Assembly (NCBI RefSeq): GCF_963853765.1
Contig: NC_088857.1
Coordinates: 9,734,001 to 9,798,000, forward strand
Direction: 5' to 3'
DNA length: 64,000 nt
Source: Magallana gigas
Lineage: Eukaryota
In this document: positions 1 through 64,000 of the stretch, in pieces
Numbering within the stretch: the stretch's first letter is position 1
Layout: each line of letters opens with the position of its first letter
Notes under the pieces: generated by a model
Told to the model about the DNA's origin: nothing
Databases searched by the model: none
Seen by the model: only the letters and a program-made list of their open reading frames with translations
Made by a program: the position numbers and the translations under genes

Positions 1-222
1 ATTCCTGCTGACATAACTGATGGATTTATAAAAATAACATCTATAATGAATTTCTAAAAACCAAGTTGGAAAGTTTAAAAATCATCAAGTATAATGACAA
101 TGTTTTAAGCATCATTTCCTCCTGTCCTCCATGAAATATCGGTGATTAATGATGCATTGTAGAGGCCGAGCTTTTAATTAGCTGATGATTTTACACATAT
201 GTTGTTATGTACTTGTGTTTAG

Positions 223-921
223 GTAAAATCACGCCCCTGAGGGACATAGACATCAGTGGGGGATACAAGGAGTGGATCAATGTCACCTTCATTTTCAAGG
301 ACAAACGGATAAAGGAGAAAGTCCATGTTGTGGATCCCATAGGGAATCTCCGACTTAAGGCTGCAGAAAAATTCCTCCTCTATGATTCGTGAGTGTCTAC
401 CATCTAATAACTAATCTTGTTAACTAATGAAATCTTCTAAAAAGTTTATATCTGATAAGACTTGTCTTGATTCTTGTTCAATAAGTAAATACATGTATTT
501 GATGCGAATCTGAATGATCATAAACGTCATTATCTGATTCAGTAAATCGAGAGAAATCCAGTGGTGGAAAGTATACATGTCCACCTGTATTACAATTAGT
601 GGACAACAGAATATCAAAAGTTGGAGTGACTCTTTAATCTGAATTTGCATCTTCAGCTTGGTATAGATAGTAAATTAACCTTACCTGCTGATGTATTTCA
701 GGTTGCTTACCTTTAAGCTGTACCACTTTGCCTGTGGACCTCACCACAGGGAGGAAGACCAGACATTCGAGGAACTCTGTAAGCAGACCCAGTCCCTCCC
801 GATCAGTCGATTCGACGTCATGGATGGAGACGAACTCTACGTGGATGCGACGGATAACCTATTTCAGAATGCGGATGGAAGTCTCCAGTACTTGCAGATT
901 TACAGTTACATTGCAAAGTAG
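223..921 (+). CDS. TBCEL: 3' end (last two exons, 223-388 and 702-921) of a tubulin-folding cofactor E-like protein with a C-terminal ubiquitin-like domain; the gene starts before the window
   Basis: AG|223, 388|GTGAGT and CAG|702 join in frame (TC+G=Ser). The peptide GKITPLRDIDI...KLYHF...RFDVMDGDELYVD resembles, by eye, the TBCEL C-terminus (GKLEPLAEVDL...SFGIRDGDKIYVE). Stop TAG at 919-921. Confidence 0.7.
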
Positions 922-3169
922 AGAAGAGTTCCGACCACTCTTTCTGTTATTGACCATGGTGTGATAACATTTGTCTTGTTTAAAGTATCGTTGGAAGCTC
1001 TTTCAAATATTTCTCAACAAACTTGATTCTTATCAAAAAAGCATTTCAAAAATCGTTCGAAAATAAGAATTCTGAAACTATGGAGTTATTTAGGTTGAAA
1101 AGTTGATGTAACATTTTTACATGAATCATTAGCATTAAGGGCATTTTAAAAAAACTATTATATACACAATATAAAATGTAATGTAAATGACTGTAGATCA
1201 TTGGAAAGCAAACTTTGTGATATCTGTATGCAAATGATCTCTCTTTTGGAATGTATCAAAAACTTTTATTTTAAGTTACTTTTTATAATATATCTATAGT
1301 GGAACAAGCACCTTTGTAATGCATGAAGTTCCCTCCCTTGTTTAAAAAGTGACTCCGTTTGTTTTTGTGTTTTTGTTTGTTAATATTTGGTTTTTTTTTA
1401 TTTAGCGCATTAATTATTTTACACATATTTACATTTAGTATTAGAGCTAGTGAAAATTCCAGAGTGTTAAACTCTTTTTTAACAGATTTATTTTGTTGCT
1501 TTTGATTTTTACATGTATATAATCAAAATACTGCATACCAGTAGAAAATAGTTAAGTTTATTCCAGACATTTGGCCATTTCATCCCTCTTCCTTACTGAA
1601 TTGACATCAAAATTCAAACTTCAGGTGCATGCATTAATTTACAATTTTCAGTACCTGTACCTGATACATCATTGTTTTTAAAAAAAAAATGCATTAAGAT
1701 ATGGAAAATTGAGTTGTAAATATCGAGTTTGATTTCCTTTAAATATAAATCAACAATAAAATCTCATTACATTTTGATGGATTCCAGTACCAGTAATTTC
1801 CCTGTAGTTCGATCAGATAAGAGTTATTAGCAAGAGATGGCCCCATAACATGATAACATTGCAACAGCCAATAATGAACAACTATATGTAACCAAGGGAC
1901 TGTCAATAGCTTGTAGAATATATACAATAATTATTCAGATTTTTAACAGCTTGTAAGGTTCTGGAGAAAGTTTTTTTTTGTCTTGTGTTGCAAAAAAATT
2001 AAATATATACACTATAAATTTGCAGGATATATAAGTATATCAAAAGAAAACTGTACAGGCAATTTATGATGAATGTAATTCAGTTTCTTTTCCGTAATTT
2101 GATTTATTAAGTAACTTTTCTTAGTTTTTGGGACTTATTTAGTTTGTTTGGTGTATTTCTTGTGTATGCACACTTTCTGAGTGCTATAATAATTTTAGTG
2201 CCCGTTATGTGATCGGGGATGTATTGTGATGTAACAATGGGAGAAAGCATCCTTATTGTGCTACATCTCCAGCCCACATACATATCATGTTTTCCATTGT
2301 TTTTTGTGACTACTCTAGGTGTAATACACATCTTTTTATCTTATTTTGAAAATGTAAAAAAAAAGTGTACATGTAATAAATAAAAATATTCTTCATATTC
2401 AGTCTCATGTTCTAAAATGCTAGAACCTTAAAAATGACTTATCATGCTACATGTCCGATCAGTTGGAGATATATCAGGCCAAAATAAAATTATTGTTTGT
2501 TTGCCTGCTGATAAAATGTTATGTGTAAAAAATATAAAAACTTTTTTTTATGTGGAGATTTTTTATACTTAACCAATTTCTGATTAGTTTAACTTCAAGT
2601 TTGAAAAAAAAAAGAAATTCTCTCCTCCTGGGTCTAGCAATTCCAAACGAACATTTTTTATTTAAGGATGGCCTCATGTTACAGTACATTCCTAATACCA
2701 GTATTTGCTATTAGATATGAATATTTTTTGCTAACACCCCTTGCTTTCATATTGTATGATAACATAACATGCAATATACAATTTTCATTTAAAACTGAAT
2801 TTTACAACATAGCTCCCTTTCTCTCACAACAGAGAAAAATTCTTACTCTCTGACCAAGATAAAAGAAGGGCAAGGCAAGCTGCAATCTGACATGATAGAA
2901 TGACAGAAACAAGGTTGTCATTGGAATAGAAAAATAGAAACTGCAACTTAACATTTATTCAAAAGCATCTTTCATCAAACAGCAATCATTGCCTTATTTC
3001 TTGCAAATCTGTCTGTTTCCTTCACTTGCATTCCTATTTAAGAACAAGAAAACATGCTGTAACACCTCCTGATGAACATGATACAGTGCATCAGGACCAG
3101 TGGCTGTATACACTTCTGGACCATGGTATTCTCAATCAGAAACATTTCCCCATTTCACAACTCATCTGA

Positions 3170-4890
3170 TCACCTCTCTTTTAATCTTTTTATAAATGTC
3201 ACTTCATCTTTATTTCTGATGCCATATCTGTAAAAGAGAAATATAAAGCAATGGAGACTTAACTTGTCTTAAGTTTTCTTTAAATGCCTCTGAAAGAAAT
3301 CAAAATTTCTTTTAAAATTGAGTAAAATTAACATCTGGTAGAAAAACCTACTCTTTTAGTTGTTTCTTGTCCTCAGTAAGTTTCTGACCTTCAAAATACA
3401 ACCAGTATCGCTTCCAAATGTACTTCCTGAAAGAATAGAGAGGAGTATATATTACAGGTACCTCAGACAGTTTATTCAACAACTTGCGAAAAATTTAGCC
3501 AAGATTTGTAGAAAAGTGAATAAGGTGATTTAACTAAGTAAAAGGCACTTTTTATTACTTCAATCACTGTTCATTTTGTTTTTTGCTTCATGAAGTGAAC
3601 AAAACAAAATAAACACATACCAACTAATGTGCTTTTTTCCTTTGCTGCGGGACAGTTTCAAGGTCATGTGACGTTTAATGGCATGCTTCAGGTCAAGGAC
3701 AGTGCCATTTTGAACCACTACCACCGCTGAAAATAAAAAATTGAGAGATTGTTGTAGAAATTGGTTAGATTAGTCTAATCTCAAAATGATAATAGGGCAT
3801 TTTATTTTTCAATTATCATAAGGGTAAATGGTCATTTTTATGCAAAAGGAAATGATTCTATTGCCTCATGATCTCATGACTCCTAACATTCCTTTATATG
3901 GAATGAGATTTATTTTGGAATGTGCAGAATTTATAAGCCAAGTGTCCAATTTGTTTGAGAAAAACGAATTGGACATTTAGCTAGCGAAAATGATAAAATG
4001 ACAGAGTTTGTAAATAAATCTAGAAAGGTGGATGATCGTTTACAAGAAGAAAGAAGTGAAGTGGATAAAGATCCTGAGGGTTACTATGATGAATACAGTA
4101 ACCAATAACACAGTTACTTACATAGTATTTCTCCATCAGCACGTTGGACATTTACCAGCATGGCTTGTCCATGCTCCAGAGCAATGAAGGAATTAACCTC
4201 TTCCAGTGTGACTTCTGGGGGTAAATCATACAACAGGGAGTCTGTCTGATAAAGAAAACAAACAATATTTTTATTCCATCTTGTTAAAATTTGATGTTTT
4301 GGATCCACTCCTGTTTCTCTTTGAGAAGATCCAAACATTGACTATTTATACACACTTATAAACTTTCAATGTTCACTAAAGTGAGGAACAGATAGGAATG
4401 TAAGCCCTTGTTCCATAAGTAAAAAAATCCTTCAGAATTATTCATGTAATGTGTGGTGTAAAGTGTCCATCAATTGATAGTAAATTTCAAAATATGTCAG
4501 AGCCATACATTTTAACACAACATAAATACTCCATTTAATTTCACATGTTATAAAATGGCGAGTACACTGACAGTACATAAAAGAAATTTTACAGATTGCA
4601 ATATACCAGTAGACTCCAAACAGAAGATTTTGACAAATGTTGTACTGATAAATGGCATAGTAACTTGTCACATATCAACTTACTGAGACAAGTTCATCAA
4701 TGGCTGCCTCCACTTTTGACATGGCTTCCTGGTGAGACAGGACGAGCTCCGAGGAGTCCATTTCTTCCATCTCTCCATCCTCTGGATCCTCGATTTTTAC
4801 CTTCTCTATCTCCCTGTCAGTTACCTCACTACCTGTCTCTGATGATGTGCCAGCAGTAGACAGGACTGAGATGCTTCCTTCTTCAGCCAT
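3170..4890 (-). CDS. SNRNP25: U11/U12 snRNP 25 kDa protein (minor spliceosome). Coding exons 4684-4890, 4122-4245, 3621-3726, 3352-3426, 3170-3227; probable 5'UTR exon above 5120
   Basis: All introns are GT-AG with consistent phases. Spliced protein contains DSLLYDLPPEVTLEEVNSFIALEHGQAM...VVVVQNGTVLDLKHAIKR...HISWKYIWKRY...KLTED...YGIRNKDEVTFIKRL, matching human SNRNP25 motifs. Confidence 0.95.
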
Positions 4891-5119
4891 TGTCGTTGGT
4901 ACTTCTTAGAGCCTGTAAATTGTTAACAATATAAATTATTGGGATATACTAACTGGGTACTATTTGTAAACTAAACTGCAGTAGGATGCATAATCAAAGT
5001 ATACAACATGGTACAATGCACTGTAATAAACAATGGACTATTGTGATTATCAATATGCATTCTTTAATCAGTATCTTTAAACAAAGACAATATAGACAGA
5101 ATATCTTTATTTAAGATAC

Positions 5120-5451
5120 CTTCTTCCTTTAATTCTGAACCGTTGCGTGAACCTCATTATTTTGCTCAAACCAAATGAAAAGTGAAAGTTCAACTTATAT
5201 ATTAGCTCGTGCGTATAATATAATTTGTGTTTCCTTTATTATTTCATTTTGAAAAATATAACAATCATTCTAATTTATTTCAGGTTTACTTTTTTATTTT
5301 ATGTAATCATGTCATATTAATCAAAAGCGACATATTGTTTTGAAAGACAAAACTAATACACAGTTCGGATTATCTACAGAAAATTTGAAAATGAAAGTGA
5401 AAATTGCATCAACTGGCAGTCACACATTTACATTACGGTTACCACGGTAAA
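5120..5451. promoter_or_regulatory. Compact bidirectional promoter region shared by SNRNP25 and POLR3K
   Basis: About 330 bp separate the SNRNP25 5'UTR donor (5118-5119) from the POLR3K ATG (5452). Contains GAAAAGTGAAAGT (5177-5189) and GAAAATGAAAGTGAAAA (5387-5403). Confidence 0.7.
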
Positions 5452-7328
5452 ATGTTGACGTTTTGTCCAACATGTGCAAATGTCCTGGTGGTTGAAGAAG
5501 GACAGAATTGTTACCGGTTTGCGTGTAACACGTGCCCTTATGTCCAAAACATTCAAAGAAAGGTACAGATAGTTAGCGATGTTTACATAGAAGTACTCAT
5601 TTTATGTGATAAGGACTGAAAACGGATATGAGATGATCGTTGTAGTGTGAATTAATCGTAGACAAAATTTTAACACTTTAAATTTTACAGTAACTCACAA
5701 CTGTTTACATAATAACTTTTAACATAGAACAACATTTTATCAGTTAAGTATTTTATCCTCATATCGGAAGAAAATTTTCTTGCCGAGATGACCTTCCAAG
5801 AGATGAAATAAACCATTCTGTGTACTACATAAAAATACACATTCCTGAATTAAACTTTTAAAATTGTCTTCGCATGTACATTTTTTAGTCATGATCAGTT
5901 CATCAAGTGACAATTTATTAATTTACATATTTTTACTCACTTTCAAACAACTGAAGGAAAAATTAAAGAGATATAACATTAAAATGCTTTCTTTCAATGA
6001 TGGTTCATAGGGCTATGAAGGTAGCGATTATTGCAGAAAAATTTACGCAACGCAATACTGTAAATTCCTAATTACCAGGTAAATGGGAGGAATTAATATC
6101 CGCATAAAATCACGAGAAGCATCCCTCGTGGATTTTAAAACCTCACAATTATTTTCTGAGAGTTGATAACTATAGGAAATATGGATAAATATTCTGCATT
6201 CGCGATTTTATATTCTCGTGATTTTATACAAAACAGTGGGATTGCGGAATTAAGTACTTGCGTAATATAAGGAATTTACAGTAACACAGGTATGTATTTT
6301 TTCTGCAATGTTTTCTACGTCTATAGCTGCATGAACCACCAAAGAAAGCAATACATTTTACATTAGAAGGCTTAGTCATCTGTATTTATTTGTAATGGTT
6401 AATGTTGATCTCTGTGTTTAAATAGATAGCATCCAGAAAGTATCCCAAGCTGAAGGAGGTGGACGATGTGCTAGGTGGAGCTGCTGCCTGGGAAAATGTC
6501 GACTCCACAGAAGGTCAGTGACAGAATCAATGAGACTATGACATTCTGTTCTAATTGGGTTTATTTGATATATCCATGATGAGTCTTGAAAGTACTTTAG
6601 AAGGTCAACAGTGTAGATAAACTTTTACCATGTCTCTGAATTGTTTATTATCAAGAAAAAGACTCTTTCACTTTTAAAGTTTTAGAAAGCACCAAAAAAC
6701 ATATAACAATTTAATATGTTGAATAGAAATGTGGCAATTAATTGATGAAACTTATTATCTATAATTGAAAGGGTCCCCAATTATAGATTATCAGTAGATA
6801 CCGGTATTTTGAAATTCAATATGAACACCTTTACATATCAGACCGTAAACGTATTACATTTGGCTGTTTATTCTATTGTGCATTTTTGTCAGAAAACTGT
6901 GTCTGCTAAATCAGGTACATTAACAAATGGAAAATATAGAGTAGATAAATAGGTACATTCAGAATTGTACTAAATCAAATCCATTCTAACTTTTACCGTA
7001 AGTTGAAAAATCATATTCTGCCAAATATCGTACATGCTAAATATAGTACATTTACAGTTATTTTTTCAAAGCACAAAAATGATTTTTTAATTGGTGCACA
7101 AATGGTCCTTTTTTGACTAGCTGGTATAAATATCAAGTCAATCTTTGGAAATTACATCTACATTGTATTGTTATACTGTTACTGTTATCTTCTCTCACAG
7201 AAACATGTCCAAAGTGTAGCCACAACAGAGCCTTCTTCATGCAGATCCAGACCCGGTCAGCTGATGAGCCAATGACAACGTTCTACAAGTGTTGTAACAT
7301 GGCGTGCGCTCACCGGTGGAGAGACTGA
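5452..7328 (+). CDS. POLR3K: RNA polymerase III subunit RPC10/C11, 108 aa; exons 5452-5562, 6426-6513, 7201-7328
   Basis: MLTFCPTCANVL...CNTCPY | IASRKYPKLKEVDDVLGGAAAWENVDSTE | ETCPKC...QTRSADEPMTTFYKCC...HRWRD*. Two zinc ribbons and the RSADE acidic hairpin. GT-AG introns; 327 nt total. Confidence 0.98.
6058..6281. mobile_element. 224-bp TA-flanked MITE (Tc1/mariner-like) in POLR3K intron 1
   Basis: TA|CTGTAAATTCC...GGAATTTACAG|TA terminal inverted repeats. Confidence 0.75.
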
Positions 7329-9395
7329 ATACTGTGTCAGTGTTGTGATGGACTGAGAACTCAAACATGCTTCATAGACATTGGAGAGACAGTGATTCCC
7401 AGAGCTGAAGACTCTATTCATTGTCTTAATCTAACTCCAGATTGTCTTTACATGTGCATTGTGCCTTAAACTGTCATTGTGTTGACCTGGCTGTTTTAAG
7501 CAGAAAAAAATCTTCACAGTGCTATTAGTGTCCTGCACATACTGTTAAATACAGGTCCAGGAAAATAAACACAATAGAGACAGGTTGTGTTTCTGGGCTA
7601 TTTATCATGTATTTGAACAGTCCACTAACTCCAGTTATACAAAAAAGAGTCTTTTATCCGTGCTTAATGCTATCCTGCCTCTCTAAGTACATGTCCTACA
7701 TAATTAGGGTTGCTTCTGAAAATACACTGTTGATTTTGCTTTGTTGTGTAATATTTTATTTTGTTTATCATGAAGCAGGCACTTAGCTTGCATATTCAAA
7801 TGTATCTCAAAGGTCAGTATTTCTTAAGCAAGCTTATGGCCTCAACTTTATTTATTCTATATTCCTTCCAGAGGATGAACTCTTATCTATAACACTAATG
7901 TACTAGTACTATAATTTCAGTCTTTAAAATTTCACATTTCCTCACTTTAACCAGCCAGTTTTGAAATTGATTTGCAGTTGTTTGAACATTAATTTCATTT
8001 CCCTTTTTTCACTGAGACCATTTATGGGAATGTATGACTGCAGTCCTGTTTTTCAGCATTTGATTTTACTAGTGGTGTGTAAGCAAAGCCTTACGATAAC
8101 ATTTAGGCAGTGGAGACATGATTATCACACCAGAGTAACGAAATTGGGTTTTATAGTTTTAGCTGACCAATCAATAAATTAACATCATAGAAATGTCATG
8201 CTTGCCTGAAGTCAGATTTATCAGTTAAATGCTTAGTTTCATTACCTCTGTGTACAACACAAACTGTTTGTTCTAATATTTACAAATTTTTATTGTGTTC
8301 ATTTCCTAGTTACAAAGTGTTAAGTTAAAAAACAAAATTGTGCATGGCATGCTATTCTGAATGCTTTGATAGATTTTTTTTTTACTTTGTGCTGAATTAA
8401 TCAGAAATTGATCAGTACTTTTACAAGTAAATGTGCACCAATATCAATTTGTTAATTATTTAAATTGAAATGTTCATTCTTGGAACTATGTATAACGTAC
8501 TTCCTAAATTGACGATTAATTATTTAAAAAAATATCCAGAAAACATTTAAAATCGATCAACATCCTCTCCCACTCATGCGAGAACAGATTTTCTACCTGT
8601 AACGTGAAAAGTGCAGTATTACAATTTAAATGTCAAACGAATTAGGCGCAAAGATATTTGTTATTCTATTATGTTTGCATTTAATTTCATGCATTTAATA
8701 AAAAGGGGTTTGAACATAGACTATGTTTAATCTACCGTTAAGTTCTCCCGTTTTAATCTGTCCTGAAATTAATTTCTACGTTTTATTGAATACACACATA
8801 ACCCTCTGGCAGCCATAGACCATTCTTCCGTGAGGGATATGTTAAAGTTCATTTTGTCCCTCATGTTTCCTGTGTCCATTGGGCGGGACCTTTCTTTCAC
8901 TCAATGAATGAATTGATCGTGTTTTGTGTAATGAAAATTTTTCACACCGTCCTTCGAGATTGATTTTTTTTTCACTGGATTTGCAATCGACGCCTTATCC
9001 CTATGTATTTATTCCATCGTTAAAGGATTGAATTTTTCCATTGATAAGGAATGGTTCTTATGTTTTGTCGTATGTTCTGTGGCAGTGCCCGGAATATGTT
9101 TCTTCTTTGATAAGTAATTGTAAACTCGAAACCCGTTGTATTTACTTAGCTACGAGATTCTCCGTTATACAGCGCAGGAAACCCACTGACTACCGAAACC
9201 CGCTGTTATTTAAATGGATTAGAGAAGTACCTGTATGCTTGGAAATGTATATATCCGGAATTATACCATTAGTTCTGCCTGTATATATTTGACACAGTTT
9301 GACAATACCTGGAATTTGTTGAATTTTATTGTTGAAGGTAAGAAAATACTTATATGTATGTTGTATTGGAATGTATATCACCATGTACATGTAAT

Positions 9396-10280
9396 CAGGT
9401 CTAGGCAACCTCCGTTTTTGGAGGATAGATTTTATCCTCCGTTTTTGGAGGATAGATGTATGCGCCCCCTGGTGGATCTTTTCAGATGAAGGGCAATTAA
9501 CTCTGTTTTTACAAAGGGAGTTAACTATGAATAAAATATAATTATTATACTATAAAAATATCACCTTATTTAGCTATTGATAATTATAATTATTGATAAT
9601 ATTTAATAAATATTTAAGTTTAAATAATTGCAGGGCTGATTTTAAAGAAAAATATCTTATGTGAAGACATTTTTTTCAATATTCTGGATAATTGATATCT
9701 ATAAATGGTATCATTTTGATTAATAAAATTTAACAATGTCTTTTTGTGTGAAGGGATTAAATTTAAATGATACTTAATAACATGTGAATTAATTAGAATA
9801 AGAGCTACAAAGTTCCTAAGGTATATGCAAACATTTACTTTGTACATGTACAATATAGCAGATCAAGATATCTATTGTGTGTCTCTCAACGTGAATGAAC
9901 TCATTAATGTTTTAATGAGTAATAAACATCACTATTTTGTGATTTTTATTAAATGAAACATGTAAATAGTCTATGTCATTTGTAAAACTGAACACAGGAA
10001 GTACACACTTTCAAAGCATATTGTGAAAATACTATACATAGAATTTCAAATCGCCGCATACAATCATTAGTTTATTCCCTTAACTTTAATTCCCATATGG
10101 TCTGGTGCTTGCATTTTCTCATTAAAGATATGCACGAAGCCTTTGAAATATACCCATGCTATCCTCCAAAAATGGAGGATAATTTTACCCACAATGCAAA
10201 GTGACTTTCCATATATGGTAAAAATCAGCAGCCATCTTGAAATTGAGCTATCCTCCAAAAACGGAGGTTGCCTAGACCTG
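9396..10280. mobile_element. 885-bp non-autonomous DNA transposon with 33-bp perfect TIRs and an apparent 5-bp TSD (GTAAT)
   Basis: CAGGTCTAGGCAACCTCCGTTTTTGGAGGATAG at 9396-9428, reverse complement at 10248-10280. GTAAT on both flanks. Extra subterminal TATCCTCC-N6-GGAGGATA palindromes near 9433 and 10160. Confidence 0.85.
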
Positions 10281-13161
10281 GTAATTACATACATATGTAC
10301 ATACGTACATACATTGATTGTACATACATGTGATATATATGGGCAAATGTATATCGATTTTCTGTTTGCATCCAAACTTATATTGCTTGTGTAAAATCAT
10401 CATCCATTTGTGTTGGGTTTAACCATTTGTACTTTGTTTGGTTTTGCATTGCACTGGAAAGTTAATATAAGGATCAGAAATAATTATAAATCCCGCTTTG
10501 TAAATCAAGAGGAATTTTAAATAACCTAGCTACTGTGCGTCTTAACTTGCCGAGACCCACACCACGGGTTTTAAAGAACTCATAAACGAATAAATTAGTT
10601 AAAGTTACATACCAACAGAGAAAACGGTCGTTTATTGCAGGAAGCAATTTCAACAGCTAGCGTGTTTTAATCTACTCAATGTCCCCGATACACATTCAAA
10701 GACTGCGGCTTGTTGTTGCAATATAATGGTTTTAAAGTTGTAATGAAATTATAGGTAAAGAAAACACACTCATTTACTAGCAGCATAGGTAGGAAAAACA
10801 TGCACGGGCAAATTCACCTAATTTATTTACATTCTGACAATCATACTTATAATTTGTAAATCAGATTATGTATAACATTACAGCACAAATGAAAGAAAAG
10901 CCTGCGAGAGACTTTGTCTATGATACAAAGTGGATGCCATGTTATGACACCGATTTCTCGATCTCTAGATTTATAAGTTATCACCGTGGTTTTAGAATTG
11001 CATTTTTATTTCATTTATCTTCAAGCTTGATGACAAGATAAGCTGTATCACACGCTCCAGTATCGAATTTATAAAACTTCTGAACAGCATAAGATCAGCT
11101 ATCACAATCCTCGATCACCCATGCCGCTATCTCTTGGTATCTCCATGTATAACGTTGATATCAAAATTCACGTTTTTCAGCATTGCAATATACAAATATT
11201 TTCTGTCCATATTGGAGAAGTTGTTTTTTTTTATTGAACGATTTGCTGGCTGACACGAATGCCGAATTTGTCGCCCGGAGCTCAGTAACGCTGTTATTGT
11301 CTATCAATATGGTCATTTCTTTGGAAATATCTGTCTTGGTTTTGCGGAATATGTATGAAATGAAATAAATCCTTCTAGCTGCTACGAGAATTCCTAAGAT
11401 TAAGTTGTAAGCCGATTTGGAGTTAGTGTTATTTCTAATAGAGCTTATGACTGCATAGGATTAAGAATTGGAACTTAACGAAAAAAAAAGCAAATTTTAT
11501 AGCTTTATGCCCGCCAAAATTATGAACATGGTATGCAGTGTTTACCATGTTTGTCGTAAAGTTTCCTCCTTCTGTCTCTCCGTCAGACTTTGCTTTGTTA
11601 ATTTTCAAAGAAATTGTTCAACCCATGCAGTCTTATTTTGCGTTTAGCTCCAAAAATACATGTACGTATAAGCGAGAACAGTTCATCTGTATCATAATTT
11701 CCTGACCTTGACCTCCCCTATAACCATGACCTTGCTACTCCATTTTGAGTACACCTTACTTTCTGAGTTTCAAACAAATTGTCGGACTATCCGACTAGAA
11801 TAAAATATTTTATAACATTCCTTCGTTCTCTATATTAAGTATATATAAACGAAACGTAAAACTATTTCCCTGACATTGCGAGATTTTTCTTGGTTCCCAC
11901 ACATTCATGAGTAATTAATAAAACACACACAATCGGATTGGACTTATTTTTAAATACCATCGATTGACGTATAGTTGATATGTACTTATAATTTATTAAA
12001 AGTGTTAAATCGCCGCAATTTCTCATATGACTTTTTATGATCGTATGTGGAATGTATGATTTCGTTGATTTTTAAAGGATGTTGGCTGTAACAGTTGGTC
12101 ATATGTTGCAAAATTTAATTCACTTATTACAATGGAATTTGTCACAGAAAAAGTCACGTTTTAAGTCAAGCACTTGATTGTCGAAGACAATTGTACCGAT
12201 TTACAACAAAGGTCAGCTATAATGCAAATGCATTGATACTTAAAAAGTTAATCGAGTGGTTGTAAATTAAGGCAAAGTGTAATATTTTCAAAGTCAGCTG
12301 TAAAGTTGCAAGGACAAAGTTTACATTCAAGTGCTTCGCCAGTCTTTTTTTTTTATTTTTCAAGTAAAATGATTCGCTCTTAACAAAGATGGTGATGGGA
12401 AATTCCTATGCAATCATTAATCTGTTTTTCATATCAATCAGAATAAGTGTCGACACATTATGAAATATCATCTGCATATCATAAAGATATAAGCAAATAC
12501 ACGCTAATCATACAAACATGCAATGCACCAATCAGGATCGATACATGAATAAGACAGTTTTACCAATGCCGGAGCCAGTAGTTGGCTATAATGGGAGCGA
12601 GCTATCATCAACACCCATTTTAGATCACTCTCAGAAAAGACTTAAAATTCTGCTGAGCGTTAAATTAGAATCGATGGTATTCGTTATCCTCGTCATTTAA
12701 ATTCACACAACACATGTATAAGACGCAGATTTTAAAGCTATCGACTCCATTAATGGAGATGTGGGATTGCGACTTGTTCCGTTAGGATAGCATGGTCAAC
12801 TGAATGTATAATGTGGTATTTATCTCCCAGCAATAACACGCCAGTTACTTTATATTCCGAACGATTTAATCAATTTTATTCATTGTGTTGCAGATTTTGT
12901 GAGCTGAATTGCCTTTTAGGATTCCTGGCGATGTCAATACATACAGGTAGGAATACATATTTTTTCCTGACAATTAAAAACCGAAGAATATGTTGTTTCG
13001 TTTCTAGAGTGTGTTGTCAGGTCAAACACTATATATCATGTTTCACCAAACACATTTAAGTTGAATTTTATATAAGCGCAATTGTCATCCAAAAATAAAA
13101 TATTAATCGTGTAATGAATTTTGGTTAATAGCATTAATAATTTCAGCCATTTAGGGTTTAC

Positions 13162-13580
13162 TTTTTGGCTCACCTGAACCAAAGGGCAAGGTGAGCTTTG
13201 CTAACCAAAAATGTTCTGTCCTTAAATTTTCACATTTTTTTTTTGTTTTCTTCTGTAAAATCACTGAGCCAATTTCACCAAAATTTGGCACAAAGCATTA
13301 TTAGATAAATGTGGCTTTCAAATTTTGTTCAAAAGAAGAGCTAGACATATTTGCAAGGGGGTATAATTAAGAAATGGAAATTATGTGGGGTATTTTAAAA
13401 AAGTCTTCATCTCCAGTGCCAAACAGCCCGTTATGTATACCAAAATTGTATATTGTACTGTAAACCCTATTGTGAGTTTAGAATGGATCTTTATAGCAGT
13501 ATATTACATGTATACTACATGTATATACTAAAGCTAGTTAAGAAGTTTGGTCATACGGAGCCGAAGTGGCCATTGTTGTT
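13162..13580 (+). mobile_element. Degenerate Helentron/DINE-1-like (HINE) non-autonomous element fragment
   Basis: T-run then GCTCACCT...AGGTGAGC 5' hairpin, followed by CCAATTTCACCAAAATTTGGCACAAAGCAT core typical of oyster satellite-bearing elements. Confidence 0.6.
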
Positions 13581-16481
13581 CATTATATTGAAGCTATGTG
13601 GCCAACTGTCCTCTTCTTTATTATCTGAATCACTTCCACATGTATTTTCAGATATAAGACCAATATTCATTTTGTATGGAAACGATCACATTTTTGAATA
13701 TGTGATTTCTCTTTATTTACTTCTTAATATTGATTAAGTCTAAATGCAACACAAAGTTTAGGATTTAATAAAGAGCATGCGTACATGAATTTTCATGAAC
13801 CAACACATCGTGTGTAAGTTAGGGAGAAAACAGTTCTGCATTTGGTGAACGAACGGACCTTACCTAGCAATGATATAAGAACTTTATTGTTCTTTAGAAT
13901 CCAAGTATTTATAACATCTATGGAATCACAAAGGCATTGAAGTGTTAGGCAAACTTATCAATGTAATGTAAACATCTATTCCAATGGTTTGTCACTTTAA
14001 AAAGTATGAATTTAATTTGAAAAATAAAACATGCGCGTTCTTTTCATGGTATCATAGTTATTGCCGTAAAGAAAAGTAGACAGAACACGAAACAGGGCAA
14101 CACTCGTAAATCAAAAGATTACATGCCATTTCATGCCGGAGTCTAACCTTAAAAGTCACACGGACATGCTATATAGGGAAAAATCAAAATATTAATGGTG
14201 GATACAAAATGTTATCAGTGGTTTGACGTAAAGAAAAGTCAACAAGCTTTTAAGACTTGGCTTGATTGTGATTAGTGGTTTGTCCATCGGTAACACTGTA
14301 GGGGAGCTCAATGCAGGTCCAGGGGGCACCTGCTAAGGTCTCTATATAGACATCCGGTCACGAACCAGCATCGACTGTCTACGTAACAATCACGTGATGC
14401 GTTTGAAGAGAAAATGAATGTTAATAATAAAAGTCAGTCTAAAATAAGAAATCGTATGATTTGTATGATATTTAATCAAAGATAACCCTAAGATACGATA
14501 AATCTTGGCATAAGTCAATCTAGAACATAAACCTGATATAAAATAAACGAGTTGGATTAGAAACGAACCCACTGAACCAATATTCAATAACCAAGATATC
14601 AGACACCCGTCTTGTTGCTTGCGTTAGACTTTCTCTTTTGTTTTATGCGACCGGGATCACTGAATTCCTTCATAACGAGGATTTATCAGATTTCGCGACC
14701 CTATCCCCACAACAGATCCCATCGATTCTCGGATTTCTACAAAGTCCTAAATGATGTTTCCATTTAATTTCACTTGGTAAACAAGGACTCATTGTGTTCA
14801 GACATTTAAAATCATAATGCAAGTGAAATCTTTAGTTACACGATTCTTAAGAATGTGACTTTGATAACACGTAGAGATAAAACGATCACTTGTTCTTTTT
14901 GATTCGGAACAATTATTACATAGTTGACAAGAAAACAAAAGGTATATCAGGTGCTTAACAATGGATACAAACGTTACCCCCACACTTGGTTCATTGGCAA
15001 GCTCGATTGACTGAAGGGCTATAGAAAATTTAATTATTCTCAACTTGACTCTTTTCCGGTCTTGGGCTCATTTAATCTTTTTAAATCATGAAGAATAATC
15101 AAATATGGTATCTTACTAATGGAGTCCGGACCCCCAGCATGTGAACGGAGCGGAAAAGCTGCGAATCGTAGGAAGCATCTCTTCCTCTCACAGCTTTGTC
15201 ATACAACGTTACGTGGTTGAGGGACTACATTCTGTAACCAAATACCGGTATCACCAACACAACAACCAAACACGTTCATTAAAGTGTGGACCATAAAAAA
15301 ATCCAAAACACACTTATACGTATACTTACACATATACATGTACATGTAGCACGGCAAACTTTATATTCAGACAATTTACTGCCTCCGATGTGTTACTAGT
15401 AATTTTATGCACTAAATCCGAACCTATGAACACTAACCTACATGTAACTAACTTAGGCACTATCGCATTTCTGTCTCTGGTTGTCGCTTGGCAAAGTGGT
15501 AAAGCGGGAAAAATTAAGACTTTCTTCCCAGATTCGGAGCATTTCGAATCCTTTATTAAAGTAAAGTATCCTTCAAATAAGACCATGTAATGAATGCCCC
15601 TTTTTAAGGAGAGGAATTCGAAGCAATATACAATCTTTTCATGTTTAGTGGCCTCTGGTTACAGAAGGGCAAAGAAATATCCCTTCATGTCATCTACTCA
15701 GTGTGAGTGAAAAGTCAAGATGCGATGATACGCAATAATCCCTGCAAAACAGTAAATATTACATCAAATTTGTCGTATGAATTATAAAGCAAGTAATTTG
15801 TTTGAAATTCTCAAATAATGTTGTTTGAAAAAGAAGTGTTAATTGTGGATGTTTGTTAAAGTACTATCATTGAATATTCTTCAAAAGGCTCTTTAAATAA
15901 ATGGTAAATCAGAACTGTGGATTGTAAAATAGATGGCGCCGGCTGAGTTGTCTTTTACTCCTTATAACAGAAAACAGCTGCAAAAATGAGGAAAGTTATC
16001 AATATCTTGAGCTCGAAAAATGAGACTTTCTTTGGAAATGTACAAAATTAAAAGGAAATCCTAATATGATAACGTTAAAAATCAGTGTCAGGAGCTAAAA
16101 AATGTTTAACCTTAAGAGAAATTGATTCTCAAAATAAAAGTGTATGTCCTGAACGTAAGTGTGTGCATATGCTCAGACTAAAAAAGTCTTATTCCTTTGC
16201 ATTCTCTTTCATAAATAATACGCGTACGCTTAATCCCTATTCCAGCCGACAATTAACCAGAGTGGATCTATAGATAATGATTGGGGCTTTTATGCAAGTC
16301 TCTTCGTTTTCCCCCCATTCACTCGCGCCAGTATTGAGACAACTTTATTCACGTGTTTAATCAGCTTATTAATGATAATGATTTTAAACCGCGAGATCGA
16401 TATCCACTGAAAGGAACGGTGCTAACTGGTTAACGGACAACCAGAGTAAACTACCAGATATTTGCATATATATACATTCAT

Positions 16482-16505
16482 TGCCTGACGTCATGACGTC
16501 AGGCA
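16482..16505. promoter_or_regulatory. Perfect 24-bp palindrome containing two tandem full CRE sites
   Basis: TGCC-TGACGTCA-TGACGTCA-GGCA equals its own reverse complement. Confidence 0.45.
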
Positions 16506-18909
16506 TATCTAAGGTTTAAAAGTTGCAATCTCCGAAACAGTGCAGACAATGGGACAAGCAGTATCATGATATTTCACAAAAAAGATTAACCGATGCATGT
16601 TTAAGATGTCAGCATTTACATTCACAATTGATGAAAATGTTATATGGCATGTAATAACAACAGCGAGCAAGAGTTTTCAAGTAAAAGGGACGGTCACCAT
16701 GCAGAGCACGTGTGTAATCCTGCTTTAAAAATAGATCAGCATTCCACCATATTTGAACGGTGAAAGGGGAGGGGGTCACCGCAACAAGTTGTAACATATT
16801 GTCTATTACGGTACAATGTAAGAAATAATTGGTGTTGGATTATCATTATTACAAGAGAGTCATCAATTTGGATTAAAACAAATAAATATTTATACAGCTG
16901 GAATGTTTACTGGAGGAACTAAATCGCCAAAGCGGGGTGTGACCCCATTTTCGTTTAGTTGGGCGATTTCATTAATCTTGAAAAGAGAACATAACTCGCA
17001 TGTCTTACTAAATGTACATTACCACATTTAAAACTTACTAATCAAGGTGTTTCTTAATTCGATACATTTCTTACAAAACATCCGATCCAAAGTATAATGT
17101 ACATATATGTAGCTGTTACAAAACAAAAGTAAAAAAAAAATTCATCTAACCCTCCCCCCCATGGATCTCTGCCAATGGATGAGTTCATTCGTTGCGTGAA
17201 CGGTAAAGCAGGATTTCGCGCCAAAATGTCTCATTCATAGTTTTTGTGCGTCGATTAGTTGACGAGTCTGTTGGGATCATGCAAATACCCCAGACCCCAC
17301 CATGTGTTTACATCACAGGCACGTAGCATCGGGGGTTGGGGTGAGGGAGGCTGCTTCCTCTCCCCTCTTTTTATAGAATAAATGGAAATATCATGGATTT
17401 ACCCCCCCCCCCCCCTCCACTTTTGTAGGAGCAAGCAATAATGAAAAGTTCTGCAAATAATGTCTAATTGAATTGAAGTTACAGTTAGGGTTTTTTTTCA
17501 TGAATTTGAGAATTCATCCTTTTTAATTGCTTGTCAAGATGATTTTAATGAAGCTGCCCACACACATTCAAAAACAATACGTGTTTGTATACCCTCTCAT
17601 ATTTCATAAGGCTGGAAGTTTTAAAAAATGCCTTTCAGTTGATTTTGCAATTAATATAACAAATACAATTTGCAAAAAACGACTATTTACTCTCCAGCTC
17701 TCAAACTTACCTGTACTTAAATGATAAGTGTGCATTCCTAAAAAATTGAATTAATAAAATAAAAGAATTTCAAGTGATATACATGTATATATATCTTAAA
17801 TTTCCGTGTTCCATTTATAGATTTATGATCAGCAGCAAAAATTAAAATTAATTTCTGATAAGATAGCCTAATTGATACATGTATGCTTCCATTGAATAAT
17901 TTTGTTTAGTCAGGCAAGCTTTTTGGAAAGCTATTACTTGTTTTACATTTACATTCTGAAAGCAGATTTTGGATACTTGTGCGCTGATCTCGCCTGTTAT
18001 TCCGGCCGTGTATGATTGGGTACTGATAAAATTGTGTGGATGATTGTTGTGATAGTATGAATAAAATGTATTGATGAAAAATCGCTTTATACCCGTAACT
18101 GTGACAAAAATGACAACATATTGACAATTGTTAAGTTGTGTGTTGACAACTGTTTATTCGTTAAGTTTCACTGACAAGCGTAACATTGTGAATCACCAAC
18201 AATATTTGGTAAGGCTAAAACCTATATATGAATTGTCATACCATTATTGTCTTTTAAAAACATAGCGTCTTAATGGTATGCATAGACTCATGTACTGAAT
18301 AGCAAATAAATTGATTGAAAAGTATTTGCGTCGTAAAATAAATTATTAATTCTTTTCAAACGGTAGACATTTCTTTCGTACAACACAATAGAGTCGATGA
18401 CCTTAGGAAAAAAATGAGAGGAAAAATTATCAAAAGTCTAATCGTTTGTATTTAAACAAAAGATAACCAAGTAAAACCTTTAAATTTCCTTTGAGGACAA
18501 GCGAAGTGTGACCCATAGAAGGAACAAGCTCTCCCCTATGTATTTAGTGAATCAGTCGAATCATTCCGTTCAAAGCAATATATATTAGAGTGTATGTGCT
18601 GGAGATTCTTTATGATTTAGAATACGTGCAATACTAACAACCGATCTGTCTATGGTGTGTTTATTTTTCTATTTTACAGTGAACTTCTTTGATAGTTGGT
18701 GAATGGATTGAAGACGTGTGGACGAGATTTGTAAGTGTTCTCAACAATAACTCATCTCATGCAGCACATCATATTTAATGGAGGTTATATTTATCTCTCA
18801 TATAAACAAAATCTTCTTTGGATTTTGCAGAAAGTGCTAGACAACAAAGAGGAATTAATATTTGAGCACAGTGGATGGATGCCGATGTTGACTCCATGGG
18901 TTCACAACA

Positions 18910-20100
18910 ATGTTAAAGTATTCGGTTACAAGTGATGAAGGCTCGTTCTCTCCAAACCCTGCTTACCACGAACACACAGAAACTCATTTAATGAAGGACA
19001 CAATTGACGTCAACATCAATCCAAGGTCGCGTGCAAAAATGGTGATGAAGAAACGTGCAAAGCAGGTTCAGAGAAGAGGAGGAGACTTTTCATTTTTCCC
19101 GCCAATTTCTAGGACTCCCAACAATCAGCGTAAGGAGGTCATTACACCGTATGTTAACCATATAGACGCAGAATCGCCGTATATTAATTCATTGGGAATA
19201 TCACGTGTTCATGACGTCACGACACCGTATGTTTTACATAGCCAATATTCAAAACACGACGTCTCGTCACCCATGCCCCAGAAGGAGCATACGAGGGTCT
19301 CAAATCTCTCTCGTAATAACGCAGGAACCCCCCAGAATCAACCCCAGCATAATGTAGTGGAAATTACTAGAATTAGAAAAGACCAATCGTTTTCTCACGA
19401 AAGTATTAACAAAATTGGTGCTTCCTCTCCATTCATAGAAAGACGGTCTCGGTTAGATCATCGTCGAAAGTTAACGAAAGAGAATGCAAATCAACATACG
19501 TCTCGAAACCACGTGCATGATACAGACAAAAACGCAAAGTTGCAGGTTCAGAGTAATCAAATGGGACTAGTGCAAAGGACCGAGCGCCACAAGTCTTTCC
19601 ACGACTACAGCCGAGCCAGAAACGAGGAACAGTTCTCTATCCGGAAGAAAATAGAGCAGTTCCGGAAATGGCACGAGGAACAGTATAAAGACAAGCTGAA
19701 GAGATTGAAAGAAGAGGTAGACAATCAGTACGAAGTCGAGAACATAAAGGCTCAAACTTCCAGGGTCGGTAGTCACACACCGCAAGGCAATGTATCGGTG
19801 GAAAAGAGAGAACGGCCAGAAAAGAAAAGAAAACCCGAACCACAAAAATCGTCTTCCAGTGAACAAACCCCGGTTCTGAATGGAGAGAATTTACCAAGCT
19901 CTGTGGACGAAAAAGCGAGTTCCGAACGGACTTGGCACACGTGGCGTGACGTCAACGATTCCTACGCGTACTCTGACGTGAAGCAGTACATAGAGGAAAA
20001 CGAACTGATGACGAAAGAGAAGGAGGAGTGGATAAAGAAATGGGTCATCGATGTTGACAAAGCGATGAAACAAGAGACAGACGGTACCTCTCAAGTGTGA
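18910..20100 (+). CDS. Uncharacterised 396-aa protein in a single coding exon; hydrophilic and probably disordered, with a coiled coil and a W-rich helical C-terminus
   Basis: 1191-nt open frame in AT-rich DNA with higher GC. Upstream splice signals: CAG|18680-18730|GTAAGT and GCAG|18831. No recognised domain; the true start may be ATG 18991. Confidence 0.75.
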   Translation: MLKYSVTSDEGSFSPNPAYHEHTETHLMKDTIDVNINPRSRAKMVMKKRAKQVQRRGGDFSFFPPISRTPNNQRKEVITPYVNHIDAESPYINSLGISRVHDVTTPYVLHSQYSKHDVSSPMPQKEHTRVSNLSRNNAGTPQNQPQHNVVEITRIRKDQSFSHESINKIGASSPFIERRSRLDHRRKLTKENANQHTSRNHVHDTDKNAKLQVQSNQMGLVQRTERHKSFHDYSRARNEEQFSIRKKIEQFRKWHEEQYKDKLKRLKEEVDNQYEVENIKAQTSRVGSHTPQGNVSVEKRERPEKKRKPEPQKSSSSEQTPVLNGENLPSSVDEKASSERTWHTWRDVNDSYAYSDVKQYIEENELMTKEKEEWIKKWVIDVDKAMKQETDGTSQV

Positions 20101-21322
20101 TCCACATATAAGCTTACTGTGATAAAAACTTATTGTGATATATTCATGTATTCAGTTTGATTGATCTCTGTAGAGATTCCGTCATCAGTCCAAAACTACA
20201 GTATTATCTCAGATATTTTGGAAAGTGGTGCAAAAGGACACCCGGATTCCTGTATTTTTCTTCCTTACCTAAAAGTTTTGCCCACAACGAAAATATATGA
20301 GGAGATTGTAAAATATAACCGTTTACTTGAATAAGCAATGTACAATGTAAGCAAAGAAAGCGATATGTAATTTATTAGTAAATACATATTTAATGAAATG
20401 TTGATGCACATTCTTACCTCGCGCTGAATTTCTTAATATAAATATGAACTAATTATATGAAAACTTTATTTTATTGAGTTTGTTTTAAAAAAAATATATT
20501 GTTAAATAAATTATTGTTTGCACAAGGCGTTTGTAATAATTGAATTTGACATAACGATTGAAGAACATGTACACGTTTTTTTGCTTCTAATTTTGCATCT
20601 TTAACTCAACAATGGAGGATTTAACCAGTGCACAACACGAGCCAATATCAACAAAGAAGTTTTCTTAAGTTTGCAAATCATTTTGTATATGACTTTTTGT
20701 ATAAATGCATGCATGTATACGTGTTTAGCGACCAAGTACAAAGATTTTGGATGCAAGGGCGAATATTGCATTTTTAAGGGGTTGGAAAGTACTTTGCAAA
20801 AGCAGATTTCGTGTTATTTAAGTCGAAATTAAACGTACCAGCGAATATTTTTTGAAATCACACCTAGTATACATGAAGTTATAAATCATTTGTTTGAGTG
20901 TTCAAAGGACGAATATACAGTATCCTCCTGACATCGACAACACTTTTCATCAATTTTTCATATAAAATTGTGTATACCGTGTTTGTGATAATGTAATCCC
21001 TTCGTCTGTGAAACTCGAGGAATCCACTAATCATAACTATTCACCAAATATGAAGATTCCTCAATCAAACCATATACATAGAAAGCGTGAATAAAGAGGT
21101 TTTTTCAAGGAGACTTTTTAAAATAACTTGTATCCCTTTACCGCATTTTACGATATCCTTTGTTTTATTCATTAATGGAATACACATGTATATGCAAACG
21201 CTTGCAGAGGTTCTCGGTTCAAATGATCAAATGAATAAAGCACAGACTTTAGATGATGTATTTGTTTGATGTGCTCTTTGTAAATGAATAATATGCAGAC
21301 GAGGTACACCCTCCGGAAATTT

Positions 21323-24300
21323 TTATATGTTAATGACATAATAACTATCGGGATTCTGTCGCAGAGTGGAGCCGCCCCTGTGAAGCGTGAAGATCTCTGG
21401 ACCATGTCCGCATAGCTGTGCCGCAATCTAATAAACAGATAAACAACAGTTAGCGATATACACACCTTAGAAATAATCAAAAGTCAAAGAAAATGTATAA
21501 AACTAATATATTTATTGCTTTCTGTTACTGGTAATGGAGTTAAACTATAGTGGAATATAGATAAGGCTGGGTTCGATTGACCTATTCTAGATTAACGTAC
21601 GTAGCATCTTACATTTAATTATTACAATCTATCTTAAGTTATTAATGCAATGCATTTTCTTTGATTATTAAATATATATATAAATATCACAGGATTCGTA
21701 CGATGTTCATTCAACAGTATAAAAAATTTTTATTTCTCTTTTGAAACACCCACTCTAGCTTGTCAGATTTCAATACACAGCTTAAAAGAAAATGTTTACG
21801 GGGATTTTGCATTGTAACATAAATAAAACTAAAAGTACCCGGATGGGACGAGATCGATGAAAAATTGTGCGAGGTATTCCAAATGACATCAAAATCTAAC
21901 ATTTCCCATTATAAATATCCATAAGAAATCTGTTTTTGTAACTACAAATATTTGAGTGAAAAACGAAAATGTGTAGCTGAAGATATTCTGGATATTTTTC
22001 CTATTCATCAATTTCAATTGCACTTCTTTTACAGGTACATGTATGTGCATTTTATATGATAATTAAAAATCGTCCAAATGCATAAACATTTTTGGACAGA
22101 CTTTATGGGTACACAAAACAAAAAGAGACCTGTTAATGGCAATGTAACCATGGACCAACTTGCTGATATTTTGTTGATTATAGGACCTCGTTTTGCAAGC
22201 CTAACCTCTGAATAAAGGTTAAATAGTTTACAGTGCCTAGATTAACGAATCTGTGAGTGTGGTTCTTACAAGTATTTGATTTAACAAGTCTTCATACGTT
22301 GTTCACTGTTCATTTCAAAGTTCATTCATTGTAAATAGTTCGCAGTGAATGTCTCTGTTTGGGAAGTCCCAATAAGAATATACAACACTGACCTTGAACC
22401 CGTCATCCGTGCACTCCACGAAGATTCCCGACAGGGAGGAAGAGTCCAGATTGTACTGACCAAACTCAAACGTGGCGATCGGTGTGTACGCAGGAATCCT
22501 GGCGCAGTTTTCCAACACCTAAAAATTAAAAGGAAGTGTGTCAAGTTATTAGTCCTCGCTTTTCCTGACAGGCCTCAGTATCATCACGTTCGGTCAGTAA
22601 GCACCATTGCACAGTGCAGACTTCAGTATGATCCAGACCTACATTTTTGTCAACCCCCATCCCCCCTTCCAACAAATACAGGATGTACATGTAAACGCCT
22701 GGATTATGTCGACTAGTAAATTCAAAAGTACACTCAAACGGAAGTTCTCGTCTGTTTACCTTGGGTCCGGCGGTCCATGCCGAGGGTGCCGGAGCCTTAC
22801 AGGTCTGCATGACGACCGCCTCGGGTGCACTGTGGGTCCCGTCCGTGCAAAGTCCGGCATTGTCGTTAAGAACTTGGTTTCCATTTGCAAGAACCATCAC
22901 AAAGGCCAGAGGATCACATGTCTCTATAAGAAGAAACATATAAGATTAACTACCTTATCAAATATACTAAATGCATGGTAATTAAACAGAAGTATGCTAG
23001 TATGCTAATTTGTTGTTTTTATTTCATCACGCTGGTATCGATATGAAATAAAATAATTTGGTTATACACATGTATGCACGATCTACAAAATATTATTTGG
23101 ACGTTGTCCATTCCGTTTTCTCAAATCAATGCCCAAAAAATTGATACTACAAATTTATTTTACCAGAACAGCACAAAACCAATATTTTAACAATATAACA
23201 ACGATTATGGAACTAGTATATTAAATATCTTATAGTTTGGTAATATTGTAGTATGGTTTATCAAAAGTACTGATATTTACTGAGATTCAGAGGAGGCAAT
23301 GTGCTTCCTGGCATATTAGTGGTTGCTGGTGGCATGGTTGTGGTGGCGGGTGGCATGGTGGTAGTGGCAGGTGGCATAGTGGTGGTAACTGGTTTCTTTG
23401 TGGTGATCGGCTGTGTGGTTACCTGGACGGTCGTCGTCGGTTTCTCTGTTGGTTTCTCCGTAGGTTTGTGCGTTGTTGTCACGTGAGAATGTTGTTGGAT
23501 ATGAAGAAGACCTACAGTACAAATCACCTGATTATAAAATTGATTGGTTCGTTGAGCTGTGAGATATAGCAGCTCATGTTGCTTTGTGACATTACATACC
23601 TTCACAAAACGTTTGTAACTTATTAAGACAGCCAGGTTCAGTGTTGTGTGTAATAAGGTCTCGAAGCCTATTCTCTAAAAATAACAAAAAAAATTCTTAT
23701 ATTCCAAAAGGAAGAAAGAAGAAGAATATTATATCGAACATGCTAATACTCTATAACTGCAAAAATTATGAAACATTCGGACAAGTCACCAGTGTTTCCA
23801 TAAACATTTTAAACTTATGAAATCCGCTCTTATTCCAAATAAGTTCCAAGGAGTTATTCCGGATATTGACGTCCGAAATGCTCCAGTATAATTATGTATT
23901 TGCAAATTTTCCGGATCGGAATATCCCAAAGTGCATCGAACACTAGAGACCTGTATGTCACTCTATATGTGATATGTATGGGACCGGAGTACCTTGTGCA
24001 CAGTGTTTTTAAATAGAGACCAATAAACCTAAATATGTGCATGTACAAAGAAATACCTCACAATATGCACAAATGATAGACGGCGCGTCTTTTAACCATA
24101 ATGAATCACAATGATACCACAATGAACTGATGATATTAATTGAATACATTCATTATATATTTGGTATAACTACCTATACGTGTTTTATACACAATTTACA
24201 GGTAACTGCAATGTTTGACATTGTGGTTAAAAGACGCGCCCATGATACAGACCGGAATGTACATGTAATCCAATGAATACCGGTATATCTGTAAACAAAA

Positions 24301-37220: not shown

Positions 37221-38999
37221 TATTTACGAGAGGTTGATACCGTAGCTGATCCATGGAATCAAATAGAAACGAAATTAAACCAGTATGCTTTTTTTTAGTC
37301 AGCTTTTCAATAAAAATATCAATTGAAAAAGTTCAGGTGGCCGAAGCCATTTTTGACTGTCTAAACCTCTTGAAAAGAAAAATACAGCAACTAAGTATAT
37401 AACTAATTACTAAGTAATGGTTAATGACAAAAGAAGTTTATAGAATATTTTATTGTTGGTCAAGAGCTCTCTTTAAAGAATCGAAAAATATTCAAATCGT
37501 AAAGCTCAACCCAAATACCAAATAATGGCTTATGGCTAGAATAGTCACATATTCTAATAGTTAGATAAAACAATAAAACACATTCTTGTATTATAAATAG
37601 CGATAATTTCATTGAATCATACACCAAATTTGACTTTTAATTAAAATTCAATTTTGCCTAAACTATTTCATTAACCTCATATGGTTTATGAACATGTATG
37701 AAAGATGTATAATCGGTCGCTTACCTGAATAGTGAACATTGTCGTTGGGCTTCCTCTGGAAATGAAACAAAAACGCTGGACGCAGCAAAGTATACTCCGA
37801 ATCGATCCACATCTAATCCCGTCACCTCACCTTAAATGTTTTTTGTCTCATACAGCGTTTGCTATTTATTCTTTTCTGTTTTATTCTTAAGGATAGTTCA
37901 CTTATCAAAACACCACGACTTAGCCTTTCATTAAGACAGAGAGCTGTACCTCTGTCGATTATTGTTGGGGAGGGGGTGTGAATTGGCGGACAATGATTTG
38001 CGTGAGATATCGGAATCAGAATTTGAGCACATTTATGTACAGTTGCAAGATTTACGGTAATTTCTTTACCGTTTTGTGAAAATTAAATTCAAATTCCAGT
38101 ATTTTTTGTTCAAGGAGTAATGTATTATATAAGTTTTTTTTTTAAATATTGTTAAATCAAAATTTTTGAATTTGCAATATCTTAATTTTTTTTTACTAAT
38201 GTAACAATATGAATCAATATTTACATCTTAATACAACTTACATTTAAAGGACTTACAATATATTTGAAACAAATTGTTGTATATTCTTTTTTGTTTTTTT
38301 TACCACGATCTGTAATATATTAGGGAAAAAAATCGTCGTCGCCCCAAGGTTGATTAACATGATTCTTATGTTCTCATACGAAAACCTGAATATACGTTCA
38401 ATCAATATCTGCCCTATATAGGATTCGTCGATTCTTTTGAATGCCCTACTTATTCAAACTGAAGCGAATATAATTTGGAGCGTTACGATGAAGTGTGACA
38501 AAATGAGCTTAGGCGTACAAATGTATCAAGTATCAGTGTATCACAGATTTGGGAAATATGAACAAGTATATTGCATTTAACCAGGGTTTATAAGAAGACA
38601 GAACGGAATTTGTTCACGTTTGAGAATAGTTTTACATGTATTAATCACAGATTGTGGGTGCTTATGTCACATATGTCACCCAATTGTGAAGACTACTTGT
38701 ATGTAAAGAAGGAGGCGGTGGCAAGGGAAATCTATAATTAACAATAAGATCCAGTTTCATGTTCGTCCGAACGTGTTTCACGTAAAATCCATGACACTTT
38801 TCTCGCATCTAAAGTCATGCAATAAAAAATGATTCGGTTAAGTTATAAAAATTGACTCCATGAGAAATTGCTTTTACCAAATACATGTACGTTGATTTTG
38901 GGCATTCCGACTATATAGTATATTTTATAGTGCACTGATTTGGCAGTCTATAAACGCTTTTGTACTACATATTTACATGTTCATCAAGTAGACTTTTAA

Positions 39000-40790
39000 T
39001 ATGATAGATATGGCGTTGCTTCATAACAGCAGAAATGAAGGACAACAAACCACGCATTTTAGGAATACGTGAATGTAGATGGATCGGCATATTTTTTTTT
39101 GGGGGGGGGGAAATGACAAATAGCGATGAAGCAATCATTTACTCAGGCAGGAGAGATGGTAGACATCATGAGGGAGTAGCACTTGTTCTGAGAAAAGTAG
39201 CAGCTAGGTCCTTGATAGAATACCATCCTGTTAGTGAGAGAATGACAAGGGCGAGACTCAACACAAAGCCTATTAAGACATCTGTCATACAAGTCTACTC
39301 TCCTACAAATGAGGTAAAGACCAAACAAAACTATACTTCTATGATGCATTAAAGGCTGAGCTAGAAAAGATTCCAAAACATGATTTAACCATCATCGTGG
39401 GATATTTTGTTGCAAAAGTAGGCTAAGACGACACCGGATATGAACGAGTCATGGGAAATTAAGGTAGTGGTACTAGCAGTGTTGTTTGGTGACAACTGGA
39501 ACATTATTTCCACTCAAAAAAATACACAAGTTGACATGGGTATCACCTGGAAGAAGAGACAAAATTCATGCAGTTAGACCATATTGTTGTAAATGGAGAA
39601 GATCGCTTCAGGATGTTAGTGTTAGGCAGTGATCGACAGCTAGTAACTACAGATTTCAAAATTAAGCTGATGAAAACAGTACTCAAATGCAACAGGAAAA
39701 GATTTGACACTTAGTAGAGAGCTAAGTGACATCAAAACCAAGCAAGATTTTAGATTGGTGTTAAAACCAGGATCGGGTTATTCATAACACTGGATAACTT
39801 TAACCACTGGTTAAATCCCTTATCCAGTGGTTAAATTTTGACAAGTGCATGATTAAACTATGTTTCTCAATTGTTAACTCCTGGCTCAATTGCTTAAACA
39901 GTGGTTAACTTTTGGCTAAAGTTAACCATTCTGCAAAGCTGGGTTAAATCTTTTCACCGGTGGTTAAATATGGCTGCTATAGGTTATTGTTTGACATTAA
40001 CTTTGGCAGACGACAAAAGAAACAGCGAATTTATAGACATTTAAGTCATAAGATGAGGTGGAATATAAAGAAAGGTACAGGTTTTCCATGGATTCGGTAA
40101 GATTCATCACAGATATCATAGAACCAGAATTATGCCGCCCCACCCTGAGGAGTAATTCCCTGTCTGCTATAAATCAAGTTGAAATTGCTTTAAGGTACTT
40201 TGCCACAGGGGATAATATGTAAACTGTGGGGGTCCAGATTTCATATCCACAAAGGAGTAATTTTGATAAAAACAGGTAGACATGCAAGCACTGGCAAAAA
40301 GTGAAGTATACGTTTAACGATGCATTAAGCGAAAGAGTTATAAGTTTAAGAAAGCAAGTGCATAAAGAATAGATACCAGGTACATGGAAGCTCGTTGACA
40401 ACAGAAAAGAACTAAAGAAAGGGCTTTGTAACACACATTCAGAAAGAATCAATGAGAAACTGAGGGAACAATGCTCAAACAGTGATAGAGAGTAAAGAAG
40501 GCCACTAAGAGGAACCTTGAAGTTACTGGACAGACGAGATTGATTGGTCACGTCTAAAGAATCCAACAAACGATATTACAAGAGTGACACTAAGAGGGAC
40601 CCAGAAGGGAAATGGAGAAAAGATCAACATGGAGGCGAACTGCTGCAAAAGAACTCTGAAAGACATGAACCTTGCCTGGTGAGAGGTGGAAAGGATAGCT
40701 AAGAACAGAAATGAATGGAAACCCGTAGTCCTTACCCTATGTACCTCAGAATGCAACAAGGACTATAGGTAATAGGTAGGTGGGTAGGTA
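39000..40790 (+). mobile_element. Degenerate, internally deleted RTE-clade LINE: endonuclease, linker and 3' end retained, RT domain missing
   Basis: EMKDNKPRILGIRECRW...IIYSG...HHEGVAL...PVSERMTRAR...VIQVYSPTN (APE endonuclease); TWKLVDNRKELKK...SER linker; TWRRT...NLAW.EVERIAKNRNEWK..V..LC C-terminus; (TAGG)-like tail. Many stops and frameshifts. Confidence 0.85.
39770..40235 (+). mobile_element. 5' fragment of a PIF/Harbinger transposon nested in the LINE
   Basis: DEVEYKERYRFSMDSVRFITDIIEPELCRPTLRSNSLSAINQVEIALRYFATG (HARBI1-type N-terminal motif) followed by a stop; interrupts the LINE reading. Confidence 0.75.
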
Positions 40791-40983
40791 CTTCATAATT
40801 ATAGGTGTGCATGGTAGCATTGTATTGCTTTCTGACTACATGCTATGTAAAAATTACGTCACAAAGTATGATTTGGACTTAATAAATATGTTTTCGACCA
40901 TATGTTATACATGAAAACATGCTGAACTTTATATATTTTACAAAGATTGATGAACAAGTTCTACAGCTTATATGAATATTGGT

Positions 40984-41137
40984 GAGGATGCATGTCAGCG
41001 CGAAGATGTCATTGATGTAAGAGAGCTGGATTGCCCGGAGAAAACCCATGTGTCCAAGCGAACACCATACGGTATTACCCGTCGATCACGGAGATCAAAC
41101 TCGGGTTGCAGCGAGTGCATTGTCCACTGCGCTACAT
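40984..41137 (-). mobile_element. tRNA-derived SINE fragment
   Basis: Minus strand: A box TAGCGCAGTGG, B-box-like GAGTTTGATCTCC, then GGGTTTTCTCCGGGCA central-domain motif common in invertebrate SINEs. Confidence 0.7.
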
Positions 41138-42689
41138 GATGTAAATATGCAGGCGACTTAAATCAGTTAATACTCGTGGTTGTTTTTAAAAGATGCTAAA
41201 ATTGTAGTAATTATAGAAATAGAATATTACACAAACATTTCCATTTAAACTAATCAAAATACCATATATCTGTCATGATTACTTGAAATAAGCGTCAGTC
41301 ATCACCAGCTGTGCAGTAGTGGTGAAATGATTAAGATTATTCAGGTTACTAAGGAAGTCACTACTCTTTCTTATTTTTTCTGTTTATTGAACATATACAC
41401 AGCCAAAACATGTCAGGTATCCAAAATCTCAGACAGCAATTTACTTGTATTGTTGACGCTCTTGAAAATCAATTTTCTTTGCGAGTTTTATTATTGAGTT
41501 CCATCAATATTCAATGAACGAAGCGAGTCTCAAACTACGATGTACTTTTAATGTTTACAAAATATAAACCCGTAAAAAATGTCAAGAATATGTGAATTTT
41601 AACAAATTGAAATTATGATCATTGATGTGATCAGCTCTAAAAAAAAAAAAAAAAAACCCCAACAAACTCCTATTATCTGGGTATAGGCTACATATTTAAA
41701 AATAAAGCAATCGATCGGAACATGTACACGAGACTCCGGAGTTATTATAGTTACGTCCAAAGAGTGAGTAACAAATTATAAATAAATATGAGTTATAACA
41801 TTAATAATGGTTTATATCTGACGACAAAACAATTGCATGGTGTCATTGAAAACATATATATTATTATCCTCGTTAACATAAATATTTATGTCTCTGATTA
41901 AACTTAACAAACAACTTTAATTATTAATTTTTGCGAACTTCCTAATCTTAACTTAAGAAATTACAATTCATACGATAGGGCCTAGTACTAAATCTTACGC
42001 TTAAATATAAATAATTTATAATCCTATGAGAGAGAAACTAAATGCAATTGGCATTTATTTCAATATTTAAAGGGAATAATTCAAAATGGGATGAATTACA
42101 CATGTTGATGATCATTAAAAGATATAAAACGAGATTTAAAAATGAAACGACATTGTCATACCGTTCATTAAGTATTCCGGATCGAGTTTGTTTGGTTTTT
42201 ATTTTTATATTCGAGCACTTCCGCTGAAGAAAGAGGTTACAGGACGATTTTTGAGGTTTAACTTGAACTTAGGTTTATACGCGGTTAGGACTTTTCTCAA
42301 CGAAATGCTACAGCCATGCTTAACGTTACAGACTTAAGCTCATTCGACTGATTGTGTTATTGGTAAACAATCAAGTGCTTAATCATAATGCATGCATTTT
42401 TGTTTCATCATTTAACACCGTTAGCCGCCAGGCCACATGACAACAATTCATAATTGTGGCGGATCCAAGTATCCCCAACCAATATTGGTAAATGACAAAT
42501 ATCTGCAAAAAAAAATAAATAAATATTTTAATTGATGATATGGCCTGGAGTGCAGCCTTGATTTTTATAGTAGCTTAGCAGCAAAACTGTAGTTAACTAG
42601 TCATAAAAAACTTTGGATGGACAAACGTAGAGCTTAGACTATGGTCACCCATCTGAATTTTTTTTACTAGTTGAGAGTTACAATACATT

Positions 42690-44298
42690 TACCTGAGCCC
42701 TGAGGTTGGCTTATGCTCAGGCTTGAATGCAGAATCTGAGTCATAAGTTTTGGATGCTTGATGAGGTTAAGGTTTTTGAGTTGGTTAAAGTTTTTGGAGC
42801 AGGTCAGTGGCGTAGCTACCTTTTAATTTACTGTATTCAAAAAAAGGTAGGGGGTCTGGGGGCCGCTTTGAGGCCATCAGCGGGTCCAGGGCAGAGCCCT
42901 GGTGGGGGCCCAGGGGGCGAAGCCCCTGGAAGCTCCTGGATTTTATGTTATTTGAATGACAAAACAGCCTTAAAAATATGACATTTTTAAGTATTATGAT
43001 TCCAATAAATATGAACAAAAGTTGCTGAATTCCGAGACAAACGTTATTTACCTAGTACTCTTCGAATATTTTCTTTAAAATTTCAAGACCCCGATGCTCT
43101 TGGATTTTAGGTTTTAGCTTTTAGATTTACAGGCTTTTGGTGATGAGATATTGTCTCAAAATGTTACAATTTTACATACTGTATGTGTAAGGGAAATATT
43201 GAATTTTAAAAGAACGTGTAATTATATATGAAACACTGATACCCCAGCGGAAACAAACTGCATATGACTAAAGATAATAATAGGCGTTTTGAAACAGGTC
43301 TATTATTCAAACCGTAACTTGCTTACCTAAATGACAAATTTTTGATCAAGTTTATCACAATGTATCGTGACTTCGTCAAAATTTTAATCACCCGACGGCC
43401 GACTTTAAATTACATGTAAGTATAGACTGACAGAATACAATTACGGACAAACACTCAAAACTTGATGTGTTTTCAGATTTTAGTATGAATATTTAAACTT
43501 GAAAGGAGTTAAAAGTTTAAATAAGTTTATTGTAGATCATTCTTTAAGCCAATAACATGAAAGTCAAAGGTATAGCTCGTCCATATTAATTTATGATTCA
43601 AACGAGCTTCCAAGTAATTTTAATGTAAAGTATGGAATGACGGTATTTTCCGGAATCGTAGTACCGTAATTGCATGGTTTACGTTGAGAACTGAATACTA
43701 AATGTGCAGATTATAATGCAGTGGAGTCTCAATACGATTTGTTTACGTGCAAACAATAGGAAACTCAAATCATAAGACCTATGCTTTGCAAAATTTTGTG
43801 TATTCAATTGCGTTTTTGCGTAAAGGGCGCTACGCCACTGCAGGTGCCCTCTGAAGATTATGTTAATATTTAGTTATTACTGGTCCTAACTTCACCAAAC
43901 TTACATAAATGGTGCATCTAATGAATCTGATGCCCTCCACAGGCAAGGCTGCTGAATCAGAGCCATAGGTTTCAGATGCTGGATGAGGTTTAGTTTTTTG
44001 GAACAGGTCACATGTTTAATAGATAATAGTACTATTTCAAACTTGTATGGTTAATTTACCTATAATATAAATGAATCACATTTATTGCTTTGAATTGTAT
44101 ATTACAATATTGTATGAAATAAACATCTGATTATCAAGCATTTTTTAACATATAATATATGATAATGTGTCAAACCCCACTACAGTATCCATGAATATCC
44201 AAGATCATTAACTACGATTTTCATATAATATGACAATGTGGTCTCATAAAGGTGATGCCCCGTCTCAGTGAACTTTGTAATCTTTGATTACCTATGTT
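42690..44298 (+). mobile_element. 5'-truncated Helentron-like element of the same family as 45797-48114, interrupted by a hAT-like insertion
   Basis: Shares the core unit (GCTGAATCTGAG..CAGATGCTGGA..GGTTAAAGTTTTTG) and the 3' end (GGTCTCATAAAGGTGATG..GTCTC.GTGA.CTTTGTAATCT.TGATTACCTATGTT). Confidence 0.75.
42805..43840. mobile_element. 1036-bp hAT-like MITE with 12-bp TIRs and an apparent 5-bp TSD (CAGGT)
   Basis: CAGGT|CAGTGGCGTAGC...GCTACGCCACTG|CAGGT. The host repeat (GCAGGTGCCC) is restored on removal. Internal GC-rich GGGGCGAAGCCCC hairpin. Confidence 0.8.
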
Positions 44299-44352
44299 TA
44301 ATTTTTTGTTCTAATATGTTTCTTGCATATTTTCAGAATTCAGCATCCTCAC

Positions 44353-47300
44353 ATGCATTTTATCACAATAAGATCAATTTTGATGCATGCATACACCTAC
44401 TACCCTGTAGCTGACATCATGAACAAGGACGTCAAAGACATCCAAACGATAGACCCTGTCTGGAAACAGATGACCGAGAAACTGGTTTGTTCTTATAATA
44501 TATTTTAATTTCTAATGAGTTTAGATATTTGAATGGTGTGAAATTAAAGAATTTTGTTGTAAATTGCATTACATTCCAAAAAAGAAGGAATAAGACAATA
44601 ATTTTTTTACTTTAAGCTGAAATTGAATTAGAGTTGCCAAAATGAAATTCGTATGAAAAAATGGAATTGGTAAAAACTATGAGAGCTAACTTGAAGATAA
44701 TTAGGACATGTACATGTATCTCTTAATCTCTCAAAATCAACAAATTTTGTTAGTTGTCAGTGCAGCTTTATCATGATTATTGCTTACATTAATACAGAAG
44801 TGTAATGTTCTGTATCATACATCCTTCTGTTTCATCAATATTTTGTTTTATAACTTAATTTCCTACACAGTGTGGAGACTTTCAAAAGTCAGGAGGAGAA
44901 ATGATTGTTGTTGCAAGCCAGCCCCAAAGACAGATGTATGCCTGCTGTACATCCAATGCAAGGGAACCAATGCTGAAAAACTTCAAAACCTTCAAAGAAT
45001 GCTTGCAAATTCCACCAAGTAAGTAATGCTGAAGATAGTATCAAGAGAAATTGTGAATCAGCCAAATATATGGTTTTTAGCTTATCTGAACTGATCACTT
45101 GTGAACACTGTATAGTTAATTCTAATATACTGGTTGTCATTCCTTCTGTCATTTTCATTTTCTTCTTCTCCAGAACTACTGACAATTTCAATTAGACTTG
45201 GTATTGAGTTAAGGACTTTCCAGATTTTTCAAACCCTCTTCTAAGGGGGAGATAATTAAGTGTAAAGGAATGGAAGGAATGACCACAAGTGGACTTGAAC
45301 CCATACCCTTTACTTTAAAACCAACGCTCTATTGATGAAGCTAAAGGTATAGATAGTGCTGGTAGAAGCGTGGCATTACTGAGTCTATTAAACACATGCA
45401 CATAAGAAATAAGGAAACAGTATTTTTAATACATATATTTCATGAACAAAATGGATGGTACATGTAATACTAAAACTTAAACACAAGCTGTCTTGTATGT
45501 GGTACAATCAACTTTCTCTGAATCATTTTCTCCTTGGCCTGAGAAGAGCTGAAATACAGGTTTTAAAGTTCATGATTGCATTAAGTTTTATGTTCATTTT
45601 AGTCTTTACTTTATTTTATTGTACTGTGTTTGAAATAGTATAGCTAGGTAAGTTTTACTTACCTATAGCTATACTATTTCAAACACAATACAATACAATA
45701 AAATAAAGTAAATAATTTACTTACTAAGTAAATGTAATTTTATCAGAATTGAACATATTGATCAGGAAAGAGATGTTAAGTTTTACTAAATGTAGTTTTT
45801 AGCTCACCGAGACGAAGTCAGGGGGAGCTTATGCTATACCCTCGGCGTCGGCGTCGGTGTCGGCGTCGGAGTCAGCGTCCGGACCTGGTTAAAGTTTTTG
45901 TTGCAGGTCCTGTATCTAAGCTATTACTTGTCCTATCTTCACCAAACTTGCATGGATGATGCATCTGGACCTACTTATGGACTTGAAAGACTTGGATGCT
46001 GAATCTGAGTCCTAAATTTCAGATGCTGGAGGAGGTTAAGGTTGTTGGACCAGGTTAAAGTTTTTGTTGCAGGTGCCCTTTGATAGCAATATCTAAGTTA
46101 CTGCAGGTCCGTACTTCACCAAACTTGCATGGATGGTGTGTCTTATGATACTGATGCACCAGACAGGCTTGAGTGCTGAATCTGAGCTATAGGTTTCGGA
46201 TGCTGGAGGAGGTTAAGGTTTATGGACCTGGTTAAAGTTTTTGTTGCAGGTGCCCTCTGATGATTATATCTTAGTTACTGCTGGTCCGTACTTCACCAGA
46301 CTTCCATAGATGGTGTGTCTTATGATACTGATGCACCAGACAGGCTTGAATGCTGAATCTGAGCCATACGTTTCGGATGTTTTTAATAGATAATAGTACT
46401 TTTTCAAACTTGCATAGTTGATTAAACTGTAGTATGAATGAATCACAGATGAAGCTTCAGATGTCGAGCTTGATCTCCAATATCAAGGATGCTAAAAAAT
46501 ATATCTCAGTTATTACAGGTCCTAACTTCACCAAACTTGAATGGATGGTGTGTCTTATGATACAGATGCACCAAACAGGCATGATTGTTGAATCTGAGCC
46601 ATAGGTTGCAGATGCTGGAGCAGGTTAAGGTTTTAATTTCTAGTGCCCTCTGATGATGATATCTTAGTTATTACTGGTCTGAACTTCACCAAACTTGCAT
46701 GGAGCTGCGTCTTATGTATACTGATGCACCTGACACGCTTGAATGCTGAATCTGAGCCATAGGTTTCTGATGCTGGATGAGGTTTAGTTTTTTTGGAACA
46801 GGTCACATGTTTTATAGATGATAGCTTGCATAGTTGATTTAACTATATTATAAATGAAACGCAGAGGTTGCTTCAGATGCAGAGCCTGATCTCCATTATC
46901 AAGGATGCTAAAGAAATCTCCTACCTCACTCAAACCTGCTCGATAGATAGATGTGTTTGTTGATAAATGATATAACATGATTCCTATGATAAAGTGTTGT
47001 ATGGTATGAAACGATATTGTTTAATATGATACAATATAATATCATATGTAATATTATAAAAAGTTATATGATACGATATGATATTGTATAATTTTTTTTG
47101 ATATGTAATGATATTATATCATGATATCGTTATGTATAGTATTGTATATTATGATACAATATTGTATAATATTATATTGTATTATTAATTTATTTTCTAA
47201 TCACATGATACTATTACATCAGATATTGCAAAATATAATATTGTATATTGATACTATATTGTATATTCTATAATATTGTATCATACGATTTTGCATGATA

Positions 47301-50300
47301 TGATATTAGTTTCTGTAATAGAGAATTATATCACATGAAATTGTATAATATGATACTGTTATATTATATAATATCGTATCATACGATATTGTATAATATG
47401 ATATTGGTTTATAATATGATATTTATCACATCACATGAAATTGTATTGTATGATATTGTAAAATATATTATTGTATCATATGATACCATATGTATAATAA
47501 AATATTGTATTATATAATATTTTACTTTATCACATAAAATTGTATCATTTGATATGTTACAATGTTGTATCAAATTATGTTGTATCATATGATACAATAT
47601 CATATTATGTATCATAAATGATACGGTATTATAAAATATCATACTTTATTATGCAATATAATATCATATGTTTCAATGTTATGATGTATTATGTAATATG
47701 ATATTGTAATATAATACTATATTATATTGTTTTATATATTATGATATTGTATTATTTGATCAAATACAATAACGTATAACACAATACAATGTCATATCAT
47801 ACGTTACAATATCATATCTCATCATTGTTTATTATGGTATTTTATTGTATTATATGATATATGTTGTAAATATGATAGGATGCAATATTTAATTTAAGTT
47901 TATATTATTGTATTGATTAACATATAAACATATGATTATCATTCAATTTTTTAACAGATGATATACGATATTGTGTCAAAACAGAATCCATGAATATCCA
48001 GAATCATAAAGTATGATTTTCATTTAATATGATAAAGATGGTCTCATAAAGGTGAAATCTCATAAGGGTGATGTCTCGTCTCGGTGAGCTTTGTAATCTG
48101 TGATTACCTATGTTTCTGTATAATGGTGATCTATAAGAATCTCATTATATCAATTTATATTTAAAAATTAATAAGTTTCCAATACAAAAAATAATACACT
48201 CCAAATTTTTTTAAAGGATCATCCAAGCCATCATTAGTCTTAAAGAAGGCAGCTAAGAGAAATTGTTCCTTGTGCTCAGCAGTCTGTGAAGAGCAAGATA
48301 TGAGAGACTGCAAACCAGAGGATGCCAAGTACGTACTGGGCATTGACGTTCCACAGAATAGTAGGATATGCGGAGACTGTTCAGACAGTATACAAAAGTA
48401 CCAGGATTTCAAGAAAATGGTCATAAGAAAACAAAACAGCTCAAAGATTAACTCGGATGAAAAAGCAGTTTCTACAACCCTAGAGAAGGTAACACCAGGA
48501 AATAAAAATGTGATTCAAAAACCTACGAGTGAAGTACATGTAGTTAAGGAATGTAAAAATGACAGTGAGAGTCAGTATTCAGATGAATATTGCAGCATTG
48601 ATTCAGATATGTCTGGAGAAATGGAACATCATGAGGAGTTAAAAGAAGCAGAGAAATGTGACAAAAAGAAACAAACCACAATTTCTGCAAAATCGGAAAT
48701 CAAGCAAAGTAGACCTGTCACGAGATCAAGTTTGAGAGAAACCAAAAAACAAAATGAATCAAAACAGATTGTTGCCAAGAAACGTAAAGAAGTATCCCCA
48801 GTTAGTGAGGTTACAAGGCCCATCAGGAAAAAAACGCCCTTAATTTTGTCTAAGGAGAATGAAGCAGAAACCAAAATGCCCATAGGAAATGAAAACCAAA
48901 ATTTGACCCAGAGGGTATCAAAATATTGCACACCTGCTAAAACCAATGTTGAACCTATGAAATCAAATACCAGCAGAAAGACAAGATCCAGCACGGGGAC
49001 TCCTGAAAACTCAAAGACAGTTAGTATCCCAGAAAAGCAGAAAGCACCAAGCTCTTCAGGGTTGAGTATTGAAAAACGAAAATCTTCTCCCAGACTGATA
49101 GCGCCAAAACCCATTGGAACAAATTCTTTATCAAGTTTGGCAGCAGCAGCAGCTTCTATTGAAGAAGCAGGTTCAGTAGATGAAAAGGTATCAGTAAAGA
49201 AAACACAATTGTCAAATGCATCAGAAAAGCTGAAAATTACCTGTACCGCATCTGGTTCATTGAAAGATACTACCGTTAGTACTTCATCCAGTGTAAACCT
49301 GATTTTGGTTGGGGGACCTGATCAATTTCAGCTTGTTCAGCCATTGACAGAAAAAGGACCATTAGCTCTTGATGAGATGGTAGTTTTATCCAACCACTTG
49401 CAGTCACAGTCTGAGGGAATCATTAATCCACCCGCAGCTACTCATCAAACTGGAAAAATTTCGATTCCATCATGTGAGTCAAACCTGTTCAGCATTTCTT
49501 CCATAGTTCCTAGTTTGCTGGACAAGTCCAAGAGCTCATCGACAGTGCTGACAACTGCATCAACTAGTGTTGTTTCCACTCCAGAAAGACCATCAGCCAT
49601 GAATTCTGTTGAACAAAACACTGCTGATAATACATGTAGTTATACATCTTCAGGAATGGTTAAAATTTTACAACCTCAGACAAATTCAGACTACAAATTA
49701 CCAACCAAGCAGTCTTGTAAACCTGGGGAACGTCCTTTAGCTCCAAAGATAAATGCTTCGAAAGATTCAGAAGAGAGAATTGCTGGCACATTGAACAGTG
49801 CAAAAGCGGCACAAGCAGTTCCAATTTCAACACCTCTTCAAACTGTAGTAATCGTTGGTGCACCAAACTTGATGACACCTGCACTCAATACAAATAATGC
49901 TGGTTTAATGCTTTCATCCTCACAAGTTCTTACACAAACAATATCTACATCGCGATCGTTATTTGGGAACACTGTTGCCATATCTACATCATCAAATTCT
50001 GGAACAAAACCAGCCAATCCTATGCCTGCATCATCAAATTCAGGAACAAAACCAGCCAATCTAATGCCTGCATTATCAAATTCTAGAACAAAACTAGCCA
50101 ATCCTATGCCTGCATCATCAAATTCTGGAACAAACTCAGCCGATCCTATGTCTGCATCATCAAATTCTGGAACAAACTCAGCCAATCCTTTGCCTGCTTT
50201 ATTGAATTCATTAACAATACCAGCCAATCACACGCCTGTATTATTGAATTCAGGAGCACAAGCAGCAATGCGCCGTTTCCTTCTGCATCCTGAAAAGAAA

Positions 50301-51691
50301 GAAAGCAAGAAGAATACAGATGTAGTGAACAGAAGTGACAAGGAAGAGACAAACAAAACCAATTTGTCAACAGGAACTAAAAGTACACTCACAGTTTCTA
50401 CAGCTTCAACACAAAAAGAAAACAAATCTCTCGATAAAAAAACGACCTTGTTTAAAATAGGCGATGTGTATTATCAGTTAGTTGTGAAAGATGGCAAGCA
50501 ATTCTTGGTACCAAATGGACAACAACTGCTTATTGGTCAACCAGATGTGCCTGCTTCAGAGCAGAAGAAAAAAATTGCAGAGTTAGGAACAGGAAAGAAT
50601 ATTTCAAACTCATATAAAAGAAAGCTGATTGGAGAGGCAAGTTTTACTTATTTTGTAAACATTAATGACACAACAAAAAAAAAACCTTTTTGTGCAAAGA
50701 CATCATTTGAAACGCTACATTTTTGCAAGTATTGGGTCCTTTTGCCGAAATTTGAGCAAAATTAGAAATCCAATAGAATTTTGCCTATCCAAAATTGCAT
50801 ATTTTTTTGCCTATTTGTATACTTCTTTTTCATCATGCTATCTTTCTCTAGATCTGATCATGATCAAATAATTTTCTGCTGATTTGAGAAACTATTTCAA
50901 GGTGTAGTGAGCCACCTTAATGTACAAATGTTAATGTAATGGAGGACCTGAGTTCATGAAAAAAAAACCATAGCATTTATTTATCATCTTTTTCTGCAAT
51001 GTTGGATTGTGTAAAGTGTAAAATGTATGTTTTTATTAAAGCAGGAATACCATATAGTTAACCCGTTGGCTAAAGCATACCAAAACAAAAGACCCAAAAC
51101 ATCACATGCAAAGGAAGAAAAGAAAGGTAATATTCCTCTTGCAATTTCATTTTTAGCCTAATGGTTGGAGGTGAATTTTAGTGTGATTTTAATATCTAAT
51201 TTGTCTATTGTTACTTATTTAAACATTACAGGAATTACATGTAACAACTTCTCTGAAACAATTTTACTTGTTTTAATCAAAACTAAGGTACAATATCTGC
51301 AGAAAATGGATAGTATTACTGTCATTGAAAATGTTCTACATAAACAACACAATTCATATAATTATTCATATTAAATGATGAGTGAGAAAAATCCATCAAA
51401 ATTTGTAAAATTTCCATCCTTTAGTCATTTTTCAGTCTTACAGCAAGACATATTTCATGATATCATACAAGGTTGTGATACTAAGGATCTTTTCAGCTCT
51501 ACCCCTTAAAACCATAAAATATATAATATCTTTTCTATGTTTTAATTCTAGCAATTAATGTTTTGAAAAATCATTTTTTTTTCTTCAGAATCAACTCAAG
51601 ATTTAACTCCAGAATCTGAAAGTGACCCAGAAGAAGTAACCACTGAGGAAGAGCAAGAGAGACTGGTAATTTATGAACACACACACATGCA

Positions 51692-51732
<41 letters not shown>

Positions 51733-54700
51733 TCTTTTCTGTGGATACATTATATGATTAACTTTAGAAGACTTTAACTATTTAAAAGAACCCTTAATTA
51801 GGATATATGCCCTCATTTATTCTATTTTCTACTCTCAGAATAAAAACACACCCAAAGACCAGCTACCTGGAAAACAGGGCCATCCTATATCAGATAAATC
51901 TCAGACTTCAGCGGTTGATCATGAATATACTGGGAGGCGAGAAGTAAATGGCCCTGTGAATTGCCTTAAATGTGATTTCTTTGCAACATACTGGAGAACT
52001 ATGGCAGATCATATGAGGAAGCACAACATGAAGAGATACTGCATCAAGTGCAACAGCTTCATGACCACCAGAAAATTTCCATCTCACTGTTGTAAGCGAA
52101 AGTCATTAAGGAAAGCAAGAAGACAAACATGTTTAGTCTGTTCTAAGCTGGCAAGTAATGCTGTTATGTTGTTCAAACATTACAGAATAAATCACAAATC
52201 AGAGATTGAGAAACATGGCCACTGTAATGCTCTATACAGAAGTGTAAGATCCCAAAGCATCTTTGTTTGCAAAGGATGTTTAAATGTTGAATATTCTGAG
52301 CTCAACATGTTAAGCCATGTGAAGAAAGTTCATATCTGTGTACCCAGTGAAAGAACAAACTCCTTCAGTCATCTGCTTCACAAAAATGAACCAGTCTGTG
52401 CTTGCCCGGTGTGCTGGCTTCACTTTCCTGAGAGAAAACACCTTGATTACCACTTGAATGTCTTCCATGTCGACAAAGATAACCATAATTGTCATCTGTG
52501 TAATGAAAAATTTAACAGTAAAGAGGACTTAGTCAATCACTACTCTACCCACCAGCCCAACATTAAGTACAGCTGTGGAATCTGCAAAGAGTTCATAGAG
52601 CCCATGAGTTGTCTACAGGAAGTTATAAATCACAGAAATGCCCTCCATCCAACCAACAGCCTTCATGCTCTGCTGTTATGCCCAGTGTCTGGTTGTAACA
52701 AGAGCTTTGATGAAGATACAGAATTTCTGCAGCACATGACCCATCATGAAATAGGACAAAAGTACAAACACAAATGCTCGAAATGCGAGTTTAGCGCCTC
52801 CTCTGAGAATATCTCTGCCAGGCATGCTGCAAAATTCCATTATGAACCAGAAAGGCGATGTAACATATGCACAAAGCGGTTTAAAACACCATCAGAACTT
52901 GATACTCATCTGGAAAAGCATGATGAAGAGATGTATATATGTGAGTATTGTGGAAAAATCAACTCCAACAGTTCACTGCACAGCCAGCATATGAAGAAGC
53001 ACAGGGAACGGATGAAACCGAACACGCTTTTCTGTGAAGTGTGTGGTGAAGGATTCAGGGCAGAGCCGTACTTAGCCAAGCACATGTTTGTCTATCATCC
53101 AGAAGTCAAACACAGCATAGTGCCAACACATTTCCCGTGTATCTATTGTGATCACAACAGTTTGTCTTCAGTGGCCTTTCGGCAGCATATGTCCTCTCAC
53201 AGGAAGATAAACCCGTACCTTTGCAGTTTTTGTGATAGACGCTTCTGTGATAAGAACCTGTTGAAAAAACATTTAATTAAACATAAGCAAGGAATAAGTA
53301 AGAAGTTTAGGTAAGTTTGTGTTAGTTTTATCATATGTAACTGTTGTTTATTGTCATTATCCAGACTGTAATACCCTGACTCCAGTATATCTTATGATTA
53401 ATGTGTATTTTTCATGAGTGCATAATTATAATCATCTAGATAATTAACGACATGATATAAGTATACAGTAGTACATGACTGTATTAAATGATAAGAGTGA
53501 GATAATCTTCACTGCTTGCCATCAGGGCTTTCATTAGGGGTGGAATGAGTATAGATTCATGCCCATTTCTATGATCAAATTTTACCACTCTAATATCATA
53601 ATAAGATAAATACACAATTCGAAAAAAAATGAAAAACTAGCCTCTTCTTATTGATAAATTCATCTCTCCATTTCCAAGTTATTGAAAGCCCACATTGCTA
53701 TTTTTGAGTACTATAAATTTCTTATTCCTTGTGTATACTTAATTCCACTGTTTTATATCAAATTGCAAGTCAGAATATAAAATTGCACCAATTTTTGGTT
53801 ACCTGGTATAATTTCTATAGTTTAAAACTGTCTGAAAAATAAAAATGAGATTTTAAAAATATGTTAGGGTTGCTTCTCACAATTTTGCATTGATTTTAAA
53901 TTTCCTCGCATTTAATTTGGAATCTACAGTATCGTCAGTCTAATTTATGTAATATACAAGTCTTGATCTGTGGTATAAAAAAAAATGTTTGTTTAGTAGT
54001 GGTTCCTTGATATCTCTCATTATACAGTATCTGTAAGTTATGGTAGGGATTATAAATATAAAGCCTTTCTTATTTTGACAGGTGCTTTGTATGCCATATT
54101 GATAGAGAGGCCCATGACATGAGGACTCACTTGCAAGGAGAACCCCACAAAAACAACTGTCAATTAGCTGGCATCGATGTTCAAAATTACAATCAGGACC
54201 TTTTAAATGCAATGCCTTCCAAATCAGAGATGCTGGAACGACCAAGAAATTCAGATGATGAAAAAAGTTACGTAGACCGGTGCGTGAAGATCCACGAGGA
54301 CCATTGTCAGAAAGCAGCACGAGTGATAGCAGAAAGAGAGACTTACTCAGTGATGATGTCGGACGGACAGGAGCTACAGATCGACATGCAGTCTAATAAC
54401 GCCCAGTGCCAAGAGTGTGGTTTGGTGTTCAAGACCGATGCAGATCTAGAAGAGCACAGACGTTTTGTCAAACGTATAGGTTTCAAAGCACTTAGAAACA
54501 ATTTCACCTGCCAGGTTTGTGACATCTATCTCTTTGGTAAGATAACTGTTGTGGAGCATGCTGGAACTGAGAGGCACATCGAGCTTTGCCAGAGGAAGGG
54601 AATCGACCCTGGTGATGTTCTGGACAAGAATAAGATTCCCAACAAGTTGCGCATAGCTAAAAGAAAACAAATTTCAAGGGATGGGTATAGATGCAAGATT

Positions 54701-55684
54701 TGTGATATCTATTTAAAAAGTAAAGAGAGTAAGGATTCACACATTGAAAAAGCATTCCATGTCGATAAGTGTCAAGAGCTTGGGGTGGATCCTGCTGGGG
54801 ACCACTTTGAAGATTACAATGATGAAAAGAAGTTGAAGAAAAAGGTTAAAACATGGCAACAGGAGCGGGTGAAGAAACCTAAAGAGATGAAAAGGGACAA
54901 AGTAATCACAACAAGGAAGAAGAGACGAGTCATGATTGAACTCCAAGGTGTGAAAGTTCCTAAAATGGTTGCATTTGGCTGTCTGGTGTGCGGTGTGGAT
55001 TTGAGTGACAGGACTCAAACCATAGATCATCTGAACACTTCAAAACACATCATAAACTGTGTATGTAGAGGAATTCATTCGGGTCCTGCTAATCTTAAAA
55101 TCATAATTGATGATTATCATTCAGTGATTGGGAAATCCATAGCAGAACTTCTAGGAATCCCCTCTACTTCCACGTTCCCGCTATCAGAGACAGACAAAAC
55201 GCTTTATCAGAAACAGATACAAGAGGCAGAATCTGCAAAAACACGGAAAAAGAGGATTTCAGTAGAAGCAACAAAAACCCTTGAGAACACCATCGACCTC
55301 CTAGAGAAGAAGCTGTTCAGCCCTGGCACTTTGAAAACAGTATCGCCACAGAAACCATCACGAAGCTATACACAGGGACAGCCAATCTCCAGTGGTGATA
55401 TATCGACCTCAAACAATTCACAAAATGACGTTTATCAATCGAATTCGGTTTCCTTTAATGTTGCTATTCCTGTGTACCAAGGTACATTCGTGCCACCGTC
55501 ACCAAGTAGCAAAAAGAGGACGGCAGTTCGCAACGTACCTATGCAGAGTGTGATCGACGAGGGACAAGTGATAGCGGAGGACCAGATTCTCTATGATGAC
55601 GTCACAGAGGTGCCCGATATCTCCCAGAACACGGCTTTAGCAGCCTTTGGCACAGAAGCAGCAAATTTAGACTCGTTCAAGTAG
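44353..55684 (+). CDS. Large multi-zinc-finger protein (~1977 aa): ZAD-like C4 motif, long low-complexity region, ~13-14 C2H2 fingers, four matrin/JAZ-type fingers. Exons 44353-44484, 44871-45018, 48217-50636, 51045-51126, 51589-51665, 51839-53310, 54082-55684
   Basis: All junction phases are compatible (0,1,0,1,0,2) and the total of 5934 nt is open. Intron 50637-51044 begins GCAAGT. The start codon is uncertain (44353 or 44419, or an upstream exon). Confidence 0.85.
45797..48114 (+). mobile_element. ~2.3-kb Helentron/DINE-1-like non-autonomous element with tandem ~166-177-bp core repeats, in intron 2 of the ZF gene
   Basis: 15-bp subterminal IR AGCTCACCGAGACGA (45801-45815) / TCGTCTCGGTGAGCT (48076-48090); (GGCGTC)n microsatellite at ~45844-45879; core unit periods of 166 and 177 bp. 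Confidence 0.85.
47000..47940. repeat. AT-rich degenerate low-complexity tract (ATATTGTAT/ATATGATAC-like units) inside the Helentron-like element
   Basis: About 940 bp of cryptic short-period repeats. Confidence 0.85.
49989..50255 (+). repeat. Coding 42-bp (14-aa) tandem repeat, ~6.3 copies (SSNSGTKPANPMPA)
   Basis: TCATCAAATTCTGGAACAAAACCAGCCAATCCTATGCCTGCA units at a 42-nt period within ZF gene exon 3. Confidence 0.9.
51677..51735. repeat. Compound (CA)n(CT)n microsatellite, intronic
   Basis: Direct reading. Confidence 0.95.
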
Positions 55685-58664
55685 TTCTCAAGAATTTTAA
55701 ATTTTCTTTGTTAAAGAGAGTTTTAAAGGAATTTGCCTCTTTTTTAAACGTTACATTGTTTATTATTGGATAAATCTTATTGGAAAGATTTGGAATTTTC
55801 AACCATTATAATTATAATGGTAAAACTCAAAATGCATGCAATAGAAGAACATTTAGACTGATTTTGCTTCTACAGAATAAGCTTTATTTTGACATTCTTT
55901 TCTATTTCGATAGATAATGACTGTTTTGTTCATTACTGTTTGCGAACTATTTGTTAAGGAGTTCATTCATTTGATAATTGCCGGAAACACTTGTAACATA
56001 TGTCCAGTATCGCACAAGGTTATTGCGAGACTTGTCACATGCACGAAGTTTTTGGCTGTCTTCTAGGCTTGTTGTAAGTTTTGTTTTATATAATCATTTT
56101 GTTCAATTATCTGTACAATAATAAAGTATTACCATGACTTGAATATTGTTTCCTTTGAAATCACGAAATGGAATGTGTAATGATACAATTTAGTACTTGT
56201 AGTTTCATAGGGGATTAAGTATTTGATTTAGATTGTCGATTGTTGACTTCAGTAGAATTATGATATATTTGAGATAAGTCTAAATTGATGCGCAGTTTAG
56301 AACAATTATATACCCATCCCCCTTCGAGTATTGGCGTCGTTAATCGCCTGTAGTGTATAATAGCATTGCATTGTAGTGTTTTTTAGTGATGCTACAGATG
56401 GGTTGGTTTTCTCACAACAAGCGCATCTTTTTTATTTTATTTTTTTAAATATGGTAAGTTTGTTTTTCAAAAAGATAAGAATGTGATTATGGCTCCATAT
56501 ATGGTTTATTGCACAAAACTTGACTAGAAAGAAAATTTGATTTTTTTTTATACAAACGAGTGGGACGCCAAGACATAATTAATTGTGTAAGGATTTGCTG
56601 CGAAAACATTATTTTCTTTCAGTATGTGCATCACTTACCCTTCCCACCTTAAGTGTGTAAATGATAATTGCTTCAAAGGGAGAGGGGAGGTGTTTGGTGC
56701 GCGTTCTCTTTAATTTAAACATCCCCCCCCGCTACACACACACACACACGCAGAAATAGTCTGATGTTTTGGGGTGTACATGGTTTTAACTCTGTGTAAG
56801 TGAAAGTTTATGAATAAAATTATGGGGAAAAACTCCGTGAAAGTGTGAATTTAAAAGATTAGTTCAATGTGCCACTTTAATAGACACAATATCTACTCTA
56901 CACGGAAATGAGGTGACAAAACAATATGGATATGGAAAAATAACATTATAATTATAAACATACAAACCCTAATTATTTTTTATAAACGAATTGTGCCCTC
57001 CACCCGACTTTTTGGGACACTGCCAACAGAATATATTAAGGAAAGTTAATATACCGACCAACTTGAATATACGAGGAATTTATAGACCCCCACCCAACGG
57101 ACCAAAATTTTAATATTAGTGAAGTTAGAGTCACTGTGTTCAATCCCCCAACCACTTTAAAAAGCTCTGCTACGTCGTTCATGAAATCCGCCCTTTTGAC
57201 ATATCAGATATTGTAATATGCGTTTGAATACTGAAAAAAAGATATTTATATGTGTACATACATGATATATCCCCATAAATGTGCTTAAAAATTTAGCAAA
57301 TATTTTAGTTATCATATCCGATCCTGTTATTGTGAAGTGCATATTGAAGAGTTTGCTTCCTATAATTAAGTATTCGTATAAATATTGTAAAATCGTTTTT
57401 ATAGAATTTTGAATAAATAGATCAAACTCAAAATAGATAGAATAATATTTTAACCATATATAAACAAAGATAAATTATATCCCGGTTGATCGATAGATTG
57501 GAACTGCGAAATTTCCTTTGACGTTTGTGTCACAAGGTCTGTTTCCGATTTGAAAGTGCATAGAGAACTCGTCTGTTGGTAAGGTCTTTTTGGTTATTTT
57601 GCAAAATCTATCATCCGGTATTGGTAAGAAAATTTTTGTTTGAAAGAAAAAAATTGTACATAAAAATCAATCGAAATTTTTTGACATTTTTATGAAATAT
57701 TTGACGAGAAGCTGTACGGGTAGGAACACTGTGGTTTTTTAATGTATCGGGAATGGGTATACCGGTATAAGATTGTCCTAAAGATTTCAAGTACATGTAT
57801 AGCTTTATTCAAAAAGGGTTTCCATATTAATTAATATTAATCGTTTGTAATATATTTGAATATTCACATTTTCAAATGTCTTTGTCTTTGAATAAACTAC
57901 GTAACGATTTTGCATAGTCCAGTACATTTCGTGATTTTCATCAATGACTTTTAATATAAAATCGTATAATTACTAAAAATTATAAAAGGAACCATTCTTT
58001 TCATAATCAAAGAATAATACATTATTCCTTAATCCATACCTGATACCGAATTACGTAACACAATCTGTCATCTAATAAAGTCACAAATATATTATAAGTG
58101 GGAATATGATTCATAATGTGTGTACAAGTTTAATTTCATTGAATGTAATTTTCATATTTGACTTAAGTGTGTATTATAACTGTTCGACATTTTACTACAT
58201 TATATTTAGGTACACCACTCGAGCAAATATTCATGAACGGGAAATCCCCTCATTTACTTCCTCTTTTGAGATATCCTGTTCGATTTCGCTATACTTATGT
58301 TTTAATATAGTTAATGACTATCATAATTGCTTAAAATTGACGTGTTTGCATTTAAGTCGCACCCGACATTTAGATATTGATTTTTCCTTAATGAATCAGG
58401 ATTTTTTCTTACTGGGAGATCTTGGTTATAACTCCCACACGTGCTAATATTTTACAATATATGGTCTTGGGAGAAGTCATTCAGCGATGTTGCATGTTTA
58501 TGGCCAAGAACAAAACTATAGGATTAGTCTATACCCCACAAGTGTTTCCTTACAAGAGGCTTAACCTAGCCTTATATCATGCGGAGCACTGCCGATAAAA
58601 TCAATTTCTGTTCTCTTGTTACAGCTGTATAAAGTAAATAATTCCCAAGTGATCGGATTCAAAC

Positions 58665-59216
58665 ATGAGCATGAAGAAGAAGCAGTCGGATGGTATTAAA
58701 CAACAGGCCATTCATATCCTCTCCATGATGAAAAAACAGAACGAGAAGTTGGAGGACAAAATGAAAAAGTTGGTCAAAACGGATATAGTTACTGCCAAAA
58801 GAGTGTTCGAATCGGACGTGGACGGGTGGACGCCCGTACATGCCTGTACCCTGAAAGGAAGCAAGAACCTGCTGAAAATCATGATCAGTTCCGGAATAGA
58901 TGTCAATTTCCGAATGGGTCAACCGGAAGGACTTCCCGGGGAGTGTTCCCTGCTCCACATAGCAGCGTACAGGGGCGATGTCAAAATCTGTAAATATCTG
59001 ATCAGTCGCGGTGCTCGCGTCGACATCCAGGATGGCTGTGACAGGACTCCACTGTATTACGCGCAGACGAAACAACACAATCGAGTTGTTGAGTTGTTAA
59101 AGCAGAAGGACAGAGGTTTGACTTTGACAAACAAAGATCAGGACATCGTGATGGTGGACGAGTGCCCCACCCCACAACCCAGCAAATTCTGTTTCTTCCC
59201 TCAACTGAAAAGTTGA
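58665..59216 (+). CDS. 183-aa ankyrin-repeat protein (about 3 repeats), single coding exon
   Basis: DGWTPVHAC..G..NLLKIMISSGIDVN; SLLHIAAYRGDVKICKYLISRGARVD; DRTPLYYA....NRVVELL. Splice acceptor TTACAG at ~58624 precedes the ATG. Confidence 0.9.
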   Translation: MSMKKKQSDGIKQQAIHILSMMKKQNEKLEDKMKKLVKTDIVTAKRVFESDVDGWTPVHACTLKGSKNLLKIMISSGIDVNFRMGQPEGLPGECSLLHIAAYRGDVKICKYLISRGARVDIQDGCDRTPLYYAQTKQHNRVVELLKQKDRGLTLTNKDQDIVMVDECPTPQPSKFCFFPQLKS

Positions 59217-59493
59217 CATAATTATGTTTTTACATGCTATGGATTGCTCGGACGACTTATTTATTTTTATTTAATTTGTTGAAGTTTTTTTTGCAATTGA
59301 AAGAATTGTTATAAGAGTATGGTATTCACTTTTAAGATTTATTATTCAACATGAGTTTCGATAAACAATTTTTGTCACTTTTAGTGCAGGATGTAATATT
59401 GTAAATGTATTATAACATATACATGTAATATTGAAGAATACCATCTTAATGTTCACTGTAGTGTACGTAGAATCTAATATAGTACGCAGAATC

Positions 59494-59531
59494 GTGTGTG
59501 TGTGTGTGTGAATATATATATATATATATAT
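59494..59531. repeat. Compound (GT)n(AT)n microsatellite
   Basis: Direct reading. Confidence 0.95.
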
Positions 59532-60737
59532 AATTTTTTTGCACAGATTGTGTCAAAACCATGTGCGTAGAATACAATCGTTTTAACTGAATTTGACATT
59601 ATATTAGTTATGAGTTTTACTGTACAGTGCCCAATTGTGAGTGTAACACGTTTTGTTTTCAACAATGTGCTACAGTACCATTGTGAATGACAAGACCCCC
59701 TTACACGTTGTACATGTGTTACTGTTAAATACTAGTTCATGTAGTTGAATCTGTTTGAATGGTCGATTTGCAGTTTTGAAGTTTTTGATGCTATTATTCG
59801 AAATCAATTCATTGTTATTTAAATCAAAATAGTTCAATTTTGACATATTCTGAAATTAAAAAAAGAACACCTTGAAACAATTTAGTACGTTTTGTTTACG
59901 ATGTTGTTATAATCATAGGCGCACCCGTCTAAATCAGTGTAAGATAAAAATGTTTATCCTCAAACTACAAAATGTCTGCAACTAGCTGACATCATAAACT
60001 CTTGACCGAGAGTAACTATAGTTTTGAACTACACCCTTTTCTAAAACATATAGTTTATTTTTAAAATAAAGGTTACCGCCTTAAGGTAAACTTCTAAACA
60101 GCAATAGTTCTAATAATCTAGAGGAAATAAATAACTTTAAAGAGTATACGATAGTCATTAGCTGTATTTCAACTTAACATTTGATTTTGGATAGTTCTAA
60201 ATGAAAGTAGCTTGGACATTAATTTTACCATATGGTTGGAAATTCAAGGAATTATTGGTAGCACTGAAAGTCTGAAAGGGAGTTGTGTGCGTACACGGCC
60301 ACGTACACACCTACGTTGATCGCTTGAAAAGAACAGGAATTCGAATTTGGAGTATAACGATGATAGAGAATCAAGGAAAAACTTTATTGTTCTTAACAGA
60401 ACTAATATATATGTCATGAAATTTTGATCACGAGAATTCATTATGATATGCTCTGGTTGACCCACATTAATTCATATTAATAAGAGTTTAATGATATTCC
60501 CATGTAAGAATCTTGAATTTTTTTTCCAGAGGTGGTCCAAGGGATAATTGTGTTTCCCGTGAGATAAGGGTTTTTTTTTTTGGGGGGGGGGGGGGGTTAT
60601 TGTCAAAAAAGGGAGGTGGTGGCGAATCATCAGTTCAAAGTGTCTATGCAAAATATAACTAAAACATGTGTGATGTCTTCATGGTTTAATCGTTTTGAAC
60701 AATACAGCTCAACCTCTCACAAAAAACAGCATAGAAA

Positions 60738-62366
60738 TCAAGGGGCGTCGGGATCCGCCACGCAGTGACATTTTCCGTCGATACAGCGCCGCCTGTCGGG
60801 GTTGGCGCAATGCATCGTGCCTATCCCAGGCAGAGTAATGAACGTGTTATAGTAGGTGCAGGGACATTCTGGAATAGCGATATGTAAACAAAAAACAATA
60901 CTTGTGTTATATTACAAAGTATTGACGTGTAATCATAATCTAATTATGGTTGGTTTCTTCTTCAGTTATGTTTATTTAAGAACCAATCCTTTGCTCCACC
61001 GAAGGATTATAAAGAAATATTATATCACGTACAAGGATGATCTATATCAAGCATCGAGATGATGAAGTAATATCGAGACAGTATACCCTTTTTTATACAC
61101 AAGAGGTCTTTATTTATAATAGCATTGACGAATGAATAACAAATTTTAAGCGTATAACTTAAGGTGGTATGGGTCACTTCCATGTTGTGACGTATTGTTG
61201 ATCGAAATGAACAATAAAACTAAGTGTAATTATATATGTAGTTTCTTTCCCAATATTGTCACCTAACAGCGTAGCGCAGTGGGTTAGAGGGTTTACTACT
61301 AATCTGTAAGTCATGATCAGTTCAAATCACGCTGGGGATTTAAAAATTTTACCTCTCCAAATATTTTAAAAGCTAGTTTTTTGGTTAAATATTGTAAAAT
61401 TTGAAAATTCTAAACCGGTGAAAGTATTTCAATTATAATGTACTTTAATTTACATTAATATCGACAGATGTCCCATACCATGCACCTTAAGTTTGAAATG
61501 CTGCAATAACACAATTGCTTAAAGGGCATTGCACTCACCTGAAGAACTGGTTGTTTTTACAGTGACGAAAGAAGTTGTTTGTGAAGAAATTGTTGTTGGT
61601 TTGGTAGTTGTTGGCATTGTTGTTGTTTCGGTTGTAGTTGGCAATGTAGTTGGCTTGGTAGTTGTTGGCAATGTTGTTGGTTTGGTAGTTGTTGGCAATG
61701 TAGATGGTTTTGTAGTTGGCTTGGTAGTTGTTGGCAATATTGGTTTGGTCGTAGTTGGCAATGTTGATGGTTTCGTAGTTGTTGGCAACGTTGTTGGTTT
61801 AGTAGTTGTTGGCATTGTTGTTGGTTTGGTAGTTGGCTTGGTACTTGTTGCTCGCTCAATAGTCGTCAATTTCATAGTTGTTGATTTGATTTCTGTTGAC
61901 AAAACTGGTTTTGGTGTTGAAGACTGCGTTGTAGATGGTAATAAAGAAGTTGTTGTTGTCGGTAATGTTGTTGATGACTGTGTTGTTGATGGTTGCGGTG
62001 TTGTTGATTGCTGGGTTGTTGTTGTCGGTAACGTTGTAGATGACTGCGTTGTTGAGGGTTGTGGCGTGGTCGATGTTTGAGTTGTAGTTGTCGGTAATGT
62101 TGTGGATGACTGCGTTGTAGAGGGGGATGGTGTCGTGGATTGCTGGGTTGTTGTTGTCGGCAGTGTTGTCGAAGCTTGTGTTGTTGAGGGCAGTGGAGTT
62201 GTCGGTAATTCGGTTGTGGTTGTCGTATGTCCGTGTCCTCCATGGCTATGTGTCGTGTGGTTCACTGACACTGTTAGAATTGTCAAAACATTAGTTCAAC
62301 TAAATACGTCAAAATTGGGTCGGAATGTCAATGAACAATGGATACCATCTTGCACACACACACACA

Positions 62367-62417
<51 letters not shown>

Positions 62418-63029
62418 CTCCATGAGCAGACGACTGATGACAAATGCAGTGGAAGTGTTCACAGCTGGCTCCCTGGTTGGAGGAACACACATGCGATGTA
62501 CAGTCTGCGTCGTTATGACACCCTATTAAAAATATAGTACTTAAAATCAAAGTATTGCAATAATTTTGTTATGATTGTGGTGCTTTTTGATATGTGCAGC
62601 ACGCTGTTCTATTGTTTGCCCATTCAATCGTTGACGCTCTCTGCTATAATGCTAGATCATAAATATTTGAAAATAATCTTGGCGATTTTACTATAAACAT
62701 ATCAACTATATTCATGTAGCAAATACACAGATATAAATTCGCGTCGACTGATATGGTAAAAGTGTGTTTATAGCTTAAGATATCAACACTCTGAAGGGGT
62801 TTAGGTCACGATTGGAAATACTAGTAATAAGGCCAAATTGATTACAGTTTTAATGCCATATGTAATAGATACCAGACTAAGTAATAAGGTCCTGACATTT
62901 AAAGTTTTAGACAATCTATACTGACGAATGAAAGATTTGGCGTATACCAAATCAAAAGATTGTGCGTGTGTGTGTGTACGTCTGTCTCACCGTTTGAAAC
63001 AGCATCTCTTCGTAATCCCTGGACCCCAT
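60738..63029 (-). CDS. Mucin-like protein with a 244-aa Thr-rich exon between two 6-Cys modules (cvSI-like). Exons 62991-63029, 62418-62522, 61539-62270, 60738-60868; signal-peptide exon not resolved
   Basis: All junctions are phase 1 and GT-AG: DGVQGLRRDAVSN-GCHNDADCTSHVCSSNQGASCEHFHCICH-...(PTTTTQQSTTPQPSTTQSSTTL)n(PTTTKPTTL)n...-ECPCTYYNTFITLPGIGTMHCANPDRRRCIDGKCHCVADPDAP*. Confidence 0.85.
61163..61486 (+). mobile_element. 324-bp TTAA-flanked MITE (Kolobok-like) containing a tRNA-like Pol III head, intronic
   Basis: TTAA|GGTG(GTATGGG)...(CCCATACC)ATGCACC|TTAA. Internal A box TAGCGCAGTGG at 61272-61282 and B box GTTCAAATC at 61320-61328. Confidence 0.75.
62353..62413. repeat. Compound (CA)n(CT)n microsatellite directly after a splice donor
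   Basis: Direct reading. Confidence 0.95.
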
Positions 63030-63913
63030 CTGTGAACGAAAATGTCATAAAACATAATGAGATTTTTTCGATAAGAATTCTGTACTCAGTGGCACATGTT
63101 AAAAATCAGCGTAAGAATATAAAATGAACTGGTTTTTTTTATTACGATAATGAAAAAAAAGGTGCAGCAATATTAACAAATATGGTCTGCCTGCTAAGAT
63201 TGATATGAAAGTCGTGTATTTGTAACTATTTCATATAGTAATTATTGCTCAAGAAAACCAAACTTAAAGATCGTTTTAGATCCAATCAACAGTATTTATT
63301 GGTTTTACAGCTTGAAAAAGAAAATAAAAAAACTCTAAAACGTATGAAGGACATGATATTATTCAAAATCTCATAAGTTATAAATTCATAGTCTAAATTT
63401 CAGTACCAAAAACATGTGAGAAAAATTTTGCCATGTTCGCTAACACTTTGTCGTTACAAAATTCTTTGCTGCTAAAATTGCATATATTTTTCGGAAATTG
63501 TACAAAGTAATGTTTTGTGGTGTTTGTTTATTAAAGCAGTTGCAGATTTGTTCGTTTGTTTGTTTGTTTGTTTTTTTGTAAAAAAGTTTTTCGAATGAAG
63601 AATTCACAAAATGTGTCATGCTTAGTGTGCTGCAGCACCTTGCATCGAAAATATCCTATGGTAGCAAAATAAAAATCGCAAAATTTGCAAAAATATCATA
63701 TCGTACTTCGCGTGTTAAATTTTTCACTAAAACAATAATGTCAGTAAATGTTCAATTACAATTAAAGCAACCAGTTTACCAGCACCATGAAATGATGTCA
63801 ACTTTGTCAACAGTAAATGAGAGAAACCTTCATTACATTGCATCCAACCAGTTATATTACTCCACCAAACAACTATGCATATAATTTATATACGGTCTTG
63901 GAATTGATTTTTG

Positions 63914-64000
63914 TAATAATGTATTGCTGTCATCAACAAATACGTGTAATAACGTATTGCTGTCATCAACAAATACGCGTAATAACGTATTTCTGTCATC
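63914..64000. repeat. 33-bp tandem repeat running off the window end
   Basis: TAATAACGTATTGCTGTCATCAACAAATACGTG, ~2.6 copies visible. Confidence 0.85.

Follow-up and report, generated by a model that had tools for sequence, protein, structure and literature searches.

A protein of the oyster Magallana gigas, which is probably secreted, carries a C-terminal domain that is homologous to the Tae2/Dae2 peptidoglycan amidases (NCBIfam BPSL0067 family), and the evidence for this homology is solid. The domain very probably derives from bacterial Tae2/BPSL0067 proteins, a family of papain-like amidases of peptidoglycan that was also the source of tick Dae2. It belongs to a large family of mollusc proteins with the Tae2 fold, previously unannotated, which is a non-catalytic derivative of the known Tae2/Dae2 kind. 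The domesticated Tae amidases are a standard example of how animal immunity has put bacterial weapons to new use. The literature searched describes the Tae2-derived animal branch as an active enzyme from ticks and mites only, and no publication linking Tae2/Dae2 with bivalves was found in it; Chou et al. (2015) may have mentioned lophotrochozoan homologues earlier.

Gene structure, expression and protein architecture

The gene lies on the minus strand of the window, which is the whole stretch of 64,000 nucleotides that was analysed (contig NC_088857.1, positions 9,734,001 to 9,798,000) and to which the coordinates refer. The complete model comprises 11 coding exons that begin with the ATG at 28725, finish with the stop codon at 21323 and have GT-AG borders throughout, and it encodes a product of 326 amino acids. 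The features are as follows:

28692..28725, minus strand: coding exon 1, which carries the ATG (28725-28723) and the greater part of the putative signal peptide (MAVRFFVLTLT...); GT donor
26230..26259, minus strand: coding exon 2, remainder of the putative signal peptide; read joint 26117/26230
26067..26117, minus strand: coding exon 3, N-terminal helical part; seen in transcripts, reads and the gene model
25837..25884, minus strand: coding exon 4, N-terminal helical part; seen in transcripts, reads and the gene model
25520..25570, minus strand: coding exon 5, N-terminal part; seen in transcripts, reads and the gene model
24780..24845, minus strand: coding exon 6, N-terminal part with the conserved YSSxFDEAF..HN..PD motif; seen in transcripts and reads
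23600..23674, minus strand: coding exon 7, where the N-terminal part ends; seen in transcripts, reads and the gene model
23281..23511, minus strand: coding exon 8, mucin-like stalk rich in Thr and Pro, in which TTTMPPA is repeated three times; seen in transcripts and reads
22760..22923, minus strand: coding exon 9, residues 196-250, first third of the domain; seen in transcripts, reads and alignments
22393..22518, minus strand: coding exon 10, residues 251-292, middle of the domain with the IPAYTPIATF motif; seen in transcripts and reads
21323..21427, minus strand: coding exon 11, residues 293-326, end of the domain; stop codon 21325-21323
20928..21322 (at least), minus strand: 3' untranslated region; the alignment of transcript contig L015 extends to 20928

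A preliminary description of this DNA, made from the letters alone, had assembled the domain from three minus-strand stretches (22923-22760, 22518-22393 and 21427-21323). These are real exons with canonical AG/GT borders, and their translations match the peptides that it quoted. The RNA agrees exactly with the junctions that had been predicted. Logan transcript contigs from four runs (L014-L017) contain the junctions 23281/22923, 22760/22518 and 22393/21427 of the window, and raw stranded poly-A reads from two further runs cross the joints with 3-21 reads per joint, every read being oriented for minus-strand RNA. Raw RNA read depth in two runs is restricted to the exons of the gene. At its two ends the alignment of L017 begins at 28724, within exon 1, and RNA contigs span 20900-21427. 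The spliced three-exon product is also represented exactly by a protein of 122 amino acids (P0009) that had been called from the transcript contigs of public sequencing runs and was retrieved by a word-indexed protein search with the read-through open reading frame of the domain's first exon as the query. Both introns within the domain are in phase 0, and the phase-1 donor of exon 8 supplies the first base of Lys196.

The gene sits on a contig of 57 Mb and gives rise to spliced transcripts in several runs. Since it is a spliced and expressed animal gene with an apparent signal peptide, the domain is not a contaminant. The case against bacterial contamination, argued at first from the two introns inside the domain, is upheld.

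The 326-residue protein is built from an apparent signal peptide, an N-terminal helical part, a Thr/Pro-rich stalk and a C-terminal domain of 131 amino acids. The N-terminus (residues 1-17, MAVRFFVLTLTALSIDA) resembles a signal peptide when judged by eye. Residues 18-128 make up an N-terminal part that is conserved in oysters and mussels and carries the YSSxFDEAF..HN..PD motif; it has no match in Pfam or the ESM Atlas and is modelled with low confidence (pLDDT 65) as four helices. The stalk with its three TTTMPPA repeats covers residues 129-195 and is probably O-glycosylated. The domain itself occupies residues 196-326, which replaces the numbering of about 141-271 in the preliminary description. 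Its six cysteines are invariant, or almost so, across the family.

Homology to Tae2 and predicted fold

Pfam holds no model covering the BPSL0067/Tae2 family, and its NLPC_P60 and CHAP models do not match the domain. The NCBIfam model NF033857 (BPSL0067 family, which goes by the name Tae2 in the PDB and UniProt), with a curated cut-off of 27 bits, matches the 122-residue spliced form at the cut-off (27.1 bits, E 4.1e-6), and the 131-residue domain scores 26.8 bits, right at the same cut-off. Single exons compared with Pfam and NCBIfam give nothing, and the match appears only with the spliced form. A phmmer search of the PDB with the single oyster sequence returned nothing relevant, so that a profile was required. 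When 1.84 billion cluster representatives were searched exhaustively with a profile, 230 relatives came up at E <= 0.001, and 78 full-length domains drawn from that search formed the working set. NF033857 matches 47 of these 78 individually (E <= 0.01; best 4.8e-14). The profile built from the 78 sequences has one significant match among 177,635 PDB sequences, chain A of 6WIN (Tae2; E 1.9e-5), and a profile from three oyster paralogues likewise finds this chain as its sole PDB match. In the ESM Atlas, each of the 56 clusters closest by language-model features is a 'BPSL0067 family protein' (highest score 0.97). P0106, a catalytically intact relative of eukaryotic type, matches annotated BPSL0067 genes on bacterial plasmids with tblastn E-values to 8e-9.

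The AlphaFold2 model of the domain, for which the alignment of 78 sequences served as input, has a mean pLDDT of 96 and a pTM of 0.89. According to this model the oyster domain adopts the Tae2 fold, that is, a papain-like amidase fold as in 6WIN. Foldseek finds 6WIN alone in the PDB at E < 0.001. The best structural matches in Swiss-Prot are tick Dae2 (B7PLT0; E 1e-5, TM 0.73, 25% identity, residues 2-131) followed by Tae2 of S. Typhi, and a fold search of the ESM Atlas returns bacterial BPSL0067 clusters with TM 0.78-0.82. The domain also keeps the conserved core of the substrate-side face (W..G..V, I.xxT.IATF, G and Q). AlphaFold2 and Foldseek, a comparison that the preliminary description had proposed, therefore recover both Tae2 and tick Dae2, and the motif resemblance from which it had started is true homology and not chance, as judged from profile, language-model features and fold.

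Catalytic positions

According to Hayes et al. (bioRxiv 10.1101/2020.04.10.036376), the catalytic residues of Tae2 (6WIN) are Cys23 and His73, and tick Dae2 depends on its Cys43 to cleave peptidoglycan and to kill. In the oyster protein the column of the catalytic Cys is occupied by Pro229 (codon 22825-22823, exon 9) and that of the catalytic His by Leu279 (codon 22434-22432, exon 10). Ala295 (codon 21421-21419, exon 11) occupies the column in which the enzymes have the Asp of their DQW motif; this Asp is the probable third catalytic residue. These equivalences are based on sequence alignments together with the position in the secondary structure. HMM alignments place Tae2 Cys23 at the residue that precedes the conserved Glu-Ala of an oyster helix, i.e., Pro229, and alignment by the 78-sequence profile places His73 at Leu279. 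A direct alignment that includes six BPSL0067 proteins from prokaryotes and three relatives from eukaryotes with QC..., GHA... and DQW is free of gaps around the active sites and agrees, with Pro229, Leu279 and Ala295 at the enzyme positions. In the AlphaFold2 model Pro229 immediately precedes helix 35-42 and Leu279 immediately precedes strand 85-91 (domain numbering); the nucleophile and the base of papain-like enzymes canonically occupy these two sites. The codons of Pro229 and Glu230 show synonymous variants only in the RNA reads.

The substitutions extend across the mollusc family. All nine catalytic-type sequences, six prokaryotic and three eukaryotic, have Cys, His and Asp in the three columns. 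Among 75 mollusc-type members none has a Cys at the first position, where Ser (32), Pro (10), His (8), Asn (8), Asp (8) and other residues are found, and none has a His at the second, which is taken by Leu (28), Gln (13), Thr (8) and others. The Asp column of the mollusc-type set is mostly hydrophobic, and the Gln of DQW is kept. That the His is gone in the oyster is evident from the motif SGIF, which stands where the enzymes have HAA(I/V)(F/Y). With Pro229, Leu279 and Ala295 at the Cys-His-Asp positions the domain cannot work as a cysteine amidase, and the sequence predicts that it lacks peptidoglycan amidase activity.

The Cys with which the motif string of the preliminary description opened (QTCKAP) is not the nucleophile but one of the six framework cysteines; it aligns eight residues past the catalytic Cys of bacterial and annelid relatives. 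The motif CGHGP was considered as a substitute Cys/His pair and rejected, its His being present in only 19 of the 78 members and thus not conserved. Its Cys was also rejected as a new nucleophile, because it is an invariant framework cysteine that occurs in the catalytic eukaryotic relatives as well.

An active domesticated amidase, a true Dae2 that cuts bacterial peptidoglycan, would accord with the clear Tae2/Dae2 fold, with family membership by profile, with the probable secretion of the protein, and with relatives (one annelid protein and two unplaced sequences from eukaryotes) whose Cys/His/Asp are intact. It is nevertheless very improbable, given Pro at the nucleophile position, Leu at the His position, Ala at the Asp position and the absence of a family-wide alternative Cys/His pair among the 78 members. 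Having the fold and the profile match and failing at all three catalytic residues, the domain is classed as a non-catalytic derivative and not as a Dae2 enzyme. Of the 'domesticated, horizontally derived amidase fold' that had been suggested at the outset, the fold and the homology stand and the intact amidase does not.

Dae2 of Ixodes scapularis (B7PLT0) is likewise an animal protein derived from Tae2, and it is secreted, as the oyster protein probably is. However, tick Dae2 is an active enzyme (Cys43), whereas the oyster domain has Pro, Leu and Ala at Cys, His and Asp, and it is a small single-domain protein of 142 amino acids to which the oyster protein adds an N-terminal part and a mucin stalk. 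Tae2 of Salmonella Typhi (6WIN) is bacterial, intronless, delivered by the type VI system and catalytic (Cys23/His73). The oyster domain, in contrast, lacks the catalytic triad, carries six framework cysteines and is interrupted by two introns. Its fold matches include RipD (Rv1566c) of Mycobacterium tuberculosis, an NlpC/P60 protein that is non-catalytic and has been described as adapted for binding peptidoglycan, but RipD is only a distant fold relative (7% identity) from a bacterium and from a different subfamily. The second Dae4 homologue of Nematostella vectensis is a transferred tae copy without the catalytic Cys (PMC8713801) and in this respect resembles the oyster domain. It is, however, a single paralogue of the Tae4 family, whereas the oyster domain represents a Tae2 family expanded throughout the phylum.

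Family history and proposed function

All named members of the non-catalytic set are molluscs, namely bivalves and abalone. They come from oysters (Crassostrea virginica, Ostrea edulis and Saccostrea), mussels (Mytilus), scallops (Argopecten and Ylistrum), clams (Ruditapes, Mya, Mactra and Mercenaria), unionids (Potamilus and Sinanodonta) and abalone (Haliotis). The 17 members with source names that were examined are either uncharacterised or carry misleading automatic names. Three eukaryotic relatives have an intact triad: a sequence of the annelid Paralvinella palmiformis (P0114) and two unplaced sequences that come from a metagenome and a run assembly. The oyster genome contains at least two full paralogues that share both intron positions of the domain, in addition to several further exon-level matches. 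A search of this genome with P0106 returned only non-catalytic paralogues and detected no catalytic copy, and NF033857 run against the whole genome in six frames gave one weak, unrelated-looking match on contig 7 (E 0.35, one stop).

In trees rooted on six prokaryotic sequences, a root that was imposed, the eukaryotic sequences form one group with a support of 97 in a quick tree and of 100/98 in a careful tree from which the active-site columns had been removed. The catalytic sequences P0106 and P0146 branch at the base of this group, and support for the position of P0114, from the annelid, is poor. In the first tree the non-catalytic sequences make up a single clade (96); in the second, built without the active-site columns, they require two changes. 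An AU test does not reject a single non-catalytic clade (p 0.48), and the data are compatible with catalysis having been lost once. Most of the framework cysteines of the mollusc set are also present in the catalytic eukaryotic relatives, which argues for a common eukaryotic ancestor.

A bacterial origin of the domain is the most economical reading in view of the breadth of the family in bacteria and its patchy distribution in animals. The opposite course, in which the domain would be an old animal NlpC/P60-like fold or would have passed from animals to bacteria, could draw on the small number of prokaryotic sequences in the tree (six, with the root imposed) and on the existence of other eukaryotic NlpC/P60-like folds, for example the C-terminal domain of AIM3/BBC1, a weak match here. 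It is highly unlikely, however, as the nearest proteins by far, in both sequence and fold, are the BPSL0067/Tae2 proteins of Pseudomonadota, and as the named eukaryotic members are confined to molluscs and one annelid, outside of which the literature searched describes the family in ticks and mites only. The BPSL0067 gene on an Enterobacter plasmid also speaks against a non-bacterial origin. It lies directly upstream of a gene for a 'STY0301 family protein', which we would guess to be its immunity gene.

The catalytically dead domain is the best-conserved portion of the oyster protein. Orthologues in C. virginica, O. edulis and M. edulis show 82, 77 and 53% identity to it, respectively, against 56, 59 and 32% for the N-terminal part. 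Outside the triad, the residues that the domain has in common with the enzymes have been preserved (W50, G53, V56, I63, T67, A70, F72, G95 and Q101 in domain numbering). The position directly after the former nucleophile, where the enzymes have Val or Ile, is Glu or Asp in 73 of the 75 mollusc-type members. This fixed acidic residue, together with the hydrophobic residues at the His and Asp positions, points to change and not to mere decay, and the groove could have been remodelled for a different ligand. Other members of the family combine the domain with EGF, ShK and Ig V-set modules, and in two of them (P0018 and P0026) the profile matches three different stretches. Such fusions are characteristic of extracellular binding modules.

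On balance, the pseudo-amidase has probably been retained as an extracellular recognition module, with peptidoglycan as its most likely ligand. Binding of peptidoglycan is suggested by analogy with RipD and with the non-catalytic PGRPs, which bind without cutting. A role unrelated to bacteria, in which the groove would have been re-tooled and the pseudo-amidase would be a component of mucus, of an adhesive or of the shell matrix, or would bind a host ligand, is less probable but a serious alternative, and several features of the family would suit it. These are the mucin-like stalk, the automatic names 'integumentary mucin C.1-like' and 'spore coat protein SP65-like' given to some members, the replacement of active-site residues by a new conserved pattern (E/D in 73/75) and the large lineage-specific expansion with EGF and ShK partners. 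Two observations weigh against such a role, neither of them decisive: the residues common to the enzymes are retained outside the triad, and RipD, the sole documented precedent of a dead fold among the matches, binds peptidoglycan.

For a module that recognises peptidoglycan, the following course of events is proposed. A gene for a bacterial Tae2-family amidase would have been acquired horizontally, and its fold would have been kept while the catalytic triad was lost in molluscs, possibly in a single event that was followed by radiation on mucin, EGF, ShK and Ig scaffolds. The dead fold would then have been held under constraint as an extracellular recognition module, in the oyster protein on a mucin-like stalk. 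Here the domain would bind the stem peptides of peptidoglycan on bacteria, and the protein may present the bacteria to a mucin-like secreted layer or trap them within it. The fuller history, in which the effector was transferred to an early lophotrochozoan, stayed active in an annelid at least and lost its triad in the mollusc lineage to give rise to hundreds of secreted proteins in which the fold would recognise bacterial cell walls as a pattern-recognition domain of a new class, is put forward tentatively, at somewhat less than an even chance.

The mollusc proteins thus constitute a second animal branch of Tae2, which is far larger than that of ticks and mites and comprises at least 230 clusters at 50% identity. 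In this branch the enzyme has turned into a pseudo-enzyme that is still the most conserved part of the proteins, and a sizeable set of orphan mollusc proteins gains a name. If the domain binds peptidoglycan, it would be a clear example of the step from a transferred enzyme to a receptor and would provide a new recognition module for the immunity of bivalves, farmed species that are plagued by Vibrio disease.

N-terminal part of the protein and unusual relatives

The N-terminal part of the secreted protein is by itself an orphan domain.

Window 23600-26117, minus strand: N-terminal part, about 110 amino acids, coding exons 3-7

Pfam and Atlas searches with this part returned zero matches. Its sequence is conserved between oysters and Mytilus, the pattern YSS.FDEAF..HN..PD and two cysteines being invariant, and a four-helix model is of low confidence (pLDDT 65). 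Among the family representatives, P0018 (552 amino acids) and P0026 (498 amino acids) each match the domain profile over three separate stretches and thus may each contain several copies of the pseudo-amidase domain. P0106, a catalytically intact, eukaryotic-type relative of metagenomic origin, carries a Cys-rich module at its N-terminus (residues 20-100), ahead of the amidase domain. This module looks SH3b-like by eye, and a Pfam search with it gave no match. An archaeal plasmid also carries a member, an unexpected host for a family recognised as a type VI effector of bacteria.

Methanomethylovorans hollandica plasmid pMETHO01 (L032), 143278-143931: annotated BPSL0067 family protein

The Cys, His and Asp residues of this archaeal protein are intact, and a signal-like segment is present at its N-terminus.

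Further exon-level matches in the oyster genome

Exon-level matches to the domain occur in pairs on three contigs of the searched oyster genome (G000).

C3:38640233-38640746 (-) and C3:38650841-38650954 (+): paired matches
C2:31855392 and 31921472: paired matches
C5:53371972 and 53406365: paired matches

The members of these pairs lie 10-70 kb apart, a spacing that suggests that they arose by local duplications of family members. No third exons were found for the paired matches using the oyster query.

Neighbouring open frames

Two further regions of the window contain open frames.

Window 18910-20100, plus strand: single open frame, 396 amino acids, rich in Lys, Glu and Ser
Window 48270-55684, plus strand: three open frames, all long (831, 452 and 521 amino acids)

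The 396-residue frame lies directly downstream of the gene on the opposite strand and had no match in a Pfam search. C2H2-type zinc fingers are encoded in the second and third frames of the other region, and a Pfam search with the first (831 amino acids) gave no match; the three may belong to a single zinc-finger gene whose exons are very long.

Transcript oddities at the gene

Within the last intron, window 21750-22040 is covered by RNA reads at low depth on both strands. These reads have many loose ends and several base differences, and seem to stem from further copies of a dispersed repeat rather than from the gene's transcript. At the other end of the gene, a transcript contig (L017:1-56, compared with window 28724-28780) departs from the window exactly at the start codon, reading TTG GCT in place of ATG GCT, and its 5′ sequence is unrelated. 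Either the assembly followed a chimeric path here, or the contig carries an alternative 5′ exon; in the latter case the start codon and signal peptide would be lost.

Follow-up and report, generated by a model that had tools for sequence, protein, structure and literature searches.

The question raised by this locus is what becomes of a bacterial cell-wall hydrolase domain in an animal once its catalytic residues have been replaced, and whether such a domain is still an enzyme, a relic in decay or a module that is kept for binding. The locus lies in a 64,000-nucleotide stretch of the oyster Magallana gigas (NC_088857.1, positions 9,734,001 to 9,798,000), which we call the window and in which all coordinates below are counted from its first letter. 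The original prediction, made from the letters alone, took the domain to be a catalytically dead peptidoglycan-binding module displayed on a mucin stalk, a bacterial weapon turned into a mucosal receptor, agglutinin or decoy. In our study, we followed this reading through the gene model, the homology and fold of the domain, its active site, the selection acting on it and its relatives in other organisms.

The whole gene occupies 20928..28725 on the minus strand and consists of 11 exons, with a CDS of 981 nt that encodes 326 aa. This exon model is based on the mapping by blastn of four transcript contigs, which fall into 11 blocks of the window. The CDS begins with an ATG at 28725-28723 and ends with a TAA stop at 21325-21323, and the 3' UTR extends to 20928 or beyond; every one of the ten introns is GT-AG, and no stop interrupts the translation of the joined CDS. 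The nine splice junctions that connect exons 2 to 11 are found in contigs from three RNA runs, and four of these nine are also present in the raw polyA reads of a fourth run, where every first mate maps to the plus strand, as a minus-strand mRNA would give. The closest proteins are those of oysters, and the RNA runs containing the gene come from several studies and carry the label of oyster metagenome. In addition, a search with the exon-9 open reading frame retrieved, from public transcript assemblies, a 122-aa protein (P0009) connecting three of the window's exons; the four mapped contigs are the ones that encode it. The reading frame is intact, as had been claimed, and the spliced mRNA is present in transcript contigs as well as in raw reads.

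The first exon (28692..28725, minus strand), read directly, provides the start codon and the larger part of a signal peptide: the full-length protein (P0010) begins MAVRFF, and its signal-peptide-like start, MAVRFFVLTLTALSIDA, is completed in exon 2, a call made by inspection and composition. Exons 2 to 7 (23600..26259, minus strand), which are defined by RNA junctions and the exon model, encode a His-rich N-terminal region of about 115 aa for which no relative was found in Pfam or ESM Atlas searches; on the minus strand, their individual coordinates are 26259-26230, 26117-26067, 25884-25837, 25570-25520, 24845-24780 and 23674-23600. Exon 8 (23281..23511, minus strand) translates into the Thr/Pro-rich, mucin-like stalk, with 23 Thr and 14 Pro among 66 residues, and includes four copies of a 21-nt tandem repeat (7 aa, TTTMPPA) detected by Tandem Repeats Finder at 23309-23393. 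The domain does follow a stalk, as had been claimed, and this stalk is a Thr/Pro-rich repetitive segment between the folded domains of a secreted protein; the Pfam Mucin model gives it only a weak match (E 1.5), and its composition suggests that it may be O-glycosylated.

The C-terminal domain comprises 131 aa with six cysteines and is spread over the last three exons, all on the minus strand. Exon 9 (22760..22923) encodes domain residues 4-58, with C6, C29, C45 and a Pro37 that is followed by Glu38. Exon 10 (22393..22518), whose true 3' end is 22393, encodes residues 59-100, with C63, C94, the IPAYTPIATF core and Leu87. The coding part of exon 11 (21323..21427) encodes residues 101-134, with Ala103, the conserved Gln104, C106 and the stop; this exon was detected as conserved by tblastx against the paralogues, and the junction 21427|22393 is present in RNA.

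A phmmer search with the domain alone against the PDB returned only chance matches, and neither the single exons nor the 122-aa P0009 had a useful match in Pfam. The curated model of the family, NCBIfam NF033857 (BPSL0067_fam), gives the window's protein 25.9 bits (E 9.2e-6) against a cut-off of 27 bits, and the orthologues of other oysters 28.3 and 29.3 bits, above the cut-off, and 24.7 bits, below it, with a best E of 8.4e-7, so that two of the four oyster sequences exceed the threshold. Relatives of the domain were gathered from 1.8 billion representative proteins, among which 195 were found; 64 full-length domains were aligned, and 37 of these 64 family members match NF033857 at E <= 0.01. 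Searched against the PDB, the profile of these 64 sequences has one meaningful match, the Tae2 of Salmonella Typhi (6WIN, E 0.015), and the triad-less family, aligned by hhalign with eight active Tae2/Dae2 relatives, reaches a probability of 99.9 % (E 2.9e-34, 113 columns).

The structural comparison leads to the same family. AlphaFold2, when given the four orthologues alone, produced an unusable model (pLDDT 37), which was remedied by the 64-sequence alignment (pLDDT 96, pTM 0.90). With this model, Foldseek found 6WIN as the only significant match in the PDB (E 2.1e-5), and VIA-align superposed it with a Z of 15.9 and an rmsd of 2.0 Å over 119 of 134 residues; the runners-up were CHAP endolysins (Z 8.7) and NlpC/P60 enzymes (Z 6-7). 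In the model, helix 38-45 begins directly after site 37 and strand 88-95 directly after site 87, which is the arrangement expected of a papain-like active site. By model and structural match, the domain has the papain-like alpha+beta fold of the Tae2 type. The likeness to CHAP and NlpC-P60 proteins is found at the level of the fold (Z 6-8.7) and among ESM-feature neighbours (0.86-0.89); the Pfam models CHAP (PF05257) and NlpC-P60 (PF00877) were matched neither by P0009, to E 10, nor by P0010, at E 0.01. The Tae4/Dae4 model (PF14113) does not match the domain either, and the two true Tae4-family open reading frames of the genome, on contig 8, are absent from the paralogue matches. Searching with a profile of the active relatives brings up more than 1,000 proteins, including bacterial proteins annotated as 'BPSL0067 family protein', tick proteins annotated as 'domesticated amidase effector 2-like', secreted proteins of spider and scorpion, and proteins of bdelloid rotifers and one annelid. 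The domain descends from bacterial Tae2, an amidase effector of type VI secretion, and probably belongs to one lineage with Dae2, the immune enzyme of arachnids; it is an evolutionary and structural relative of Tae2/Dae2, not a functional member of that group, since it lacks the triad by which the group is functionally defined. The homology to a bacterial weapon that had been proposed is upheld, with hhalign to Tae2/Dae2 at 99.9 % and 6WIN as the top structural match.

The catalytic residues of Tae2 in 6WIN are Cys23 and His73 (Hayes et al. preprint 10.1101/2020.04.10.036376). The PDB profile alignment pairs Cys23 with position 37 and His73 with position 87 of the oyster domain, and MAFFT with the active relatives and hhalign give identical column equivalences for both sites. 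The nucleophile is replaced by Pro37 (codon 22825-22823, minus strand, exon 9), within SAPEAVVMQTC, and the general base by Leu87 (codon 22434-22432, minus strand, exon 10), within SLSGIF, exactly as the original prediction had read them by eye. The third residue of the triad, the Asp of the 'DQW' of the enzymes, aligns by MAFFT and hhalign with Ala103, whose codon (21421-21419, minus strand, exon 11, placed by alignment columns) lies outside the range of 22393-22830 to which that prediction was confined. Columns 37, 87 and 103 read Cys-His-Asp in all 128 active relatives, which come from bacteria, ticks, spider, scorpion, rotifers and an annelid, and in none of the 127 six-cysteine mollusc domains. 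Across these triad-less sequences, site 37 is Ser, Pro, Asn, Asp, Ala, His or Thr, and site 87 is Leu, Gln, Val, Ile, Met or occasionally His; two Mactra proteins have kept His at site 87 and lost Cys at 37. The six cysteines that had been said to be kept, C6, C29, C45, C63, C94 and C106, are invariant or nearly so in the whole family. Since the entire Cys-His-Asp triad has been replaced (Pro37, Leu87, Ala103), the domain is predicted to be unable to act as a cysteine amidase.

It is important to consider that a hydrolase may act through other residues, and in this domain the candidates would be a Ser at site 37, which is what the orthologues have, or one of the two histidines His34 and His108 acting with Glu38. 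Ser does occur at site 37 in the orthologues and in many paralogues, Glu38 is found in 73 % of the family, and His34 and His108 are invariant in the four oyster orthologues. In the Magallana gigas protein, however, site 37 is Pro; most members have Leu, Gln, Val, Ile or Met at site 87; neither His34 (70 of 163) nor His108 (25 of 163) is conserved in the family as a whole; and no free thiol is expected, because all six cysteines are scaffold positions. His108, moreover, aligns with the non-catalytic 'GH' that follows 'DQWC' in the active enzymes. We consider an alternative hydrolase of this kind highly improbable. For the same reason of alignment, the 'GH' of LCGHGPEIF in the last exon was tried and rejected as the true base of the active site. 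Two observations, the absence of Cys and His at the two sites from every paralogue in the genome and the conserved 'CGHGP' of the last exon, had cast doubt on the alignment made by eye, a doubt that the profile alignment and hhalign settled.

A domain that has lost three of three catalytic residues might also be the remnant of a once active amidase gene that is decaying neutrally. We compared codon alignments with the orthologues of Ostrea edulis and Saccostrea cucullata, taken from genome records; synonymous sites are near saturation between oyster genera, and the dN/dS values are consequently rough. Between genera, dN is 0.075-0.127 in the triad-less domain, 0.24-0.31 in the N-terminal region and 0.28-0.40 in the stalk; the corresponding dN/dS is 0.051 and 0.054 for the domain, and 0.12 and 0.31 for the stalk, and it is not computable for the N-terminal region, where dS is saturated. 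The domain, with a dN/dS of about 0.05, is the most constrained and best conserved part of the protein, and its 50-residue core is nearly invariant across four oyster genera, with two variable positions. Two polymorphisms were found in the domain exons among the RNA reads, both synonymous and located in the third base of the codons for Pro37 and Ile90. The low dN/dS, the near-invariant core and the synonymous polymorphisms indicate that the domain is maintained by selection and is not decaying. The intact frame, the mRNA that is correctly spliced in several RNA runs of several studies, and the fact that the triad-less state is common to bivalves and a gastropod also argue against a decaying relic, a reading that we regard as refuted.

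The loss of the catalytic residues had been treated as a feature of one gene, and in this respect our results differ: it is an old loss, common to a mollusc-wide family. The genome contains about 15 copies of the domain, and all of them lack both Cys and His. Three singletons, including the window's gene, lie on contig 5 and two copies on contig 3, with tandem clusters on contigs 2 and 5; no paralogue of the gene was found inside the 64-kb window. Three approaches, a search with the bacterial family model, another with an active six-cysteine member and a reading of the two sites in every paralogue, revealed no intact Tae2-like gene in the genome. Among the checks proposed in the original prediction, the dN/dS among orthologues thus showed constraint, and the search for active paralogues found none. 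The named members of the triad-less family that we looked up are all mollusc proteins, from many bivalves and the gastropod Haliotis, and their database names are 'uncharacterized' or generic, one of them being 'integumentary mucin C.1-like'. In other mollusc proteins the domain is always C-terminal and joined to ShK, EGF or DUF4874 plus DUF4832 glycosidase-like domains.

The cysteine scaffold and the phylogeny bear on where this family comes from. None of the six scaffold cysteines is present in the bacterial sequences, four (positions 29, 45, 63 and 94) are present in arachnid Dae2, and all six in an annelid sequence and five active sequences derived from metagenomes or transcripts, as in the triad-less family. 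The trees are based on a short alignment (116-126 columns), their root was not inferred, and the ultrafast bootstrap of the full tree did not converge (correlation 0.943, where 0.99 is wanted), so that its values are rough. The triad-less domains fall on one side of a branch supported by bootstrap and SH-aLRT values of 100/98 (SH-aLRT 86 with ten active-site columns removed), the triad-less domains together with the six-cysteine active forms by 99/88 (SH-aLRT 80 with the same removal), and all the forms with the cysteine scaffold, as opposed to those of bacteria, rotifers and protists, by 99/91 (SH-aLRT 92, likewise); a quick tree gave the same groups. Judged from these sequences, the history in which catalysis was lost just once, in an early mollusc, appears to be the best supported, and the descent of the mollusc forms and arachnid Dae2 from one animal lineage likewise appears best supported.

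What the domain does at present depends on how its former active site is read. The core motifs W53, G56, V59, IATF, G98 and Q104 are common to the enzymes and the triad-less family. V38, T50, A88, A89, W105 and R113, six positions whose conservation in the active enzymes is 91 % or higher, vary freely in the triad-less family, and four residues are newly conserved in it: Glu38 (73 % Glu), Tyr69, Pro71 and Gly89. Two of the newly conserved residues adjoin the lost nucleophile and base, and the pocket looks as though it had been remodelled rather than abandoned. As the six enzyme-conserved neighbours are no longer constrained, the substrate groove of the enzymes may have been lost, and something other than peptidoglycan may be bound. 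The reading with which this analysis began is sustained in part: the domain is a Tae2/Dae2 homologue whose triad has gone and which is constrained and expressed; peptidoglycan binding and a role as mucosal receptor, agglutinin or decoy are putative, and the relaxation of those six neighbours speaks against simple retention of the groove. Attachment of the domain, at the C-terminal end, to ShK, EGF and DUF4874 plus DUF4832 in other molluscs is what a portable binding module would be expected to show.

The main rival to a cell-wall ligand is that the domain has ceased to recognise the bacterial cell wall and is a general extracellular module that binds a host molecule, a glycan or protein of mucus or matrix, and serves mucus or matrix assembly and not immunity. 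The free variation of T50, W105 and R113, which are 91-99 % conserved in the enzymes, is consistent with such a role, as are the combinations with EGF, ShK and mucin stalks, which are typical of matrix and mucus proteins, and the member named 'integumentary mucin C.1-like'. On the other hand, the core that flanks the groove (W53, G56, V59, IATF and Q104) is still common with the enzymes, and a scallop member with the DUF4874/DUF4832 glycosidase-like domains has the appearance of substrate targeting. We see a host ligand as possible and rather doubtful.

Our preferred reading, which we consider reasonably probable, is that this is a secreted protein whose disulfide-braced, Tae2-derived domain lost its triad once and now acts as a binding module on a stalk, with a cell-wall component as the likely ligand. 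The domain would serve as a non-enzymatic module held out on the mucin-like stalk, and the pocket formed by Glu38, Tyr69, Pro71 and Gly89 at the old active site would be the putative binding site. The likeliest ligand would be a component of the bacterial cell wall, and the protein may be a mucus-borne recognition or agglutination factor, comparable by analogy to the non-catalytic PGRPs. Catalysis would have been lost once, at the base of the mollusc family, which later grew to the roughly 15 copies of the Magallana gigas genome, and the domain would later have been joined to stalks, ShK, EGF or glycosidase-like domains in other mollusc proteins.

Several known systems can be compared with this protein. 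The oyster domain has the fold of Tae2 (6WIN), the W..G..V and IATF motifs and the Q of 'DQW' in common with it. Tae2 itself lacks a disulfide scaffold and carries Cys23, His73 and Asp, whereas Pro, Leu and Ala occupy those sites in the oyster domain, together with six conserved cysteines elsewhere; Tae2 is also a small cytoplasmic protein that is delivered into rival bacteria, while the oyster domain is the C-terminal module of a secreted protein of 326 aa. Tick Dae2 is likewise an animal descendant of Tae2, possesses four of the scaffold's six cysteines, and in the trees it falls together with the forms of molluscs and the annelid. It is a lytic enzyme whose Cys43 mutant is inactive (Hayes et al. 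preprint 10.1101/2020.04.10.036376). Dae2 is small, secreted and stand-alone and has kept its triad, in contrast to the oyster protein, which has lost the triad and has an N-terminal region and a stalk in addition. A parallel in evolutionary logic is offered by the non-catalytic PGRPs and RipD, where a cell-wall hydrolase fold without its catalytic residues is kept as a binding module. RipD, an NlpC/P60 protein from M. tuberculosis that is non-catalytic (PDB 4JXB, 4LJ1), is among the fold matches of the domain, with a Z of 6.3. The PGRPs have the unrelated amidase_2 fold, and RipD is bacterial, a distant relative in fold and not derived from Tae2; either analogy may extend to function.

Bacteria-to-animal gene transfer has a textbook example in the domesticated amidase effectors, and we know of no members of the group described so far other than enzymes. 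Chou et al. 2015 is the founding paper on them (Dae2). In the searchable literature we found descriptions of tick Dae2 only, and none of a mollusc Dae2-like family or of a triad-less Dae2 family, in agreement with what had been presumed; a mention in the supplementary material of Chou et al. 2015 is possible. A whole mollusc gene family, which forms a pseudo-enzyme offshoot of these effectors, appears to be undescribed.

A wider reading is that a single Tae2-derived lineage, recognisable by its common disulfide cysteines, is present in arachnids, annelids and molluscs, and that its conversion in molluscs from a lytic enzyme to a non-catalytic recognition module, before the split of bivalves and gastropods, gave rise to an unrecognised family of pattern-recognition proteins or agglutinins of bacterial-weapon origin. 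The module would then have multiplied and been combined by shuffling with stalks and with ShK, EGF and glycosidase-like domains, in parallel with the non-catalytic PGRPs. We put this forward tentatively, as a history that may well turn out otherwise.

The cysteine scaffold common to arachnids, annelids and molluscs bears on the timing and number of the entries of Tae2 into animals, and it makes this question testable with denser sampling. A large, old, strongly conserved and expressed mollusc family in which this fold is without its whole active site would point to a second fate for transferred weapons, that of a binding module. Such a family would supply the mucosal immunity of oysters with a new candidate family of recognition proteins.

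Within the clade of mollusc Tae2/Dae2-type domains that lack the Cys-His-Asp triad, two proteins of Mactra antiquata (P0138 and P0146) retain the His at the former base position, in a 'GHSAIF' segment, while the nucleophile site is occupied by Asp and the Asp site by Val, a combination of residues that is intermediate-looking for this clade. In addition, we identified a different domain arrangement in protein P0141 and its cluster (Argopecten irradians XP_069111722), where the glycosidase-like domains DUF4874 and DUF4832 are followed by the dead Dae2 domain at the C-terminus; this layout resembles that of an enzyme with a targeting module.

Two further regions of the window lie within or next to the Magallana gigas gene. 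In a translated comparison, positions 21650-22060 inside intron 10 present 60-77 % similarity, in both strands, to sequence close to a paralogue on contig 3 (locus L020, 1135-1549), and this intronic segment is probably a dispersed repeat or a transposon fragment. Low-depth RNA coverage of both strands was found at 21800-22170. Just beyond the 3' end of the gene, on the opposite (plus) strand, lies an ORF of 396 amino acids (18910-20100) with a high content of Lys, Glu, Ser, and His.

Elsewhere in the same genome, on contig 8 and thus not in the window, two ORFs without introns, L025 (5989192-5989575) and L026 (6009354-6009686), match the Pfam Tae4 family (PF14113) above its cut-off, with 41.9 and 33.2 bits, respectively; consequently, a second bacterial amidase-effector family, of the dae4 type, is also present in Magallana gigas. 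The 'GHIALW'/'GHVALW' segment is retained in L025/L026, and the putative Tae4 nucleophile region reads 'SALRMSF'/'SALRLSY', without a Cys. A phmmer search of these ORFs against PDB gave no match.

Regarding the origin of the animal forms, the bdelloid rotifer copies (P0167 of Rotaria magnacalcarata and the other bdelloid matches) constitute their own well-supported clade among bacterial-type sequences and possess no more than two of the six scaffold cysteines; in one rotifer protein, two active domains occur in tandem. These copies look like an independent acquisition. The annelid and mollusc forms group with the Dae2-type proteins of ticks, spiders, and scorpions, against bacteria, and four cysteine positions are common to these animal forms, as compared in proteins P0183, P0185, P0189, P0191, P0209, P0211, and P0152. 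It has been reported that ticks acquired dae2 about 40 million years ago (Hayes et al., preprint, 10.1101/2020.04.10.036376); in contrast, the shared cysteines and the grouping against bacteria point to a Dae2-type lineage that would be arachnid-wide and possibly older in animals.
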